Notes under the pieces: model-generated
What the model was told of the DNA's origin: nothing
The model's database searches: none
What the model saw: the letters and a program-made list of their open reading frames with translations, nothing else
In this document: piece after piece, positions 1 through 57,250 of the stretch
Numbering within the stretch: the first letter of the stretch is position 1
Layout of the letters: the number at the start of each line of letters is the position of its first letter
Assembly: GCA_009777255.1 (NCBI GenBank)
Contig: WRMG01000004.1
Span: 1-57,250, forward strand
DNA: 57,250 nt
Direction of reading: 5' to 3'
DNA from: Oscillospiraceae bacterium
Lineage (GTDB): Bacteria; Bacillota; Clostridia; Oscillospirales; UBA929
Made by a program: the position numbers and the translations under genes

Positions 1-100
1 GAATTTCGTTTCTGATATTTTTGAACGGTAAACGTATTTGTTTTTCATTGGCTTGACCTCACTGTTAGACTATCAGACTACCCAGTCCTAGTCAAGCCCC
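1..100 (-). mobile_element. Left end of an IS1595-family (IS1016-group-like) insertion sequence; transposase N-terminus runs off the window
   Basis: Minus strand starts GGGGCTTGACTAGG at 100 (IS1016-group ends begin GGGGCT). ATG at 48 reads MKNKYVYRSKISETKF, resembling the N-terminus of IS1016-group transposases. Only 16 codons are visible. Confidence 0.6.
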
Positions 101-143
101 TTGTTAATTGTCAAGCTTGCCGCAAAATTTCTCCCCCAAACTA

Positions 144-172
144 TTGACAACCCCCTTTTTTCCTGATATAAT
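144..172 (+). promoter_or_regulatory. sigmaA promoter of rplJL
   Basis: TTGACA (144-149), 17-bp spacer, TG-n-TATAAT (167-172). Confidence 0.85.
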
Positions 173-179
173 CACCGCA

Positions 180-290
180 GCGTTCCAAAGACAGCGGGTC
201 GGCCCTCGCGCCGGTAATGTTGCCCGCCCAGGATACGGCGTTATAAAGTCGTGTACATCCTTGTGTGCCTTTGGTATGCGGGGATTTTTA
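180..290 (+). ncRNA. Ribosomal protein L10 leader (autoregulatory RNA)
   Basis: CCAAAGACAGCGGGT...TAA...CCCGCCCAGG pattern between the promoter and rplJ; boundaries approximate. Confidence 0.75.
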
Positions 291-306
291 TTTTGGAGGT
301 GAATAC

Positions 307-852
307 ATGCCTAATCCAGTCGCTTTGAAGCAAAAGCAGGAGTTTGTCGCCGAGCTGTCGGAAAAGCTGAAAAATTCAAGCGCGGGCGTCCTTGTGGACT
401 ACAAGGGCATCAACGTGGCCGACGACACCAAGCTGCGGCGCGAGCTGCGCGCGGGCGGCGTCGAGTACATGGTCGTCAAGAACACGATGCTCAGGCGCGC
501 CTGTGAAAACGTCGGGTTTGAGGAGCTGTATCCCCAGCTCAAGGAGACGACCTCGCTGGCTATCGGAGGCGGTGACCAAATCGCGCCCGCGAAGATACTC
601 TGCGAATACGCCAAAAAGTCGGGCGGCAAATTCAAGATCAAAGCCGGCTACATCGATGGCCGCGTGATAAGCGCCGCCGAGGTGTCCGCGCTGGCGGAGC
701 TGCCGCCGCGCGAAGCGCTTATAGCGAGGATGCTGGGCGGGCTGAACGCGCCGATCTCCGGGCTCGTAAATGTGCTTAACGGAAACATACGGGGTCTGGT
801 CGTCGCGCTGAACGCCATAGCGGAGAAAAAAGCGTCCGAAACCACCGCATAG
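307..852 (+). CDS. rplJ: 50S ribosomal protein L10
   Basis: VDYKGINVADDTKLRRELR, VVKNTMLRRA, LAELPPREALIARMLG motifs; GGAGGT RBS before ATG 307. Confidence 0.98.
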   Translation: MPNPVALKQKQEFVAELSEKLKNSSAGVLVDYKGINVADDTKLRRELRAGGVEYMVVKNTMLRRACENVGFEELYPQLKETTSLAIGGGDQIAPAKILCEYAKKSGGKFKIKAGYIDGRVISAAEVSALAELPPREALIARMLGGLNAPISGLVNVLNGNIRGLVVALNAIAEKKASETTA

Positions 853-907
853 AGTCGAGTAGTACCCATCACAAAACAACCAAATAATTTAAGGAGGATT
901 TTATACC

Positions 908-1294
908 ATGGCCAGCGAAAAATTAACAAAACTTATCGACGAGGTAAAAGCATTAACAGTTCTCGAACTCTCCGAGCTTGTAAAAGCGCTTGAGGAAGAG
1001 TTCGGCGTTTCCGCCGCCGCGCCTATGGCTATGATGGCCGCCGCGCCCGCCGCCGGAGCCGCCGCGCCCGCCGCCGAGGAGCAGACGGAGTTCGACGTCA
1101 TCCTCGCCGAAACCGGCGCCGAGAAAATCAAGGTCATCAAAGTCGTGCGCGAAATCACCGGTCTTGGCCTTACCGAGGCGAAGGCGCTTGTTGACGGCGC
1201 GCCCAAGGCCGTCAAGGAAGGCGTTTCCAAGGACGACGCCGAGGAGATCAAAAAGAAGCTCACCGACGTAGGAGCAAAGGTCGAAGTAAAATAA
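908..1294 (+). CDS. rplL: 50S ribosomal protein L7/L12
   Basis: [49 protein letters not shown]. Confidence 0.99.
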
Positions 1295-1321
1295 AGCCCG
1301 CGCCGTACAAACAACAAAAGC

Positions 1322-1353
1322 GAAAGGGATTGACCGCCGGTCAATCCCCTTTT
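1322..1353. terminator. Intrinsic terminator between convergent rplL and ECF gene
   Basis: GGGATTGACC-GCC-GGTCAATCCC stem followed by a T-run. Confidence 0.75.
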
Positions 1354-1847
1354 ACTTTTGCTAGAAGCCGCATCAGCGGCCGCCAGAGCGCCAGACATAC
1401 CACAAAGTTGCTCACGCAATGGATCAGGTCAAACGGTATGCCGCTCACCCAGTATGCCAGCGCCATCGCCGGACCCCCGATTACCAAGTGCGGCAGAGCG
1501 CAGAGCGCGCCGAAGCACAGCCCGAACACCCCGGAGATCATCGCCCAAATAACCGGCGAACGGCAGGCCCGCCATAACCATACCACAAGCGCGAGCAGCG
1601 TCCATACATACAGATACGGAATCCACCACCACGGGCTGAAGCCGTAGAACAAACCCTCCAAAAACGCGAAAACATAGATAATGTACAGCACCTTATACCG
1701 GAAGGTCAGCGTATAGACGATAACCAGCAGCGACACCAGCTCTATGTTGGGCAGAGCCATCAGCGCGACCTGCTGCGCGAAAAGTACGGCGGCGCAGAGC
1801 GCCAATACGGTGATCTCCCGCGCCGTTTTCCTCTGCCGGCCGGTCAT
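1341..1847 (-). CDS. ECF transporter S-component, probably cobalamin-specific (CbrT-like)
   Basis: Very hydrophobic 168 aa with LPNIELVSLL and GIPFDLIHCVSN; downstream of a B12 riboswitch. Confidence 0.75.
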   Translation of the reverse strand: MTGRQRKTAREITVLALCAAVLFAQQVALMALPNIELVSLLVIVYTLTFRYKVLYIIYVFAFLEGLFYGFSPWWWIPYLYVWTLLALVVWLWRACRSPVIWAMISGVFGLCFGALCALPHLVIGGPAMALAYWVSGIPFDLIHCVSNFVVCLALWRPLMRLLAKVKGD

Positions 1848-1849
1848 GA

Positions 1850-2260
1850 CTACCAGCCGACGGTCAGCGTGATTTCAAAAACATCGCCGTCCTCAATCGG
1901 CGTGTCGTCCACGCCGGTCATAAGGAACTCGCCCTCTTTGGTAAAGCTCCACCATTCCTGATTGGCGTCGTCGGCCGTCACGCCGTCTACCGTCTTGACG
2001 AGCAGGCCATAGGCGCTCTCCTCACCGCTGATCAGGTCTTTTTCATCCAGCGCCTGCCGTAAGTAAGCCGCGTCGGTGCCGATGTCCAGCTCCCTGACGG
2101 TCCGCCCGTCAACAATGACGCTGACGCTGATAGTCTTCGCGCCCTCACTGCCCTGCTGCCGCAGGAAATGGTATGCCGTCAGGAAAACCGCGATCAGCAG
2201 GAGCATTGACACGACTGCGATTACAATGGTCTTTTGCGTTGGGACTCTGTTTTTTTGCAT
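1850..2260 (-). CDS. DUF4430 (transcobalamin-like) membrane-anchored B12-binding protein
   Basis: N-terminal TM helix; YGLLVKTVDG, EWWSFTKEGE, GVDDTPIEDGD motifs; first gene after the B12 riboswitch. Confidence 0.8.
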   Translation of the reverse strand: MQKNRVPTQKTIVIAVVSMLLLIAVFLTAYHFLRQQGSEGAKTISVSVIVDGRTVRELDIGTDAAYLRQALDEKDLISGEESAYGLLVKTVDGVTADDANQEWWSFTKEGEFLMTGVDDTPIEDGDVFEITLTVGW

Positions 2261-2309
2261 AAAAAACCAACCTTTCTCCGCCTATCCTCGGGCGGCAGGT
2301 ATATTTCAC

Positions 2310-2463
2310 TTCGCGGCAAGTATTCTGGCTCATGGTTCATCGCGCCGCGCCAAGTCTTCCCGGTTTCCCAGTGACGTTTTCGGGTTTTCCCGAGGCGCGC
2401 GCTTCCCAAATACAGCGGCGGGACCGCGCGGGATTCTCACCCGCTTCCATAACGCGCAAAGCT
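2310..2463 (-). ncRNA. Cobalamin riboswitch
   Basis: Minus strand GGAAGCGGGTGAGAATCCCGCGCGGTCCCGCCGCTGTA, GTCACTGGGAAACCGGGAAG and B12 box GAGCCAGAATACTTGCC. Confidence 0.92.
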
Positions 2464-2469
2464 GCGTAA

Positions 2470-2499
2470 AGTCTAGCACAGCGGATACGCGCTTGTCAA
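2470..2499 (-). promoter_or_regulatory. sigmaA promoter of the B12 uptake operon
   Basis: Minus strand TTGACA, 18-bp spacer, TG-n-TAGACT. Confidence 0.6.
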
Positions 2500-2517
2500 C
2501 ACAATATTTTACACATA

Positions 2518-2560
2518 CAAAACCCCCGCCAAAAAGCACATTTTGGCGGGGTTTTTGACA
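2518..2560. other. Inverted repeat at the left edge of the invertase island (terminator or recombinase-binding site)
   Basis: AAAACCCCCGCCAAAA-AGCACA-TTTTGGCGGGGTTTT. Confidence 0.5.
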
Positions 2561-2636
2561 GCTTCAAAGAAAAACATCAAGAATCAACCGGAGAAAGATG
2601 TTGTATCTGGCCAAATATCCATGAAGGAGGTATAAA

Positions 2637-3224
2637 ATGATTCAAACATACGGATACATCCGTGTCAGCACAAAAGAACAAAGCGAAGACAGGCAGCTCA
2701 CCGCTATGCGGGAATTCGGAGTTCGGGAGGGTAATATATTTCTTGACAAGCTCTCGGGCAAAGACTTTGAAAGACCCTCATACAGGCGGTTGCTGAAAAA
2801 GCTAAAGCCTGTCGATACCCTTGTTATTAAGAGTATTGACAGGCTCGGCAGAAACTACGAGGAGATTTTAGAGCAGTGGAGATTTATAACAAAAGAGCGG
2901 CGAGCTAATATTGTCGTTCTTGATATGCCGCTGCTGGACACACGGCAAAAGAACCGCGATCTGACTGGAACCTTTATCGCCGACCTTGTTTTGCAGATTC
3001 TCAGCTATGTCGCGCAGACGGAGCGAGAGCTTATACGCCAGCGTCAGGCGGAGGGCATAGCCGCGGCAAAGGCGCGAGGCGTGAGATTCGGCAGACCGCC
3101 GATAGAGCGTCCGCCGCATTTACAAGAGGTTCAGAAAGCGTGGGAGCGCCGTGAAATATCGGCGCGTGAAGCCGCTCGGCGGCTGAATATCAACCGCATG
3201 ACATTTCTGGCGGCCGGACAGTGA
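2637..3224 (+). CDS. Serine recombinase, resolvase/invertase family with C-terminal HTH
   Basis: YGYIRVSTKEQ (catalytic Ser), DTLVIKSIDRLGR, ERELIRQRQAEGIAAAKARGVRFGRP; AAGGAGG RBS. Confidence 0.95.
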   Translation: MIQTYGYIRVSTKEQSEDRQLTAMREFGVREGNIFLDKLSGKDFERPSYRRLLKKLKPVDTLVIKSIDRLGRNYEEILEQWRFITKERRANIVVLDMPLLDTRQKNRDLTGTFIADLVLQILSYVAQTERELIRQRQAEGIAAAKARGVRFGRPPIERPPHLQEVQKAWERREISAREAARRLNINRMTFLAAGQ

Positions 3225-3235
3225 TATTTGTCAAA

Positions 3236-3413
3236 AAAAGTACAGGTTTTTAGCCACACGGCTACGGTATTCAAATTGGCTTTTAATAAATCTTATCGCA
3301 TAAGCACCTTTGGCGGAGCAGCAAGGGTTTGAGGCTTATATTCTCTTTATTTGCCAAGTATACAGCATTTGATTATAGATGTCAAGCATAAGTTGCTAAA
3401 AACCTGTACTTTT
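3236..3413. repeat. Perfect 19-bp inverted repeats bounding a putative invertible segment
   Basis: AAAAGTACAGGTTTTTAGC (3236-3254) and its exact reverse complement GCTAAAAACCTGTACTTTT (3395-3413). Confidence 0.9.
3357..3385 (-). promoter_or_regulatory. sigmaA promoter inside the invertible segment, facing away from the MACPF gene
   Basis: Minus strand TTGACA (3385-3380), 17-bp spacer, TATACT (3362-3357). Confidence 0.85.
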
Positions 3414-3513
3414 CTATACAAATCGTCCCTAAATGCCGCGCCGTATTATCAGGCGGAAAAATATCTTAAAACAGTCTGGCTTAACAAAATAATATAAAGA
3501 GAGGTTAACAAAA

Positions 3514-6500
3514 ATGAAAAGGAAGGCTTTATCTTTCGCGCTGGTTATAGCGTTGTTCGCGGGGCTAGTCCCGGTCGGAAGCATACCGGCAACGGCACTG
3601 GATCAGACCGGCATTGAACGTTATCTATTTAGAGGGTTCAATGTACTTTCAGGCAATGAACTCAGGATTGATGCTCTGCTGCGCCCCAATATTCTGGCTC
3701 CGAATTCCGATCTTGCCGGTCATTACAGAACCGACTCTAATGGGGACACTTATGTGGAAGCGTCCTCGGGTAAGACAATAGAAGACATGGCTATTGCGGC
3801 AGGGATTAATTTATCGGTTTCAACTAGCGTTAGTGGCGGTGTTGGTAGCTTATTCAAAGCGAGCGCAAAAACTAAATTTAACACGAGTGTGAGTACCGCA
3901 TATAAATCCTCCTACGATTCACATTTCTTTCAATCCTCTATATTTACTAAAACCGGTCAGGCTTACATAAACGATATGGAACACCCTGATACAATAAACG
4001 CTGTTCAAAGACAGCTAGACCGCAACTTCCTAAGCGAGCTTATAAACGAAAAAAACATCGAAAGGCTTTTCACAAGGTACGGCACCCACATTCTCACGTC
4101 GTACTCAGTTGGAGGATGGGCGGAATTTCAGACCTCGACCATTAACACAAAAGAAAATAGTGATAATGACGTGAAAATGAAATATGAAACTTCGGTATCG
4201 TTCTCTGGTGTAGGTACAAGTATGGACGCCGCGATGGACCTCGGGGCATATGTTAATGAAAAATACAATTCAGAAAACTATCGTTCATTTTCTTCTGCCC
4301 GCATTGTTGGCGGCTCTGGCGGAATCCCCAATTTTTCAGATCCCAACAGTGTGTCATCGGTATACAACACTTGGCTTGGCACAGTCCCGGCACGTCCCGA
4401 ACTGCTCACAGATAAAAATTTAGTGCTCACCGGTATATGGGAGCTGCTGCCTCAGGGAAACGAAAAGCGGTATATGGAACTGGTTCAGGAGTTTGTCAGA
4501 TTGGCGCAAAAAAGTCATTTAGATTTCTGCAAAGAATTTATCTATAAAGCGGCGGCATCCTTACATATAGAAGCCTCTGTAGATGATACAAGTGACGTGG
4601 CATCATACGACCCGAACACCACAATCCCTATATACACCGCGCAGCAGTTTGCCAACATCGGTGATGCTGATTTACCGGCTAACGGCAACTATATGCTGAT
4701 GAATGATATTAATCTTGATGAAATTAAAGTCTCGACCACCGGATATAGTTCACCATATGTCCTGATGTCTACAGGAAAAGAGTTTAACGGTACTTTTGAT
4801 GGGAATGGATTTACCATCAGCGGTTATAATAATGTGAAAAAAGCGAATTTTACAAGCTTTCCAACTACAGTAAACGTCGGCTTATTCCCTGTTATCGGAG
4901 AAAATGGACACGTAAGAAATCTAATAGTGAAAGGTTCCACGATTATCTATGAAGCTACAAATAATCGTATATCAAGCAACGTTATATATCGGGCAGGAAC
5001 CATTGCGGGACTTAACAAGGGCGTAATCGAAAATTGTCATGTTTCTGAAGAATCTGAGGTAAAAATAAGGGTTTATAGGAGTTCCGAAGCGCGGATTTAT
5101 TCGGGAGGAATTGCCGGTTACAACACTGGTAATATAATTGGGTGCAGTTTTACGAACAGTGATAACAAATATAAATCTGGTGACTATACGGGAAATGTTC
5201 TCGCTAGTGCTCCTGGGCGAGGTGGCACGGTATGGTGTTATTCCGGAGGAATTGCGGGCTGGTCAAACGGAGAAATAGTGGATTGCTATGCAGAGACTTG
5301 GACGCATTCGCGGGGTAGGGGAATGAGCGGTGTCCAAACAAAAGTCTATTTATATTCAGGAGGAATCGCAGGTTTGATAGACACAGGAGGAGTTGTATTA
5401 CGCTCCTTTGCCGATGGAGATGAAAAAACAACAAGAAATTATTCAAAGGAAGGAGAATTGGGTACCGGTAAAATAACAGGAAAGAACTCAGCCGGTTCCG
5501 GCGCGTTGATAGATTGCTTTTATAAAAGCGGAGGTGGAAATGCTGTAGGAAACGGAAGCTCAACCGGAACAACAGCGGTAGCAAATTTCAAAGTTAACGC
5601 AATAGTAGATATATTGCGGCCAGATAAAGATGATTCCAACTCCACATGGATATACGACGGGAATAAAGATCGCCCTACGCATAGAGAACCTGAGTCAGGT
5701 AATTCTCCTTATTTTATAGTAGAATACATAAATGGCAAACCGGAATATTTTGCGGGAGAACTCATGGACACAAATAAGCTGGCAAATAGCATGAGGGTTT
5801 TCTTCACTCCTAGTAAAGGTGTTGTTAAGCCTGTGGAAATAACAGACGCCGTGCAAATCAGATATGATTTTGCCGCCGAGGGAAATGGGTTTATACAATT
5901 CCTGCATCGAGATGGAGATAGCACCTATGCCGGCAAATTAGGTTTTCCGGTAATAGAACGCGATTTAGCGAGAGGAGAGGACCCGACCCACATAAACCTG
6001 AACAGAAGCGGCATTACGATGAAAGCTGGGAGTTCTGTACGATTACGGGTTGCCCTTGAACCGTTGCTTGCAAAGCAGGATATAACATGGGACAGCAGCA
6101 ATGAAGATGTCGTTTTCGTAACACCGTTTGGCGAGGTGCTTGCCATAGAAGAAGGCGAAACTGTCGTAACAGGCACGACGGTCAACGGTCTCACTTCGAC
6201 CTGCCATGTGGTGGTCAGCGGAAGGGTTATGCCGAATGGCATTGATTACGACATAGAAACCGTATTTGTACCGGGCAAAGTAAACGGCGAAATTGAAATG
6301 ACGTCTAACTCAGAAAAAAGCGATGAACCCGAAAATACAGACGACGCAGACGACGCAGACGACGATACAGACGATGACCCAGACGACGATACAGACGACC
6401 CAGACGACCCAGACGACATAGACGACATAGACGACATAGACGAGTCTAATCTTCCTGTGTTCAGAATAAATCTCACCGATGAAACCCTCATTGTTCCAAA

Positions 6501-7281
6501 TGATTATGTGATAGCCGTATACAGTGTAAATGGCGGAGGAAAATGGATCGTCCCGAAAGCCGATACATTCAATGATGTAAAATTTCCTAAGATGCTGCGC
6601 AAGGGCATGACAATGTGGCTTTCAGATAATAAGAGCAACCCCGAAGAAGGGAAACTTGTCAAGTTCGATACTGTTAAATCAGGTCTTACAGTCCCCAAAT
6701 TAGTTGTTAACTATGAAATTGCGTCAGACCCAACAGGCGCTACACTTGGCGACTGGGTTTTAGCTGCGAAAGGCGGAACAGCAGCGGTTAAAAATATTCA
6801 AATTGGCGCCGCAAACGGTAAAGAAGTAGATGATCAAGGCTATGGTGTATTTTTTGATGGTGAGGACAGCGGAATTTCCATTGCGCCCTTGAATAATAAT
6901 GGTAAAGCGGCAAAAGAGGCATATTTCATCAGAACAGCGCCGCATCAAGAGAGTGAATCAGTCTATGTCGCGGCTGGAAAGCCCAAAAAAATCAGCATAA
7001 AAGGTGAAGGGAAAGCGACGAAGTACAAAATAAACGCCAAAAAAAATTCACTTAAGCTAAAGAAAGGTGATCTGTTCTTCTGGGGTGATCCCTATGATCT
7101 TGGTGCAAATCCGTCTGCTGATTCGTCAGCTCAAATAACACCCGCACTGGAGTCGCTGCTATATATCACGGCGGACAAAGGGTCAGAGATCTCGGTAGAA
7201 AATGTGAGCGGCCAAATCGTCGTGTGGAAAGCGGGAACGGCAAAAAAACCTCCAACAGCAAAGCAGATAATAAACAGATAA
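3514..7281 (+). CDS. Secreted multidomain protein: signal peptide, MACPF domain, GLUG-like repeats, Ig-like (Big_2) domain, acidic linker, unknown C-terminal domain
   Basis: MACPF signature YGTHILTSYSVGG (codons from 4078) plus GFNVLSG near the N-terminus; FNGTFDGNGFTISG and repeated YSGGIAG motifs; ITWDSSNEDVVFVTPFGEVLAIEEGETVVT; noticeably AT-richer than the flanks. Confidence 0.85.
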   Translation: MKRKALSFALVIALFAGLVPVGSIPATALDQTGIERYLFRGFNVLSGNELRIDALLRPNILAPNSDLAGHYRTDSNGDTYVEASSGKTIEDMAIAAGINLSVSTSVSGGVGSLFKASAKTKFNTSVSTAYKSSYDSHFFQSSIFTKTGQAYINDMEHPDTINAVQRQLDRNFLSELINEKNIERLFTRYGTHILTSYSVGGWAEFQTSTINTKENSDNDVKMKYETSVSFSGVGTSMDAAMDLGAYVNEKYNSENYRSFSSARIVGGSGGIPNFSDPNSVSSVYNTWLGTVPARPELLTDKNLVLTGIWELLPQGNEKRYMELVQEFVRLAQKSHLDFCKEFIYKAAASLHIEASVDDTSDVASYDPNTTIPIYTAQQFANIGDADLPANGNYMLMNDINLDEIKVSTTGYSSPYVLMSTGKEFNGTFDGNGFTISGYNNVKKANFTSFPTTVNVGLFPVIGENGHVRNLIVKGSTIIYEATNNRISSNVIYRAGTIAGLNKGVIENCHVSEESEVKIRVYRSSEARIYSGGIAGYNTGNIIGCSFTNSDNKYKSGDYTGNVLASAPGRGGTVWCYSGGIAGWSNGEIVDCYAETWTHSRGRGMSGVQTKVYLYSGGIAGLIDTGGVVLRSFADGDEKTTRNYSKEGELGTGKITGKNSAGSGALIDCFYKSGGGNAVGNGSSTGTTAVANFKVNAIVDILRPDKDDSNSTWIYDGNKDRPTHREPESGNSPYFIVEYINGKPEYFAGELMDTNKLANSMRVFFTPSKGVVKPVEITDAVQIRYDFAAEGNGFIQFLHRDGDSTYAGKLGFPVIERDLARGEDPTHINLNRSGITMKAGSSVRLRVALEPLLAKQDITWDSSNEDVVFVTPFGEVLAIEEGETVVTGTTVNGLTSTCHVVVSGRVMPNGIDYDIETVFVPGKVNGEIEMTSNSEKSDEPENTDDADDADDDTDDDPDDDTDDPDDPDDIDDIDDIDESNLPVFRINLTDETLIVPNDYVIAVYSVNGGGKWIVPKADTFNDVKFPKMLRKGMTMWLSDNKSNPEEGKLVKFDTVKSGLTVPKLVVNYEIASDPTGATLGDWVLAAKGGTAAVKNIQIGAANGKEVDDQGYGVFFDGEDSGISIAPLNNNGKAAKEAYFIRTAPHQESESVYVAAGKPKKISIKGEGKATKYKINAKKNSLKLKKGDLFFWGDPYDLGANPSADSSAQITPALESLLYITADKGSEISVENVSGQIVVWKAGTAKKPPTAKQIINR
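6337..6444 (+). repeat. In-frame 9/12-bp tandem repeats encoding an Asp-rich linker
   Basis: GACGACGCA, GACGACCCA and GACGACATA units giving DDADDADDDTDDDPDDDTDDPDDPDDIDDIDDIDE. Confidence 0.9.
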
Positions 7282-7289
7282 TAGACGGT

Positions 7290-7331
7290 ATAAAACCCCG
7301 GTGCAGTCGAGTACTGTGCCGGGATTTTTAT
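7290..7331 (+). terminator. Probable intrinsic terminator after the MACPF gene
   Basis: CCCGGTGCAGT...ACTGTGCCGGG stem followed by ATTTTTA. Confidence 0.65.
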
Positions 7332-7379
7332 GCCTCATACAATAAGCATAAATTGGCGGCAAATTGCCAATAAATTCTG

Positions 7380-7485
7380 TTTACATATATATTTTTTTGA
7401 GATATAATATCCGCAAAGCGGATATTATACTTGATTAAAGATTATATCATTCGGCGTCAACGCCGTAAGATATAATATCCGCAAA
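7380..7485 (+). promoter_or_regulatory. sigmaA promoter overlapped by a palindrome and an 18-bp direct repeat
   Basis: TTTACA-17-TATAAT (7380-7408); palindrome TATAATATCCGC-AAA-GCGGATATTATA; AGATATAATATCCGCAAA at 7400-7417 and 7468-7485. Confidence 0.6.
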
Positions 7486-7515
7486 CTTGAAGCAAGAAAA
7501 CAGGGGTGATGTACC

Positions 7516-8436
7516 ATGGTGACCTATTCGATCGTCGTGCCGCTCTACAACGAGGAGGAGGTCGTCGGCGAGGCATACCGGCGGCTGAAATCCGTCATGG
7601 ACGGCATCGGCGAACCGTATGAGCTTATCTTCGTCAACGACGGCAGCAAAGACTCAACGATGGATAAGGCGCGCGCGTTGGCAAAGCAAGACTCAAAAAT
7701 GAGAATTATCAGCTTTTCCCGCAACTTCGGGCATCAAATCGCCATAACGGCGGGCATGGACGCGGCGCGCGGACAAGCCGTCGTGGTCATAGACGCCGAC
7801 CTCCAGGACCCGCCGGAAGTGATCCCGCAGATGATAGAAAAGTGGAAAGAGGGCTGGCAGGTCGTCTATGGCAGGCGCGCGGGCCGTAAAGGCGAAACAC
7901 TGTTCAAAAAGCTAAGCGCAAAGCTATTCTACAGAACGCTCAACGCGCTGACGGACATCGAACTGCCGGTGGACACGGGGGACTTCCGGCTCATCGACCG
8001 CAGCGTGTGCGACGCGCTAAAAACATTGCCGGAGCGCAACCGGTATGTACGCGGACTGGTAACGTGGGTCGGATTCAGGCAGACATTCGTCGAATATACG
8101 CGTCAGGAACGCTTCGCGGGACAGACAAAATACCCTCTCAAGAAGATGCTGCGCTTTGCCGCCGACGGCATGGTGTCATTCAGCCAAAGACCTATCAAAA
8201 TTGGGAAAACACTGGGAATCACTACAATTTCCGCCTCTATTCTGATAGGGGTATATCAGTTGTATAGCTGGGCAACAAAGTCGAATATAAGCGAAATTGC
8301 GTGCTGGGCCGCGGCAATTCTGTTTGTTCAGGGTCTTGTTCTGCTGTGCATCGGAATACAGGGCGCGTACCTAGCGAGAATGTACGACGAGGCAAAGGGC
8401 AGACCATTATATATAATAGGGGAGGTCATAAATTGA
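7516..8436 (+). CDS. GT2 glycosyltransferase (GtrB/YkcC-like polyprenol-phosphate glycosyltransferase)
   Basis: SIVVPLYNEE, FVNDGSKD, FSRNFGHQ, IDADLQDPP, two C-terminal TM helices, RPLYII. Confidence 0.93.
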   Translation: MVTYSIVVPLYNEEEVVGEAYRRLKSVMDGIGEPYELIFVNDGSKDSTMDKARALAKQDSKMRIISFSRNFGHQIAITAGMDAARGQAVVVIDADLQDPPEVIPQMIEKWKEGWQVVYGRRAGRKGETLFKKLSAKLFYRTLNALTDIELPVDTGDFRLIDRSVCDALKTLPERNRYVRGLVTWVGFRQTFVEYTRQERFAGQTKYPLKKMLRFAADGMVSFSQRPIKIGKTLGITTISASILIGVYQLYSWATKSNISEIACWAAAILFVQGLVLLCIGIQGAYLARMYDEAKGRPLYIIGEVIN

Positions 8437-8837
8437 AAAACCATGAGCTGATTGAGATGGCCAAAGCTATGCTGTCAAAAGCATATGTGCCATACTCAAA
8501 ATTCCCTGTCGGCGCCGCGATTTTATGCGAGGACGGGACAATCTACACCGGATGCAACATAGAAAACGCGGCCTATGGGCCGACAATCTGCGCGGAACGC
8601 GCGGCGCTGTGCAGAGCTGTATGCGACGGAAATCTCAAAATCGAGAAAGTAGCGGTCGTTGCCGAAACAGAGGACTATTGCTACCCCTGCGGCGTATGCC
8701 GCCAGACGCTCTATGAATTTAACCCCCGCATGAAGATCATATGCGGCCGTCATGACGGCACAATAAAGGAACATACACTTGACGAACTGCTGCCCTGCGC
8801 CTTTGGACCGGTATCGCTGAACGACAAGCTGAGCTGA
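8433..8837 (+). CDS. cdd: Cytidine deaminase
   Basis: AYVPYSKFPVGAA, GCNIENA, CAER, PCGVCRQ; TTG start at 8433 after GGAGGT. Confidence 0.95.
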   Translation: MKNHELIEMAKAMLSKAYVPYSKFPVGAAILCEDGTIYTGCNIENAAYGPTICAERAALCRAVCDGNLKIEKVAVVAETEDYCYPCGVCRQTLYEFNPRMKIICGRHDGTIKEHTLDELLPCAFGPVSLNDKLS

Positions 8838-9159
8838 TAAAAAAGCTCCGCGCCGAAGGGCGGCCGCCCTCATTTTTACGCCAATTCTGCGAATCAAGTT
8901 AAGTAGAGAACTAACAAACAAATGGAATACTAAATAATTCTCATATATTAACAATATTCTACAAAATGAGAATAAATTCGATGTAATATCCCGCGGCAAT
9001 CCTATCACTTGAACGCGAAACACAAGATATAGAAAAGACACGAAGAAAAACCACTGCAAATTGAAAATAACACTACTGTAGTAAACTAACAAACACAAAT
9101 CCCGCTTCAACGCGAAATGAGAAATCATGAGAAACAAAAACCCTTTTGTTAAAAAATTC

Positions 9160-9188
9160 TTGCAAAATCCAAAAAAATTTGTTATCAT
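9160..9188 (+). promoter_or_regulatory. sigmaA promoter of rsmE
   Basis: TTGCAA-17-TG-n-TATCAT. Confidence 0.6.
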
Positions 9189-9206
9189 ACTCAGAGAGGT
9201 ATCGCC

Positions 9207-9923
9207 ATGCAGCATTTGAGGAGATTTTTCTGGAGCGGAGAAGCCCATAACGGCACGGTTTTATTGACCGGATCCGAGGCGCGGCATATTTCCAAGGTGC
9301 TGCGTATAGAGATAGGTCAAAGCGTTGTCATGTGCGACGGCCAATGCGGCGATTATCAGGCCGTTGTGGAACAAATTGGCAATAACGGCGTCAAACTGAG
9401 AATAGGGGAGCGTACCGCGTCGGAAAACGAACCCGCGCTCAACGCGGCTCTCTTTCTGGCCTACACCAAGGGCGAGCACCTCGACTTCGCGGTGCAGAAG
9501 TCGGTGGAGCTGGGCGCCGGCGAGATACACCTTTTCACAAGCGAGAGATGCGTGGCGGCCGGCAGCGCGAACAAGCTGGAACGCCTGAACCGCATAGCGA
9601 TGGAGGCGGCGAAGCAGTCAGGCAGGGGAAAGCTGGTCAAGGTCTCGGACTCCGGCGGATTTGCGGACGCGCTGACAAAGGCCGGAGGCTTAAAGCTATT
9701 TTGCTATGAAAAGGAAAATATCTCAATTCGCGCGGCGGCCGGTGAGCTGCCGGAAAAAATCAGCATAATGTGCGGGCCGGAGGGCGGTTTTACGGAGAAT
9801 GAGGCGGCTCTCGCGGCGGCGGCGGGATGGCGTAGCGTCTCGCTGGGGAAACGGATACTGAGAGCGGAAACGGCTCCGCTGGCCGCGCTGGCCGTGCTGA
9901 TGTACCAGGCGCGGGAAATTTAG
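9207..9923 (+). CDS. rsmE: 16S rRNA m3U1498 methyltransferase
   Basis: HISKVLR, QKSVELG, EAAKQSGR, GPEGGF, SLGKRILRAETA. Confidence 0.95.
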   Translation: MQHLRRFFWSGEAHNGTVLLTGSEARHISKVLRIEIGQSVVMCDGQCGDYQAVVEQIGNNGVKLRIGERTASENEPALNAALFLAYTKGEHLDFAVQKSVELGAGEIHLFTSERCVAAGSANKLERLNRIAMEAAKQSGRGKLVKVSDSGGFADALTKAGGLKLFCYEKENISIRAAAGELPEKISIMCGPEGGFTENEAALAAAAGWRSVSLGKRILRAETAPLAALAVLMYQAREI

Positions 9924-9936
9924 GAGGACTATTGCT

Positions 9937-10701
9937 GTGAAAAGTCAAAACGAAAAAATTAACGCAAAAAAACAGGACGAGGCGACCACCAACAGAATCC
10001 TGATCGTGTTCAGCCTCAGCCTGCTGCTGCTGCTGGTTGTCATGTTCATAAGCAGATTTGTCAACTCGTTCGCTTACTACGGCGCGGTGACGTTCTGCTC
10101 GTTCGGGGCCGCCATTTTCGGCGCTGCCGGCGCGGGACTCATGGCCGCCGCTTTTGTGATACGGCAAAAAAAGCACGGCCTGTGGTTCGGGCGGCTGATG
10201 CTTCTCGGCGGAACATCGCTGGTCATGGCGGCAATGCTGCTGTTCATACGCCTCTACACCTTCAGGGCGTTCGGCATACTGTACGCGGCGATACCGATAG
10301 CGGCGTTTCTGTACATGATTTACAGCATCTATCAGCGCGACTTCTTTTTCCAGTCCATAGTCGCCGGCTGCACGGCGGTCACGCTCTACCTGTTCAGCCG
10401 CTGGCTGCACCACAGGCCGTGGCATCTCGTCGTACACGCGACATATATTCTTGCGATAGCGCTGCTGGTCGCCGCCGTACCGGTTCTGCTGGCCGCCAGA
10501 AAAAACAACGGCAAGGTGCTGAACAAAAAATTCCTGCCGCTCAACGCGAACTACAACATGATCTTTTTAACCCTCGGCCTCATGCTGCTGTCGATCGTCA
10601 CGGTGCTGGCGGCTGGCTCGGGCATCGCCTTTTGGATGATGGTCGGCGTGCTGGGCTATCTGTTCGTGCTGGCGGTCTATTACACGATAAAGCTGATGTA
10701 A
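9937..10701 (+). CDS. Hypothetical multi-pass membrane protein
   Basis: About 8 hydrophobic helices, AGGAGG RBS, host-like codon usage. Confidence 0.8.
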   Translation: MKSQNEKINAKKQDEATTNRILIVFSLSLLLLLVVMFISRFVNSFAYYGAVTFCSFGAAIFGAAGAGLMAAAFVIRQKKHGLWFGRLMLLGGTSLVMAAMLLFIRLYTFRAFGILYAAIPIAAFLYMIYSIYQRDFFFQSIVAGCTAVTLYLFSRWLHHRPWHLVVHATYILAIALLVAAVPVLLAARKNNGKVLNKKFLPLNANYNMIFLTLGLMLLSIVTVLAAGSGIAFWMMVGVLGYLFVLAVYYTIKLM

Positions 10702-11194
10702 CCCGCGCTTGCGGGACAATATTTCCAAACAGGGGATCGGCCGCCGGCCGGTCCCTTTTGCGCTGTTTTTTAATTTTTCCAACACACCCCCCACGGGCGC
10801 TTTTTATATTTTTTCTTTAGTTTATAATCTGCATTAAGGCCAACGAGTTAAAAATCGTTCGCTCTTTTCCAACCCCCTTATTTTTGCCCCCCGTCAAACC
10901 ACTGGCGGGGGGGATTTTTGTCGCCAAAATTACTCCGCCGCGATAAACAATCGCGGGGGATAAATCCCCCGCGATCTGTGACAATGAGACAAACCTTTTC
11001 TACCAAGCTGTTGTAACTAAGCTGCAAGGAAAAACAGTATACCTGTTTTTTATCCTGACCATTCGGCCTATTGCGGCCACCGGTCTGAGGACCAAGCTCA
11101 TCATCACGCTCATAGTTTGTCCGCGCTTCGATGTTTAATGCGTGCATATGTTGTCCACAATTGGAATATAGTACCAACAGAAGGCGGGATAACA

Positions 11195-11443
11195 ATGCGC
11201 GGAAAAAAACGAAACTCAGAAGAAGAAAACATACTGCTGCAAACACGCTCCCTGAAAGAACAGATCCGGCTCACGCGCCTGCAATTCGACCACACCGTCG
11301 AGCCGGAGCTTATCGAGGCGTTTGTGTTCGAGCTGAACGCGCTTCAGGCCAAGTACAACTATTTCCTGCGCCTCGCGCGCGAGCTGGAGCTGGAGCAGAC
11401 ATACGCGGAGGTCACGCGTCCGCTGGAGGTGGCTAAGAGATGA
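11195..11443 (+). CDS. YaaL/DUF2508 family protein
   Basis: FDHTVEPELIEAFVFELNALQAKYNYFLRLARE; adjacent to bofA. Confidence 0.75.
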   Translation: MRGKKRNSEEENILLQTRSLKEQIRLTRLQFDHTVEPELIEAFVFELNALQAKYNYFLRLARELELEQTYAEVTRPLEVAKR

Positions 11444-11622
11444 ACAAACCGGACAAAGCGGCAGGCGGCATATTATTAAACGCGGTTTTCGGCGTGCTGG
11501 GCCTTGCGATAGCCAACATGCTCGGGCTGGGCCTGGGCCTGACCGCGGTAAATCTGGCCGTAACGGCGGTGTTTGGCATCCCCGGGCTTGCGCTGCTGTT
11601 CGGCGTCAGGTGGCTGTTCTAG
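11440..11622 (+). CDS. bofA: Pro-sigmaK processing inhibitor BofA family protein
   Basis: LLNAVFGVLGL...VNLAVTAVFGIPG hydrophobic pattern; follows yaaL. Confidence 0.7.
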   Translation: MNKPDKAAGGILLNAVFGVLGLAIANMLGLGLGLTAVNLAVTAVFGIPGLALLFGVRWLF

Positions 11623-11645
11623 GTCACGTCTAATAATATCCGCAA

Positions 11646-11671
11646 CAGGGGCGCACCATGTGCGCCCCTGC
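11646..11671. repeat. REP-like hairpin
   Basis: CAGGGGCGCAC-CAT-GTGCGCCCCTG; related to the copy at about 32275-32300. Confidence 0.6.
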
Positions 11672-11701
11672 ATTACGTGTAATTTTCTGTGAAAAAACTT
11701 C

Positions 11702-11730
11702 TTGCAATCGAACATTTGTTTTGTTATAAT
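11702..11730 (+). promoter_or_regulatory. uvrBA promoter with a LexA (Gram-positive SOS) box in the spacer
   Basis: TTGCAA-17-TG-n-TATAAT, with GAAC-ATTT-GTTT at 11710-11721 (consensus GAAC-N4-GTTC). Confidence 0.8.
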
Positions 11731-11747
11731 ATACTGAGGTGATAATT

Positions 11748-13715
11748 TTGGCCGGGTTTCAGGTAGTAAGTGAATATAAGCCGGCGGGCGACCAGCCCAA
11801 GGCTATCGACGCGCTTGCAAGCGGCATCATAAACGGGCTGGACGAGCAGACGCTTCTGGGCGTAACGGGCTCGGGCAAGACGTTCACGATGGCCCATGTC
11901 ATCCAGCGCGTCCAAAAGCCCACGCTGGTGCTGGCCCACAACAAAACGCTGGCCGCGCAGCTGTGCGCCGAGTTCAAGGAATTTTTCCCGAACAACGCCG
12001 TAGAGTATTTCGTGTCCTATTACGACTACTATCAGCCGGAGGCGTATATCCCCCACACCGACACCTATATAGAAAAAGACGCCTCAATCAACCACGAAAT
12101 AGAGCGCCTGCGCCACTCCGCGACCTCCTCGCTGTTCGAGCGGCGGGACGTCGTCGTCGTCGCGTCGGTGTCGTGTATTTACGGGCTGGGCAACCCCAAG
12201 CAGTACAAAAAACAGACCGTTTCACTGCGCCAGGGCCAGAAGCAGGACAGGGACGAGCTGTTAAAGCGTCTGGTGGCCATACGCTACGAGCGCAACGACA
12301 TCGCGTTTGAGCGCAACATGTTCCGCGTCCGCGGCGACACGGTAGAGATTTTCCCCACATATACCAACGATTACGCCGTCCGCGTCGAGTTTTTCGGCGA
12401 CGAGATAGACCGGCTCTCCGAGATAAACGTACTCACGGGCGTGCCGCGCCGCCAGCTCTCCCACGCGGCGATATACCCCGCGACGCACTACGTGCTGGAC
12501 CGCGTAAAGATCGAGCCGAGGCTGCGCGAGATAGAGGACGAGATGCTGGAATGCGTCAAAGCGTTCGAGTCCGAGGGCAAGCTCATCGAGGCCCAGCGTA
12601 TCAAGCAGCGCACGATGTACGACCTCGAGATGATACGCGAGCTGGGGTTTTGCAGCGGCATCGAAAACTATTCGCGCGTTTTGTCGGGAAGGAAGCCCGG
12701 GGCGACTCCGTACACGCTGTTCGACTATTTCCCCGACGACTTTCTGCTGATAATCGACGAGTCGCATGTGTCCGTCCCGCAGGTGCGCGGCATGTACGCG
12801 GGCGACAGGGCGCGGAAGACCGCGCTGGTCAACTTCGGCTTCAGATTGCCGTCGGCATACGACAACCGCCCCATGAACTTTCAGGAGTTCAGCGGCAAAA
12901 TAAATCAGGTCGTATACGTCTCCGCCACGCCCGCCGAATACGAGCGCGAGCGCTCGGGGCAGATAGTGGAGCAGGTCATCCGCCCGACGGGGCTGGTGGA
13001 CCCCGAGGTGTCCGTGCGGCCTATCGAGGGGCAGATAGAAGACCTGCTGAACGAGATAAACGCGCGCGTCGAAAAAAAGGAGCGCGTTCTGGTGACGACG
13101 CTGACCAAGCGCATGGCCGAGGATTTAACCAGCTATTTGCAGGAGGCGGGCATTAAGGTGCGGTACATGCACCACGACGTGCCGACCATAGAGCGCATCG
13201 AGATAATCAGAGAGCTTAGGCTGGGCGTGTTCGACGTCCTTGTGGGCATAAACCTCCTGCGCGAGGGGCTGGACCTGCCCGAGGTAAGCCTTGTGGCGAT
13301 ACTGGACGCCGACAAAGAGGGCTTCCTGCGCAACGAGACGTCGCTTATACAGACCATCGGGCGCGCCGCGCGCAACGCGGCGGGAAATGTCGTCATGTAC
13401 GCCGACCGCGTCACCGAGTCCATGCGCCGCGCCATAGCCGAAACAAACCGCCGCCGCGAGCTGCAAATGGCGTTCAACACCGCGCACGGCATCACGCCCA
13501 AGACGATAATAAAAAGCGTCAGGGATTCGCTGGAGATCTCCAAAGAGACCGACGCCTCCGGCAGAACGCTCGACCCCAAGAGCGACAAAGAGCGCAGAGA
13601 GCTGATAGCGCGCCTCGAAAAAGAGATGAAGGAGGCGTCAAAAATGCTGGAGTTCGAGTACGCCGCGCTGTTAAGGGACCGGATAATCACATTGAGAGCG
13701 GAACAGAAAAAATAA
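11748..13715 (+). CDS. uvrB: Excinuclease ABC subunit B
   Basis: [35 protein letters not shown]-terminal UVR motif; TTG 11748 chosen from RBS spacing (GTG 11739 possible). Confidence 0.98.
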
Positions 13716-13733
13716 TTAGGGAGATAATTCTTT

Positions 13734-16550
13734 ATGCAGCAATTCATACATGTCCGCGGGGCAAGAGAGCACAACCTGAAAAACATCGACGTAAAAATCC
13801 CGCGCGACAAATTTGTCGTCCTCACGGGGCTCTCCGGCTCCGGCAAATCGTCGCTCGCGTTCGACACCATCTACGCCGAGGGCCAGCGCCGCTATGTCGA
13901 GTCGCTGTCCGCCTACGCGCGCCAGTTCCTGGGCCAGATGGAGAAGCCCGACGTTGACGGCATCGACGGCCTCTCGCCCGCCATCTCAATCGACCAGAAA
14001 ACCACCTCGCGCAACCCGCGCTCAACCGTCGGCACAATAACCGAGATTTACGACTATCTGCGGCTCCTGTGGGCAAGGGTGGGCACGCCCCACTGCCACA
14101 AATGCGGCAAAACAATACATCAGCAGAGCATCGACCAGATAATCGGGCAGATACTTGAGCTGCCCGCGCAGACACGGGTTCAGGTGCTTGCGCCCGTAGT
14201 GCGCGCGCGCAAGGGCGAGTATCAGAAGGTGTTTGACGACGCGCGGCGTTCGGGCTATGTGCGCGTGCGCGTTGACGGCATAATTTACGATCTGGGCGAG
14301 ACGATAAAGCCTGACAAAAACAAAAAACACACCATAGACGTGGTGGTGGACCGCCTGATAATAAACGACGACGTGCGCCGCCGGCTCACGGATTCGGTGG
14401 AGATAGCGTCAAATCTGGCCGGCGGGCTGGTCGTGGTAAACGTCACGGACAAAGACGAGGATTTGCTTTTCTCACAGAATTACGCCTGCGAGGACTGCGG
14501 CGTCTCGATCGAGGAGCTTACGCCGCGCATGTTCTCCTTCAACAACCCCTACGGCGCCTGCCCGAAATGCACGGGCCTGGGCGCGAAGCTGAAGGTCGAT
14601 CCCGACCGCGTTATCAACAATTCGCTGTCAATACGCGGGGGCGCCGTTCTGGCGACCGGCTGGAGCGCGGACCCGGGAACCATCGGGCGCATGTATTTTG
14701 ACGGGCTGGCCAAATACTATAAATTCAGCTTAAACACGCCTGTCCGCGACCTGCCCGAGGAGACACAGACCATCCTCCTGTTCGGCACAAAGGGCGTGAA
14801 AATACCGCTCTCCTACAACAACGAATACCGCAAGGGCACATATAATCAGCCGTTCGAGGGCATTGTCAACAACCTCGAGCGGCGCTACAGGGACACGCAG
14901 TCCGAGGCGTCGCGCCGCGACATAGAGGAGTACATGTCGCCGGTGCCGTGCCCCGAGTGCAAGGGCCTGCGCCTGAAAAAGGAGAGCCTTGCCGTCAGGA
15001 TCGGCGGCCTGAACATAGCGGACTACACGGCGTTTTCCATCACCGAAGCGCTGCGGTTTATGGACACCGTCGAGTTTACGCATCAGCAGTCGCTCATCGC
15101 CGACCGCATACTCAAAGAGATACGCGAGCGCTTAGGCTTCCTCCGCAGCGTCGGGCTTGAATATCTCACACTTTCGCGGCAGTCGGGCTCGCTGTCGGGC
15201 GGCGAAAGCCAGCGTATCAGGCTGGCCACACAGATCGGCTCGTCGCTGATGGGCGTGCTGTATATACTCGACGAGCCGTCGATCGGGCTGCACCAGCGCG
15301 ATAACGCGCGCCTGCTGGCAACGCTGAAACGCCTGCGCGACCTGGGAAACACCCTCCTCGTCGTCGAACACGACGAGGACACAATGCGCGACGCCGACTA
15401 TATAATCGACGTGGGCCCGGGCGCCGGCATACACGGCGGGCACATCGTCGCCGAGGGCACGCTCGAGAGCATATGCGGCTGCGCGGAGAGCGTTACGGGC
15501 CAGTATCTCTCGGGCAAAATGCAGATACCGCTGCCGCGGAAACGCCGCGGCGGCAGCGGCAAAACGCTGGTCGTCCGCGGCGCCAGAGAAAACAACCTCA
15601 AAAACATCGACGTGACCGTGCCGCTGGGCAGATTCGTGTGCGTAACCGGCGTGTCCGGTTCGGGCAAATCCAGCTTTGTCAGCGAGATTCTGCACAAATC
15701 GCTGGCCCGCGAGCTGGGCCGCGCAAGGACTCGCCCGGGCGCGTTTGACACGATCGAGGGGCTGGAATATCTGGACAAGGTCATCGACATCGACCAGTCG
15801 CCGATAGGGCGCACACCGCGCTCAAACCCCGCGACATACACGGGGCTTTTCGGCGAAATCCGCGACCTTTTCGCGCAGACATTGGACTCTAAAATGCGCG
15901 GCTACGGGCCGGGCCGCTTCTCGTTCAACGTGCGCGGAGGACGGTGCGAAGCCTGCTCCGGCGACGGTTTGATAAAGATAGAGATGCACTTCCTGCCGGA
16001 CATTTACGTCCCGTGCGACGTGTGCAAGGGCAAGCGCTACAACCGCGAAACGCTTGAAGTGCGCTTTAAGGACAAAAACATCCACGAGGTTCTGGATATG
16101 ACCTGCGAGGAGGCGCTGGCGTTCTTCGACAGCGTGCCGCGCATAAAGCGCAAGCTGGAAACGCTGTACGACGTAGGGCTGGGCTATGTGCGGCTGGGAC
16201 AGTCCTCCACAACGCTTTCAGGGGGCGAGGCGCAGCGCGTAAAGCTTGCGACAGAGCTGTCAAAGCGCAGCACGGGGTCTACTATTTATATACTTGACGA
16301 GCCAACTACAGGACTACATGTCGCCGACGTCCATAAGCTGATAGAGGTGTTGGACAAGCTGGTGGAATCGGGAAATACCGTGCTGGTAATCGAGCATAAT
16401 CTTGACGTTATCAAAACCGCCGACTATATAATTGACTTGGGGCCGGAGGGCGGCGAAAAGGGCGGGCTGATCGTCGCGGAGGGAACGCCGGAGGAGGTCG
16501 TGAAGAACAAAGCGTCGTATACCGGGCAATATCTGAGGAAGGTGCTGTGA
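13734..16550 (+). CDS. uvrA: Excinuclease ABC subunit A
   Basis: GAREHNLKN, two GxSGSGKS Walker A motifs, zinc fingers, LSGGESQR and LSGGEAQR. Confidence 0.99.
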
Positions 16551-16678
16551 ATGATATTTTGATTAAATGATCATTTTATGCCCGAAAAAAGTGATGTCAC
16601 CTGACTGCATAAAGACAGTATACATATATATAAAATACTGGTAGTATTGATGTAAAGTATATATAGGTGAGGTATATT

Positions 16679-16861
16679 ATGGCGACCAAAAAAAGGGTGT
16701 TCACGCTGAGGCTTGAGGACGAGGTTTTTGACAAAATCGGAATACTGGCGACAAGGGCGCATCGCTCGATGACGAACTATATTGAGTTTGTGCTGATGGA
16801 GCATATCCAAAATTATGAGGCCACCGAGGGGGCAATATGGGATCCCCGTGACGGCGGCTAA
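16679..16861 (+). CDS. Arc-like ribbon-helix-helix DNA-binding protein
   Basis: MATKKRVFTLRLEDEVFDKIGILATRAHRSMTNYIEFVL; GAGGT RBS. Confidence 0.75.
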   Translation: MATKKRVFTLRLEDEVFDKIGILATRAHRSMTNYIEFVLMEHIQNYEATEGAIWDPRDGG

Positions 16862-16876
16862 AGGGGAGAAATCACT

Positions 16877-17518
16877 GTGGACGCTTGGAAATCAGGCTAT
16901 TCGGACGATTTCAGCGCCGGTCCCCAAACGCTGCGGAGGCTGTTTGAGCAGCAGAATTACGGAGATGTATACAGCGCGCTGAAGCTGATACTCGACAAAG
17001 CGCCTAAGTTTTTGCAGGAGTATTACAGTCTTGTGCCCATCTATGAGGACGGGCTTGATTTTGTTGATTTCGCGTATGATATTATTACTCCGCACAAGAG
17101 AAAAATCCCAGGCGAACGCTATATGCGCTGGGATATTTGCCTTATAACCCTGAAGCTGGAGATGCTGGACAAGCTGGGGCGGTGGGAGGAATACCGCGAT
17201 TATTTCAATAAGATTTACAGCCTGCACCCCGAGTATCAGGGGAGATACGCGAAAACCGCCGTGCATCTTACATACGCGCGCGCGCATCCGTATATGATAA
17301 GCGCGGACGGCGATTATTATAACGTGCATTTTCTGTATCTGCTGCTGCCGCGGTATGAGGCGATAAACAGGTATCTGAAGGCGCGCAGGAAGGGCGTTAT
17401 AAAGCGCAGGCCGCCCGATACGGACAGCCTGACCATGAGCCGCAATTATAATCTTTTGGCGGAGCGGCTGGGTATGCTGCTGAAGCTGGACGGCAGTATT
17501 ATGCGGTTGTATCAGTAG
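16877..17518 (+). CDS. Hypothetical protein
   Basis: 213-aa ORF with GGGGAG RBS directly after the RHH gene; no family recognised. Confidence 0.65.
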   Translation: MDAWKSGYSDDFSAGPQTLRRLFEQQNYGDVYSALKLILDKAPKFLQEYYSLVPIYEDGLDFVDFAYDIITPHKRKIPGERYMRWDICLITLKLEMLDKLGRWEEYRDYFNKIYSLHPEYQGRYAKTAVHLTYARAHPYMISADGDYYNVHFLYLLLPRYEAINRYLKARRKGVIKRRPPDTDSLTMSRNYNLLAERLGMLLKLDGSIMRLYQ

Positions 17519-18258
17519 CCCTCGCGGCTCATGAACACGTTTAACTCGGCGCAAAGCATGATGATAAAGCTGATGGCGTACATCCAAACGGCGGCGGACA
17601 AAAACGCGCTGACACCGCTGTAGAGCGGGTTTATTCTTAAAAACAGCGCCGAGAATTTTCCGAACGCGAAGTTAAGCAGCAGCCAGAGAAATGTGGCGGC
17701 CGCCGCGCCGAGGACGCGGATTCTGTTTATGTGGCGGCAGCCGGGCGTAAAGGTGTAAAGCGACGCGATAAACAGGAAAATAACGCACGCGGCGCCGACG
17801 CGGCCCGCGAGCGCGACATGGACGATTGTGCCTCTGGCGAGGATGGAGATGGCGATGGGGACGGCTGTCGCCAGCGCCAGACCGAGCGTGAACACAAGCG
17901 CGAGCCCGCGCGTGCGGATGTTCAGCTTGAGGCGCTTGCCGTCGTTGACGGCCTTGTGTATGCCGCGCATCAGCGCCCATACGGCGCTTGAGGCCGACCA
18001 TGTCGCCACGATAAGCGGGATTACCAGAACGGTTCGGCTTGACCGTTCGGGCAGCTGTTCGATGAGCGTGAGGACAACCTCGGGGAGGACGAGCGACAGC
18101 TCGCTTTTGCCGACGGATATGTCCATGTAGCCCAGCAGCATGATGACGAACAGCAGCAGCGGGAAGAGCGCGAACATCAGATAGAACGTCGTTTGCGCGG
18201 AGACGCCGGCGACGTCGTCCTCGTTCAGCTGTTTCATAAAAGCGATAATTTTTTTCAT
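17512..18258 (-). CDS. YihY/virulence factor BrkB family membrane protein
   Basis: SAQTTFYLMFALFPLL, WSAS, LYTFTP, YSG...W.Y...IIMLCAELN. Confidence 0.85.
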   Translation of the reverse strand: MKKIIAFMKQLNEDDVAGVSAQTTFYLMFALFPLLLFVIMLLGYMDISVGKSELSLVLPEVVLTLIEQLPERSSRTVLVIPLIVATWSASSAVWALMRGIHKAVNDGKRLKLNIRTRGLALVFTLGLALATAVPIAISILARGTIVHVALAGRVGAACVIFLFIASLYTFTPGCRHINRIRVLGAAAATFLWLLLNFAFGKFSALFLRINPLYSGVSAFLSAAVWMYAISFIIMLCAELNVFMSREGY

Positions 18259-18297
18259 AGTATATAGACTTTATTACGAAAACGGCGGTTTGTCAAT

Positions 18298-19176
18298 ATG
18301 AAATGGACAAAATTTACTGTAAAAACCACGCATGATGAGATTGACGCGGTTTGCGCGCGGCTCGCGGCGCTGGGGTATGACCAGCTGGAGATTGAGGACG
18401 CGGAGGAGATCAGGCGTTTTATAGAGAGGGAGAAGCCGTTTTGGCAGCTTGCCGACGAAGGGCTTTTGGAGAAGAGCGGCGCGAGCGTCAGCTTTTACGT
18501 TGACGGCGACGGCGGCGCGGAGGGGCTTGACGGGCTGGACTTCACGCGGGCGGTGGTTTGCGAGGAGGACTGGATTGACAACTGGAAGAGGTATTACAAG
18601 CCGATTAAAATCGGCGCGCGGATTTTGATTCAGCCGGAGTGGGAGCCGCTGGACAACCCCGAGGGCAGGGCGGTGTTCTGGTGCGACCCGGGCGTGAGCT
18701 TCGGGACCGGAACGCACGCCACGACGCGGCTGTGCCTTGAGCTTTTGGACAGGCTGGTGAAGCCGGGCGACACGGTTATAGACTTGGGGTGCGGCAGCGG
18801 CATACTGTCCGTCACAGCGCTTTTGCTGGGCGCGGGCAGCGCCTTCGCGGCGGATATTGACGGGCACGCCTGTGACATCGCGCTGCGGAACGCCGGGCGC
18901 AACGGGCTTGCGCTGACCGTTGAGCGGGGGAATCTTTTGGAGGACGCGGGGCTTTGGGAGCGCATGGGCAGCGCGGATATTGTGTGCGCGAATTTGGTGG
19001 CCGATTTGATATGCCCGCTTGCGCGGAGATTACGGGCGGCGGCGGCGGGATGTCTTATAGCCTCCGGCATACTCTCGGAGCGCGCGGGCGAGGTGGGCGC
19101 GGCGTTGGGGGGCGCGGGGTTTGAGGTGGTTGAGCGGCTGGACAGCGAGGGCTGGGCGGCGCTGAGATGTATGTAG
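18298..19176 (+). CDS. prmA: Ribosomal protein L11 methyltransferase
   Basis: EDWIDNWKRYYKP, DPGVSFGTGTHATT, DLGCGSGIL, ANLVAD. Confidence 0.93.
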   Translation: MKWTKFTVKTTHDEIDAVCARLAALGYDQLEIEDAEEIRRFIEREKPFWQLADEGLLEKSGASVSFYVDGDGGAEGLDGLDFTRAVVCEEDWIDNWKRYYKPIKIGARILIQPEWEPLDNPEGRAVFWCDPGVSFGTGTHATTRLCLELLDRLVKPGDTVIDLGCGSGILSVTALLLGAGSAFAADIDGHACDIALRNAGRNGLALTVERGNLLEDAGLWERMGSADIVCANLVADLICPLARRLRAAAAGCLIASGILSERAGEVGAALGGAGFEVVERLDSEGWAALRCM

Positions 19177-19177
19177 A

Positions 19178-19203
19178 AAGGCGCGGCAGACGCCGCGCCT
19201 TTA
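19178..19203. terminator. Bidirectional terminator
   Basis: AAAGGCGCGGC-AGAC-GCCGCGCCTTT between convergent genes. Confidence 0.75.
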
Positions 19204-19206
19204 TCA

Positions 19207-19419
19207 TCACATATCCTCAACCGTATTGTGTCTGTCGCGGAACAGCAACGATATGCACCATATTCCGGCAATGCCTACCACTGTGTAGATTACGCGGCTG
19301 AGCGCCGAACCGGCGCCGAACGTATAGTCCACAAAGTTGAAGTTGAACAGACCTACGCAAGCCCAGTTGAGCGAACCCAAAATCACCAGGATAAGAGATA
19401 CTCTATCCAAAACGTACAA
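19207..19419 (-). CDS. DUF378 family small membrane protein
   Basis: LILVILGSLNWACVGLFNFNFV...SRVIYTVVGIAG. Confidence 0.85.
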   Translation of the reverse strand: MYVLDRVSLILVILGSLNWACVGLFNFNFVDYTFGAGSALSRVIYTVVGIAGIWCISLLFRDRHNTVEDM

Positions 19420-19467
19420 CTCCTTTACTTGTTAGTACGTTTTGTATTTTGCGCAGTTTTTTGTTTC

Positions 19468-20091
19468 TTATTCGTTCTGGATGGGGAGGATTTCGGACGC
19501 CGACACCTCGAACGCGGTTTTTGTCGCGCCCGCGCCGTTTTCGAGCTTTGTGTACTCGCGGCTCTGAAGCCGGCCCTTTACCGCGACGCGGTCGCCGGTT
19601 TTCAGCTCGGCGCAGCCGCGGGCGTGGGTGCCCCACGCTATGCACGGCAGGTAGTCCGAGCGGCCGTGATAGCGCGATACCGCGATGAGCAGGTCGCAGA
19701 TTTCGCGGCCCAGCGGGGTTTTGCGGTATATGGGGTTTTTGCAGAGCGTTCCGGTCAGCTTCAGCGCGTTTATGTGGGGTTCGGCGGCGTCCGCCGTGAG
19801 AATCTCGCGCGCGAGGACGTATAGGACGAGCTTGCTGCCGACGCCGCTTTTGTTGTTAAATGACCGCAGGTGTCCGGCGACGCTGAGGGGTGAGCCGTCG
19901 AGGTCCGGTTCGAGCGCGGCGGTCAGCGCTTGCTGAGCCTGTATGTTTATTGTGTCCTCGGCGCCGGACAGGCGTTTTACGCCGAGCGCCAGCCGGTAAA
20001 ATTTTACGCCGTGGGATTCGTGGGAAAATACGGGGGGTCCGGTTGGGATCCCCGTCAGCTTTATCATATTGTCGTCCATCGTATACTCCAC
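19468..20091 (-). CDS. ssb: Single-stranded DNA-binding protein, tandem-OB clostridial paralogue
   Basis: FSHESHGVKFY, RLSGAED, RKTPLGREICDL, SDYLPCIAWG, GRLQSREY; start may be ATG 20079. Confidence 0.88.
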   Translation of the reverse strand: MEYTMDDNMIKLTGIPTGPPVFSHESHGVKFYRLALGVKRLSGAEDTINIQAQQALTAALEPDLDGSPLSVAGHLRSFNNKSGVGSKLVLYVLAREILTADAAEPHINALKLTGTLCKNPIYRKTPLGREICDLLIAVSRYHGRSDYLPCIAWGTHARGCAELKTGDRVAVKGRLQSREYTKLENGAGATKTAFEVSASEILPIQNE

Positions 20092-20141
20092 CTCATTTGT
20101 TGACTTGATGAAGTATATTAACTAAGCCTTCGGGTTAGAAC

Positions 20142-20634
20142 AGTTACAAGTTAATAGTTACGAGTTACAAGAGGACGGGGGAGCGGTAGTTACAAGTTAC
20201 AAGATACAAGTTACAAGAGGATGACGGGGTACGGGGGACGGGATAAAGTTTGGGGGAAAACACCCGCCGACTGCGGTCGGCCACGGGACGCCGAGGGCGT
20301 CGTCCCCTACAGCCGAACCAGTTGCAAGTTACTAGTTACTAGTTACAAGATACAAGATACAAGTTACAAGTTACAAGAGGATGACGGGGTACGGGGGACG
20401 GGATAAAGTTCGGGGAAAAACACCCGCCGACTGCGGTCGGTCACGGGACGCCGAGGGCGTCGTCCCCTACAGCCGAACCAGTTGCAAGTTACTAGTTACT
20501 AGTTAATAGTTACAAGTTACAAGAGGACGGGGGACGGGGAGTTATAAGTTATAAGTTATAAGTTATAAGTTATAAGTTATAAGAGGATGGGGGCTTCGTT
20601 TCTTCTTGTAACTTGTAACTATTAACTAGTAACT
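20142..20634. repeat. Composite repeat array: heptamer tandems, G-rich spacers and a 160-bp-period duplication carrying two palindrome types
   Basis: AGTTACA/AGTTACT/AGTTATA/AGATACA units; 20209-20345 repeated at 20369-20505; 6x AGTTATA at 20540-20581; inverted heptamers at 20607-20634. Confidence 0.95.
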
Positions 20635-21066
20635 ATCAGCTCGTTGACAGACGAGCATGGCTGTCGCGCCGGCTAGGGTTGAGTTTGAGAGCTGCGCGTC
20701 GGGGATGATCAGCTCCTGCTGCTCGATACGGCGGCCGTCGAGGCTGATTATCTCGCGCTGGAGGGCGAGGAAGAGCCTGTTTTCGTCGATGCTGGAGAGC
20801 GTTACGGTGTTTTTGCCGGACAGGCCGTAGGTGACGACGCGGCCCGCTTGCAGATAGCGGCAGTCGAGCTTTTTGTCGCCCGGCAGGACCGCTATGCGGC
20901 AGCGGCAGGGGTTAAGCGCGTCGGGCAGCGGGCCGTCGGAGACGCAGATGTCACATTCGGGAGGGCGCGGCATGTAGCCGCCCTCGGGGAAAAAGCGCAG
21001 AAGCGATTGCGTGAGCAGGCCCTTTGTCCCTTGCCAGACGCCGATTGTAATCAATGTAAAAACCAC
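20626..21066 (-). CDS. Conserved clostridial hypothetical protein
   Basis: VVTYGLSGKNTVTLSSI...ALQREIISLDGRRIEQQE; GGAG RBS. Confidence 0.7.
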   Translation of the reverse strand: MVFTLITIGVWQGTKGLLTQSLLRFFPEGGYMPRPPECDICVSDGPLPDALNPCRCRIAVLPGDKKLDCRYLQAGRVVTYGLSGKNTVTLSSIDENRLFLALQREIISLDGRRIEQQELIIPDAQLSNSTLAGATAMLVCQRADSY

Positions 21067-21254
21067 CCTCTCCGTAAAATAAAAAAGCCAGACGAAATTT
21101 ATCGCCGGCTTTTAGTTTTGCGGAATCGCGGGGATTTATACATGGGAAAGGTTTATTATAAGTTATAGGATGGGTGTTGTTAAGGGTTGATGTCCGATGT
21201 TGATTAATGTAGAAAATGCTTATTAGCTTCATATTAGGCGTTACGACATCCAAC

Positions 21255-21332
21255 TACGCAAACGTTGGTTGAAATTCGCGGGCGATTAGAAATCGCCCCT
21301 ACAGTCCGTTCCGCACGCAAATATAAATTTTC
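21255..21332. repeat. 78-bp dispersed repeat containing a GTAG-type REP hairpin (copy 1)
   Basis: Identical to 47716-47793 except for one base; contains GGGCGATT-AGA-AATCGCCCCTAC. Confidence 0.9.
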
Positions 21333-21350
21333 TGTGGCGACGGGTTGGCG

Positions 21351-22607
21351 CTATTTGTTTCCTTTTATTTCGTCCCAGTATTTTTTTGCGGTCTGTTCGA
21401 CTTTGTTTGCGCCGAATTTGTAGTATTTGACATTTTTCAGCGCGTCGGGCAGATATTGCTGGCTGACGTAATTGTTCTCGAAGCTGTGCGCGTATTTGTA
21501 GCCCTCGCCGTGCCCGAGCTTTTCGGCGCCCTTATAGGCGCTGCTCCGCAGGTGCGACGGGACCTCGCCGCCTTTGCCAGCGTGGATGTCCGCCAGCGCG
21601 GCGCCGACCGCGCCCGACGCGGTGTTGGACTTAGGCGCGGTGGCGACGAGTATCACCGCCTGGGACAGCGGCATCATCGCCTCGGGCATACCGAGCTGGA
21701 CGGCGGCGTCAACGCACGCCTTGACGATTGTCACGCATTGGGGGTACGCAAGCCCCACGTCCTCGCTGACCGTGACCAGCAGGCGGCGGCACGCGGAAGC
21801 TATATCGCCGCCGGCCAGCAGCCGCGCCAGATAGTGGATGGCGGCGTCGGGGTCGGAGCCGCGCATGGATTTCTGGAACGCCGACATCACGTCGTAGTGG
21901 CTGTCGCCGTCGCGGTCGAAGCGCATGGCGGAGCGCTGGGTCACCTGCTTTGCGTCCTCCAGCGTAAACACCGCTATGCCGTCCTCGCGGGCGGCGGCGG
22001 CCTCCAGCAGCTCCAGCGCGGTCAGCGCTTTGCGGACGTCGCCGCCGCAGGATACGGCGATATGCTCCAGCACCTCGGGCGGGCAGTCAACCTCCGCGTC
22101 CAGCAGTGTGACGGCGCGCTTCAGCGCGATGATGACGTCCTTCGGCTCCAGCGGCTTGAACTCGAACACCGTCGCGCGGGAGAGGATGGCGTTGTATATG
22201 GCGAAGTAGGGGTTTTCGGTCGTCGAGGCGATGAGCGTTATCTTGCCGTTTTCCATGTACTCGAGCAGGGATTGCTGCTGTTTTTTGTTGAAATACTGGA
22301 TCTCGTCGAGATAGAGCAGGACGCCGTTGGGGGCGAGCATGGTGTCGAGGCTCTCTATTATCTCCTTGACGTCGGAGAGGCCGGAGGTTGTGGCGTTGAG
22401 CTTGCACAGCCTGCGGCCCGTTTCGCGCGCGAGAATGGATGACACCGTGGATTTGCCGGTGCCGGAGGGGCCGTAGAATATCAGGTTGGGCAAGAGCCCC
22501 GACTGAACGATGCGCCGCAGGACGCCCGTTTTGCCCAGGATATGCTCCTGACCGACGACGTCGTCAAGAGTTGAGGGGCGCAGTCTTTCGGCCAGCGGCT
22601 CACGCAT
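21351..22607 (-). CDS. rarA: Replication-associated recombination protein A (MgsA/RarA)
   Basis: [54 protein letters not shown]. Confidence 0.95.
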
Positions 22608-23844
22608 ACAGGGGGTACTTTTCGCACAGGGCCGCGACGCGCGCGCGTATATTCGCGCTTTGGCCGGCAAAGTCAGTGACCGCGAGGTAGATAAGCTCGG
22701 CGATCTCGGCCATGTCGGCTTCGGTGAGGCCGCGGGTGGTGACGGCGGGGGTGCCTATTCTGACGCCGCCGGTGATAAAGGGGCTGTATGTATCGCCGGG
22801 GAACGCGTTTTTGTTCAGCGTTATGCCGACGCTGTCGAGGTTTATCTGCAGGTCCTTGCCGGTTACGCTGAAGCTGCGCAGATCGACCAGCATGAGGTGG
22901 TTGTCGGTGCCGCCGGAGATGAGGTTGAAGCCCTTGGCGGTGAGCGCCGCGCTGAGCGCCTTGGCGTTTGCCAGCACGCGCTTTTGGTATTCGGCGAACT
23001 CGGGCTTCATCGCCTCGCCGAACGCCACGGCCTTTGCCGCGATGACGTGCATAAGCGGGCCGCCCTGTGTGCCCGGGAACACGGCTTTGTCTATGTCCTT
23101 CGCGTATGCGGATTTGCAGAGAATCAGGCCGCCGCGCGGACCGCGCAGCGTTTTGTGCGTGGTGGCCGTTACGACGTCGGCGTACTCCACGGGGTTGGGG
23201 TGCAGGCCGGCCGCGACAAGGCCCGCGAAATGCGCCATATCGACGAACAGCAGGGCGCCGGATTCCTTGGCGATCTCGGCGAAAGCCTTGAAGTCGATTA
23301 TGCGCGGGTAGGCCGAATAGCCCGCCAGTATCATGCGGGGCTTATGCCCGAGCGCCAGCCTGCGCACGTCGGCCATGTCTATGCGCTGGGTTTTTTCGTC
23401 CACGCCGTAGGGCACGATGTTGTAATATTTGCCGGAGATGTTGACGGGGCTGCCGTGCGAGAGGTGGCCGCCGTGCGAGAGGTTCATCGCCAGTATTGTA
23501 TCTCCGGGCTTGCAGAACGCGTAGTAAACGGCGTTGTTCGCGTTCGCGCCGCTGTGGGGCTGGACGTTGGCGTGTTCGGCGCCGAACAGCGCGCAGGCGC
23601 GTTCGCGGGCGGCGTCCTCCGCCTCGTCCACATATTCGCAGCCGCCGTAGTAGCGTTTGCCGGGCAGGCCCTCGGCGTATTTATTAGTCAGCACGGAGCC
23701 CATCGCCGCCATGACCGCGGGCGACGTAAAGTTTTCGGAGGCTATAAGCTCGAGCGAGCCGCGCTGGCGCTCGAACTCCCGCCTGATCATTTTGCCGACC
23801 TCGGGGTCGGCGGACATTATTAAGTCCATTATTTCACGCTGCAT
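22600..23844 (-). CDS. glyA: Serine hydroxymethyltransferase
   Basis: [42 protein letters not shown]. Confidence 0.98.
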
Positions 23845-25570
23845 TCAATTCCCTCTTTCCGTGTTCTGTTTCCATTGTCCGGCCCATTATGTCGTACAGC
23901 AGGCCGAAGCGGTCTACTATATCATTATAAACCTTTTTGTCGAGGAAATCAATACCGAGATCCAAAAAGGCGCCGTAGGCGGGCTTTGAGCCGCCCAGCG
24001 ACAGGAAGCTGAGATATTCCCGCGTTTTGCCGTTCAGGATGTTTTCGGCGAGGGTTTCGGCGGCGGCCGCGCTGAACGCGTAGTTCGCCACGTAAAAGTC
24101 GCGGTAAAGATGCGGCACCGCCGACCATGAGCCGCGCGCGTCGTCGGGGATGTCGGCATGGCCGCCGCGGAACGGCTCGCTTATAGAGAACCATAGCTCG
24201 TCGGCCTTGTCCGCGGTCAGCGCGCCGCCGTTTTGGATGTGGCTGTAGACGGCGCGCTCGAAGGCGAACAGCCGCGTCTGGTTGTAAAATGTGGAGCTTA
24301 TCAGCTCGGCGTAGACGGACGCGGCGGAGTGCAGCTCGGAGAAATCGCTGGCCTCCTTCAGCATATATTTGGCGAGGAGGATTTCGTTGGTGATCGCGGC
24401 GGTTTCGGCCGCCGTCAGCGAGGGGTCGCGGTGGCGCGGCTCCTGACCGGCGGAGAGGATGAAATGCACGGCGTGGCCCAGCTCGTGCGCCAGCGTGCTT
24501 ACGCTGTTAAACGAGCCGTCGAAGTTCATGTGGATATACGGGTCGATGCCGCTTCCGGGCGACACGCAGAACGCGCCGGACTGCTTGCCGGGCTTGGGGT
24601 GGACGTTTACGTGGCCGGAGTATAGAACGCGCTCGGCGGCGGAGATGTATTCGCGGCCCAGAGGCTTTAGCGCGGACAGCACCAGTTCGCGCGCCCCGTC
24701 ATAGCTGTAGCGGCCCTCCTCGGAGCCGGCGGCGGGCTCGACGTCGTATGGGGCGTAGCGCTCCACTCCCAGCCGCGCGGCCTGAAGCTCGCCGCCGCGA
24801 CGGTATATACTCAGAGTATTATATACGGCTTTTATTAATATATCGCCCGTGAGCGGCGGCATTTGATAACGGAGAGTAAATATCTGGTTCTCGTAGGTTG
24901 AGCGGGGGTCGCTGAGGCGGGCCTGACGCAGGCGTCCGCCCACATGGGCGTCCATCGCCGCCGAGAGCGTGTTGCGGTGTGTTCTGAGCGTGGAATAATA
25001 CGCCTCGTATACGGCCTTGCGGTAATCTCTGTCGGTGCCGGTCAGGGCGCGGGCAAGCTCGGAATAGTCGGCGCTTGACGGCGTGCCGTCGGGGCGGGTG
25101 ACGGGCTTTGCGTTGAAGTCGGCGTTGAGGACGATCGAGGCTATTTCCTGCGGGAATCTGAGCGCCGGCGCAAGCTCGCGCATGGCGCCGCCGTCGGGAA
25201 GCTCCACGCCCTTCAGTGCGGCCAGCTCCGTTCTAAGCGGCATAAGGGCGCGATCGACATATTCGGCGGCGGCGCGCATGGCGCTGAGTTGTTCGCTTGC
25301 GCGGCTGTCGAGCGTGTTGTCCGCGTAGGAGAGGTAGCTGTAGGCGTACAGCTTGTCCAGCTCGGCGTTGCAGCTTTCGAAGAGGTCCGCCGCGCTTTGC
25401 AGCACGGCGGGGTCGCCGAGTCTGCCGGCGTATGCGGCGGCCTGTTTTTCCAAGCCGTCGAAGCGCAGGGCGGACTCGAAATCCGCAGGGGTTGCGTAGA
25501 TGTCGGTGAGGGAGAAGGCGGCCGTCGCGGTGACGGCGGTGATAAACAGCGCGCAGATAAAAATTTTCAT
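23834..25570 (-). CDS. pepF: M3B oligoendopeptidase F family, with a putative signal peptide
   Basis: [36 protein letters not shown]; ATG 25570 after GGAGG. Confidence 0.85.
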
Positions 25571-25629
25571 ATAGCCTCCGTTTGTTATATTATGGTTGTT
25601 GGCGCCGGACGACCGGAGCGGTGGGGGGG

Positions 25630-25656
25630 CGGCGCGATGAGGACATCGCGCCCTAC
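25630..25656 (-). repeat. GTAG-type REP hairpin
   Basis: CGGCGCGATG-AGGA-CATCGCGCCCTAC; identical copy at about 41235-41261. Confidence 0.8.
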
Positions 25657-25674
25657 GGGGGTGTTCCTGCGGGG

Positions 25675-25860
25675 CTGACGCATGAAAAAATAAAACGGCC
25701 TCGCGGGGATAAAACACCCGGCCCTGCGGGGCCACCCTCTTTACAAAAGAGGGCAAAGATAGGCTTTTGCGCATCCAAATCCCTGCCCTCTTTCGGAAAA
25801 GAGGGTGCCGACCGCAGTCGGCGGGTGTTTTTCCTTGAGATTTATCTTTTCATGTGTCAG
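25675..25860. mobile_element. MITE/REPIN-like element made of two inverted copies of the DUF559-associated repeat
   Basis: Ends CTGACGCATGAAAA / TTTTCATGTGTCAG; internal inverted AAAACACCCG-hairpin-ACCCTC..GAGGGCA units; 18-bp flanking direct repeat with one mismatch. Confidence 0.65.
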
Positions 25861-25928
25861 TCGTGGGGGCGTTCCTGCGGGGGATTGCGCGGCGGCGGCA
25901 CGACGTGATATAATATCAATATAGAGAG

Positions 25929-26558
25929 GTGTTTCAGGTGATAGAGGATATTATTAACAAACTTGCGGAGCTTTATCCCCGCGCGAGCTGCGCGCTGGAT
26001 TTCGACGCGGGCTATAAGCTGCTGTTTGCCACGCGGCTTGCCGCGCAGTGTACCGACGCGCGCGTTAACACGGTGACGCCCGTGCTGTTCGGGGAGTTTC
26101 CTACGCTGGAGGCGCTGGCGGCGGCCGGCATAGGGCGGCTGGAGGAGATTGTCCGTTCGTGCGGCTTTTACAGGCAGAAGGCGCATGACATCAAGGTGTG
26201 CGCGGAGCGGCTGATACTGGTACACGGCGGGCGCGTGCCGGATAACATGGACGAGCTGCTGAGGCTGCCGGGGGTGGGGCGCAAGACGGCGAATCTGATT
26301 CTCGGCGAGATATACGGCGCTCCGGCGATTATCGCCGACACGCATTGCATAAGGCTTTCGAACCGGCTGGGGCTGTGCGATACCAAGGACCCGTATAAGG
26401 TCGAGCTGGCGCTGAAGGCGGTTGTGCCGCCGGACAGGCAGGTCGGGTTCTGCCACGGGCTTGTGGCGCACGGGCGGGCCGTCTGCTTTGCCAGGAAGCC
26501 GAATTGCGAGGGGTGTGAGCTGGAGTGCCCGCAGAAATTGCTGTTGACTTTTGAGTAA
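25929..26558 (+). CDS. nth: Endonuclease III
   Basis: LAAQCTDARVN, HhH LPGVGRKTAN, DTH, C-terminal Cys cluster. Confidence 0.93.
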   Translation: MFQVIEDIINKLAELYPRASCALDFDAGYKLLFATRLAAQCTDARVNTVTPVLFGEFPTLEALAAAGIGRLEEIVRSCGFYRQKAHDIKVCAERLILVHGGRVPDNMDELLRLPGVGRKTANLILGEIYGAPAIIADTHCIRLSNRLGLCDTKDPYKVELALKAVVPPDRQVGFCHGLVAHGRAVCFARKPNCEGCELECPQKLLLTFE

Positions 26559-26618
26559 TAGTCATATATACTTATAATAGGAAAGTAAGAATTTGTGACT
26601 TTAAGAGAGGGAGTCTTT

Positions 26619-26879
26619 ATGCTGGCGGAATTAAGGCAGAAATCGCAGATCACCATTCCGAAGAAAATTGTTTCAAAATTGGGGCTGAGCGAGGGCGATA
26701 AGCTGGAAATAGCGGAAGATAACGGCGTTATTACTATAATGCCGGTAACGGTGTATCCTAAAAAATATCTTGACGAGCTGAGAGGTGAGATAGAGACGGC
26801 AAAATCGAAGATAGCTTCGGGGGAAAAGCCTGTTTTTAGTAATATTGACTTGCTGTTTGCCGAGCTGGAGGGGAATTGA
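26619..26879 (+). CDS. AbrB/MazE-type antitoxin
   Basis: KSQITIPKKIVSKLGLSEGDKLEI; overlaps the toxin start. Confidence 0.88.
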   Translation: MLAELRQKSQITIPKKIVSKLGLSEGDKLEIAEDNGVITIMPVTVYPKKYLDELRGEIETAKSKIASGEKPVFSNIDLLFAELEGN

Positions 26880-27145
26880 TGGCGTATCAGCTTACTTTTA
26901 CCGACCGGTTTCAAAAGCATTATAAGGCGTTGACCGATAATGAGAAAAAGCAAATAATGAAAAAACTCGGGTTGCTTGCCGAAAATCCCATGCACCCGTC
27001 ACTGCGGGCAAAACGGATTCAGGGAACGGCTGATCTTTTTGAGTGCAGTGTTAACATGAATATTCGCATTATTTGGTATTATGAAGGCGATAAAATTATT
27101 ATTCTTCTTGATGTGGGGCGCCACGATATACTGAAAAAGTATTGA
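26879..27145 (+). CDS. RelE/ParE-superfamily toxin
   Basis: FTDRFQKHYKAL, NPMHPSLRAKRIQG, IRII, LLDVGRHD. Confidence 0.85.
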   Translation: MAYQLTFTDRFQKHYKALTDNEKKQIMKKLGLLAENPMHPSLRAKRIQGTADLFECSVNMNIRIIWYYEGDKIIILLDVGRHDILKKY

Positions 27146-27219
27146 TTCGGCTTTGACGGAATGTGCTGTAAACATAAAAAGGCCGCCTCGGGCAATACTA
27201 GCCGCGAGGTGGTTTTTTT

Positions 27220-27864
27220 ATGCTCGCTATAATATATAAGACGTTTGTTATGTTCTCGCTGGTCGTGGTCGCCATGCGGCTGATGGGGAAGCGCCAGCTG
27301 GGGCAGCTTGAGACAAGCGAGCTGGTCGCAATGATAATGATGTCGGAGCTGGCCGCGCTGCCGATGACACAGGAGAGTATACCCCTGTATCATTCCATAG
27401 GCGCGATATTTGTTATACTGTTCATGGAGATAATTATGTCGGCGCTGGCGCTGAAGAGCGTTAAGCTGCGCGATCTGTTCGGCGGGAAGCCGAGCCTTAT
27501 TATTAATAACGGCATGATAATCAAGCAGGCGATGAAGCGCAACAGGCTGACCATTGACGAGCTGGTCGAGTCGCTGAGGCAGAAGGATATTACCGATATA
27601 AACAGTGTGAAGTTTGCCGTTTTGGAGCGCGGGGGGATGCTGTCGGTCGTGCAGCGGGAGGCGACGCTGCCTGTTATCATAATAAATGACGGGCGTGTCC
27701 TTAAAAACAACATAGCTTTTATGGGCGTTACCGAGGAGTATATCATGAATGAGCTGGCGAACAGGGGCATAAAGCGGGCGGAGGACGTCTTTCTGCTGAT
27801 GCTGGACGAACGGCATAGTTTTTATCTGTATACGCAACAGGACGTGACGACAGAGTACAGTTAA
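27220..27864 (+). CDS. DUF421 (YetF/YrbG-like) membrane protein
   Basis: MRLMGKRQLGQL, GKPSLIINNG, LRQKDI..I..VKFAVLE.GG.LSV. Confidence 0.9.
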   Translation: MLAIIYKTFVMFSLVVVAMRLMGKRQLGQLETSELVAMIMMSELAALPMTQESIPLYHSIGAIFVILFMEIIMSALALKSVKLRDLFGGKPSLIINNGMIIKQAMKRNRLTIDELVESLRQKDITDINSVKFAVLERGGMLSVVQREATLPVIIINDGRVLKNNIAFMGVTEEYIMNELANRGIKRAEDVFLLMLDERHSFYLYTQQDVTTEYS

Positions 27865-27935
27865 CAGTTAACAGTTAACAGATAACAACGGGGGGACGCG
27901 TACTTGATTGTTAATTGTTCATTGATCATTGTTAA
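27859..27935. repeat. Facing heptamer arrays between convergent genes
   Basis: (AGTTAAC)3 AGATAAC at 27859-27886, a G-run, then TTGTTAA TTGTTCA TTGATCA TTGTTAA at 27908-27935. Confidence 0.8.
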
Positions 27936-30900
27936 TTATCTTTACGTTTTCGGGGCCGAGGAGGGCGCGCAGGCGGGTAAGCAGGCGTTCGTCGGGGGTG
28001 CATTTGCCGCCGATGCGCTTGTTTGTCTTTTGTGATACTATCGTTACGGGCGTCGAGCCGGGGAAGAAGCCCAGCATCGCCTTGACGCGCTCCGTGCCGT
28101 CCGGCACGCGGATATACAGGTGTTCGCGCGCGGCGGCGGCGGCGGGGGCGGCGCGCCCTACAACGTGGGAGAGCGGCGTTATCTCGTCGGCGAGGATTTG
28201 GGGGTCTTTGTCCTCGCGGGTGGAATACTTGCCCTTTACCTGTACGACCTCGCCGCTTTTCAGATACTCGCCCGAGCGGCGTATGACATTTGAGAATACC
28301 AGCAGCTCTATCGCCGCCGTCGCGTCCTCGAGCGTTACATAGGACATGAGCGAGTTGTTGCGCGCGGTCTTGGTGGACACATGCGAGATCATTCCGGCGA
28401 CGGTGACGGTCTGGTTGTCCTCAAACTCCGAATCCTCCCCGAGCAGCTTGGATATTTGAGTTGTGCCCGCGCCGGCCAGCGCGTCCTTAAATTCGTCCAT
28501 GGGATGGCCCGAGAAATACATGCCGCAGGTTTCTTTCTCCTGGCTGAGCCGCTTTTTAATGTCCAGCTCGGGAATATCGGGCAGAGTAGCCTCCGGCGCC
28601 TCCTCCGAGGTGAAAAATCCGATCTGGCCTTCGGTGACGCTTTTGCGCTCGTGCGACGCGGACTCCAGCTCAGCCTCGTAGATTTCCAGCAGCTGGCTTC
28701 TTCGGCCGAAGCTGTCCATGGCGCCGGACATGATAAGGTTTTCAAGCGCGCGCTTGTTCAGGTCGTATTTCAGCATACGCTCGCAGAACGAGCGCAGGCC
28801 CGTGAAATCGCCGGCGGCGGCGCGCTCGTTTATAAGCGCGCTTACGAAGCCCGCGCCGACGTTTTTTACCGCCACCAGCCCGAAGCGGATGCCGTCGTCG
28901 CCGGCGGAGAATACCGCCGCCGAGCGGTTTATATCGGGCGGGAGAACGCTTATGCCCATCTCGCGCGTCGCCGCGACGTATTCCGCCACCTTGCCCTGCC
29001 AGTCGAGAACAGATGTGAGCAGCGCGGCCATGTATTCCTTGGGGAAATGGTATTTCATATAGGCGGTCTGATAGGCGATGACGGCGTAGCTTACGGCGTG
29101 AGCCTTGTTGAACGCGTAGTTGGCGAAGTCGAGTATCTCGTCGAAAATCGAGCGCGCGGTCGGCTCGTCCACGCCGTTTGACACCGCGCCGGTGATGAAC
29201 GCGTCGCGCTCGCGCGCCAGCTCCTTCAGCTTTTTCTTGGACATCGCGCGGCGCACCAGATCCGCGTGGCCCAGTGAGAAGCCGCCCAAACGGCGCAGGA
29301 TCTCAAGCACCTGCTCCTGATAGACGATACAGCCGTAGGTGACCTCCAGCATATCCTTTAGCAGGGGGTGCTTGTAGGTGACTTTGTTCAGGTTGTGCTT
29401 GCTCTCAATAAAGCGCGGGATGGAGTCCATGGGGCCGGGGCGGTAGAGGGCGACGGTGGCGGTGATGTCCTCGATGGAATGGGGCTTCAGCCCGACGCAC
29501 ACGCCGGTCATGCCCGAGCTTTCCAGCTGGAACACGCCCGCCGTTTCGCCGCGCGACAGCATGTCGAACACGTCTTTGTCGTCGTCGGGGATGTTTTCCA
29601 GAGTGAACCCGGGCTTTTTGGATTTTATCAGCTCCACCGCGTTATATAGAATCGTCAGGTTTCGCAGGCCGAGGAAGTCCATTTTCAAGAGGCCCAGCTC
29701 TTCCAGCGTGTTCATGGGGAACTGGGTGACTATGGCCTCGTCGTTGCGCGCCAGCGGGACATATTCGCTGACCGGCTCGGCCGTGACCAGCACGCCGGCG
29801 GCGTGTGTGGAGGCGTGGCGCGGCATACCCTCGAGCCGGCGCGCCATGTCTATGAGGCGCTTGACGCGCTCGTCGCCGTCGTAGTATTCGCGCAGCCTGG
29901 GGGATACTCTGAGGGCGTTGTCCAGCGTCATGTTCACGGCGAACGGTATCAGCTTGGCGATGATGTCGGCCTCGGCGTACGGGTAATTGAGCGCTCTCGC
30001 CACGTCGCGCACGGCGGCGCGCGCCGCCATGGTGCCGAACGTGACGATCTGCGCGACTCTGTCCGCGCCGTATTTGCCGATGACGTAGTTGATGACCTCC
30101 TGACGGCGGTTGACGCAGAAGTCGATGTCTATATCAGGCATACTGACGCGCTCGGGGTTGAGGAACCGCTCGAAGTACAGCGCGTAACGCATGGGATCGA
30201 CGTCGGTTATCTCGAGGCAGTACGACACCATGCTGCCCGCCGCCGAGCCGCGTCCCGGGCCGACGGGGATGCCGCTGCTTCTGGCGAACGCGATAAAGTC
30301 GTGGACGATGAGGAAATAGTCCACATAGCCCATGCGGATTATCATATCCAGCTCGAAGTTAAGGCGCTCCCTGTGTTCGGGCATGGAATCCGGCGGACAC
30401 TGCCCGCAGTAGCGTTTTTCAAAGCCTTTGTCGCACAGCTCGCGCAGATAGCTTTCGGCGCTTTTTTTGCCCTTGGGCAGCTTGAAGCGCGGCAGCCGCT
30501 GTTTGCCGAACTCTATTTCGACGTTGCAGCGCTCGGCGATAAGCGCGGTATTCGTGATGGCCTCGGGGTGTTTGGGGAACATGGCAAGCATCTCGTCGCA
30601 GGACTTGATATGCAGGCCCAGGCCCTCGTAGCTCATTCTGTCGGCGTCCTCGACGGTTTTGCCGGTCTGGATGCACATAAGCACGTCCTGCGCCTCGGCG
30701 TCGTCCTCGGAGATATAGTGGCAGTCGTTGGTGGCGGCCAGCGGGAGGTTCAGCTCCTTCGCCAGACGCAGGATGCCCGCGTTTATCTCGGCGTTTTCGG
30801 GCGTGCCGTGGTCCTGAAGCTCGAGAAAGAAATTGTCTTTGCCGAACAGATTTGAGTAATACAGCGCGGTTTCTTTGGCGCGGCTGTAATCGCGCGCGAG

Positions 30901-31341
30901 TATCGCCTTTGGTATCTCGCCGGCGGTACACGCCGAGAGGGCGATAAGCCCCTCATGGTGTTTTTCCAGAAGCTCCCTGTCAACGCGCGGCTTGACGTAA
31001 AAGCCGTCGATAAACGCGAGCGAAACGAGCTTCAGCAGGTTTTGATACCCTGTGTTGTTCTCGCACAGCAGCACCAGATGATAGCGCTCGCTGTCAAGCT
31101 CGTGGGTCTTGTCAAAGCGCGAGCGCTTTGCCACGTATACCTCGCAGCCGATGATGGGCTTGACGCCGGCAGCCTTTGCCGCCTTGTAGAAATCTATGAC
31201 GCCGTACATAACGCCGTGGTCGGTTATCGCGGCGGCGGACTGCCCCAGCTCCTTAACGCGGTCGAAGAGCCTGTTTATGCGGCACGCGCCGTCAAGCAGG
31301 CTGTATTCGGTATGCAGGTGCAGATGAACAAAATCAGACAT
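27919..31341 (-). CDS. dnaE: DNA polymerase III alpha subunit
   Basis: FVHLHLHTEYSLLDG, GPGRGSAAGS, PDIDIDF, KMDFLGL, YAFNKAHA, C-terminal OB fold. Confidence 0.98.
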   Translation of the reverse strand: MSDFVHLHLHTEYSLLDGACRINRLFDRVKELGQSAAAITDHGVMYGVIDFYKAAKAAGVKPIIGCEVYVAKRSRFDKTHELDSERYHLVLLCENNTGYQNLLKLVSLAFIDGFYVKPRVDRELLEKHHEGLIALSACTAGEIPKAILARDYSRAKETALYYSNLFGKDNFFLELQDHGTPENAEINAGILRLAKELNLPLAATNDCHYISEDDAEAQDVLMCIQTGKTVEDADRMSYEGLGLHIKSCDEMLAMFPKHPEAITNTALIAERCNVEIEFGKQRLPRFKLPKGKKSAESYLRELCDKGFEKRYCGQCPPDSMPEHRERLNFELDMIIRMGYVDYFLIVHDFIAFARSSGIPVGPGRGSAAGSMVSYCLEITDVDPMRYALYFERFLNPERVSMPDIDIDFCVNRRQEVINYVIGKYGADRVAQIVTFGTMAARAAVRDVARALNYPYAEADIIAKLIPFAVNMTLDNALRVSPRLREYYDGDERVKRLIDMARRLEGMPRHASTHAAGVLVTAEPVSEYVPLARNDEAIVTQFPMNTLEELGLLKMDFLGLRNLTILYNAVELIKSKKPGFTLENIPDDDKDVFDMLSRGETAGVFQLESSGMTGVCVGLKPHSIEDITATVALYRPGPMDSIPRFIESKHNLNKVTYKHPLLKDMLEVTYGCIVYQEQVLEILRRLGGFSLGHADLVRRAMSKKKLKELARERDAFITGAVSNGVDEPTARSIFDEILDFANYAFNKAHAVSYAVIAYQTAYMKYHFPKEYMAALLTSVLDWQGKVAEYVAATREMGISVLPPDINRSAAVFSAGDDGIRFGLVAVKNVGAGFVSALINERAAAGDFTGLRSFCERMLKYDLNKRALENLIMSGAMDSFGRRSQLLEIYEAELESASHERKSVTEGQIGFFTSEEAPEATLPDIPELDIKKRLSQEKETCGMYFSGHPMDEFKDALAGAGTTQISKLLGEDSEFEDNQTVTVAGMISHVSTKTARNNSLMSYVTLEDATAAIELLVFSNVIRRSGEYLKSGEVVQVKGKYSTREDKDPQILADEITPLSHVVGRAAPAAAAAREHLYIRVPDGTERVKAMLGFFPGSTPVTIVSQKTNKRIGGKCTPDERLLTRLRALLGPENVKIINNDQ

Positions 31342-31376
31342 AAGCTCCCTTTCCGGCGCGATTGAGGGATCGCGCG

Positions 31377-32252
31377 CTACGCTTGATCGCCCATTTCCAT
31401 CAGCTTTCTCAGTCTGTGATTTACGCCCGATTTGCCGACGCCCGCGCGTTCGGCAAGCTCGGAGAGCGTATCCTCGGGGTACTCCAGCCTTAACCGCGCC
31501 GTCTGCCGGAGCGGCTCGGGCAGCCCGTCCCATTTTTGCGACGCTTTAAGCCGTCTTATGGCGCCGCACTGCGCGGCGCTTGTATCCAGAGTCTTGCCAA
31601 GATTCGCGGTTTCGCAGTTTACTATACGGTTTATGTTGTTGCGCACGTCCTTTTCAACCTTCGCCTCCATAATTGCCATTGTGCATACAGGCGCTCCGCA
31701 CAGCGTGAGGAAATCCTCGATATAGCCGGAGTCCTTGTAGTATAGCACCTGATGTCCCGAGCGGCTTGTGGTTTTGGGGGGCAGCTCCATTTCGCGCAGC
31801 AGTGTGTCGATCTGGCGCGAGAGCGTGACATGCGGCGTTATTATCTCGAGATGATATTTTTTCGCGGGGTTTGACACGAAGCCGCCCGCCAAAAACACCC
31901 CGCGTATGAACGATATTTGGCAGCATTCGTCCTCGATGACCGCGCGGTTAAGCTGGACGGAGATCCTGAGCGATTTGTCGTGCCCGAACGCGGCGGCCAG
32001 CTCCGACGGGTACGGCACGCTTATCAGGATTTTGCCGACCTGACCGCGCAATTCCGGCCCGCGCCCGAACGCGAACTCCAAAAGCCCGCGCACTCTGGCG
32101 GGGAAGCTCTCGTGGCCGGTTATAAGCGCCACCTCGTCGGGGGTGAATCTCAGCCCCAGCAAAAAGCACCCGTAAAGCTCCGCGCGCGCGCAGCACTCGC
32201 GGCGGACGGGCGTTTTGCACATCTCGGTTTTGCAATCGGACGAAAACGACAT
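31377..32252 (-). CDS. whiA: DNA-binding protein WhiA
   Basis: MSFSSDCKTE, FIRGVFLAGG..SNP.KKYHLE, NRIVNCETANL, KSGVNHRLRK. Confidence 0.95.
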   Translation of the reverse strand: MSFSSDCKTEMCKTPVRRECCARAELYGCFLLGLRFTPDEVALITGHESFPARVRGLLEFAFGRGPELRGQVGKILISVPYPSELAAAFGHDKSLRISVQLNRAVIEDECCQISFIRGVFLAGGFVSNPAKKYHLEIITPHVTLSRQIDTLLREMELPPKTTSRSGHQVLYYKDSGYIEDFLTLCGAPVCTMAIMEAKVEKDVRNNINRIVNCETANLGKTLDTSAAQCGAIRRLKASQKWDGLPEPLRQTARLRLEYPEDTLSELAERAGVGKSGVNHRLRKLMEMGDQA

Positions 32253-32309
32253 GGTATCACCTCTGGGAGTTTCGCGGGGCGCCCAGTGTGCGACCCCTGC
32301 ATATCCCTG

Positions 32310-32837
32310 TCAACAGCTGTCCTTATATGTTATGTCCAGTCCGCGCTTTGCGTAAATCTCCAATATCAGGGGCTGCTTGCCGTCGATGTAGGCGTCGATA
32401 TTATGCGGGAATTTTTCAGCCATTTCCAGTTTAACGCGGCTGTATTTATCACGGTACTCTTCGCTGACCCTGAGAAAATCGCGCAGAGCCAAATGGCGCG
32501 TTAATTCGTCGGCGTCCTTTTCGCAGACGTATAGGTGATGCTCCATTAAATGGGGTTTGTTTTCGTAGCCGAACGCCTCGCGGCCATGTATGCCCAAATC
32601 GCCGATATGGCTGTAGCCTATGCCGTTTAAGCGGCTTTCGACCGCTTGGAACGTATTGTTGTCAATGACTATGTCAATGTCGATGACCGGCTTTGCGTAT
32701 AATCCGGTGACGGAGGTGCTGCCGACATGCTCGACGGCAAGCGCCAGACCGCCGAGCGCGCGCGTCAGCTCGGACTTGATACGCTCGAACTCTCCGGCCC
32801 ATTCGGGATTATGCGGGACGACGGTGATTTTCCTCAT
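32310..32837 (-). CDS. GrpB/UPF0157 nucleotidyltransferase-fold protein
   Basis: VEHVGSTSVTGLYAKPVIDID, HHLYV, LRDFLR, Y..GK. Confidence 0.9.
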   Translation of the reverse strand: MRKITVVPHNPEWAGEFERIKSELTRALGGLALAVEHVGSTSVTGLYAKPVIDIDIVIDNNTFQAVESRLNGIGYSHIGDLGIHGREAFGYENKPHLMEHHLYVCEKDADELTRHLALRDFLRVSEEYRDKYSRVKLEMAEKFPHNIDAYIDGKQPLILEIYAKRGLDITYKDSC

Positions 32838-32839
32838 GA

Positions 32840-33910
32840 TTACAGTCTGCCCTCCAGCCAGCTCAGCATACAGTTGTCCAGCGAGCCCAGCTCGCCGTCG
32901 CGCGGCTTTTTATCGACCATCAGCCTGAGCAGCTCGTATGCCAGACTGCGGGGATTGTGGCGGGCGTAGTTATGCTGCTTGCCGAAAAGCGGGCGGGCGA
33001 TCAGCTCGACGGCGCCGCCTTCAAACGCTGTTTCATCGACCTCTATGTACTCGGCGCGTTCGGATCTGTAGCGCTCGAGGATCTCGGGCGGGACCGGCGC
33101 GTTGTTGACCAGACAGTATTGGAAAAGCCCCTCGCGGGAGTGCGCTATAAGCTCATGCACATGGTCGTGGGCCGTATAGCCCTCGCTCTCGCCCTCCTGC
33201 GTCATAACGTTGCAGACATAGACCTTCAGCGCGTCGGCGTCCATTATGGCGTCAACGACGCCGTCAACCAGCAGATTGGGGATAACGCTGGTGTAAATGC
33301 TTCCCGGCCCGAGGACGATATACTCCGCCTCGCGTATGGCCTTCAGCGCGCTGGGCAGCGCGGGCGGGCTTTGCGGCACAAGCCGCACGCAGCGGATGCG
33401 GCAGTCCTGCGCCTTTTTGAAGTTGAAAATTTTGGATTCGCCCAGCACCTTGGCGCCGTTTTCAAATTCGGCCTCGAGATACACGTCCGAGGTGGTGACG
33501 GGCATGACGCGCCCCGTGACCGCCAGCACGTCGTGCATACGCTCCACGGCTTGGTCGAACGTGGGGCTGATGTCGTTCAGCGCCGCCAGCAGGAGGTTCC
33601 CGAAGCTGTGGCCGCCGAACGCGCCGCCCTCGAAGCGGTAATTCATCAGCTGTTCCATCAGCGGCTCGGTGTTCGCCAGCGCCATCATGCAGTTGCGTAT
33701 GTCGCCGGGCGGGGGCATACTGCGGTCATGGCGCAGGTAGCCGGAGCTGCCGCCGTCGTCGCTTACGGCGACGATCGCCGTTATGTTGGCCGACACCTCC
33801 TTCAGCCCGCGCAGCATTGTGGAGAGTCCGGTGCCGCCGCCGATGGCGACTATCCGCGGTCCCATGAGATGTGATTCCCTGATATAACCCGGGGTATTTG
33901 TCATAATCAA
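32840..33910 (-). CDS. yvcK: YvcK/GlmR gluconeogenesis and cell-shape factor
   Basis: IGGGTGLS, DDGGSSG, PPGDIRN, GHSFGNL, GPGSIYTSVIPNL. Confidence 0.93.
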   Translation of the reverse strand: MIMTNTPGYIRESHLMGPRIVAIGGGTGLSTMLRGLKEVSANITAIVAVSDDGGSSGYLRHDRSMPPPGDIRNCMMALANTEPLMEQLMNYRFEGGAFGGHSFGNLLLAALNDISPTFDQAVERMHDVLAVTGRVMPVTTSDVYLEAEFENGAKVLGESKIFNFKKAQDCRIRCVRLVPQSPPALPSALKAIREAEYIVLGPGSIYTSVIPNLLVDGVVDAIMDADALKVYVCNVMTQEGESEGYTAHDHVHELIAHSREGLFQYCLVNNAPVPPEILERYRSERAEYIEVDETAFEGGAVELIARPLFGKQHNYARHNPRSLAYELLRLMVDKKPRDGELGSLDNCMLSWLEGRL

Positions 33911-34266
33911 TTCGCCTCCGTAATATCTCTATGCCCGGCCTCGGCCTTAAAATGCCTCGCCAAACGCTCGGCGACGGCCACCGAACGGTGGCGGCCGCCG
34001 GTGCAGCCTATGGCTATGGTCAGCTTTTCGCGGCCGTCGCGCTGAAACTGCGGGATCACGAAATCTAAAAAACCGCAGAGCCGCTCGAAAAATTCGCGGC
34101 TGTTTTCAAAGCTGAACACATAATCGCTGACCGGCGCGTCCAGACCCGTCTGTTCCCGCAGCCCGTCCACATAGAACGGGTTTGTCAGGAACCTGACGTC
34201 GAACATCATGTCGGTTTCTTTTGGCATACCGTACTTGAATCCAAATGTAAGAAATTTTAACGTCAT
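33907..34266 (-). CDS. rapZ: RapZ/YvcJ C-terminal domain only
   Basis: TFGFKYG, FDVRFLTNPFY, IAIGCTGGRHRSV, HRDI; the N-terminal P-loop domain is absent. Confidence 0.85.
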   Translation of the reverse strand: MTLKFLTFGFKYGMPKETDMMFDVRFLTNPFYVDGLREQTGLDAPVSDYVFSFENSREFFERLCGFLDFVIPQFQRDGREKLTIAIGCTGGRHRSVAVAERLARHFKAEAGHRDITEAN

Positions 34267-35169
34267 TTATCCTATCACCTTAATTTCCGGTTTTAGCTCC
34301 ACTCCCGTTTTCGCCAGCACCGTTTTTTGTATAATCTCGATAAGCTTTAACACGTCGGCGCATTTAGCGCCGCCGGTATTGACTATGAACCCCGCGTGCT
34401 TCTCCGACACCTTGGCGCCGCCGACGGCCAGACCTTTAAGCCCGCACTGCTCGATAAGCCCGCCGGCAAAATGGCCCTCGGGACGCTTGAACACGCTGCC
34501 CGCGCTGGGCTGGGACATCGGCTGTCTCGCGCGGCGGCGCTCGGCGTAATCGTCCATATCGCGCCTTATGTCCAGAGAGTGGCCGTATTTCAGGACCGCG
34601 CTTGTTTCCAGTATAAGACAGTCGGCGGCGTCGGTGAAATAGCCGCGGCGGTATCCGAAATTATGCTCCGCCCCGTTAAGCTCGCGCCGTTCGCCGTCAC
34701 TGCCGAGAAACACCGTGCGGGCGATGACGTCGCTCATCTGGCCGCCGTACGCGCCCGCGTTCATGTATAAAGCGCCGCCGACGGTGCCGGGGATGCCGTG
34801 CGCGAACGCCAGACCCTTCAGCTCGGCGTTGCACGCGACGACCGCCATTTTGGACAGCCGCGCGCCGCACTGCGCCGTTACCGTATCGCCGTCAGCCGTC
34901 ACGCCGTTCAGGCCGGTAAGCCTGATGACCGTGCCCCTTAGCCCCGCGTCGGAGACGAGGATGTTGGAGCCGTTGCCCAGCAGATATACCGGCTGTCCCG
35001 TTTCGTGGGCGCGCTTCCAGACGAGGCAAAGCTCGTCCGTATCGCGCGGCGACACCATAAGGTCGGCGCGCCCGCCGATACGAAACGACGTGTAGTCGCG
35101 CATATCGACGCGCTCGCGTATATCCGTATCGGGGAAAACGGCGCGTATTTCGTCGGCGAAAGATGTCAT
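34267..35169 (-). CDS. murB: UDP-N-acetylmuramate dehydrogenase
   Basis: TSFRIGG, LGNGSNILVSD, GIPGTVGGALYMNAGAYG, QP...PSAGSVFKRP, SEKHAGF. Confidence 0.96.
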   Translation of the reverse strand: MTSFADEIRAVFPDTDIRERVDMRDYTSFRIGGRADLMVSPRDTDELCLVWKRAHETGQPVYLLGNGSNILVSDAGLRGTVIRLTGLNGVTADGDTVTAQCGARLSKMAVVACNAELKGLAFAHGIPGTVGGALYMNAGAYGGQMSDVIARTVFLGSDGERRELNGAEHNFGYRRGYFTDAADCLILETSAVLKYGHSLDIRRDMDDYAERRRARQPMSQPSAGSVFKRPEGHFAGGLIEQCGLKGLAVGGAKVSEKHAGFIVNTGGAKCADVLKLIEIIQKTVLAKTGVELKPEIKVIG

Positions 35170-35192
35170 AGAGCCTCCAAAGAAAATTAATG

Positions 35193-36140
35193 TCAGCAGC
35201 TCTGCTTGCCCAGCATGGCGGCGCCGATGACGCCCGCGTCGTTGCCCAGCTCCGCGACGCGGATGAGCGTCTGCTTGGGGGAACCCTTGAACTGCTCCTT
35301 CCGAGTCTGCTCGATGAGCGGGAGCATGAGATAGTCGCCCTCGTTGCAGACGCCGCCGCCGATGCAAACCATCTCCGGCTGGAACACGTTTATCATGTTC
35401 GCCAGCCCCGCGGCGAGATATTTTATATACTTGTCAACAACGGCGCGCGCGCTCGGGTCGCCCTTGCGGGCCGCGACGAACGCCGTCCGCGCGCTGACCT
35501 TGCCCTCCTCGGCGGCGGCCGCGTATAAAAGGCTCTTTTTGTCGGACTCCATGGCCTCTCTGGTCATGCGGATAAGTCCGGTCGCGGAGCTGTAAGCCTC
35601 CCAGCAGCCGTTACGGCCGCAGGTGCAGGGGCAGCCGTCAACCTCGACGACCATATGCCCGACCTCGCCGCCGTCGCCGTTGAATCCCGAGTATATTCTG
35701 CGGTTTATGACGATGCCGCCGCCAAGCCCCGTCCCCAGCGTGAACAGCAGCGCGGAATCGCAGTCCTTTGCCGCGCCGGCGTAAACCTCGCCCAGCGCCG
35801 CGGCGTTGGCGTCGTTGCCGACATAGATGGGGCGGCCGATGCTCTCGCCGAGGATTTTAACGACGGGTGTGTTGCGGAACGGGAGGTTTCCGGCAAATAC
35901 GAACACGCCGTTTTCGGCGTCGATGGAGCCCGGGGAACCGACCCCGACCCACTTGACCTCGTCCATGCCGATCCCGGCCTTTGCCGCCAGCTCATGGCAC
36001 AGCCGCGCGACGTCCGCCAGGACTTCCTCAGCGCCGCGCTGGGGCTTTGTGGGGGTTTTCAGCTTTTCGATTATTTGGCAGTCGTCGTTTACCAGACCCG
36101 CCACCAGATTTGTTCCGCCGATGTCAACTCCGATGTACAT
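35193..36140 (-). CDS. ROK family glucokinase
   Basis: IGVDIGGT, NDANAAALGE, TLGTGLGGG, GEVGHM, CTCGRNGCWE. Confidence 0.92.
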   Translation of the reverse strand: MYIGVDIGGTNLVAGLVNDDCQIIEKLKTPTKPQRGAEEVLADVARLCHELAAKAGIGMDEVKWVGVGSPGSIDAENGVFVFAGNLPFRNTPVVKILGESIGRPIYVGNDANAAALGEVYAGAAKDCDSALLFTLGTGLGGGIVINRRIYSGFNGDGGEVGHMVVEVDGCPCTCGRNGCWEAYSSATGLIRMTREAMESDKKSLLYAAAAEEGKVSARTAFVAARKGDPSARAVVDKYIKYLAAGLANMINVFQPEMVCIGGGVCNEGDYLMLPLIEQTRKEQFKGSPKQTLIRVAELGNDAGVIGAAMLGKQSC

Positions 36141-36185
36141 AATAAGCCTCCTCTATAATATGTTTGCAAATGATAATTAAGGTAC

Positions 36186-36725
36186 TTATACGGTGAGATT
36201 ATACTCGCTTCTTAATATTCGCATCATAATGAAATCGCTGAACTTCCCGTTATGGAAGTATCCCTGCTCTTGAATACCCTCTTTCTTGAATCCAAGCCGT
36301 TCCCAATACTTCATGGCTTGTGTATTCAACGCGACAACGCCGATTGATACACGGTTCATGCTGTGATAACGGAAAGCTCTGTCTAACATCAGCCGCCCCG
36401 CTTCAATGCCATATCCTTTGCCTTGATCGTCAGGATTGGGAATAATCATCGACATGTCCGTACAATGCCAATGGCGCCACATACGGAGAAATCCGGTTTC
36501 ACCGACAATCCGGCCGGAAATATCAGTAATTGCGTACCATTCTTCTTCGGCTGTTTCCGGACGCTGTATTTTCTTCAGTTCATATTCAAAGGTTGTCGGT
36601 TCATGGAATCCGCATTGAAACATAACCTTTGACTCATTATACCAGCGGGCAAAAAATGCCGCGTCCCCGTCGCATAAAGCTCTTAGAACGACTTTTTTTC
36701 CGTGAATTGGTTCTTTCACCGGCAA
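36186..36725 (-). CDS. GNAT acetyltransferase (RimJ/RimL-like)
   Basis: GKKVVLR, QGKGYG, N..A.KYWERLGFKKEG, D.I.MRILRSE. Confidence 0.85.
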   Translation of the reverse strand: MPVKEPIHGKKVVLRALCDGDAAFFARWYNESKVMFQCGFHEPTTFEYELKKIQRPETAEEEWYAITDISGRIVGETGFLRMWRHWHCTDMSMIIPNPDDQGKGYGIEAGRLMLDRAFRYHSMNRVSIGVVALNTQAMKYWERLGFKKEGIQEQGYFHNGKFSDFIMMRILRSEYNLTV

Positions 36726-36788
36726 TCTATCCTCACTAAATATAAAATTTCTATATCCGGCGCGCCGCGGTTTGCTTATATTATGGGG

Positions 36789-37148
36789 CTATCGCTCCAG
36801 ATGCTTTAGTATTTCGAGCAGTTCTTCTTTCTCCAGCTTGCCGTAAACTTCCAAATCGCCGGAAAAGCCCCCCTGAGATATTCCGTTTGTGAAGCCATAA
36901 TGATATTGTATGCCGGCTTCGTTTTCAAATTCTACATACCCCGTCCATTCGGCATAGCCCAGGAATAAACCGGCGAATGAGTGCTTTACTGAAATATCTC
37001 TTATTTCAGAGGCTGAATATCCTTTGCTTTCCAAATAAGCGAGCAAATTTTTTGTACGGGCCGAGCTGCCGGAAACAGAGTAGATTCCGCAACAAACCGC
37101 AATTAATATTACAGCAGATAATATGCCGGCAATTATTTTCTTTTTCAA
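36789..37148 (-). CDS. Small exported/membrane-anchored hypothetical protein (DUF3139-like)
   Basis: MKKK plus hydrophobic helix; YLESKGY...I, VEFENE..I.Y.Y. Confidence 0.6.
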   Translation of the reverse strand: MKKKIIAGILSAVILIAVCCGIYSVSGSSARTKNLLAYLESKGYSASEIRDISVKHSFAGLFLGYAEWTGYVEFENEAGIQYHYGFTNGISQGGFSGDLEVYGKLEKEELLEILKHLER

Positions 37149-37177
37149 TTTTTCACTCTCCGGCAGCTTACTTATTT

Positions 37178-37399
37178 TTAGATTCTGCTGTTATAGTTGT
37201 CTATTGACATATCTATATCTTTCAGAATCTTACGTATCAATGACCTATCTAAATCCACCGCGTGCATTGGGACAACTGTGGTACGCCCGTCGGCGTGCCG
37301 GTAAAAACGATGGCTTCCTTTTTGCCTTATGGCGGCAAATCCGTCATTTTCCAACAGCTTACACATGTCGGCGCTTGATATTATTTTTAGTTTGCTCAT
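37178..37399 (-). CDS. hicA: HicA family toxin
   Basis: LENDGF..IRQKGSH..YRH.DGRTTVVPMH. Confidence 0.92.
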   Translation of the reverse strand: MSKLKIISSADMCKLLENDGFAAIRQKGSHRFYRHADGRTTVVPMHAVDLDRSLIRKILKDIDMSIDNYNSRI

Positions 37400-37611
37400 A
37401 CTGCAATCTCTATCTGCTGAACGCCTATAAATTTTGCGGAGACCGGAACATCGTCTTCTATTTCAAGGCACAATTCTATAACCTCATGAATTTTTTCCAG
37501 TAACACAGGTATCGTATCGGCCTGCGTGTAGCAGCTTTTTAATGAGGGCACTGTCGCAATATAAGCGCCGTCTTCCCCCTGTTCGATTAACACGGTAAAA
37601 TTATATCTCAT
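37396..37611 (-). CDS. hicB: HicB family antitoxin (short form, no DNA-binding domain)
   Basis: FTVLIEQGEDGAYIATVPSLKSCYTQADT; start may be GTG 37623. Confidence 0.9.
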   Translation of the reverse strand: MRYNFTVLIEQGEDGAYIATVPSLKSCYTQADTIPVLLEKIHEVIELCLEIEDDVPVSAKFIGVQQIEIAV

Positions 37612-37625
37612 GTTATACAACACTC

Positions 37626-38579
37626 CTAATTGTCTTTGTTCTCCTCGGTGATTTTCTCGAAGTATGAGTTTATTCTGCTGGCAAAATCCTGCGCGGCGTT
37701 GTAGCCCAGCTTTTTATGGCGGTTGTTCATCGCCGCGACCTCTATTATTACCGCTAGGTTTCTGCCCGGCTTGACCGGCACGACCAAGAGCGGTATGCGC
37801 ACGTCGAGGATGTCGATAAACTGGTCGTCAAGCCCCAGCCTGTCATAGGCGCTGTTATCCTGCCACGGCTCGATGTTTATCACGAGATCGACCTTCTCCG
37901 TCGGCTTGACGGCGCCCATGCCGAAGATCCGGCGCACATCGACGACGCCGATGCCCCTCAGCTCTATATAGTGCCTTATAAGCTCGGGCGCGGAGCCTAC
38001 CAGCGTTTTCGCCGACACCTTTTTTATCTCGACGGCGTCGTCGGCGATAAGCCTGTGCCCGCGCTTGACCAGCTCCAGCGCCGTTTCGGATTTGCCCACG
38101 CCGCTCTCGCCCAGCAGAAGTATACCCTCGCCGTAAACCTCGACCAAGACGCCGTGCCTTGTGATACGGGGCGCGAGAGCGATGTTCAGCGACGCGATGA
38201 GCGCGCTTATCAGGCGCGACGTCGTATCGTTGGTTCGCAGCAGCGGTATCCTATATTTCTCCGCGAGCGTGAGCAGCTCGGGGTACGGCGCGTAGCCGCC
38301 CGACACTATTACGCAGGGGATATGCTTGCTCATCAGCTTTTCGAGCGCCTTGTAGCGCTGCTCCGGCTTGAAGCGGCTGATAAAGGTCATCTCGACCTTG
38401 CCCATGACCTGTATGCGGCTCGCGTCGAAGTAGTCAAAGAAGCCCGCGAGCTGCAAGCCCGGGCGGTTTACATTGTCCGATACCACTATGATCTCGTCAA
38501 GGTTTTCCGGCGCGTATGCTATCGAGAGGTTGAACTCCCTGATAATATCCGTCAGCCGCACCTGAAACAAATTTTCCAT
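37626..38579 (-). CDS. hprK: HPr kinase/phosphorylase
   Basis: NRPGLQLAGFF, HGVLVEVYGEG, GESGVGKSE, LIADD, PVKPGRN. Confidence 0.97.
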   Translation of the reverse strand: MENLFQVRLTDIIREFNLSIAYAPENLDEIIVVSDNVNRPGLQLAGFFDYFDASRIQVMGKVEMTFISRFKPEQRYKALEKLMSKHIPCVIVSGGYAPYPELLTLAEKYRIPLLRTNDTTSRLISALIASLNIALAPRITRHGVLVEVYGEGILLLGESGVGKSETALELVKRGHRLIADDAVEIKKVSAKTLVGSAPELIRHYIELRGIGVVDVRRIFGMGAVKPTEKVDLVINIEPWQDNSAYDRLGLDDQFIDILDVRIPLLVVPVKPGRNLAVIIEVAAMNNRHKKLGYNAAQDFASRINSYFEKITEENKDN

Positions 38580-38675
38580 GGCGATTCCCCCACGACACAG
38601 TATACACCCAAATATAAAAAACGTCAAGTAGGGCGTGACGCCCCGGCACGCCGTTTTTGTGCGCAGGCGTTAAAG

Positions 38676-38710
38676 ATGTCCGTCTATGTCGCTTATAGCT
38701 GTGGTATGTT
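38676..38710 (+). promoter_or_regulatory. Putative activator-dependent promoter of the capsid module
   Basis: ATGTC direct repeats 10 bp apart (38676, 38686) in place of a -35, then TG-n-TATGTT. Confidence 0.4.
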
Positions 38711-38750
38711 TTATACGCAAGGATGCTTAATACAAAAAAGGAGAGATACC

Positions 38751-39158
38751 ATGAACAAATGTGATGAAACCGCGGCGGATACCGTCATTGAAACGGCCGC
38801 TGACGGCGAAACCATCGAAACCCCTATGGACGTTGACGACGACATTGCGGATTTCAGGCAGGCGTACCCCGGCGTGCGGCTGGACAAGCTTGTCACGTCG
38901 CCCGCGTTTTTGAGCTTCGGCAAAAACCGTTTCGGCATCGAGCCGTTTAAGGAGATTTACAAGGAATACAAGGAGCTTGTAAGGATCATCGAAGGCGAGG
39001 CGCTGGCCAGACGGGAGAGGCGCAGCAGACGCTCGACGGGCAGCGGGCAGTCCGAGCCGTTTACGGGGCTGAGCCGCGAACAGACAGAACAGCTGGATTT
39101 GTGGAACAAGACATACCCGCATCTCAGAATGACCGCAAACGAATTTTTGAACAGATAG
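38751..39158 (+). CDS. Putative phage head scaffolding-like protein
   Basis: 135 aa; acidic N-terminus, DFRQAYPGV, helical middle, STGS, LSREQ...MTANEF tail typical of scaffolds; AAGGAG RBS; lies upstream of the capsid gene. Confidence 0.6.
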   Translation: MNKCDETAADTVIETAADGETIETPMDVDDDIADFRQAYPGVRLDKLVTSPAFLSFGKNRFGIEPFKEIYKEYKELVRIIEGEALARRERRSRRSTGSGQSEPFTGLSREQTEQLDLWNKTYPHLRMTANEFLNR

Positions 39159-39175
39159 AAGGAGGAATTTATATT

Positions 39176-39817
39176 ATGAACCCCAGTTTTGACCTTTCGG
39201 GCTCGCAGGTGCGTCAGGCGCGAGAGTATCCCATTGACGGGAGTACGGTTATAATCAGCGGGCAGACCGTGGCCCTGGCCGACGGCAAAGTCGTCGCCGC
39301 GCCGCCCTCGGCGGCCGCGGTGCTGGGCGTCGCCGCCGAAAACCATCTCGGCGTAAGCGACGCGTTCAACCCGCGCTCCAACGGCGGAGCTATCAAGGTT
39401 TACGACTCGCCCACGCAGGTATATGTCTGCAAGACGCCGGAATACACCGTGCTGACAGGCGATACGGACTTCTTCACCTGCGCCGCGAAAACGGCGGGCC
39501 TGAAAAACGGCCGCGCCAAGCTTGTGGACAAGGAAGCCGGTTCAACGAACAAGGACCCGCTCGGCACGGCCTATAACATAATCAGCTCCGAGGCGAACGG
39601 CAAAATCACCATCGACCGCGGCGAAGGCGGCGGGCAGATAGCGGCCGGCGACGTGTTCGAGCTGTATCCGCCGGTGGGCTATGCGACCGGCAAATTAAAC
39701 GCGAAGCTCTGCGGGATAAGCCTTGACGCCGAGCTTGCCGATTCGGCGCTCACCGTCGTCGGGCATGTGCCCGGGCTTGGGCTGACCGAGATTAAACTGA
39801 AAACCATTTTCGCGTAA
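39176..39817 (+). CDS. Putative capsid decoration/cement-like protein
   Basis: 213 aa; EYPI...I.SGQTVAL..GKVVAA...VLGVAAE...IKVYDSP..VY pattern; AGGAGG RBS; immediately precedes the major capsid gene. Confidence 0.55.
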   Translation: MNPSFDLSGSQVRQAREYPIDGSTVIISGQTVALADGKVVAAPPSAAAVLGVAAENHLGVSDAFNPRSNGGAIKVYDSPTQVYVCKTPEYTVLTGDTDFFTCAAKTAGLKNGRAKLVDKEAGSTNKDPLGTAYNIISSEANGKITIDRGEGGGQIAAGDVFELYPPVGYATGKLNAKLCGISLDAELADSALTVVGHVPGLGLTEIKLKTIFA

Positions 39818-39831
39818 GGAGGAAAAAAAGA

Positions 39832-40782
39832 ATGAATACAACCGCATGGAAAAGCGACAACCATAAATTCGTGGGCAAGGCGTTTGAGATCGCCTATAAT
39901 AACCGTATGAGCGCTCTGAAGGAGATCTGCGGCGAAGTAAGCGACAATAACACCGCCGATTACACGCTGGAGGGGCTGGGCGGCTTTCACGAGTACGCGC
40001 CGTATAACGGCACGACCCTTACCGCCGGCACCTGTAAGCGCGGCTTTTCAACCATCATCATCCCCAGAGAGTTCAACCTGTCGGTTGATATAGGCTATAT
40101 GGAGGCGAAGACCGATCAGATCGGCGTCACGCGTAAGGCCGGAGCGCAGCTCGGCAATTCCGGCGCGATGACCGTTTACGCGCATCTGCTCAGGCTGTTC
40201 GGCGGCGCGTTCAATAAGGACATGCCGGGCGGCGACGGCCGGCCCTGGGCCAGCGACAAGCACTGGCAGGCGTCAAAGGGCAGCGCCAACCGCGTGAGTC
40301 TTCCCGACGAGGCGGCGGGGACCTTCTCGAACATGATAAAAGAGGAACTCTCAACTGCCGCCATAACCAAGGCGCAGATACTGGCCTCGCGCTTTGTAAC
40401 GCCCGACGGGCTGCCGTTTTTGTGCGAGATGGACACGCTGCTTGTCTCGCCGGAGCTTGAGCCCAAGGCCAAGGAGCTGTGCGGCGTGAACGCCAAGCTG
40501 GCGCCCGTGCTTAACCCCGACGGCGATACGAACGCCGCCAACCCCATTTACGGTATGCGCTATCTTGTAATCGGCGGCGGGCGCGACGGCTTTACAAAAA
40601 ATCAGTGGGCCGTCTGCGACTCAAGGCTTATGAAGGAAACCGTTATGCTGGTGTATAACGAGAAGCCGCGCGTGCTGCAAATCGAGCTTGACAACCCGCT
40701 GATCGACCGCTATGTCGGCTATGCCTGCTTCGGAGTGGGCTGGGGCGACGCGAGGAGCATCATCTTCTCCACCGGCGGCTGA
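39832..40782 (+). CDS. Major capsid protein, Mu gpT-like (HK97 fold)
   Basis: 316 aa; GLGGF, GGDGRPWASDKH, DGLP....DTLLVSPELE..A, NAANP, terminal FGVGWGDARSIIFSTG; AAGGAGG RBS. Confidence 0.8.
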   Translation: MNTTAWKSDNHKFVGKAFEIAYNNRMSALKEICGEVSDNNTADYTLEGLGGFHEYAPYNGTTLTAGTCKRGFSTIIIPREFNLSVDIGYMEAKTDQIGVTRKAGAQLGNSGAMTVYAHLLRLFGGAFNKDMPGGDGRPWASDKHWQASKGSANRVSLPDEAAGTFSNMIKEELSTAAITKAQILASRFVTPDGLPFLCEMDTLLVSPELEPKAKELCGVNAKLAPVLNPDGDTNAANPIYGMRYLVIGGGRDGFTKNQWAVCDSRLMKETVMLVYNEKPRVLQIELDNPLIDRYVGYACFGVGWGDARSIIFSTGG

Positions 40783-40807
40783 GCTTAACCGACCGCCGAT
40801 CCCCGCG

Positions 40808-40839
40808 AAAAAACGACCGCTGAATGCGGTCGTATTTTT
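40808..40839 (+). terminator. Terminator closing the capsid module
   Basis: ACGACCGC-TGAAT-GCGGTCGT followed by ATTTTT. Confidence 0.75.
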
Positions 40840-40937
40840 CGCCATACCCACCTCTCATAGTAATTATAGGACACATTGTCCTTTTTGTCAATAGGAATAT
40901 TTGTCCAGCATTATAATTGTTGCGGTGGTGACAAATT

Positions 40938-41165
40938 ATGAACCTTAGAATCCGCGATATACGGGAGGATAACGACTTGAAACAGCGGCAAGTCGCGGAT
41001 TATTTACAATGCGACCAGTCCCTCTATTCCAAATATGAGAGATGCGAACGCGAAATTCCTTTGCAATTAGTCTGCAAACTGGCACTATACTATGAAACCA
41101 GCATTGATTATCTTGTGGGGCTTACTGATGACCCAAAGCCATATAGGCGGCGCAAAGGGGTGTAG
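40938..41165 (+). CDS. XRE-family HTH transcriptional regulator
   Basis: RIRDIREDNDLKQRQVADYL...YSKYER.EREIP...SIDYLVGLTD. Confidence 0.92.
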   Translation: MNLRIRDIREDNDLKQRQVADYLQCDQSLYSKYERCEREIPLQLVCKLALYYETSIDYLVGLTDDPKPYRRRKGV

Positions 41166-41333
41166 TTACAAGTTATAAGTTACAAGTTATAAGTTATAAG
41201 TTACAAGAGGACGGGGGGACGGGGGGACGAAAAACGGCGCGATGAGGACATCGCGCCCTACGGACGGGGGCCCTGCGGGGCCGGGTGTTTTTCCCCTGCG
41301 GGGGCGTTTTATTTTTTCATGTGTCAGCCCTGC
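41164..41333. repeat. Composite repeat: six heptamers, G-runs, GTAG-REP and a partial DUF559-type repeat
   Basis: AGTTACA/AGTTATA x6 (41164-41205), AGAGGACGGGGGGACGGGGGG, a REP identical to 25630, then a close reverse complement of about 25669-25733. Confidence 0.85.
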
Positions 41334-41434
41334 AATTTGTTTATTTTAGTATTGCTTTCAAAAACAATATGTGTTACAATGCTGGAATAGAGTGCCGGTC
41401 ATGGCCGGTTAATAATTATAAAGGGGAGATACAC

Positions 41435-42808
41435 TTGGAAAACCGGGAAAAATTTTCAACGCGGCTCGGGTTCATTCTGCTTTCGGTCGGCTGCGCGGTC
41501 GGACTGGGCAACATATGGCGGTTCCCGTATATCACCGGACAATACGGCGGAGCGCTGTTTGTGCTGATTTATCTCGCTTTCGTCATTATGATGGGAATAC
41601 CTATCATGACCATGGAGTTCTCGGTCGGGCGCGCGAGCCAGAGAAGCGCCGCGACATCCTTCCATGTGCTGGAGCCTAAGGGTTCCAAGTGGCATATATT
41701 CAGCTGGTTCGCCATGGCGGGCAACTATCTGCTGATGATGTTCTACACAACGATCTCCGGCTGGATACTGTTCTATTTCTTCTATATGATCCGCGGCGAT
41801 TTTGTGGGGCTTACGCCGGATCAGGTGGGCGCCAATTTCGGCGCGCATGTCGGAAGCCCGTTTAACAACATCATGGGTATGATTCTCGTTTGCGCCATAG
41901 GGTTCCTCATCTGCGCCATCGGGCTTAGAAAGGGCGTTGAGCGTATCACAAAAATCATGATGTCGTGTTTGTTCATCATCATGATAATACTCGCGGTGCG
42001 CGCGGTGACGCTGCCCGGCGCGGCCGAGGGGCTGCGCTTTTATCTGGTCCCGAATCTCGACGCCGTCCGTGAATACGGGCTGGGAGAGATTCTGTTCGCG
42101 GCTATGGGTCAGGCGTTCTTCACGCTCAGCCTCGGCATTGGCAGCATGGCTATTTTCGGCAGCTATATCGGCAAGGAGCGCAGCCTGATGGGCGAGAGCG
42201 TGAACGTAGTCGCGCTGGATACCTTCGCGGCGCTGATGGCCGGCCTTATCATCTTTCCCGCGTGCTTCGCCTTCGGCGTAAACCCGGGCGGCGGCCCCGG
42301 ACTGATTTTCGTCACGCTGCCGAATATCTTTAACGAGATGCCGCTGGGCCGGTTCTGGGGCATACTGTTCTTCCTGTTCCTGCTCTTCGCGGCGTTGTCC
42401 ACGGTCGTCGCCGTGTTTGAGAATATTGTGGCGTTTGCAATGGATAAGCTGGGCTGGGCACGCAAAAAGGCGTCGGTTGTAAACGGCGCCGCCGTGGTAC
42501 TGCTCTCGCTGCCCTGCGCGCTGGGCTTTAACGTGTGGAGCGGCATCCGCCCGTTCGGCGGCGATTCCGCTATCATTGACCTGGAGGACTTTATCCTCTC
42601 CAACAATCTCCTGCCGCTCGGGGCGCTGGTCTATCTGCTGTTCTGCGTATATAAAAGCGGCTGGGGCTGGGAGAATTTCCTCGAGGAGGCGAACAGCGGC
42701 AAGGGGCTGAAGTTCCCGCGCGCCGTCAAGCCGTATGTGCAGTTTGTGCTGCCGATATTATTCGTGGCCGTGTTCGTGTTCGGCTATATCAACTTCTTCT
42801 CCTCCTGA
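41435..42808 (+). CDS. Sodium-dependent transporter (NSS/SNF family)
   Basis: GCAVGLGNIWRFPY, GQAFFTLSLG, GPGLIFVTLP; TTG 41435 after GGGGAG. Confidence 0.95.
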   Translation: MENREKFSTRLGFILLSVGCAVGLGNIWRFPYITGQYGGALFVLIYLAFVIMMGIPIMTMEFSVGRASQRSAATSFHVLEPKGSKWHIFSWFAMAGNYLLMMFYTTISGWILFYFFYMIRGDFVGLTPDQVGANFGAHVGSPFNNIMGMILVCAIGFLICAIGLRKGVERITKIMMSCLFIIMIILAVRAVTLPGAAEGLRFYLVPNLDAVREYGLGEILFAAMGQAFFTLSLGIGSMAIFGSYIGKERSLMGESVNVVALDTFAALMAGLIIFPACFAFGVNPGGGPGLIFVTLPNIFNEMPLGRFWGILFFLFLLFAALSTVVAVFENIVAFAMDKLGWARKKASVVNGAAVVLLSLPCALGFNVWSGIRPFGGDSAIIDLEDFILSNNLLPLGALVYLLFCVYKSGWGWENFLEEANSGKGLKFPRAVKPYVQFVLPILFVAVFVFGYINFFSS

Positions 42809-42821
42809 GAACAGAAAGTGT

Positions 42822-42858
42822 AAGGGACGCCCGCTTTTGCGGGCGTCCCTCAGTTTTT
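42822..42858. terminator. Terminator between convergent genes
   Basis: AGGGACGCCCGC-TTTT-GCGGGCGTCCCT. Confidence 0.8.
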
Positions 42859-42875
42859 ATGGCGAACCGTGACCG

Positions 42876-43715
42876 TCACTTTTTGAATTTAATTTCATCG
42901 AATACACAGAGATCGTAATAGCCCAGCTTGCGGTATATGCCGCGGGAAACGGGATTCGCGGCGTCGGCAAACAGATAGCAGAACTTAAAGCCCCGCTCCA
43001 GCAGCTTCCGCGACAGCTCGGCCGTGACGGAGGAGGCGTAGCCCTTGCCCCTGTAGTGCGGCGGCGTGTATACGCCGTTAATGCCGCCGCCGTTTGGTGT
43101 GTTACGGCCGTTGACGGCCTGTGATACGGGGTGGCCGTCCTCCCAGATGTAATGGCTGTCTTTGCCGAGGCGCGCCTTTAACCGCCCGACATTCTCCTGA
43201 ATACTGTACGTTTCGGTTTTGCAGTCCTCGCTGAAAGCCCTCTCCCAATACGGGGTGTAAAACAAATCGTCCTCGCGCAGGGGACGGCAAAAGCCCGGGG
43301 CTTTTTCAATTTTGCTCACGCTGTCGAGCCGCATGATATTCATGGACATATGGCGGTGAGAGCTGTCGCCCGCGTATGCTTCCGCGAACCGCCGCGCCAG
43401 CCCCTGTTCCGCTACCACGCCGGGCGGAGCGGCTCCCATGGCTTTCAGTTCGTCCGACAGCAATCTGACCGCCGCGCGGTTCGGGCGGTTGCCGGTTTCG
43501 TATAAGACGATGCTGAACGGCGGCGTTTGCGCGGCGGTCAGCACAACGCCGCCGCCGCCGTCTTTGATTGATAACAGCAGCCAGTCCGATGTGTCGCGCC
43601 CCTGCTCATTCAAAATAAAGCTTATGGGAAGATTGTTCTGCACTTCGTTTTCGAGCAGGATTTCAAGCGTATCGGCGCCGAAGGATTTCAAATCAGAGTA
43701 GCGTGTGATTTTCAT
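42876..43715 (-). CDS. GNAT acetyltransferase (FR47-like C-terminal domain)
   Basis: INGVYTPPHYRGKGYAS, LFADAANPVS..IYRKLGY. Confidence 0.88.
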   Translation of the reverse strand: MKITRYSDLKSFGADTLEILLENEVQNNLPISFILNEQGRDTSDWLLLSIKDGGGGVVLTAAQTPPFSIVLYETGNRPNRAAVRLLSDELKAMGAAPPGVVAEQGLARRFAEAYAGDSSHRHMSMNIMRLDSVSKIEKAPGFCRPLREDDLFYTPYWERAFSEDCKTETYSIQENVGRLKARLGKDSHYIWEDGHPVSQAVNGRNTPNGGGINGVYTPPHYRGKGYASSVTAELSRKLLERGFKFCYLFADAANPVSRGIYRKLGYYDLCVFDEIKFKK

Positions 43716-43725
43716 AATCCGTCAC

Positions 43726-44994
43726 TCACGCCGACACCTGTATCCCGCCGGCACGGCGTATGCTCAGCGCGCGGCACGCGCCGCCGCCGAATATCCTGTC
43801 CATCTCCGCGCGGTATTCGTCCAGAAAGGCGTTCGGCACATACGCCTGTATGGTGCCGGCAAAGCCGCCGCCGTGTACGCGCCACGCGCCGCCGCGCTCC
43901 GAGAGCAGGCGCGCGCTGACGGCCAGCGCCAGAGCCAGCTCCTGCCCGTTCGGGCCGGCGGAGATATTCTGAAGGCATGTAAAGGAGCTGCCGCCCGAGG
44001 CGTTGACTAGCCGCAAATATTCCGCGAAGTCGCCGTCCGAAAGGGCGGCGGCTTGCTTTTCCACGTTGGCGCTGTCCTGAAAGAAGTGCATGGCGCGCAG
44101 CGCGGCGCGGTCGCCGGCGGCCGCCCTGACAGACGGCAGAGCGGCATAAAAGCCGTCCGCGTCAACCTCGCGGAGATACTGCTTGCCGAAATATCCGGCG
44201 ACCGCGCGCATCTCGCGGGGGATGGCCGCGTAATCCTCGGTCAAATCGGCATGGGTCCCCTTTGTGTCTATCACGCACAGGCTGAAGCCCGTCGCCGCGA
44301 AGTCAAAACTGACGGGCGTGACGATTGCCTTTTCGGGCGACTTGAAGTCTATATGCACAAAGCCGCCCACCGACGACGCCATCTGGTCCATAAGCCCCGA
44401 CGGCTTGCCGAAATGCTCGTTCTCCGCGTAACGGCCCGCCAGCGCTATCTCTTCGGGCGTCACCGCGCCGCCGTTATACAGGAGGTTAAGCATGCTGCCG
44501 ACGGCGACCTCAAACGCCGCCGAGGAGGACAGCCCCGACCCCGCCAGCACGTCCGAGGTGGTGTAGGCGTCCAGTCCGCCGACGCTGCAGCCGTTTTTAT
44601 AGAACCATTCCGCGACGCCGCGCGCCAGCGCTCCGCCGTGCCCGCGCTCGTCCTTGCGCGGCGTCAGGTCGTCAAGCCCGATAATATCGGGGCGGTGCCC
44701 CTCGGAGCAGATATGCAGGTTTTTCTCCGCTTTCGGCGAGACCACACAGATTATGTCAATGTCCACCGCCGCCGCGAGTACGGACCCGCGCTGGTGGTCG
44801 GTGTGGTTGCCGCCCAGCTCCGTGCGCCCGGGCGCGGACACGAGTATCGCCTCGCGTTCGCCCCAAAGCCGCTCAAACGCCGACACGGCGTTTAGGTAAC
44901 GCGCGCGCGCCGCCGGCACGTCGGCGTACAGCGCTGAAAACGCGCCGTCAAACGCTCCGGTATCAATTTGCCGCCGCAGTTCGGTAGTAGTCAT
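43726..44994 (-). CDS. galK: Galactokinase
   Basis: SAPGRTELGGNHTDH, GSGLSSSAA, GKPSGLMDQ, RVHGGGFAG. Confidence 0.88.
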   Translation of the reverse strand: MTTTELRRQIDTGAFDGAFSALYADVPAARARYLNAVSAFERLWGEREAILVSAPGRTELGGNHTDHQRGSVLAAAVDIDIICVVSPKAEKNLHICSEGHRPDIIGLDDLTPRKDERGHGGALARGVAEWFYKNGCSVGGLDAYTTSDVLAGSGLSSSAAFEVAVGSMLNLLYNGGAVTPEEIALAGRYAENEHFGKPSGLMDQMASSVGGFVHIDFKSPEKAIVTPVSFDFAATGFSLCVIDTKGTHADLTEDYAAIPREMRAVAGYFGKQYLREVDADGFYAALPSVRAAAGDRAALRAMHFFQDSANVEKQAAALSDGDFAEYLRLVNASGGSSFTCLQNISAGPNGQELALALAVSARLLSERGGAWRVHGGGFAGTIQAYVPNAFLDEYRAEMDRIFGGGACRALSIRRAGGIQVSA

Positions 44995-45011
44995 AGATAT
45001 TTCTCCAATCA

Positions 45012-45773
45012 TTAATTTCTTTTTTTATAGCACTCAAGCAGTCCCGTCAGCGTGAGGTTTGGGTCCACGCGCGAGATGCTGTCCGTTTGCTCCGCGATTA
45101 GCCGCGCCAGCCCGCCCGTGGCCACGGCCGTAACGCCGTCAAGCCCCATTTCAGATCTGAAGCGTTTTATTATATATTCCACGCTGCCCACAAATCCGAA
45201 TACGGCGCCGGCCTGCATCTGCTCGACCGTGTTCACGCCGATCGCGCGCTCGGGCTTTTTCAGCTCTATGCGCGGCAGCTTCGCGGCTTTCTCGAACAGC
45301 GCCTCCATTGATATGCTCACGCCCGGGCATATCACGCCACCCATATATTCGCCATTGGCGTTAAGGGCGTCTATCTTTGTCGCCGTCCCGAAATCCACGA
45401 CGATACACGGGCTGCCGTATTTTTCGCGCGCGCCTGTAAGCGTGACCGCCCTGTCAACTCCCAAGGGTTCGTCGCATAGATTGGTAACGGGCACCTCAAG
45501 CGTTTCGCCCGCGATAAGGGGCGAGATTCCGAGGTACTTATCGACGGCGTGGCGCAGCGTGTACATAATCTGCGGCACGACCGAGCAGACGGCCACATCC
45601 GCTATGTCCCTGAGGTTAAAGCCGAAATGCGCGCAAAATTGGGAGATGGTAAGACCTATCTCATCGGCGGTGCGCGCCGTTACGGTCGAGAGCCTGAATT
45701 TGGCGACGATGCCGCCGCAGCTGAACAAGCCGAACACCATATTGGTATTTCCAACGTCAATCGTTAATAGCAT
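45012..45773 (-). CDS. coaX: Type III pantothenate kinase
   Basis: IDVGNTN, SVVP, LGVDR, VVDFGTAT, GGVICPG, ATGG, LTLTGL. Confidence 0.95.
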   Translation of the reverse strand: MLLTIDVGNTNMVFGLFSCGGIVAKFRLSTVTARTADEIGLTISQFCAHFGFNLRDIADVAVCSVVPQIMYTLRHAVDKYLGISPLIAGETLEVPVTNLCDEPLGVDRAVTLTGAREKYGSPCIVVDFGTATKIDALNANGEYMGGVICPGVSISMEALFEKAAKLPRIELKKPERAIGVNTVEQMQAGAVFGFVGSVEYIIKRFRSEMGLDGVTAVATGGLARLIAEQTDSISRVDPNLTLTGLLECYKKRN

Positions 45774-45789
45774 TGTAAAAACCCCTATT

Positions 45790-45817
45790 CACAATTTGAG
45801 CGACCCTCACATATAAT
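45790..45817 (+). promoter_or_regulatory. Putative sigmaK (late mother-cell) promoter
   Basis: CACA-16 bp-CATATAAT, matching the sigmaK pattern AC-N16-CATAnnnT. Confidence 0.5.
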
Positions 45818-45862
45818 ATCATAAGCGCGAGTATTCCGCAATACAGAATACGAGGTGATCAA

Positions 45863-46147
45863 GTGAGCAACAGTAATTTGGAGTTTTTAGCGAAAAATCT
45901 GCTGGCGAAGGGCAAGAATACCGTCCCCGGCATCGACAAGTATATGGGTATTTTAGATACCGAGGAGGGCAAAAGACTGCTCGGGCAGCTCTCCGCGAAC
46001 GGCGGGGACTCGCTGAAAAGCGCCGCGCAAAAGGCGGCAGGCGGCGATACCGCCGCCACAAAGGATTTAATTAAGACCATATTATCAAGCAAAGAGGGCA
46101 AGGCGCTTGCCGCTCAGGTAATGGAAATCAACAAGAAGAGCAAATAA
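45863..46147 (+). CDS. Hypothetical small helical protein (possibly sporulation-related)
   Basis: GAGGTG RBS; internal duplication ILDTEEGKRL / ILSSKEGKAL. Confidence 0.7.
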   Translation: MSNSNLEFLAKNLLAKGKNTVPGIDKYMGILDTEEGKRLLGQLSANGGDSLKSAAQKAAGGDTAATKDLIKTILSSKEGKALAAQVMEINKKSK

Positions 46148-46164
46148 GATCAGGGGCGATTGAC

Positions 46165-46578
46165 TTGGATAATTTTGAAGAAAAACTTAATGCCGTGTTA
46201 TCGTCGCCCGAGGCTATGGACAAGGTGATGAACGCGGCGCGCTCGCTGGGCGGCGGTTCCGGCGACCCCGCGCCGCCGTCGGCGGAAAAGGCGGCGCAGG
46301 CGCCCGATCTTTCGGCCCTGCTGGGCGGACTGACCGGCGAGAACGGCATCGACCCGAATCTGATGGCAAACGCGGCGCGGCTGCTCGGGGCGTATAACAA
46401 AGGCAGCGATCCGCAGAAATCCGCGCTTATGCAGGCCGTCAAGCCGTATTTGCGGCCCGCCAGACGCGAACGCGTGGACAAAGCGATACAGACGCTTAAA
46501 TTTGCCAATGTCGCAAGAGAGGCTTTGGGGACCGATATATTCGGCAACCTGCTCGGCGGTCTGCTGGGAAAGAGATAG
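46165..46578 (+). CDS. Hypothetical protein (possibly spore-coat-related)
   Basis: EKLNAVLSSPEAMDKV...ALMQAVKPYLRP.RRERVDKAI. Confidence 0.7.
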   Translation: MDNFEEKLNAVLSSPEAMDKVMNAARSLGGGSGDPAPPSAEKAAQAPDLSALLGGLTGENGIDPNLMANAARLLGAYNKGSDPQKSALMQAVKPYLRPARRERVDKAIQTLKFANVAREALGTDIFGNLLGGLLGKR

Positions 46579-46581
46579 GAT

Positions 46582-47088
46582 ATGTACAGCCGGTATTATC
46601 AAAGCGGCGGCTTCTTCGAGCCGCAGTACGAACAGCCGTTTACATTCGCGCACCAGCGCAAAATGTATGAGGAGAGCGTGAAAGCGCGCGAAGAGCCTCC
46701 CGCGCCCGAGGCTGCCGAGCCCGCGGAAGAGCGCGGGCGGGGCGCGCGCGACGGAGAGCGCAGGGAGCGCCGCGAGCGTGAACGCGAGAAATTCCGCGAA
46801 CGGGAGAGGGAACGCCGTCAAGACAGGGAACGCGACCGTGACCGTGAGCGCGACCGTGACCGTGAGCGTGAACGGACCGACCGGAGGGAGCGCGGCAGAC
46901 GCGACGGGCGGGGTTCGCTGTTCCGGCGAGGCGGCGGCGGAGGAGGCGGCAGCGGGATCGGGAGTCTTTTATCCGATCTTGACCTTGACAGCGGCGACAT
47001 AATGCTGCTGATTCTGCTGTATTATCTGTATCAGGAGAGCGGGGATATAGACATGCTGATTATTCTTGCCGCGGTGTTTTTCATATGA
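46582..47088 (+). CDS. Hypothetical protein with a mixed-charge RE/RD low-complexity region and hydrophobic C-terminus
   Basis: MYSRY start, long (RE/RD)n tract, poly-G, DSGDIMLLILLYYLYQESGD..MLIILAAVFFI. Confidence 0.7.
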   Translation: MYSRYYQSGGFFEPQYEQPFTFAHQRKMYEESVKAREEPPAPEAAEPAEERGRGARDGERRERREREREKFRERERERRQDRERDRDRERDRDRERERTDRRERGRRDGRGSLFRRGGGGGGGSGIGSLLSDLDLDSGDIMLLILLYYLYQESGDIDMLIILAAVFFI

Positions 47089-47176
47089 TACCCGATAGGG
47101 CGGGGTGGTTAAAGAGCGGGAAAAACCGACCACCCCGTCCGGCTTCGCCGTCTGCCCCATTGCTAATCAGCAGATT

Positions 47177-47653
47177 TCATTGCATAATTTCAGATAGGTT
47201 TTGCCACTCCCGTTTATGATGTTCTCCAAACACACAATAAAACCTTTTACCATAAACAATCTTGATAAACGGGTCGCATATTTTTCCAATTCCATTTAGA
47301 CCAATACGCAGTGTTTCGGTTAAAAGAAGTCCATCATCTGTATCAGAAAAATCCAACTCTAAATAACCGGGCAGATTTATTCCAAGTTTACGCATTTGGA
47401 ACACTATGCGGTTAGGCTTGTTTGCCACCCTTATTATTGCATAGAATTTCATTCTATATTTTTTTCCAATATTTTGGTCAAAGTAGAACAAATCACCTTT
47501 AGGGCTATTGTTACTGCGTTTAACTACATGGAACTCGTAATGTTCTTCAGGCAGCCAATTAGCATACATTTCTGCCGGCACATTAGTCATGAAGTTATAA
47601 AACTCATCTGCTTTAGCATTTGGCAGCCTGCTGTGTAAAGTGTATATTACCAT
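47177..47653 (-). CDS. Hypothetical AT-rich protein (possible SRPBCC-like fold)
   Basis: 158-aa ORF with GGGGGA RBS; Y..WLP.EH..F, H..EW.NL..I. Confidence 0.65.
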   Translation of the reverse strand: MVIYTLHSRLPNAKADEFYNFMTNVPAEMYANWLPEEHYEFHVVKRSNNSPKGDLFYFDQNIGKKYRMKFYAIIRVANKPNRIVFQMRKLGINLPGYLELDFSDTDDGLLLTETLRIGLNGIGKICDPFIKIVYGKRFYCVFGEHHKREWQNLSEIMQ

Positions 47654-47667
47654 TACTTTCCCCCACT

Positions 47668-47797
47668 AATATAAATTTTCCGCGCTTTGTAGGGGCGAAC
47701 TCCGTTCGCCTGCAATACGCAAACGTTGGTTGAAATTCGCGGGCGATTAGAAATCGCCCCTACAGTCCGTTCCGCACACAAATATAAATTTTCCGCG
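47668..47797. repeat. Inverted REP doublet flanked by 17-bp direct repeats
   Basis: GTAGGGGCGAAC-TCC-GTTCGCC (47689) facing GGGCGATT-AGA-AATCGCCCCTAC (ends 47763); AATATAAATTTTCCGCG at 47668-47684 and 47781-47797. Confidence 0.85.
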
Positions 47798-47830
47798 TAA
47801 CGCAACCACAGCTATGCCCTTATATCCCGA

Positions 47831-48586
47831 TTACTCCCATACATACGCCCCGGACGGCAGGAGAAACACCTCGTCGTCGGGGCGTTGCAGCGTAAGCTCC
47901 AACAGCGTGAACTCCCATATCGGCACGCCGTTACGGGCGGCGGCCGCCCGCGTCAGCATCCCGCTTTCCAGATCTATCCAATACTCAACGTCCGCCGACA
48001 TGATGCTGGCCTTTATCCAAACTCCCGGGGCTTCGGTTTCGCGCATATACTCGGCGCCGGTTATGTCATCGGGAGCGATGTCCAGTATATCCTCGTAGGT
48101 CGGCATACGGCCCGCCGCGTCGGCCGAGAAAAAGCCGCGCGCGATCTCCTGCACCTGCTCGTTTAGCCACATGTAAACCTTGTCAGGGGTATAAATCACC
48201 CTGTCCAGCAAATCGCCGTCCTCATACCGCTCTATCAGCTGATAGTCGTCCAGAGTATAGAGGCGGTGCGTCCACTCGCGCGACATATCGCCGCCGTAAA
48301 CCACTGTGCTTCCGGCGCTTGAATATGCGGCGGGGCGCGGCATGGCGGCGATAAGCGCCGCCGCGTTTTCGCGTGTAATCTCGACAAGCTCAAGATTGAG
48401 CGCGCCGGAGGAGGCTATCTCCTCCGCCGGCGTGTTGACCTCGGACAGTTCGTTGGGGTCTGGCGGCAGAATGATTCGGGGATCGTTTCCCTCGCGCCGG
48501 AACATATAAAATAACGCGAACAGCACCAGCACGGCCGTAATCACGGCCGCCCAAGACGCCAGCTTCGCGTTTTGCTTACGGTTCAT
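47831..48586 (-). CDS. Hypothetical membrane-anchored exported protein
   Basis: N-terminal TM helix; YWIDLESGML and PDDEVFLLP resemble LolA-like folds. Confidence 0.7.
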   Translation of the reverse strand: MNRKQNAKLASWAAVITAVLVLFALFYMFRREGNDPRIILPPDPNELSEVNTPAEEIASSGALNLELVEITRENAAALIAAMPRPAAYSSAGSTVVYGGDMSREWTHRLYTLDDYQLIERYEDGDLLDRVIYTPDKVYMWLNEQVQEIARGFFSADAAGRMPTYEDILDIAPDDITGAEYMRETEAPGVWIKASIMSADVEYWIDLESGMLTRAAAARNGVPIWEFTLLELTLQRPDDEVFLLPSGAYVWE

Positions 48587-48740
48587 AGTTTAATGCTCCC
48601 CCTGTCAGGGATTATATATCAGTTGATAGGGAGGGGTGAATACGGATGATTCTTGTTAGTTTATGCTGTTTTAGAAGGGATTACCCTCAGCGCGAATATA
48701 GCCCATACACTGCTTCGCTCACATCTCTCAGTCTCGCTTT

Positions 48741-48791
48741 CAAAACACCCGCCGTCTGCGGACGGCACCCTCTTTACTAAAGAGGGCAAGG
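48741..48791 (+). repeat. 51-bp palindromic repeat, left flank of the DUF559 gene
   Basis: CAAAACACCC-GCCGTC-TGCG-GACGGC-ACCCTCTTTACTAAAGAGGGCAAGG. Confidence 0.92.
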
Positions 48792-48801
48792 ATAGGACAG
48801 A

Positions 48802-49158
48802 TCAATCGTTGTACAAGTCTACATATTTTTGTATCGCCGCACACACTTCGTCAAATGAAGCATCTATCTCTGTGTTGGTAAAACGAAGAACGTGCAGTCC
48901 CAAACTTTCAAATAAATCAGTACGTATGCTATCGTACTCTAAGCCATTGTCTGTATAATGCTGGTTCCCGTCAATTTCAACAACAAGTTTTTTTGACGGA
49001 CATAAAAAATCAACGATATAGTTATCTATAGGTTTTTGTCTTGTGAAAGGACAAGGGTGTTTTCTCAAAAATTCATACCACAATTTATTTTCTTGCGGAG
49101 TGGCGTTTTTACGCAGTTCCTGCGCTCGTGGTTTATACTTGCGATTGTATTGTATCAC
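48802..49158 (-). CDS. DUF559 (Vsr-like PD-(D/E)XK) endonuclease
   Basis: RAQELRKNATPQE.KLW..LR, FTRQKPIDNYIVDF.C..KKLVVEIDG.QH, D..RT...LGL.VLRFTN. Confidence 0.93.
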   Translation of the reverse strand: MIQYNRKYKPRAQELRKNATPQENKLWYEFLRKHPCPFTRQKPIDNYIVDFLCPSKKLVVEIDGNQHYTDNGLEYDSIRTDLFESLGLHVLRFTNTEIDASFDEVCAAIQKYVDLYND

Positions 49159-49176
49159 CGTATCATCTCCATATGA

Positions 49177-49227
49177 CCTTGCCCTCTTTAGTGAAGAGGG
49201 TGCCGCCCGTAGGCGGCGGGTGTTTTG
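49177..49227 (-). repeat. 51-bp palindromic repeat, right flank of the DUF559 gene (inverted)
   Basis: Reverse complement matches 48741-48791 at 47 of 51 positions. Confidence 0.92.
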
Positions 49228-49237
49228 CTTTTTACCG

Positions 49238-50341
49238 CTATGGAATTTCAGCGTCCAATATCGCCTTCACTATCCTCTCGCTTGCCTTGCCGTCGCCGTA
49301 GGGGTTGACGGCTTTCGCCATCCTCTCGTACTCTTTCCTGTCATTCAGCAAAAGCTCCGTTTCCCTGACGATAGCGTCATATTCCACGCCGCATACCTTG
49401 ACCGTGCCCGCCTCCACCGCCTCGGGGCGCTCCGTTTCGCGCCTGAGGACAAGCACGGGCTTGCCCAGCGCGGGCGCCTCCTCCTGTAAGCCTCCCGAAT
49501 CCGTCAGCACCAGCGCTGACCGCGCCATAAGGTTGTGCATGTCCCAGACATTCAGCGGCTCGATGAGCCGCGCGCGGGGCGCGTCCCCCAGCATGGCGTT
49601 CGCCGCCTCGCGCACGGCGGGGCTTAGGTGTACGGGCCAGACAAGCTCCGTATCGGGATTGGTTTCAAGTATATGCCTAAACGCGCGGAGAATGTTTTCG
49701 AGGCCGCCGTAATTCTCGCGGCGATGCACAGTGACCAGCAGCAGCCGTTTCGAAAAATCCACAGTTTTTATATCTTCGGATTCAAACGCGTAATCGCCGC
49801 CGACCGTTATATTCAGCGCGTCTATCACGGTGTTGCCCGTGACGTATACGTTTTCGGTTATGCCCTCGTTTTTCAAATTCAGCGCGTTTTTGACGGTGGG
49901 GCAGAAATGCAGGCCGCAGATACGCGAGGTCATGCGCCTGTTCATCTCCTCGGGAAACGGCGAATAGCGGTTGTCCGTCCGCAGCCCGGCCTCGACGTGG
50001 CCCACGGGTATCTTGGCGTAAAACGACGCCAGCGCCGCCGCGAACGTCGTCGAGGTGTCGCCGTGTACAAGCGTCAGGTCGGGCTTTAGCGCGGCGAAAA
50101 CGTCCGTCAGGCCGTTCAGCGTGCGGCTGGTAATATCCGCGAGGGTTTGGTTTTGCGACATGATCGCAAGGTCGGCGTCGGGCTTTATATCGAACTTCCG
50201 CAGAACCCCGTCCAGCATTTCCCTGTGCTGGCCCGTAACGCAGCAGAGCGCGTCTATATCGGGACACGCCTCCAGCTTGCGGATCAGCGGCGCCATCTTG
50301 ATTGCCTCGGGACGGGTTCCGAATACGGTCAAGACCCTCAT
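49238..50341 (-). CDS. wecB: UDP-N-acetylglucosamine 2-epimerase (non-hydrolysing)
   Basis: VFGTRPEAIKMAP, TGQHREML, HVEAGLRT, SPFPEEMNR, TDSGGLQEE, NPYGDG. Confidence 0.96.
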   Translation of the reverse strand: MRVLTVFGTRPEAIKMAPLIRKLEACPDIDALCCVTGQHREMLDGVLRKFDIKPDADLAIMSQNQTLADITSRTLNGLTDVFAALKPDLTLVHGDTSTTFAAALASFYAKIPVGHVEAGLRTDNRYSPFPEEMNRRMTSRICGLHFCPTVKNALNLKNEGITENVYVTGNTVIDALNITVGGDYAFESEDIKTVDFSKRLLLVTVHRRENYGGLENILRAFRHILETNPDTELVWPVHLSPAVREAANAMLGDAPRARLIEPLNVWDMHNLMARSALVLTDSGGLQEEAPALGKPVLVLRRETERPEAVEAGTVKVCGVEYDAIVRETELLLNDRKEYERMAKAVNPYGDGKASERIVKAILDAEIP

Positions 50342-51480
50342 TCCTCATCCTCCGGGCCGTTATCATTACCGTTGTCGTTATCTGCCCCGTTCTCATTGCC
50401 CGGCAGGGCGCCTGCCCCGTTGCGGCGGCCGATAACGAACAGCCCGACGGCTACCGAGGCGCCGAACAGTACCGACGCCAGCAATATCAGCGCCTTGATC
50501 TCGCCGGCGGTGGTCAGCACTACCGCGGTTATGCCCAGCAGCGCGGACATGAGATAGAGTATCGCAACGGATTGCTTCTGCGTAAAGCCCATGTCGATCA
50601 GCTTGTGGTGGACATGGCCCCTGTCCGCGCTCATCGGGCTTTTGCCCTTTGACAGGCGGCGGAGTATCGCCGACACGGTATCGAATATCGGCAGCCCCAG
50701 TACCAGAAACGGCACGGCGAACGATATGATCGCGTACAGCTTGAATAATCCCAGTATTGACGTTGTGGCGAGGATATATCCCAGAAACGTCGCGCCGGTG
50801 TCGCCCATGAACATCTTGGCGGGGTTCAGATTGAACGGCATAAAGCCCATGCACCCGCCCGCGAGCGCCGCCATGAGGATAGCGACATACGGCGTGGGCA
50901 GCACGACCGCGATAATAAGCATGGAGATGCTGGCGATGGACGACACGCCCACGGCAAGCCCGTCGAGCCCGTCGATGAGATTGACCGAGTTGGTTATAAC
51001 GATAATCCAGACAGCGGTTATCGGATATGCCCAGATGCCCAGCTCGAGATAAGGCCCGCCGATACCGAAGATATACAGCGGGTTGGATAACACATGCACC
51101 ACGACATCGCAGAAAACCGGAATAAGCGCGGCGGCGATCTGGACGATCAGCTTCACCCACGCTTTAAGGCGGTAGATGTCGTCCAAAACGCCCAATACCA
51201 CGATTATGACGGAGCCGGTAAGTATTCCCGCGACCTGTATGCTTATGTCGTTGAAGATCAATACCGCGATTATAAACCCGAGGAAGATGGAGAGCCCTCC
51301 AAGCCGCGTAAGCGGTGTTTTGTGCATACGCCGCTCGTCCTTGGGCACGTCCACCGCGCCGACCAGCTTTGCGAATTTCATAACCAGCGGCGATATGAAA
51401 TACGATACCGCGCACGCTATGGCGAACGCCAGCACTATATACACTATTACCTGATTAGTTATCTGAGCGTCGTTTAGCAT
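50338..51480 (-). CDS. Undecaprenyl-phosphate GlcNAc-1-P transferase (TagO/WecA, GT4/MraY family)
   Basis: DVPKDERRMH, GVLDD, NSVNLIDGLDGL, PAKMFMGDTG, ADRGHVHH. Confidence 0.92.
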   Translation of the reverse strand: MLNDAQITNQVIVYIVLAFAIACAVSYFISPLVMKFAKLVGAVDVPKDERRMHKTPLTRLGGLSIFLGFIIAVLIFNDISIQVAGILTGSVIIVVLGVLDDIYRLKAWVKLIVQIAAALIPVFCDVVVHVLSNPLYIFGIGGPYLELGIWAYPITAVWIIVITNSVNLIDGLDGLAVGVSSIASISMLIIAVVLPTPYVAILMAALAGGCMGFMPFNLNPAKMFMGDTGATFLGYILATTSILGLFKLYAIISFAVPFLVLGLPIFDTVSAILRRLSKGKSPMSADRGHVHHKLIDMGFTQKQSVAILYLMSALLGITAVVLTTAGEIKALILLASVLFGASVAVGLFVIGRRNGAGALPGNENGADNDNGNDNGPEDEE

Positions 51481-52463
51481 TTATAAAACCCCATCGCGTT
51501 ATACACGCGTTCCAGTGTTTTTACGGCTCTCTCCGAAGCCTTCTCGGCACCGCGCCGCGCCAGCGCGTCCAGCTGAGCCGCGTCGGACAGATACTCGTTT
51601 AACCTTTGACCCACAGGCGTTAGACAGTCGGCGACGGCCTCCGCCACGGCGGCCTTGAATACGCCGTAGCCTCTGCCGTCGAACTCTCTCTCGATTTCGC
51701 CGAACGGCTTGTCCGTTGAGATATGATACAGCGTCATCAGGTTGGCAACGCCGGGTTTGTTTTCGGTGTCATAGCGCACCGCGCCGTCCGAATCCGTGAC
51801 CGCGCGCTTGATCTTTTTGACGATAGTGTCCCTGCCGTCCGTGACAAACAGCGTGGCGTTTTCGTTGGGGTCGGACTTGCTCATCTTTTCCGAGGGCTCG
51901 GAAAGGCTCATTACGCGGGCGCCGGCGCCCTTTATCAGCGGCTCGGGCACGGTAAGCACATCGCCGTAGCGCCCGTTGAAGCGCAGGCATATATCCCGCG
52001 ACAGCTCGACATGCTGACGCTGATCCTCGCCCACGGGCACAAAATGCGCGTCATAGAGCAATATGTCCGCCGCCTGAAGCACGGGATAAGTGAATAGCCC
52101 CACGTTTACGTTAGTCGCGTGGCGCGCCGACTTGTCTTTGAACTGTGTCATTCTCGACAGCTCGCCGAACATAGTGTGACAGCCCAGCAGCCACATAAGC
52201 TCGCTGTGCGCCGGAACATGGCTCTGGATAAACGGGATGTCGCGGTCAGGGTCGATGCCGAGCGCCAGCAGTGCGGCGAACACCTTGCGCGTTTCGTTTC
52301 TCAGCTCCTCCGGCTTTCGCGTGATAGTGACCGAGTGCAAATCCACAACGCAGTAAATGCAGTCGTGGTCGTCGGCCAGCTTGGGCCAGTGGCGCATGGT
52401 CGAATAGTTTCCGAATGTCAGCCGTCCCGTCGGCTGCACTCCGCTGAACACACGTTTTCTCAT
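51474..52463 (-). CDS. trpS: Tryptophan--tRNA ligase
   Basis: FSGVQPTG.LTFGNY, YPVLQAADIL, VPVGEDQ.QH, KMSKS, KIKRAVTD. Confidence 0.97.
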   Translation of the reverse strand: MRKRVFSGVQPTGRLTFGNYSTMRHWPKLADDHDCIYCVVDLHSVTITRKPEELRNETRKVFAALLALGIDPDRDIPFIQSHVPAHSELMWLLGCHTMFGELSRMTQFKDKSARHATNVNVGLFTYPVLQAADILLYDAHFVPVGEDQRQHVELSRDICLRFNGRYGDVLTVPEPLIKGAGARVMSLSEPSEKMSKSDPNENATLFVTDGRDTIVKKIKRAVTDSDGAVRYDTENKPGVANLMTLYHISTDKPFGEIEREFDGRGYGVFKAAVAEAVADCLTPVGQRLNEYLSDAAQLDALARRGAEKASERAVKTLERVYNAMGFYKC

Positions 52464-53638
52464 ATAAGTCCCCCTAATATCTCTATGCCTTTTCCTATCT
52501 GTTCGTCGGACGGCATTGAGAAATTCAGCCTGAATCCGGGTGTGACGCCGTCCGTATCCGGCAGGAACACGCTGCCTGCCACAAACGCGACTTTTTTATC
52601 CAGCGCGCGCCGGTAAAACGCCATGCTGTCGTCTGTGTTTTTGAGGGTTCCCCACAAAAACAGCCCTCCGCCCGGTTTAATAATATCCGCGTCGAGATAC
52701 CGCGCGCACGCGCATACCATCAAATCGCGCTTGCGGTGATAGAGCGCGCGGCATTTGGCTATATGCAGGTCGAGATTGTAATGCGCCATAAACTCATGCG
52801 CCAGCACCTGTGAGAACAGAGTGGTGTGTACGTCCTCACCCTGTTTCGCCACCACGATTTTTTCGGTTATGGGGGCGGGGGCGGCGACGTATCCCAGCCT
52901 CAGCCCGGGCGAAATTATTTTTGAGAACGAGCCGACATAGACGACTATACCCTCAGTGTCCATGCTTTTTATGGCCGGCGGCGGCTCGCCGTCGTAGCTC
53001 AGGTCCCCATAGGGGTTGTCCTCGATTATTATGACGCCGTATTTCGCGCAAAGTTCCAAAACCTGTTCGCGGCGTTTGAGCGTCATAGTAATGCCGGTGG
53101 GGTTTTGGAACGTTGGAACGGTATACAGTATTTTTATGTTCGGGACGGTTTTCAGCGCGCTTTCAAGCGATTCAGGCACAATGCCCGAGCCGTCCATGTC
53201 CACGCCCTTCAGCTTCAGGCCGTGCGATCTGAAGGTGTTAAGCGCGCCGATAAAGCTGGGGGTTTCGCACAGCACGACGTCGCCCGCGTCGCATAATACC
53301 CGCGCCGCAAGCTCAATGCCCTGCTGCGCGCCTGAGGTGATTACCGTCATGTCCCCCTCGCGGCCTATGTTTTGGGTTTTAAGGCGCTGTGTAACGGCGT
53401 CCCTTAGCGGCATATAGCCCTCGGTAAGGCCGTATTGCAGCACAAAGCCCGCCATGCCGGCGAATATGCGCGCCGACAGCTCGCCCAGCTCCTCCGACGG
53501 AAACGCGTCGGGCGACGGGTTCCCCGCCGCGAACGATATAACGTCCGGCTGCTGCGTTATCTTGAAAAGCTCGCGGATGGCCGAGGGCTTAAGGCCCGTC
53601 ATGGGGGCTGAGAATCTATATGTCATAATTACCACCAT
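52460..53638 (-). CDS. PLP-dependent class I/II aminotransferase
   Basis: SAIRELFK, ISFAAGNP, PTFQNPTG, IIEDNPY, GSFSKIISPGLRLG; start may be ATG 53626. Confidence 0.92.
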   Translation of the reverse strand: MVVIMTYRFSAPMTGLKPSAIRELFKITQQPDVISFAAGNPSPDAFPSEELGELSARIFAGMAGFVLQYGLTEGYMPLRDAVTQRLKTQNIGREGDMTVITSGAQQGIELAARVLCDAGDVVLCETPSFIGALNTFRSHGLKLKGVDMDGSGIVPESLESALKTVPNIKILYTVPTFQNPTGITMTLKRREQVLELCAKYGVIIIEDNPYGDLSYDGEPPPAIKSMDTEGIVVYVGSFSKIISPGLRLGYVAAPAPITEKIVVAKQGEDVHTTLFSQVLAHEFMAHYNLDLHIAKCRALYHRKRDLMVCACARYLDADIIKPGGGLFLWGTLKNTDDSMAFYRRALDKKVAFVAGSVFLPDTDGVTPGFRLNFSMPSDEQIGKGIEILGGLI

Positions 53639-53694
53639 ATCCAGTCTATTTTGGATATTATATCATACTCACCGGTTATGTCAACCATAAATTG

Positions 53695-53723
53695 TTGACA
53701 AACGCCGGACGACCTGTTATAAT
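53695..53723 (+). promoter_or_regulatory. sigmaA promoter of thiT
   Basis: TTGACA-17-TG-n-TATAAT. Confidence 0.85.
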
Positions 53724-53731
53724 TCCGGCTT

Positions 53732-53825
53732 ACAGGGGTGCTTTGCACAGCGGGCGCTGTGACGGGCTGAGACGGCTTTATGCCGAACCCTTGAACTTGA
53801 TCCGGTTAATACCGGCGTAAGGAGA
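53732..53825 (+). ncRNA. TPP riboswitch
   Basis: GGGGTGC...GCTGAGA...ACCCTTGAACTTGATCCGGTTAATACCGGCGTAAGGAG; the 3' arm overlaps the RBS. Confidence 0.93.
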
Positions 53826-53831
53826 GAAAAA

Positions 53832-54452
53832 ATGAATAACACTGTCAAACGTCTGACAACAGGCGCGATGCTGGTCGCGCTCTCAGCTCTTTTATCAATG
53901 CTTGTGATCTACCGGCTTCCGTACGGCGGCTCGGTAACGGCGTTCAGTATGCTGCCGGTGTGCGTGTTCGCCTATAAGTACGGGCTTAAATGGGGGCTTT
54001 TGGGGGGGCTTGCGTTCAGCCTGACGCGCATACTGCTGGGCAGTCTGGGCGGCGCGGCGTTCGCCTCGATGGATCTTTTGGATCTGACGCTGATGCTCTT
54101 TCTGGATTACATAGCGGCGTATACATTTTTGGGGCTTGCCGCCGTGACGCGCGGGAAACTTAAAAGCGAGCGTTCGGGCCTTGTGTGGGGAATAGTTATC
54201 GCGTGCGCGGCGCGGCTGCTTGCCCACTCGCTGTCGGGCTACATACTGTTCAGGCAGTACGCCGAATGGTTTTTCTCGCAGGAGGGCTTTACCTTCGGGG
54301 CATGGGTGCTGGACAACCTCGGCGGCCAGGGGCTGATGATATTCTACTCGGTTTTCTATAACGCGATGTTCTTAGTGCCGGAAACATTAATAACCGTTGC
54401 GGCGGGCGCGATATTAATGAGCGCGCTGGGAAAGCGCATACTCGCCGATTAA
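53832..54452 (+). CDS. thiT: ECF thiamine transporter S-component
   Basis: LPYGGSVT..SMLP, LDYIAAY..LGLA, H.LSG..LF, YS.FYN; downstream of the TPP riboswitch. Confidence 0.9.
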   Translation: MNNTVKRLTTGAMLVALSALLSMLVIYRLPYGGSVTAFSMLPVCVFAYKYGLKWGLLGGLAFSLTRILLGSLGGAAFASMDLLDLTLMLFLDYIAAYTFLGLAAVTRGKLKSERSGLVWGIVIACAARLLAHSLSGYILFRQYAEWFFSQEGFTFGAWVLDNLGGQGLMIFYSVFYNAMFLVPETLITVAAGAILMSALGKRILAD

Positions 54453-55216
54453 ATCGCTTTGGCGTTGCGGTACTCGTTGGCCGAGACGCCCTCGAGCCTT
54501 TTGAACACGCGTGAGAAATGCGGGGTGTCGGCGTATCCCACCATCTCTGAAATATCACTGATTCTGAGCGCCGGATCAAGCATAAGCGTTTTCGCCTGCT
54601 CTACGCGCGCGGCGTTGAGAATGTCGTAGAAGGTCTGGCCCGTGTATTTATTGAGCAGCTTGCTTAAATGCCACTGGCTAACATAACACGCGTCGGCCAC
54701 ATCGGAAAGAGAGATGCGGCCGGCGTAGTGCGTTTGGATATATTTAGCCGCCTGACGCACCACAAAGGACGCGGCCTCGGACAAGGCGCCGCCGCCGCGG
54801 CGGTCGCCGGAGCTTCCGCGTGAGTGCAGCTCGTCCAGCTTTTTTGTCATGAAATCCAGCGCCTCCAAAAGCTCGTCCATCTTGGAGGGCTTGAGCAGGA
54901 AGCGCGTCACGCCGAGCTGTATGGCCTGCCGCGCGTAGTTAAACTCGCTGTGGCCCGTCAGCACCGTTATCTGCATGTCGGGGAACTCGGTTTTAAGGCC
55001 CGCGAGCATAGTCAGCCCGTCGCCGTCCGGCATACGGATGTCGGTGAACAGGACATCCGGCGAAAGCTCGCGTATCAGCCTGCTGCCGTCGGTCGTGTTA
55101 TAGGCCGTGCCGGCGACGGCGCAGCCGTAGTCCGCCCACGGTATAACATGGGTCAGGCCGTTGACGATCCTTGGCTCGTCGTCGATTATAAGCACTTTGT
55201 ACATGGACAAGCTCAC
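54449..55216 (-). CDS. Response regulator, receiver plus AraC HTH (YesN-like)
   Basis: VLIIDDE, TDIRMP..DGL, FLLKP, VGY.D..HFSRVFKR.EGVS..EYR. Confidence 0.93.
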   Translation of the reverse strand: MSLSMYKVLIIDDEPRIVNGLTHVIPWADYGCAVAGTAYNTTDGSRLIRELSPDVLFTDIRMPDGDGLTMLAGLKTEFPDMQITVLTGHSEFNYARQAIQLGVTRFLLKPSKMDELLEALDFMTKKLDELHSRGSSGDRRGGGALSEAASFVVRQAAKYIQTHYAGRISLSDVADACYVSQWHLSKLLNKYTGQTFYDILNAARVEQAKTLMLDPALRISDISEMVGYADTPHFSRVFKRLEGVSANEYRNAKAI

Positions 55217-55220
55217 CCTT

Positions 55221-57250: not shown

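What the first reader, a model, noticed from the sequence alone, without database searches (positions are those of the whole stretch)
2637..7281. Invertase-controlled promoter switch (inverton) in front of a secreted MACPF protein, captured OFF
Seen: a serine invertase ends at 3224, and 12 bp later a perfect 19-bp inverted repeat pair begins (3236-3254 / 3395-3413, extending imperfectly outward via ATTTGT). The 140 bp between them hold TTGACA-17-TATACT on the minus strand, pointing away from the MACPF gene at 3514. I see no comparable plus-strand promoter ahead of that gene. Established: Hin/hix and Bacteroides Mpi serine invertases flip promoter segments to phase-vary surface structures. Inference: inversion turns this promoter toward the MACPF gene, giving ON/OFF subpopulations for a pore-forming-family protein. 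In the OFF state the promoter would fire antisense into the invertase gene, a possible feedback loop.
Basis: partly seen in the sequence, partly recalled or inferred. Interest (0 to 1): 0.88.

Follow-up and report, generated by a model that had tools for sequence, protein, structure and literature searches.

The report
Invertible promoter before secreted MACPF gene
A small DNA-flipping enzyme gene sits next to a 140-base segment that carries a strong promoter and is bounded by matching inverted sites, so this gut bacterium probably switches a secreted perforin-like protein on and off by flipping the segment; the switch type is already well known.

Summary
A 195-aa serine recombinase (2637-3224) is followed 11 nt later by a perfect 19-bp inverted repeat pair (3236-3254 / 3395-3413). 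The repeats bound a 140-bp segment with TTGACA-17-TATACT on the minus strand, pointing away from a signal-peptide MACPF gene (3514-7281). No sequencing run was listed, so flipping at this locus could not be tested.

The comparative evidence is strong:
- Among homologous recombinase loci in gut and rumen Clostridia, 31 of 89 have an inverted repeat pair starting at the recombinase stop codon, against 3 of 560 control windows.
- Each repeat arm is a dyad-symmetric crossover-type site.
- The enclosed 80-280-bp segments are enriched in sigma-70-type promoters. These point to the downstream gene in 9 loci, to the recombinase in 14, and are ambiguous in 9.
- In two Flavonifractor genomes the orthologous segment is inverted between collinear flanks.
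- A MACPF homologue in another genus of the same family is also preceded by such a site.

Verdict: a real invertible-promoter switch, very probably captured OFF. It is a new member of a known kind. The recombinase is closest to Sin, not to Hin or Mpi. The antisense feedback idea is untested. Interest is moderate.

The parts
2524..2551 (.). Bidirectional terminator-like hairpin that separates the cassette from the leftward cobalamin-riboswitch operon
   Evidence: 11-pair stem, 7 GC pairs; the T-run is good on the + strand and weaker on the - strand, repeat I2
2555..2584 (+). Promoter-like site for the recombinase gene (TTGACA-18-AAGAAT, 10/12)
   Evidence: a consensus match only
2637..3224 (+). 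Small serine recombinase (invertase), 195 aa. It has a catalytic RVS motif near the N-terminus, and its C-terminal part aligns to the DNA-binding end of gamma-delta resolvase
   Evidence: PF00239, 3e-32; Sin/Bin3 2r0q 8e-27; gamma-delta 1zr2 5e-22 aligned over residues 4-189; Gin 4m6f 5e-18
3226..3257 (+). Left recombination site (IRL). The perfect core is 3236-3254. The dyad half-sites are 3230-3241 and 3244-3255, around the central dinucleotide AC at 3242-3243
   Evidence: 7 of 10 dyad matches
3255..3394 (.). 140-bp segment predicted to invert
   Evidence: Bounded by the perfect repeat cores. Equivalent segments in relatives are described
3357..3385 (-). Sigma-70-type promoter TTGACA-17-TATACT, pointing toward the recombinase gene (OFF for the MACPF gene). 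The transcript start is expected near 3350
   Evidence: The same place and orientation are conserved in the two closest relatives L005 and L006
3392..3423 (-). Right recombination site (IRR). The perfect core is 3395-3413 and the central dinucleotide is at 3406-3407 (GT on the + strand)
3466..3493 (+). Weak fixed promoter-like site (TTAAAA-16-AATAAT, 9/12) outside the segment; a possible source of basal expression
3499..3504 (+). Ribosome-binding site GAGAGG, 9 nt before the ATG
   Evidence: Read
3514..7281 (+). Gene for a 1255-aa secreted MACPF-domain protein. It has a signal-peptide-like N-terminus, MACPF at residues 115-297, a GLUG region, Big_2 at 827-891, an acidic linker and an unassigned C-terminal part
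   Evidence: (Plu-MACPF 2qp2, 2e-7)

Best explanation
This is a cis-encoded serine-invertase promoter switch (inverton). The recombinase made from 2637-3224 is proposed to bind the two dyad-symmetric sites at 3226-3257 and 3392-3423, which lie in inverted orientation. It would cut both at the central AC/GT dinucleotide and rotate the 140-bp segment between them.

In the assembled orientation the segment's strong promoter fires leftward, away from the MACPF gene (OFF). After inversion the promoter would sit about 10 nt inside the left site and fire rightward, through the rest of the segment and the right site, into the MACPF gene. The leader would be roughly 215 nt (ON). Part of the population would then secrete the MACPF protein.

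Shown here: the anatomy; its family-wide recurrence; promoters in both orientations among relatives; and one true inversion between orthologous loci of relatives.

Inferred: that this copy still flips; that the promoter is active; that OFF means low MACPF expression; and what the MACPF protein does.
For: Anatomy at this locus
- The recombinase, the 19-bp perfect repeat, the 11/12 promoter and the MACPF ORF are all present.
- The promoter is rare by chance: 9 such sites in 57 kb, and 111 of 20,000 shuffles.

The same architecture recurs in relatives
- 31 of 89 homologous recombinase loci with at least 400 bp of downstream sequence have a repeat pair (score 12 or more) starting within -15 to +60 of the stop codon, with 40-400 bp between the arms. 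Only 3 of 560 control windows in the same loci do.
- Each arm is itself a crossover-type dyad (A-rich, GT, NN, AC, T-rich). At least 7 of 10 dyad matches were found in 22 of 32 loci, against 320 of 2000 background windows.
- Segments are enriched in promoters. 15 of 32 have a site at 10/12 or better, against a mean of 2.1 and a maximum of 7 in 100 shuffles. 8 of 32 reach 11/12 or better, against a mean of 0.18.

Both orientations occur
- The stronger promoter points to the downstream gene in 9 loci, to the recombinase in 14, and is ambiguous in 9, of 32.

A direct inversion in relatives
- L084 (Flavonifractor sp. An306) and L095 (Ca. F. merdavium) have collinear flanks at 82-89% identity. The repeat-bounded 121 bp aligns at 82.6% in minus orientation. 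The inner segment is identical at 70 positions when inverted, against 47 when direct, for inner segments of 91 and 87 nt.

The closest relatives
- The two closest relatives (L005 at 79% and L006 at 76% recombinase identity) keep sites and a TTGAC(A/C)-17 promoter at the same place and orientation, although their cargo genes differ.

MACPF link in another genus
- A MACPF homologue in genome G009 (36% identity, another genus of the same family) starts 35 nt after a site of the same class. That genome holds three further complete invertons with the identical site, ahead of other genes. Two of these encode proteins with signal-peptide-like N-termini.

Cargo
- Cargo across the family is typical for phase variation: secreted or surface proteins, a Wzz capsule protein and helicase/restriction-type genes.
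Against: - No read-level evidence exists for this locus. No sequencing run was listed, and the assembly holds a single orientation with no alternative contig.
- No terminator-like site lies between the recombinase gene and the MACPF gene in either orientation. Read-through from the recombinase promoter, or the weak 9/12 sites, could give orientation-independent expression.
- 58 of 89 homologous loci showed no repeat pair at my threshold. At least L006 and L029 have imperfect pairs by eye.
- The protein family also includes 54-57% identical 'recombinase family protein' genes on Bacillus and Enterococcus plasmids. Homology alone therefore does not prove invertase function.
- Here and in L005 and L006 the promoter lies at the far end of the segment and reads across it. 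In most relatives it lies at the exit end. No ON-state example of this particular geometry was found.
- The same-genus MACPF homologue in G002 has a fixed TTGACA-17-TAATAT promoter and a divergent HTH_3 gene, with no inverton.
Confidence: 0.75

Rival explanations
1. The switch flips, but its main output is not ON/OFF control of the MACPF gene. That gene would be expressed mostly by read-through from the recombinase promoter or from the weak fixed promoter. The invertible promoter would mainly modulate this, by transcriptional interference or antisense in one orientation and a boost in the other, and would set recombinase levels.
For: No terminator-like site lies between 3224 and 3513 in either orientation. 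The recombinase and cargo genes are co-directional in the 32 repeat-positive loci. A 9/12 site lies outside the segment at 3466-3493.
Against: The fixed sites are weak (9/12, and the in-segment one lacks the final T of the -10 box) and are not conserved in L005 or L006. The segment promoters of the family are much stronger than chance. Their mirrored positions in the ON-like and OFF-like loci fit classic ON/OFF control.
Confidence: 0.12
2. The recombinase is a resolvase-type remnant of a mobile element inside a low-GC island. The inverted repeats would be static binding or leftover sites that no longer recombine, and the promoter would be a fixed antisense or orphan promoter.
For: The closest solved relatives are resolvases: Sin/Bin3 and gamma-delta. 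Plasmid recombinases are 54-57% identical. The cassette at 2560-7300 has 41-49% GC against 55-58% in the flanks. Only one orientation is seen.
Against: The sites are inverted and lie downstream of the gene, not in a res-like array upstream. The two 19-bp cores are perfectly identical, which argues for maintenance. The same arrangement recurs at the stop codon of many relatives (31 of 89 against 3 of 560), and a demonstrated inversion exists in L084/L095. The recombinase ORF is intact with its catalytic motif. No transposase was found in the ORFs scanned between 265 and 13715.
Confidence: 0.08
3. Chance coincidence of a repeat pair and a promoter-like match in an AT-rich spacer.
For: Intergenic AT-rich DNA yields promoter-like hexamers. 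8 sites were found in 2300-3800 against 1.8 expected, mostly at 9-10/12.
Against: The joint occurrence at the recombinase stop codon, repeated across dozens of species, is far beyond chance.
Confidence: 0.02

Closest known systems
Hin/hix (Salmonella flagellar switch) and the Gin/Cin/Pin DNA invertases
   Same: A small serine recombinase of about 190 aa is encoded at the switch. Two dyad-symmetric sites in inverted orientation surround a 2-bp centre. In Hin the flipped segment carries a promoter that gives ON/OFF expression of a surface protein. These facts about Hin/Gin are recalled knowledge; the site anatomy here comes.
   Different: Here the segment is only 140 bp and lies wholly outside the recombinase gene. 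By sequence the protein is nearer Sin/Bin3 (8e-27) and gamma-delta (5e-22) than Gin (5e-18). No Fis/enhancer equivalent is known or testable here. The host is a gut Clostridia-type MAG.
Mpi master invertase and the polysaccharide promoter invertons of Bacteroides fragilis
   Same: A serine recombinase flips short promoter segments that control surface or secreted products of a gut anaerobe. In G009 several invertons share one exact site and have no adjacent recombinase, which resembles Mpi-type action in trans. Papers seen as search listings and abstracts only: PMC10403206 and PMC4747536.
   Different: The NCBIfam Mpi-family model scores 55.7 bits against a cut-off of 272, so this is not an Mpi-family member. 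In this window the recombinase has one private inverton directly at its stop codon. The promoter is sigma-70-type, not a Bacteroides-type promoter.
Sin/Bin3 and gamma-delta/Tn3 resolvases
   Same: These are the best sequence matches among solved structures. They share the catalytic domain and, by alignment to gamma-delta residues 3-174, the C-terminal DNA-binding region.
   Different: Resolvases act on directly repeated multi-subsite res sites to delete DNA (recalled). Here there are two single dyad sites in inverted orientation, 140 bp apart, around a promoter.
Catalogued invertons of gut bacteria (PhaseFinder, DeepInverton, hCom2 survey)
   Same: A short inverted-repeat-flanked intergenic promoter segment next to a recombinase and ahead of a surface or secreted gene. 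The hCom2 survey reports invertons in Clostridia-like Firmicutes_A, with a median of 3 per genome (passages read in PMC11892184). DeepInverton reports many Firmicutes invertons in human metagenomes (passages read in PMC11602134).
   Different: The Clostridia inverton group highlighted in PMC11892184 (group 139) is linked to tyrosine-type recombinases. No text I could search describes this serine-recombinase, stop-codon-adjacent family or a MACPF cargo in Firmicutes. Supplementary tables were closed and may list members.
BSAP MACPF toxins of Bacteroidales; Plu-MACPF; Mpf2Ba1
   Same: The cargo carries a MACPF domain (Pfam). It shows weak similarity to the BSAP5a family model (26.7 bits), to Plu-MACPF 2qp2 (2e-7) and to Mpf2Ba1 (0.003-0.004).
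   Different: It falls far below the BSAP5a cut-off of 500 bits. It is much larger (1255 aa), with GLUG, Big_2 and an unassigned C-terminal part. Only 6 homologues (24-56% identity) were found in the 5.8-billion-protein set at 690-2197 aa, two of them with dockerin and cohesin domains. Its function is untested.

Membership tests
Small serine recombinases (resolvase/invertase, Pfam PF00239) | N-terminal catalytic domain with the serine nucleophile in an R-x-S context | tested here: met
   PF00239 at 3e-32 over residues 5-149. YIRVST aligns to the YARVSS/YARVST motifs of Sin and gamma-delta.
Small serine recombinases (resolvase/invertase, Pfam PF00239) | C-terminal helix-turn-helix DNA-binding domain | tested here: inconclusive
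   The alignment to gamma-delta resolvase runs to query residue 189 and chain residue 174, covering the DNA-binding end. No Pfam HTH family passed E 0.001.
Hin/Gin-type DNA inversion systems | Two dyad-symmetric crossover sites in inverted orientation with an identical, non-palindromic central dinucleotide | tested here: met
   Sites at 3226-3257 and 3392-3423. The centre is AC in both when read in the same sense, with 7 of 10 dyad matches.
Hin/Gin-type DNA inversion systems | Inversion observed (both orientations present) | not testable with these tools
   No sequencing run was listed and only one orientation is assembled. Inversion is seen only between the orthologous loci of relatives L084 and L095.
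Hin/Gin-type DNA inversion systems | Fis-dependent recombinational enhancer | not tested
   No model for such an element was available. The requirement itself is recalled knowledge.
Hin/Gin-type DNA inversion systems | Closest sequence relatives are invertases | tested here: not met
   Sin/Bin3 at 8e-27 and gamma-delta at 5e-22 rank above Gin at 5e-18.
Mpi family master DNA invertase (NCBIfam NF009949) | Score at or above the curated cut-off of 272 bits | tested here: not met
   55.7 bits.
Invertible promoter (inverton) | Inverted repeats flank a short intergenic segment next to a recombinase gene | tested here: met
   The family-wide control gave 31 of 89 against 3 of 560.
Invertible promoter (inverton) | A promoter inside the segment that faces the regulated gene in only one orientation | tested here: met
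   An 11/12 site on the minus strand, against 9/12 as the best plus-strand site. This is a consensus match only; promoter activity was not measured.
MACPF/CDC superfamily | MACPF domain above the Pfam gathering score | tested here: met
   38.1 bits against 21.5, residues 115-297. Plu-MACPF 2qp2 matches at 2e-7.
MACPF/CDC superfamily | Pore formation or membrane attack | not testable with these tools
   No structure model or assay was made.

The most novel reading that the evidence does not exclude
Gut and rumen Clostridia carry a large, so far undescribed family of Sin-like serine invertases. Each has a private hix-like promoter inverton placed at its own stop codon, and in some genomes (G009) the system has expanded into a multi-inverton regulon flipped in trans.

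In this bacterium and in G009 the system makes a rare, giant secreted MACPF protein phase-variable. That protein could be a bet-hedged pore-forming weapon or adhesin of a Firmicute. The OFF-state promoter, reading antisense through the invertase gene, could stabilise the OFF state.
Probability: 0.2. Interest if true: 0.7.

Novelty: new member of a known kind. Interest (0 to 1): 0.5.

Why it matters
Invertible promoters are a main source of cell-to-cell variation in gut bacteria, but they are well studied almost only in Bacteroides, enterobacteria and C. difficile. This locus is a compact, self-contained example in an uncultured Clostridia-type bacterium: recombinase, two 32-nt sites, a 140-bp promoter segment and one cargo gene.

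The comparison made here points to a widespread serine-recombinase inverton family with recognisable sites. That could improve read-free prediction of invertons in Firmicutes. It also suggests that MACPF-domain proteins, known as antagonistic toxins in Bacteroidales, may be phase-variable in Firmicutes. The mechanism itself would not surprise a specialist.

Tried and rejected
Sequencing runs. The search with window 2600-4600 listed none, so read laying could not be used. No RNA holder was listed either. This is no evidence either way.

Metagenome scan. The scan with the MACPF N-terminus gave only two loci at 45% identity over 58 residues. It was useless for same-species orientation polymorphism and spent the single metagenome scan.

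All-against-all BLAST of the 32 inner segments gave only the L084/L095 pair. The L104/L093 sister pair shows opposite promoter calls, but only weak inverted similarity (score 5.0 against -4.5). I do not count it as an inversion.

The tree of 96 recombinases was the quick method only, because the careful search did not finish. Repeat-positive loci are scattered across it (23 changes for 36 rows, shuffled mean 29.1), so there is no clean invertase clade.

Further searches:
- All 30 genomes of the family hold no closer relatives than L005 and L006.
- The G009 inverton sequence was found only in G009 among 8 genomes of its genus, with all copies in one orientation.
- An Rfam scan of 2400-3700 found nothing inside the switch.

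Leftward-operon idea rejected. I considered that the promoter might drive the leftward operon. That operon has its own promoter-like site and a cobalamin riboswitch, and a hairpin lies between them.

Plus-strand site TTGCCA-17-TATAGA rejected as the real promoter. It lacks the final T of the -10 box and is not conserved in L005 or L006.

Literature. Searches found no description of this family or of a MACPF inverton in Firmicutes. Supplements were closed.

Full report
**Observation**

The window is one whole 57,250-bp contig of a 1.17-Mb, 64%-complete assembly.

The recombinase and its sites:
- The ORF at 2637-3224 (+) encodes a 195-aa protein with the Pfam Resolvase catalytic domain (E 3e-32).
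- Eleven bases after its stop codon begins a perfect 19-bp inverted repeat, 3236-3254 / 3395-3413.
- The repeat extends to 32 nt at 88% complementarity, 3226-3257 / 3392-3423.

The promoter in the segment:
- The 140 bp between the arms hold TTGACA-17-TATACT on the minus strand, at 3385..3357. It scores 11 of 12 and is the best promoter-like site in 2300-3800.
- Only 9 sites this good exist on both strands of the whole window.
- Only 111 of 20,000 shuffles of the segment produce one.

The plus strand ahead of the next gene offers only 9/12 sites.

The next gene, 3514-7281, encodes a 1255-aa protein with these features:
- a signal-peptide-like N-terminus, judged by inspection;
- a Pfam MACPF domain (38.1 bits against a cut-off of 21.5);
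- a GLUG region;
- a Big_2 domain;
- an acidic linker;
- an unassigned C-terminal part.

**Context**

The cassette lies among housekeeping genes: rplJ, cytidine deaminase, an RsmE-type methyltransferase and uvrB. Its GC content is 41-49%, against 55-58% in the flanks, so it looks like an acquired island.

To the left lies a minus-strand operon, separated from the recombinase gene by a bidirectional hairpin at 2524-2551. That operon has its own promoter-like site and a cobalamin riboswitch at 2298-2498 (72.7 bits). This argues against the switch promoter serving the left-hand genes.

The 19-mer occurs only at the two arms in this assembly, at up to 3 mismatches. No alternative-orientation contig exists.

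**Direct test**

The single metagenome scan, with the MACPF N-terminus, returned only two irrelevant loci. Everything below is comparative.

**The family**

I collected 100 recombinase loci from two searches:
- Relatives of the assembly: 37 of 61 genomes matched, and 20 loci were kept.
- One genome per species: 540 relatives, of which the best 80 were kept, at 61-74% identity. Nearly all are gut or rumen Clostridia.

*Repeat pairs at the stop codon.* 89 of the 100 loci have an intact recombinase ORF and at least 400 bp downstream. In 31 of them a repeat pair (score 12 or more) starts within -15 to +60 of the stop codon, with 40-400 bp between the arms. The same search in 560 control windows of the same loci found 3.

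The figure of 31 is a lower bound. L006 and L029 have imperfect pairs by eye. Five more loci were picked up by a wider search.

*Site structure.* Each arm is itself a dyad: A-rich, GT, two central bases, AC, T-rich.
- At least 7 of 10 dyad matches were found in 22 of 32 loci, against 320 of 2000 background windows.
- At least 8 of 10 were found in 15 of 32, against 78 of 2000.
- The window's site reads GTCAAAAAAAGT-AC-AGGTTTTTAGCC.
- This is the form expected for a small serine recombinase that cuts with a 2-bp stagger at the dyad centre (established knowledge, recalled).

*Promoter content of the enclosed segments*:
- 15 of 32 carry a site at 10/12 or better, against a mean of 2.1 and a maximum of 7 in shuffles.
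- 8 of 32 reach 11/12 or better, against a mean of 0.18.

*Orientation.* By an ad hoc score, the stronger promoter faces the downstream gene in 9 loci, the recombinase in 14, and is ambiguous in 9. In most of the clear cases the promoter lies near the end through which it exits. The two classes are therefore mirror images, as expected if one design flips.

**A real inversion in relatives**

L084 (Flavonifractor sp. An306) and L095 (Candidatus Flavonifractor merdavium) share collinear flanks at 82-89% identity. The repeat-bounded 121 bp aligns at 82.6% in minus orientation. The inner segments are 91 and 87 nt long and are identical at 70 positions when inverted, against 47 when direct. Their recombinases are 63-64% identical to the one in the window.

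**Closest relatives and the MACPF link**

The window's recombinase groups with L005 (79%) and L006 (76%), in a clade that also holds L026-L028 (quick tree, SH-aLRT 99).

L005 and L006 keep the sites and a TTGAC(A/C)-17 promoter at the right end of the segment, pointing leftward exactly as here. Their cargo differs: an SNF2/ResIII helicase-type gene in L005 and a small protein in L006.

MACPF homologues are rare:
- 6 were found in the 5.8-billion-protein set, at 24-56% identity and 690-2197 aa.
- 5 of 401 genomes of the order, including the window's own, had a match.

One of these is in G009, another genus of the same family, at 36% identity with Pfam MACPF at 22.3 bits. It starts 35 nt after a perfect site of the same class, and its contig begins inside the segment.

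G009 holds three more complete invertons with the identical 20-nt site and near-identical segments. Their promoter, TTGACA-17-TAAACT, points away from the genes (my reading of the sequence). The genes behind them are:
- a BspA-type LRR protein;
- an NPCBM/BACON/Flg_new protein;
- a 271-aa protein with no Pfam match.

The first two have signal-peptide-like N-termini. The recombinase-like genes of G009 lie on other contigs, which suggests action in trans there.

The same-genus homologue in G002 (40% identity) instead has a fixed TTGACA-17-TAATAT promoter (my reading of the sequence) and a divergent HTH_3 gene.

Cargo elsewhere in the family includes:
- an RCC1-repeat secreted protein;
- a Wzz chain-length determinant;
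- a GLUG/M26-type secreted protein;
- a VWA/DUF7601 adhesin-like protein;
- helicase/restriction-type proteins;
- a transporter;
- TnpB.

**Mechanism proposed**

The recombinase binds the two inverted dyad sites, exchanges strands at the central AC/GT and inverts 3255-3394.

As assembled, the promoter fires leftward, with a start expected near 3350, across the left site and antisense into the 3' end of the recombinase gene. This is OFF for the MACPF gene.

After inversion, the promoter would lie just inside the left site and fire rightward across the segment and the right site. The leader would be about 215 nt, running to the ribosome-binding site at 3499-3504 and the ATG at 3514. This is ON.

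I found no terminator-like structure in this leader in either orientation. That permits the ON reading, but it also means read-through from the recombinase promoter (2555-2584, 10/12) could leak into the MACPF gene. In the OFF state the converging strong promoter might reduce that leak and the recombinase mRNA. This feedback is inference only.

**Comparison with known systems**

It works like Hin/hix and like the Bacteroides promoter invertons. By sequence, the recombinase is nearest to Sin/Bin3 (8e-27) and gamma-delta resolvase (5e-22), ahead of Gin (5e-18).

It fails the Mpi-family cut-off, at 55.7 against 272 bits. It has 54-57% identical relatives annotated only as recombinases on Bacillus and Enterococcus plasmids, and 56-67% identical ones on unannotated human-faecal phage-labelled contigs.

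Inverton surveys report invertons in Clostridia-like Firmicutes:
- In PMC11892184 I read passages. Its highlighted Clostridia group is linked to tyrosine recombinases.
- In PMC11602134 I read passages.

My text searches found no description of this serine-recombinase family or of a MACPF inverton in Firmicutes.

**Verdict**

It is a new member of a known kind, and its interest is moderate. The value lies in the compact architecture, the recognisable site class across many gut Clostridia, and the rare MACPF cargo that is inverton-linked in two genera.

Noticed in passing
window 2298-2498 (-): A cobalamin riboswitch (RF00174, 72.7 bits) lies ahead of the minus-strand DUF4430 gene at 1850-2260. 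A promoter-like TTGACA-18-TAGACT sits at 2499..2470.
   Followed up: partly
window 53724-53840 (+): A TPP riboswitch (RF00059, 66.5 bits), with 12/12 promoter-like sites on both strands near 53684-53695.
   Followed up: no
window 48741-48791 / 49177-49227: A 51-nt inverted repeat (92%) flanks a 118-aa minus-strand ORF at 48802-49158. By eye the ORF resembles a DUF559-type endonuclease. The arms contain hairpins.
   Followed up: no
window 20142-20645: A dense block of direct and inverted AGTTACAAG-type short repeats of unknown nature.
   Followed up: no
G009: C3:1-123, C3:4060-4246, C10:35014-35200, C19:32119-32304 (loci L112-L118): One exact 20-nt site occurs 7 times, forming three complete invertons plus one cut by a contig start. 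All are in the same orientation. They lie ahead of a MACPF homologue, a BspA-LRR protein, an NPCBM/BACON protein and a 271-aa protein. The recombinase-like genes lie on other contigs, which suggests a regulon flipped in trans.
   Followed up: partly
L013 (G003:C5), L021 (G028:C31), L089 (Christensenella hongkongensis HKU16): In L013 and L021, at contig ends, long inverted repeats of 103 and 141 nt flank the recombinase gene itself. In L089 a 75-nt repeat folds back over the gene's 3' end and the adjacent segment. This is either assembly fold-back at an inverton or a Hin-like design with the recombinase inside the segment.
   Followed up: no
L094, L102 (TnpB is the first gene after the repeat pair); L095 (TnpB-like gene 336 nt after it): The gene after the recombinase-linked repeat pair is a TnpB/OrfB_IS605-type gene (Pfam for L094; N-terminal similarity by eye for the others). 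This hints at a link between this recombinase family and IS elements.
   Followed up: no
L022, L026, L028, L035, L061, L064, L087, L089, L098: Several contigs of relatives end within about 400 bp after the recombinase stop codon. This may reflect assembly breaks at mixed-orientation or repeated invertons. No control was run.
   Followed up: no
window 2560-7300: The recombinase-switch-MACPF cassette has 41-49% GC, against 55-58% in the housekeeping flanks, so it is probably horizontally acquired.
   Followed up: partly

Follow-up and report, generated by a model that had tools for sequence, protein, structure and literature searches.

A phage head operon among cellular genes of an Oscillospiraceae bacterium, probably one of at least three loci of a putative gene transfer agent-type element

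Why should genes for the head of a tailed phage stand by themselves among the housekeeping genes of a bacterium? This question is raised by a three-gene operon in a 57,250-nucleotide stretch of DNA from an Oscillospiraceae bacterium. That whole stretch, referred to here as the window, is on contig C4 of genome G000, a 64%-complete MAG recovered by binning, with 55 contigs and a total of 1.17 Mb. The initial annotation proposed a domesticated capsid system, in one of three forms: a protein nanocompartment, one locus of a genomically split gene transfer agent (GTA), or a capsid-interference module directed against phages.

The head operon in the window

The operon, hereafter module B, lies on the + strand between hprK and an XRE gene, and consists of three co-oriented, intact ORFs of 135, 213 and 316 aa. 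Its features are:

38676..38712, + strand: promoter-like motif, ATGTCC-N4-ATGTCG, 11 nt, GGTATG; its start is 75 nt 5′ of the first ATG
38751..39158, + strand: P0001, 135 aa; putative scaffold-type head-assembly protein, short form
39176..39817, + strand: P0002, 213 aa; predicted all-beta capsid decoration/cement-type protein
39832..40782, + strand: P0003, 316 aa; predicted HK97-fold major capsid protein (MCP), Mu gpT-like
40813..40839, + strand: intrinsic-terminator-like hairpin, 8 bp stem with 6 GC pairs, then ATTTTT

The initial annotation had described intact genes with strong ribosome-binding sites, host-like GC-rich codons, an intrinsic terminator and housekeeping neighbors, and on each of these points it was right. 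In the sequence, AGGAG or GGAGG lies 5′ of each of the three ATGs of the interval 38751-40782, the hairpin and its T-run lie at 40813-40833, and the GC content of the operon region is 0.55-0.59, compared with 0.556 for the whole contig. The divergent upstream neighbor is hprK, whose orthologues in the genomes G003 and G001 are 75-77% identical. A HicA/HicB pair, the HTH_3/XRE gene and the SNF transporter were identified by Pfam among the flanking genes, and GNAT genes were likewise confirmed. Such ORFs are far beyond what chance would give: at E ≤ 1e-3 the 316-aa protein has 620 matches among database proteins.

The annotation had also seen no other phage gene in the window. This was confirmed for the related phage family and for integrases, which together define the search: in a tblastn comparison for which 80 related viral loci supplied 3903 ORFs, each 80 aa or longer, matches on C4 are confined to 38832-40815, and both Phage_integrase matches of G000 are on C22. 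The flanking genes examined around module B include none for replication or excision.

P0001 has no Pfam or NCBIfam family match. Its residues 28-135 align, however, with the C-terminal domain of a protein whose gene precedes the capsid gene in related elements (hhalign probability 99.6%, E 2.4e-24). A homologue is present in 74 of the 80 viral loci, with short forms like P0001 (126-157 aa) in six of them, and in the viral locus L011 the gene of a related protein lies between portal and capsid. P0001 is therefore named a putative scaffold-type protein, from position and homology only.

P0002 was modeled by AlphaFold2 with a mean pLDDT of 94. The structures that match it best over the full length are those of capsid decoration or stabilizing proteins, led by that of HFTV1 (8qsy_JI; Z 9.5, 118 aligned, rmsd 3.7) and followed by those of Sf11, BB1, FCWL1 and TW1, phi29 gp8.5 and lambda gpD, at Z 5.5-7.7. 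Foldseek returned nothing for P0002 at E ≤ 1e-3; a homologue is found in 76 of the 80 viral loci.

P0003 matches the Pfam family Mu-like_gpT (PF10124; E 2.5e-4), a pass that is marginal because the score is 20.9 bits against a cut-off of 20.1 and the match covers residues 15-156 only. It also matches phrog_371, 'major head protein' (E 1.7e-3), and a profile search of PDB sequences gave no capsid. The predicted model (pLDDT 67, pTM 0.71) has a long helix at residues 97-124 and is of low confidence at 48-86, where the E-loop would fall. Foldseek nevertheless gave 156 PDB matches to this model at E ≤ 1e-3, and those listed (TM 0.36-0.57) are HK97-fold capsids or encapsulins only. Many of the top matches are encapsulins (E 2e-6 to 5e-5); a cf-PICI capsid, 9gyi, ranks 3-4 (E 1e-6), and the RcGTA capsid (6tb9, 6tsu) is also among them. 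From its Pfam match, fold model and gene context, P0003 is thus a predicted HK97-fold major capsid protein. Hhalign, structure matches, Pfam and Foldseek, in sum, sustain the scaffold, decoration and HK97/gpT-like capsid identities first assigned to the three proteins.

Phage genes in three separated pieces beside cellular genes

A split GTA had been one of the forms initially proposed, and orphan terminase, portal and tail loci do exist elsewhere in the genome. The same tblastn comparison gave strong matches on C24 and C42:

C24:7875-10810, in module A, which comprises a small conserved ORF, the large terminase (TerL) and the portal
C42:354-3197, in module C, which comprises a 202-aa protein, a 554-aa virion protein and a 647-aa tail fiber

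TerL of module A matches Terminase_6N (38.5 bits) and phrog_979 (E 2e-46), and the portal matches P22_portal (50.6 bits) and phrog_156 (E 9e-26); the best portal match from the viral loci is 42% identical over 565 aa (E 8e-134). The Walker A motif of TerL, GGAAGGGKT, is retained. At columns conserved to at least 95%, TerL keeps 66 of 75 in G000 and 68 of 75 in the congeneric genome G002, while the portal keeps 53 of 56 conserved columns in G000 and 48 of 56 in G002. Module A is flanked by cellular genes, for an AlgX-like SGNH hydrolase, an Fe-hydrogenase/MCP sensor, a CheW-REC protein and an ABC-2 transporter. C42 is 7.5 kb long and has a higher GC content (0.62); module C begins 353 nt from the contig end, and genes for a class-V aminotransferase and a Se/S carrier come after it.

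G002 has the same three modules apart from one another: the capsid module on C44, which starts 230 nt 5′ of it, TerL and portal at about 33-35 kb of the 37.9 kb contig C14, and the tail module in the middle of C31. No integrase was found on these contigs or on C4, C24 and C42 of G000. Neither a small terminase (TerS) nor an endolysin tied to the system was found in G000 (64% complete) or G002, nor was a head-tail adaptor, encoded in the phages by a 98-aa gene. The sole good TerS match in G002, on C6, was rejected as part of a separate HTH-Rep-TerS-TerL element. A third copy of the three-gene module is on the independent metagenome contig L099 (57.7 kb), where hprK is about 6.4 kb away and the flanking genes encode EamA, GNATs, PhzF, a transglutaminase and an HD protein. 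The capsid protein of the window is 91% identical to that of G002 and 94% to that of L099. In the lineage of G000, G002 and L099, therefore, the phage block is in three separated pieces beside cellular genes.

Distribution within the genus (g1) is uneven. Two of four species have the MCP, that of the window among them; neither portal nor MCP was found in G001 (76% complete) or G003 (83% complete), where the sequence adjacent to hprK is other than the module. The flanks of the modules are unlike between G000 and G002, two genomes whose synteny is short-ranged in general.

Outside this genus the genes are together. In all 20 other genomes of the order with this MCP family, TerL, portal and MCP form one block on one strand, about 9-10 kb in size, with the order TerL-portal-MCP in 19 of them. 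Some of these genomes also yielded homologues of the scaffold, decoration and tail genes. The contiguous blocks (e.g., G200/G280 and G154/G242) have TerL, portal and MCP homologous to those of the window system, with an MCP identity of 41-57%, but are undivided, whereas in g1 the block is cut into three. Cellular genes surround the block in G200 and G154, which are from two genera. For five of six congeneric pairs, DNA identity is 70-92% across the block and the part of its flanks that aligns. In one genus 11 of 16 species have the MCP, and in another three of four. These observations suggest that the same phage lineage was domesticated in several genera of the order.

Of the 80 related viral loci, 68 have scaffold, decoration and MCP genes in the same order. 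Phage-like relatives in IMG/VR, on contigs of up to about 44 kb, show MCP identities of 53-60%. L011 is a true phage, with its head genes inside a terminase-portal-tail block, and it encodes a TerS, a replication initiator, a sigma-like regulator and an endolysin, none of which is seen beside module B. The tree of MCPs unites the three g1 copies in a single clade (SH-aLRT 100) separate from the phage-rich one, with a long stem of 0.57 and short tips of 0.008-0.078. The ancestor was a short-tailed phage of a family with these genes in one contiguous block.

Selection was measured on a single pair of genomes, G000 and G002, in which all eight orthologue pairs are without stops. The dN/dS values are 0.13 for the scaffold, 0.22 for the decoration protein, 0.034 for the MCP, 0.079 for TerL, 0.105 for the portal, and 0.18, 0.26 and 0.28 for the tail genes, at dS of 1.1-2.4, values that are rough because dS is saturated. 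Six reciprocal control ORF pairs gave dS of 1.25-2.2 and dN/dS of 0.05-0.17; for the two clearest housekeeping controls (658 and 938 aa), dN/dS is 0.048 and 0.062, and dS 1.25 and 2.0. DNA identity is 76% for the module, compared with 69-80% for a 20 kb housekeeping stretch. The eight genes are thus intact, under purifying selection, and as deeply diverged as housekeeping genes. A decaying prophage remnant is rejected: the dN/dS values speak against neutral evolution, the separate MCP clade speaks against closest kinship to prophages, and of the signs of a remnant named at the outset only patchiness in the genus is real. Domestication, as first suggested, is by contrast supported by the split common to sister species and by purifying selection on all genes.

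A promoter-like motif, precedents and a proposed particle system

The pattern TGTC[AC]N4ATGTC[AG]N11G[GC]TA occurs at four sites in the 1.17 Mb genome, compared with about 0.014 expected, an estimate from base composition that was scaled from the 1.8 expected for a shorter pattern. Two of the four exact sites precede module B in the window and module C (C42:274). A PWM built from the four sites scores 20.5-22.4 upstream of module A. This is barely above the best of three shuffled genomes, 19.5; the background, 300-nt windows of the real genome with the training sites included, has a 99th percentile of 6.9. Among relatives, the scores are 11.6 for module A and 22.3 for module B of G002, and 23.2 for module B of L099, while the site at module C of G002 scores 6.4, just below the 99th percentile. 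A cell-wall hydrolase gene (PG_binding_1 and Hydrolase_2) on C11 of G000 is preceded by the motif as well; none was found before its homologues in G001-G003. A simple sigma-70 scan upstream of the operon gave no + strand match.

Several known systems resemble this arrangement in part. RcGTA of Rhodobacter capsulatus is encoded at several co-regulated loci under host regulators, with its head-to-tail genes in one main cluster. Like the system proposed here, it is a domesticated tailed-phage particle; RcGTA is siphovirus-like, however, and of an unrelated lineage and host phylum, whereas the window system is podovirus-like. PBSX of Bacillus is, like the window system, Gram-positive, chromosomally fixed and phage-derived, but it is a contiguous, myovirus-like prophage region with a contractile tail, and no such tail is seen in the window system. 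PBSX packages host DNA and has been named GTA-like (PMC12946183).

The closest precedent is FpGTA, a GTA-like two-operon element of Faecalibacterium prausnitzii published in 2026 in Nat Commun (PMC12946183). According to that report, its podovirus-type genes are in two operons 125 kb apart: operon I, of 10.5 kb, with TerS-TerL-portal-scaffold-MCP (MCP RCH50849.1, portal RCH50851.1), and a second of 5.5 kb with tail and lysis genes. The particles are 40 nm in size and hold about 8.5-9 kb of DNA. Faecalibacterium belongs to the Ruminococcaceae, and GTA-like packaging is described in Oscillospiraceae too (PMC12946183). Judged by this description, FpGTA and the window system share a host from a related group of Gram-positive gut anaerobes, a short-tailed-phage-type set of TerL, portal, scaffold, MCP, conserved hypotheticals and tail fiber, a lack of autonomous phage functions, more than one chromosomal locus, and conservation across species of a genus. 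They differ in that FpGTA has packaging and head genes in one operon, whereas packaging, head and tail are three operons in G000 and G002, and in that the window system has a decoration gene, unlike FpGTA as described. FpGTA is moreover backed by particles, DNA and proteomics, while the window system is known from genes alone.

We consider it probable that the window operon is one locus of a tripartite, podovirus-like, putative GTA-type element. As in a GTA, the phage genes are fixed with no replication, integration or lysogeny modules among the flanking ORFs scanned on C4, C24 and C42. They are also in keeping with vertical inheritance under purifying selection: three genomes carry the module and dS is host-like in the one pair measured, although the genes were not found in G001 or G003. 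Module B would be the head-assembly operon of a phage-derived, chromosome-fixed particle system encoded at no fewer than three loci. A shared activator-type promoter would switch the three modules on together, their products would build a capsid with a portal and a short tail, and the conserved terminase would fill this capsid with DNA, giving a GTA-like particle as for FpGTA. A more specific version of this proposal is plausible, but we hold it tentatively: in an uncultured Oscillospiraceae lineage, a podovirus-derived GTA of three or more chromosomal loci that may be reunited only by transcription, in which a direct repeat (TGTC-N6-TGTC, period 10) would replace the -35 box, as for a response-regulator-type activator, so that one former phage operon may have become a host-wired regulon.

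Competing explanations and significance

The same dispersed particle system might serve no gene transfer, as a PBSX-like defective phage or killer, or as a lysis-linked particle that packages DNA yet delivers none. The authors of FpGTA leave such an option open for FpGTA itself (PMC12946183), and the 554-aa protein of module C has a weak amidase match (phrog_5107, E 2e-5). On the other hand, the genes seen include no sheath or tube of the tailocin type, and the tail set is podovirus-like, with a P22-type portal and a fiber. The conserved TerL motifs imply that packaging matters, and packaging is compatible with both readings. We regard a non-transferring particle as unlikely.

It is less likely still that a single old prophage left the modules behind as dispersed remains that do not act together, each retained for its own reason, for example with the capsid-scaffold genes as decoys against infecting phages of the same family. 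True related phages such as L011 do exist, the genes are patchy in the genus with flanks that differ between species, and a HicAB pair and XRE genes are nearby. Leftovers, however, would hardly account for eight genes at three loci that are intact at dN/dS of 0.03-0.28 and dS above 1, with the TerL ATPase motif included, or for a rare upstream motif common to modules B and C and weaker before A. Interference, for its part, would not call for retention of the portal, the terminase, the decoration protein and all three tail genes together. Of the three forms of domestication first offered, the split GTA locus fits the TerL-portal and tail modules found elsewhere, whereas the nanocompartment and capsid interference are disfavored, because the packaging ATPase, portal and tail set are kept with the capsid genes.

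HK97-fold shell proteins outside complete phages are known from the cf-PICI EcCI2 (PDB 9gyi) and from encapsulins, as in the window module. Capsid-forming satellites borrow helper tails and encode integrase, replication and excision functions; encapsulins have cargo genes adjacent and no scaffold, portal or terminase. Neither set of hallmarks fits the window system. A capsid-forming satellite, or a still-mobile element that borrows from a helper phage, is very unlikely. The 9gyi fold match and the separate Rep-TerS-TerL element on G002 C6 could be read in its favor, but the former reflects the shared HK97 fold and not membership, the module contigs have no integrase, genes for replication or excision are missing from the examined neighbors of module B, and the divergence of the modules matches that of the host. 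An encapsulin-like nanocompartment holding enzymes instead of DNA is highly improbable: encapsulins are among the top fold matches and the module stands alone among metabolic genes, but its partners are phage scaffold-type and decoration proteins with no cargo enzyme, in an order shared with most of the viral loci and set in L011 within a terminase-portal-tail block, and a matching portal and terminase are kept in the genome. Equally improbable is an ordinary prophage that assembly or binning errors have made to look split; G000 is a fragmented, incomplete binned MAG, and C42 and G002 C44 end close to their modules beside dispersed repeats, yet modules A and B are mid-contig between cellular genes in G000, as are A and C in G002, and the independent L099 contig, with module B near hprK, speaks against the assembly chimera that had initially been allowed for.

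The finding is less novel than the initial annotation assumed, because the closely similar FpGTA was published in 2026 (PMC12946183). The putative GTA-type element described here would nonetheless represent a genus in which what was once one operon came apart into operons for head, packaging and tail, with all genes surviving. To our knowledge, GTAs outside the Alphaproteobacteria are few. Prophage finders will miss 2-kb modules of this kind. The promoter-like motif is a candidate cis-element toward finding the host regulator, and the system as a whole would show, as an experiment of nature, what degree of dispersal a phage morphogenetic operon tolerates while still working.

A phage head operon among cellular genes

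The window is the entire contig C4 of the metagenome-assembled genome (MAG) G000, which spans 1.17 Mb in 55 contigs and is 64% complete. Its head operon, referred to as module B, consists of three genes, each with an AGGAG/GGAGG box before the start codon, and is closed by a putative terminator:

38751-39158, + strand: P0001, scaffold-type ORF, 135 aa
39176-39817, + strand: P0002, decoration-type ORF, 213 aa
39832-40782, + strand: P0003, major capsid protein (MCP) ORF, 316 aa
40813-40839: GC-rich hairpin and T-run closing the unit

The GC content of module B is that of the contig. Upstream lies a divergent hprK, with orthologues of 75-77% identity in the congeners G003 and G001, and past it a HicA/HicB pair and a GNAT gene; downstream are an HTH_3 gene, an SNF transporter gene and a second GNAT gene. 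When 3903 ORFs from 80 related viral loci were compared with the genome by tblastn, the matches on C4 were confined to 38832-40815. Both integrase matches found in G000 are on C22. Thus, given the ORFs, the cellular flanks, the restriction of the C4 matches to the module and the location of the integrases, the initial annotation was correct in describing a phage head module standing alone among cellular genes.

The flanks have features of their own. Because hprK directly abuts a ROK kinase gene in G003, the 1.4 kb between these two genes in the window looks like an insertion; it holds the HicA/HicB pair (37178-37623, - strand), a DUF3139-like gene and the GNAT gene (36186-37148). The XRE genes adjoining the module in G000 and in the congener G002 were rejected as orthologues: the G002 copy has its best G000 match on C22. 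No HTH gene stands beside module B in L099, a metagenome contig. At 40863-40914, in the interval from the capsid terminator to the XRE gene, the - strand carries a perfect sigma-70 consensus (TTGACA-17-TATAAT, 12/12) with an AGGACA-N3-TGTCCT palindrome between its hexamers, overlapping a weaker promoter-like site on the + strand that points at the XRE gene; judged by sequence, the site looks like an autoregulated operator. A simple sigma-70 scan of the + strand upstream of module B gave no site. Elsewhere in the window, a 1255-aa ORF (3514-7281, + strand) with MACPF/perforin, GLUG and Big_2 domains, followed by a GT2 glycosyltransferase gene, lies in a low-GC stretch (3000-9000; 0.42-0.49 vs 0.556 contig-wide).

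Identity and viral relatives of the head proteins

P0003 passes the Pfam Mu-like_gpT cut-off marginally (20.9 bits vs 20.1, residues 15-156) and also matches phrog_371, 'major head protein'. The HK97 fold that had been proposed for this 316-aa protein was borne out: its AlphaFold2 model, made with 26 homologues (pLDDT 67, pTM 0.71), has 156 Foldseek matches in the PDB at E<=1e-3, and those listed are all HK97-fold capsids or encapsulins. The HRP29 procapsid is the top match, and the capsids of the cf-PICI EcCI2 and of RcGTA are also among the matches listed. A PDB sequence profile search with the alignment A1 returned chance-level OMPLA rows only (E 0.12-0.73), and NCBIfam has no family for P0001, P0002 or P0003.

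P0002 is modeled as an all-beta fold (pLDDT 94). Foldseek gave no match for it at E<=1e-3; in an exhaustive VIA-align search, its best full-length matches were capsid decoration or stabilising proteins, with HFTV1 on top (Z 9.5), followed by Sf11, BB1, FCWL1, TW1, phi29 gp8.5 and lambda gpD (Z 5.5-7.7), all of them middling values. Residues ~85-170 resemble small beta-barrel domains too. From the consistency of these matches and the position of the gene, we read P0002 as a probable decoration, or cement, protein.

P0001 matches no family in Pfam or NCBIfam, but hhalign pairs its residues 28-135, at 99.6% probability, with the C-terminal domain of the protein that relatives encode 5' of the capsid gene; in the IMG/VR contig L011, that gene sits between portal and capsid. 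The related protein typically measures 258-338 aa. Six viral loci have forms of 126-157 aa, and so the short P0001 is not necessarily a truncation. A 223-aa protein encoded after the portal gene of G000 was ruled out as the absent N-terminal half (hhalign probability 0.2%). The gene position suggests a scaffold role for P0001; a complex prediction for P0001 and P0003 scored 0.29 against a mark of 0.32 and bears on binding neither way.

At E<=1e-3 the MCP has 620 homologues in the database, one of them 86% identical and the others at most 62%. With P0003 as the query, tblastn of the INPHARED phages gave no match at E<=1e-3. As a single query, the protein also confirmed no contig in IMG/VR, and an alignment was therefore needed for that scan; this confirmed 121 contigs, and 80 of them were retained, with MCP identities of 53-60%. 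Homologues of P0001 and P0002 are present in 74 and 76 of the 80 loci, respectively, and all three genes in 70. The order among these 70 is scaffold-decoration-capsid in 68, the decoration gene being 3' of the capsid gene in the other two. In L011 the block comprises TerS, TerL, portal, scaffold, decoration and MCP genes, genes for proteins of 98, 188 and 619 aa (the last a virion protein), and a collagen-like tail fibre gene. Its contig also encodes a replication initiator, a sigma-like regulator and an endolysin, and thus true phages of this MCP lineage exist. The portal gene of L130, from genome G136 of the same order, and of IMG/VR loci such as L038 is placed 3' of the virion or tail genes, not between TerL and scaffold; gene order in this lineage is therefore already plastic.

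Packaging and tail modules elsewhere in the genome

Orphan terminase, portal and tail loci, for which the initial annotation had proposed a search of the rest of the genome, were found when it was run. Outside C4, tblastn of the viral-locus ORFs matched G000 at C24:7875-10810 and C42:354-3197, that is, at two further modules:

Module A, C24, mid-contig, - strand: small ORF, TerL, portal, 223-aa protein
Module C, C42: 202-aa protein, 554-aa protein, 647-aa tail-fibre protein

TerL has 453 aa (Terminase_6N, phrog_979) and the portal 529 aa (P22_portal, phrog_156), with 42% identity over 565 aa to its best match. Module A has as neighbours genes for an AlgX-like hydrolase, an Fe-hydrogenase/MCP-domain sensor, a CheW-REC protein and an ABC-2 transporter. 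The 554-aa protein of module C falls in phrog_3287 (virion structural) and is 27-31% identical to phage proteins of ~620 aa; 3' of the module are a class-V aminotransferase gene and then a Se/S carrier gene.

The Pro/Met-rich 223-aa protein (locus L084 of G000, 7164-7835) has no Pfam or PHROG family. It is kept in G002, with 45% identity over 132 aa; the homologue there has 253 aa, and four cellular genes (TetR, flavodoxin, a 125-aa ORF and AAA_14/DUF4143) lie between it and the portal gene (L091, C14). The small ORF of ~62 aa overlapping the TerL start (L084 10816-11058) is also kept in G002 (53% over 57 aa); it has no known family, its best phage-ORF match being at E 0.11. As TerS candidates, the phrog_51 matches of G000 on its contigs C44 and C27 were rejected, being short, N-terminal only and each with a TAG, and so was that of G002, which is part of a separate element on C6. 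This second phage-like element (L157 8439-11714) consists of HTH, replication initiator, TerS and intact TerL genes; its TerL is 63% identical to that of the IMG/VR locus L019, and no P0003-family capsid adjoins it. No gene for TerS, an adaptor or lysis could be assigned to the modules.

A direct repeat, [AT]TGTC[AC]-N4-ATGTC[AG], precedes modules B and C in G000, G002 and L099, with G[GC]TA 11 nt past it except at module C of G002, which has the direct repeat only. G000 has four copies of the full pattern (C4:38677, C42:275, C1:56718 and C11:14994), against an expected ~0.014 by our own arithmetic, with the last four positions multiplied in; for the shorter pattern the expected number is 1.8. 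A position weight matrix (PWM) was built from the four G000 sites, and its 99th percentile in 300-nt real-genome windows, training sites included, is 6.9. The scores upstream of the modules are:

Module A, G000: 22.4
Module A, G002: 11.6
Module B, G002: 22.3
Module B, L099: 23.2
Module C, G002: 6.4

Across three shuffled genomes the top scores lay between 15.5 and 19.5. The module B sites are orthologous and hence not independent across genomes, and we regard the motif evidence at module A as modest. The period-10 repeats abutting a -10-like element presumably recall activator-dependent promoters. The C11 site (L158 1995-2830) precedes a cell-wall hydrolase gene (PG_binding_1 and Hydrolase_2) near parA/parB-like genes; upstream of the hydrolase homologues in G001-G003 the motif is absent. 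The sites at C1:56717, C3:22218 and C40:3114 were set aside, with no obvious co-oriented gene downstream.

Two further repeats, the GTAGGGG type and TGTTTCACGTGAAACA, were rejected as module-specific because they are dispersed genome-wide (67-77 and 70 matches, respectively). The former are hairpin repeats; the latter is a palindrome matching on both strands of G000. Some copies are found immediately 5' of modules A and C, others at the ends of contigs. Elements of ~30 nt at window positions ~25630 and 27858 match many G002 contigs with 94-97% identity. Such dispersed repeats may cause assembly breaks, and could have mediated rearrangements.

Conservation, distribution and interpretation of the split element

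G002 is the nearest of the three congeners, with 77-80% DNA identity to G000 (G003 74-77%, G001 71%, over the same genes). It carries module B on C44 (MCP 91% identical), module A on C14 (portal 72%) and module C on C31 (54%); modules A and C are mid-contig, and a divergent Uma2-family gene borders module C. A third copy of module B is on the 57.7 kb contig L099 (MCP 94% identical), ~6.4 kb from hprK and surrounded by EamA, GNAT, PhzF, transglutaminase and HD genes. The DNA alignment of G000 and G002 at module B is limited to the module itself (76%); synteny between them is short throughout, a 20 kb housekeeping stretch being spread over at least three G002 contigs. In an MCP tree from a quick search, with a midpoint root for drawing only, the three copies of the genus form one clade with a long stem (0.57) and short tips, sister to a clade dominated by IMG/VR contigs. 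The split into three modules is common to G000 and G002, and old.

For eight orthologous pairs of G000 and G002, dN/dS (Nei-Gojobori) ranges from 0.034 (MCP) to 0.28 (fibre) with dS of 1.1-2.4, values that pertain to a single species pair with saturated dS and two incomplete MAGs. Six control ORF pairs gave dN/dS of 0.05-0.17 and dS of 1.25-2.2, though some of the smaller ones may be antisense frames; the two large, unambiguous housekeeping controls gave dN/dS of 0.048 and 0.062. TerL retains its Walker A motif and, of 75 columns at least 95% conserved in relatives, 66 in G000 and 68 in G002; the portal keeps 53 and 48 of 56 conserved columns, respectively.

P0003 alone matched 2 of 61 relatives, G000 included; across the order, the MCP alignment matched 22 of 401 genomes. 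Neither MCP nor portal had a match in G001 (76% complete) or G003 (83% complete), where the sequence adjoining hprK is not module B; all that G001 shows is a homologue of the 554-aa protein, distant (35%) and located on a short contig. The other 20 MCP-bearing genomes fetched each have TerL, portal and MCP together in one same-strand block; 19 keep that order, the exception being G136 with its portal after the virion gene. The MCP homologue of G268 (C116:44852-45792; L122, L123) matches as two neighbouring segments, covering profile positions 3-150 and 151-316, which suggests a frameshift or a sequencing error. The block is flanked in G200 by genes for a two-component system, a D-Ala-D-Ala carboxypeptidase, a GH4 enzyme and PolA, and in G154 by those for a pilin-like protein, MBOAT and DHHW proteins. 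DNA past the block can also be aligned for five of the six congeneric pairs, at 70-92% identity; the remaining pair has a locus too short for flanks. Within the genus of G154, 11 of 16 species carry the MCP (8 of 9 among high-quality genomes), and within that of G200, 3 of 4 do.

RcGTA, a gene transfer agent (GTA), has a multi-locus organisation. GTA-like packaging is reported in Ruminococcaceae and Oscillospiraceae, and the same paper describes FpGTA, of Faecalibacterium prausnitzii, as two operons 125 kb apart (PMC12946183). Operon I (10.5 kb, ten ORFs) encodes TerS, TerL, portal, scaffold, MCP and hypotheticals, and operon II (5.5 kb) baseplate, fibre, RBP, holin and endolysin; the particles are 40 nm and carry ~8.5-9 kb of DNA (PMC12946183). 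On paper, the present element would work in the same way; it differs in having three operons, whereas FpGTA has two. A limited literature search yielded no account of an element split three ways.

The readings of the module as a simple remnant, an artefact, an encapsulin or a satellite each fail on tested features, and the nanocompartment proposed in the initial annotation is disfavoured; its alternative proposal, one locus of a genomically split GTA, is the best reading. We consider it moderately probable that module B is a single locus of a podovirus-like GTA-type element that is dispersed over the genome and maintained by selection. Taken together, the data from the viral loci, the blocks and this genus indicate that the lineage comprises true phages, contiguous blocks fixed in the chromosome, and a tripartite form.

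Follow-up and report, generated by a model that had tools for sequence, protein, structure and literature searches.

Where a small gene stands tightly between two inverted copies of a hairpin repeat, the question is whether gene and repeat form one system or are neighbors by chance. We asked this of a locus in a 57,250-nt stretch of DNA from an Oscillospiraceae bacterium (the window), for which an earlier note, made from the letters alone, had proposed that a DUF559 nuclease gene and the two-hairpin repeats around it are the autonomous unit of a repeat family. The genome to which the window belongs (G000) is a 1.17-Mb assembly in 55 contigs that is 64% complete.

As that note had described, the gene is tightly enclosed by 51-nt inverted arms, which match at 47 of 51 positions (92% complementary) and stand 385 nt apart (Table 1). 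The left arm lies 10 nt past the DUF559 stop codon; the right arm lies 18 nt from the other end of the open reading frame, between the DUF559 start and the stop of the upstream epimerase gene (49238). Folded as single-stranded DNA, each arm forms the two hairpins given in the earlier note (z of about −5, with 0 or 1 of 200 shuffles folding equally well), and when read outward each scores as an intrinsic terminator, the left arm on the minus strand. A 26-nt core of the arm is matched three times in the window, against an expectation of 0. The DUF559 gene has a GC content of 37.6% versus 56% in its flanks and is co-oriented with the epimerase gene. No convincing promoter was seen inside the arm-gene-arm unit; a promoter-like site agreeing with the consensus at 10 of 12 positions is present in the 154-bp spacer (minus strand, 48640-48611). 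The neighbors of the DUF559 gene are the epimerase gene and a gene without a family, and neither a cytosine methylase gene nor an invertase gene adjoins it.

Table 1. Positions in the window of the DUF559 locus, its flanking genes, and gene-less repeat copies.
Feature	Position	Strand	Evidence or remark
Left arm, repeat copy (model R1)	48741..48791	+	Inverted repeat; covariance model, 79 bits; fold; terminator-like site
Left-arm hairpin 1	~48750-48767		
Left-arm hairpin 2	48768-48786		
DUF559 gene, 118 aa	48802..49158	-	Pfam DUF559, E 5.2e-30; GTG start, GGAGA 7 nt upstream
Right arm, inverted repeat copy	49177..49227	-	Inverted repeat; 72 bits; fold; terminator-like site
Right-arm hairpin 2	49182-49200		
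Right-arm hairpin 1	~49201-49218		
UDP-N-acetylglucosamine 2-epimerase family gene	49238..50341	-	Pfam Epimerase_2, E 1.4e-115; upstream flank, insertion context
Unique spacer, 154 bp, left arm to next gene	48587..48740	.	Part of the ~650 bp missing from same-genus genome G002
Downstream flanking gene, 251 aa	47831..48586	-	No Pfam family match; insertion context
Gene-less doublet, first full copy	25706-25762	+	Covariance model, filters off, 62 bits
Gene-less doublet, second full copy	25777-25836	-	Covariance model, filters off, 76 bits
Variant copy	20252-20300	+	Covariance model, 31.3 bits
Variant copy	20412-20460	+	Covariance model, 27.5 bits
Weak half copy, GGCCC-type hairpin then GGGTGTTTTT	41247..41296	-	14.1 bits, E 0.05

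The assignment of the enclosed protein to the Vsr-like DUF559 family proved correct: residues 8 to 112 match Pfam DUF559 (PF04480) at 104 bits, above the curated cut-off of 20.6. The only other Pfam matches are to MTES_1575 and DUF2726, and the Pfam Vsr model does not match; NCBIfam PRK09767 ("DUF559 domain-containing protein") scores 79.8 bits, under its equivalog cut-off of 218. A profile of the protein and its relatives matches the solved Neisseria structure 3hrl (3hrl_A) over 93 residues (E = 1.6e-25) and, more weakly, 3r3p, a group I intron homing endonuclease labeled "mobile intron protein" (E = 7e-4). Residues D50, E61, D63, and H67 are invariant among 68 aligned relatives; they make up the conserved acidic and histidine positions expected of such a nuclease core and, by analogy, are putatively catalytic. 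The open reading frame is intact in 78 of 80 DUF559 loci (the best 80 of 596 relatives), and the gene is GC-poorer than its flanks in 87 of 92 loci. PADLOC yielded nothing beyond a weak hit (22 bits) to the model of a methyl-directed restriction enzyme, and PHROGs returned weak matches to phage endonuclease families. In tblastn searches (E 1e-10), 22 of 72,556 plasmid records, several of them chromosome-sized, and 2 of 50,697 phage records were hit; DUF559 is chiefly a gene of chromosomes.

The arms belong to a dispersed family of some 42 to 50 copies in G000: 27 were detected by blastn-short, 42 by nhmmer (E < 1e-4), and 50 by a covariance model built from 25 aligned copies (E ≤ 0.001). All 42 nhmmer copies are situated between long open reading frames. 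The stem covariation remarked on in the earlier note is borne out by these 25 copies: one pair of hairpin 1 is CG in 5, UA in 5, AU in 4, and GC in 1, and one pair of hairpin 2 is UA in 21 and CG in 3; 92.6% of stem cells are paired, sliding the partners lowers this to 67.7% or less, and the covariation score was reached by 0 of 500 shuffles. The same alignment conserves AAAACACCC on the 5′ side of the repeat and contains no GTAG tag. Most of the gene-less copies that had been listed in the window are family members in some degree. The doublet consists of two full copies in the orientation of the DUF559 arms and folds into a long hairpin (−43 kcal/mol). The two variants share the A-run and hairpin 1 (the first half) with the repeat, differ from it in the second hairpin, and have heptamer tandem repeats between them, and a weak half copy accounts for a further site. 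The segment 47100-47158 has no match to the covariance model at E up to 10 and by this test is not a member.

Nine close pairs of repeats occur in G000, eight of them in the (+,−) orientation of the arms around DUF559. Three 120-nt doublets (−42 to −43 kcal/mol; z of −7.5) have a common spacer and were therefore copied as units. A further pair, C3:9020-9363, has 241 nt between its arms and no DUF559 remnant inside. Arms from seven loci were compared with the 4,227 families of Rfam, and none matched at E up to 0.1. At one locus (L113), the sole Rfam match of note, Gut-1-like at 41 bits (below the gathering score), marks another, three-hairpin repeat 350 nt away.

The arm-gene-arm block behaves as one inserted unit. 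DNA similarity to the homologous loci of four other genomes (G028, G016, G015, and G013) has both its limits no more than 4 nt from the outer ends of the arms, and the flanks of these four and of G000 have nothing in common by tblastx (for G028 and G016, one 1.4-kb flank each). Empty sites were also found. In a genome of the same genus (G002) and in a metagenome locus (L155), the epimerase stop and the start of the next gene overlap as ATGA, and the junction in G000 holds about 650 bp more, namely, the arm-gene-arm unit and 154 bp of unique DNA. An orthologue of the 251-aa gene directly follows the epimerase gene in G002, in L155, and in a third locus, L123. The empty site in G002 and L155 is without any repeat, which in G002 implies that the arms came with the DUF559 gene or before it. 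At this junction, L123, the closest relative found (its epimerase is 85% identical), carries another kind of hairpin doublet and lacks DUF559; the 154-bp spacer shows no similarity to that doublet. Among opposed repeat pairs at a spacing below 900 nt, only the DUF559 pair, in G000 and G028, encloses a gene. The tetramer CTTT just outside both arms, which had been offered as a possible target duplication, occurs in G000 only; nothing comparable was seen at the homologous units of the four other genomes, and we rejected it as chance.

Gene and repeat also tend to occur in the same genomes. Among 41 related genomes, which as kin are not independent, DUF559 is present in 11 of the 19 that carry the repeat by the covariance model and in 2 of the 22 that do not; the two genes in repeat-less genomes have other hairpin repeats beside them. 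Six genomes combine 15 or more copies with a best E under 1e-13, and every one of them carries a DUF559 protein 59 to 81% identical to that of the window. The earlier note had held that abundance of the repeat where DUF559 is lacking would speak against the link, and this is partly seen in G011, G019, and G024, where no DUF559 was found beside 17, 35, and 44 copies, all of low score (best E between 1e-7 and 1e-10). Nor was one found in G002, G003, and G021, with 6, 2, and 5 high-scoring copies; all six are assemblies that are 82 to 93% complete. Genome G028 belongs to another family (about 40 to 47% GC at the loci sampled, versus 56%). Its 145 copies are up to 98% identical to an arm in the window, and its DUF559 protein is the closest found (81% identical). 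The patchy distribution of gene and repeat is accompanied by such signs of horizontal transfer between families.

To see how far the pairing extends, we scanned one genome per species and obtained 596 DUF559 relatives, of which we examined the 80 best, drawn from Bacillota, cyanobacteria, and six further phyla. Inverted flanks scoring at least 30 were present at 37 of these 80 loci versus 4 of 412 shifted intervals, and direct flanks were present at 19 of the 80 versus 2 of 412. Flanking repeats of either kind occurred at 47 of the 80 best loci versus 5 of 136 non-adjacent open reading frames, or 9 of 229 when all open reading frames of the same loci served as the control. The enrichment over control open reading frames is 37-fold. 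P values exaggerate the strength of these comparisons, since the 80 loci were taken as top matches to an alignment built from flanked genes and are phylogenetically related. The sequence of the arms varies by clade, and a common plan underlies it: a hairpin (A) with a G-rich 3′ arm, then an optional second hairpin (B) whose stem varies freely, and then the G-run again. Scored by script, this plan was found within 130 nt of 63 of the best 80 genes, versus 0 of 80 shuffled flanks and 3 of 137 shifted places. Arm orientation is not fixed; hairpin A is on the gene side here and on the far side in other clades. The repeat types sort by clade in the DUF559 protein tree, and one clade (12 of 92 proteins) is without flanking repeats. 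In different hosts the type of repeat goes with the DUF559 lineage, and gene and repeat are found paired in several phyla with the architecture conserved.

Genomes with several DUF559 genes show the same correspondence within one host. A complete Microcoleus genome encodes three paralogues, each adjoining its own hairpin-plus-G-run variant, and these variants are dispersed in 53, 44, and 8 copies (reversed-pattern controls, all 0); another genome, G043, has three paralogues and three repeat types. Doublets are likewise common outside G000. The 41 hairpin copies of G042 form mostly (+,−) doublets 108 nt apart, and its DUF559 gene stands inside a pair of the same orientation. In G028, 47 of 47 close pairs are (−,+) doublets, opposite to those of G000, and DUF559 apparently lies between two of them, the right-hand partner falling short of E 1e-4; the second DUF559 copy of G022 lies clearly between two doublets. 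The number of DUF559 genes per genome is 1 to 3, versus 8 to 145 repeats.

The pair seems to be present in Escherichia coli K-12 as well. There, the final 13 nt of ycjD overlap a hairpin resembling an element with 16 copies at three or fewer mismatches (0 in the control). A full copy follows 167 nt beyond that hairpin, and what is left of a 3′ end of ycjD (39 nt, 90% identical) stands between two copies of the element. The element at ycjD has the same architecture (hairpin, TTA, second G-run), was seen on the 3′ side only, and has no annotation in the RefSeq E. coli record. We take it to be BoxC, a family that was reportedly first noticed beside envM/fabI, by Bergler in 1992, and for which we know of no partner enzyme. 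The accessible text of PMC2267715 and PMC5172473 describes BoxC as an orphan family of 56 bp and about 22 to 33 copies, with no consensus printed. No link between BoxC and YcjD was found in the literature searched. In Neisseria gonorrhoeae, the gene for the 3hrl-type protein lies between direct repeats of about 110 nt that follow the same plan; their 18 copies are clustered, not dispersed.

These results support well a specific and recurrent association of DUF559 with the repeats, one that tracks the protein rather than the host, and we think it very probable that the DUF559 protein acts on them. As set out in the available portions of PMC3333891, PMC8266576, 10.1101/119735, and PMC3733652 and in general knowledge, REP-RAYT systems (REPtrons, or REPIN-RAYT) offer the nearest likeness. 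In both, a low-copy, mostly chromosomal nuclease gene is bracketed by inverted copies of a palindromic repeat that is dispersed through intergenic DNA; the repeats, whose stems covary, often form inverted doublets that fold into long hairpins and are copied as units; and each paralogue has its own repeat family. The present system differs in that the enclosed protein is a Vsr-like PD-(D/E)xK protein and not an HUH Y1 transposase, that the unit is two hairpins or a hairpin with a repeated G-run and has no GTAG tag, and that it occurs patchily among relatives and shows signs of having passed from one family to another. Our main reading, to which we assign a probability of about 45%, is that DUF559 is the cognate nuclease of the two-hairpin repeat, in a system of the REPtron type in which a Vsr-like PD-(D/E)xK enzyme replaces the HUH tyrosine transposase. 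Of the autonomous unit proposed in the earlier note, the specific, recurrent link between gene and repeat has held and the target duplication has not; that DUF559 also moves the repeats is something we infer.

If so, the DUF559 protein would recognize the folded repeat or its G-run motifs and nick or cut there. Replication and repair by the host would then place further copies of the repeat, and now and then of the entire 0.49-kb unit, in other intergenic regions. This could happen through fold-back priming at a nicked hairpin, which would also yield inverted doublets, and the terminator-like look of the arms in the outward direction may render insertions tolerable. Three features favor such nicking and host repair over classical transposition: the arms vary in orientation, no duplication is seen, and the enzyme is small. 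Several observations weaken the REPtron-type reading. We know of no strand-joining activity for a 118-aa PD-(D/E)xK nuclease, which counts against a mobilizing role. There is no target duplication, arm orientation varies, and the flanks are direct at some of the loci; doublets are (+,−) in G000 but (−,+) in G028; one clade has no repeats and some repeat-bearing genomes have no DUF559; and a RAYT-like gene is present in G000 and is commoner among repeat-bearing genomes, as detailed below.

A selfish gene that targets the repeats would account for the data just as well as a DUF559 protein that moves them. In the former case, which we consider unlikely though far from negligible, DUF559 would be a free-standing, homing-type gene, the repeat or doublet its target, and break repair the process that copies the gene in, with the repeats spreading by other means. 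The distant profile match to 3r3p lends this some weight, and the available text of PMC3424549 places Vsr, DUF559, and the 3r3p enzyme (I-Bth0305I) in one group, a Vsr-like (EDxHD) fold group in which, as PMC9403480 also describes, that enzyme is the product of a small selfish nuclease gene. The resemblance has limits: the match reaches only E 7e-4, and I-Bth0305I is intron-encoded and directed at a unique gene site, not at a dispersed repeat. Further points in favor are that the gene in G000 and G042 replaces the short spacer of gene-less doublets of the same arm orientation, that it is AT-rich and patchily distributed with signs of horizontal transfer, that a ycjD remnant lies between two repeat copies in E. 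coli, and that repeat-bearing genomes without DUF559 were found. We nevertheless favor the REPtron-like role because gene copies number only 1 to 3 despite dozens of potential target doublets, because the empty site in G002 is without any repeat, and because no other candidate mobilizer tracks the repeat. Two more observations argue against homing: in G022, and apparently in G028, the gene has a doublet on each side instead of standing inside one, and the hairpin-1 stems of the arms around the G000 gene differ from those of most doublets.

The remaining explanations leave more of the evidence unaccounted for. It is improbable that the repeats are REP-like elements moved by a RAYT-like tyrosine transposase, or by another unseen enzyme, with DUF559 as a passenger. 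G000 does encode a 169-aa HUH protein (C18:13576-14085, between hisH- and hisA-like genes) whose best NCBIfam match is "REP-associated tyrosine transposase" (62 bits; cut-off 80), and Y1_Tnp is matched in 12 of the 19 genomes that carry the repeat versus 6 of the 22 that do not. Yet no repeat copy lies within about 500 nt of the RAYT-like genes of G000, G028, G016, and G024, a Y1 match is missing from 5 of the 10 genomes that have 15 or more copies, and the arms lack a conserved GTAG tag. The RAYT-like proteins of G000 and G028 are only 37% identical while their repeats are near-identical, which indicates that the repeat follows DUF559 and not the RAYT-like gene; the recurrence of one protein family from cyanobacteria to Clostridia to E. 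coli is also unlike a chance passenger. Even less probable is an invertible cassette, in which the inverted arms would serve as a programmed on/off switch against read-through from the upstream operon. The gene's orientation and the apparent lack of a promoter within the unit would suit such a switch, and in the available part of PMC9881135, "DUF559 domain-containing protein" is enriched 14.3-fold among predicted programmed-inversion targets, a list that shows that inverted repeats at DUF559 genes had been noticed statistically and were read differently. This explanation leaves the dozens of gene-less copies, the 19 of the best 80 loci (of 596) with direct flanks, and the clade-specific repeat types unexplained, and no invertase gene adjoins. 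We give as little credence to coincidence, that is, to ordinary terminators or mRNA-stabilizing hairpins beside a small acquired repair gene, possibly a Vsr-type mismatch nickase. The outward terminator scores of the arms and the intergenic placement of all 42 copies agree with it, as does a Caulobacter DUF559 protein, VsrA, described in the accessible portion of PMC12907096 as Vsr-like and linked to an unlinked cytosine methylase. The present protein shares the PD-(D/E)xK Vsr-like fold with Vsr and VsrA and differs in leaving the Pfam Vsr model unmatched and in having no adjoining cytosine methylase gene; no repeat association of E. coli Vsr or Caulobacter VsrA is described in the parts of the literature searched. 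Of 24 solo repeat copies in G000, 7 were not scorable, and only 8 of the other 17 stand in terminator orientation by crude open reading frame calls, which is no orientation bias; we rejected a terminator-only reading of the repeats. Generic terminators would not be expected to show the 37-fold flank enrichment or to pair paralogue with variant.

The unit also invites comparison with insertion sequences. Short gene-less derivatives that keep the ends of a gene-bearing unit recall MITEs and their autonomous insertion sequences, and the hairpins at the ends recall IS200/IS605, the ends of which are not inverted repeats. The unit differs from these elements in having neither a DDE nor a Y1 transposase and no target duplication, and at 487 bp it is, to our knowledge, smaller than any known insertion sequence. 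A wider conjecture, which we put forward tentatively and rather doubt, is that small DUF559/YcjD nucleases are the missing cognate enzymes of orphan hairpin-plus-G-run repeats in Clostridia, cyanobacteria, E. coli, and Neisseria. The 0.49-kb block would then be the smallest known autonomous mobile unit, spreading itself and its gene-less copies by a nick at folded DNA and host fold-back or repair synthesis, without transposase-type strand transfer. If the E. coli element is BoxC, as we assume, its hairpin-TTA-G-run architecture would link BoxC to this plan. Many hairpin repeat families of bacteria lack a known partner enzyme; the CGTC REPs are another such family according to the part of PMC3733652 consulted.

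In the literature searched, no earlier description of the pairing was found, nor any paper that connects DUF559, YcjD, or Vsr-like proteins with dispersed repeats at their flanks. The DUF559 family is very large, and it has a solved structure without a settled function. The pairing of DUF559 with repeats across phyla gives both the family and the repeats a testable function, and because E. coli K-12 seems to carry such a pair (ycjD and the 16-copy element), that function can be tested in a standard laboratory strain. If it is true that the nuclease drives the spread of the repeats, these loci would represent a second, mechanistically different route to REP-like repeats, built on an unusually small unit.

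In a 15.5-kb stretch of the related genome G015 (locus L215), the two-hairpin repeat that forms the arms of the DUF559 unit has 12 high-scoring copies, all on a single strand and accompanied by weaker opposed partners. They lie between almost all neighboring genes of a cluster whose genes share a strand. Tandem heptamers of the GTTACAA/GTTACTA type occur at two places in the window's own genome (G000), where they adjoin or sit within repeat copies; on contig C13 they lie within a doublet, a close opposed pair of copies. The repeat flanking the Neisseria gonorrhoeae DUF559 gene (L238, W02) is array-like rather than dispersed: 17 of its 18 occurrences share one strand, and they fall into a small number of clusters, at 48.8-59 kb and 1.35-1.41 Mb, with a spacing of ~281 nt.

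In several repeat variants (L229, L231, and L238; Escherichia coli, Microcoleus, and N. gonorrhoeae), the G-rich strand carries four G-tracts separated by loops of 1 to 3 nt, for example, GGGG-AGA-GGG-TTA-GGG-TGA-GGGG. Judged by sequence, this is a textbook quadruplex motif, predicted to compete with the hairpin. Locus L113 contains a separate element of three GUGAA-spaced hairpins, which scores 41 bits against the Rfam Gut-1 RNA, below the gathering score of 50, and is unrelated to the DUF559 arms.

G000 also encodes an HUH protein. The nearest NCBIfam model to this protein is the REP-associated tyrosine transposase (62 bits, under the cutoff of 80). Its AT-rich gene has histidine biosynthesis genes on both sides, and no repeat copy adjoins it at this locus (L203).

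A clade of 12 DUF559 genes (L050, L056, L057, L062 to L065, L068, L077, L092, L099, and L102) has no flanking repeats and lies in housekeeping contexts. The neighbors are VTC/DUF4956 and mreB at one locus; a UvrD/PD-(D/E)xK helicase-nuclease and an SbcC-like gene lie near DUF559 at another, and one assembly holds two identical copies. Three related genomes contain short DUF559 fragments that resemble decayed copies, in which no more than the C-terminal one-third or two-thirds of the domain is left.

Coordinates of features in G000, related genomes, and E. coli
Feature	Location	Remarks
HUH protein	G000 C18:13576-14085	L203:277-786; 169 aa; motifs HVH and YHDRIIR
DUF559 fragment	G009:C2:79368-79493	
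DUF559 fragment	G022:C41:5308-5436	
DUF559 fragment	G015:C24:15856-16098	
ycjD region	E. coli K-12 1351040-1351830	L216; also match H16
Tandem heptamers	window 20300-20390	
Tandem heptamers	G000 C13:4500-4580	
Repeat series	G015:C2:35000-50500	L215
Three-hairpin element	L113:3188-3263	
CCTCCC-type doublet	L123:3587-3693	

The fabI-ycjD-sapF region is in one piece in only 3,343 of 5,426 complete E. coli genomes. Among the other E. coli genomes listed, the match ends at query base 364, ~40 nt short of the repeat; one such strain carries TetR and RND efflux genes at that place. In L123, the closest metagenome relative, the exact gene junction that holds the DUF559 unit in G000 is occupied by a doublet whose hairpins belong to another family, of the CCTCCC type. 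This site has been a target on more than one occasion.
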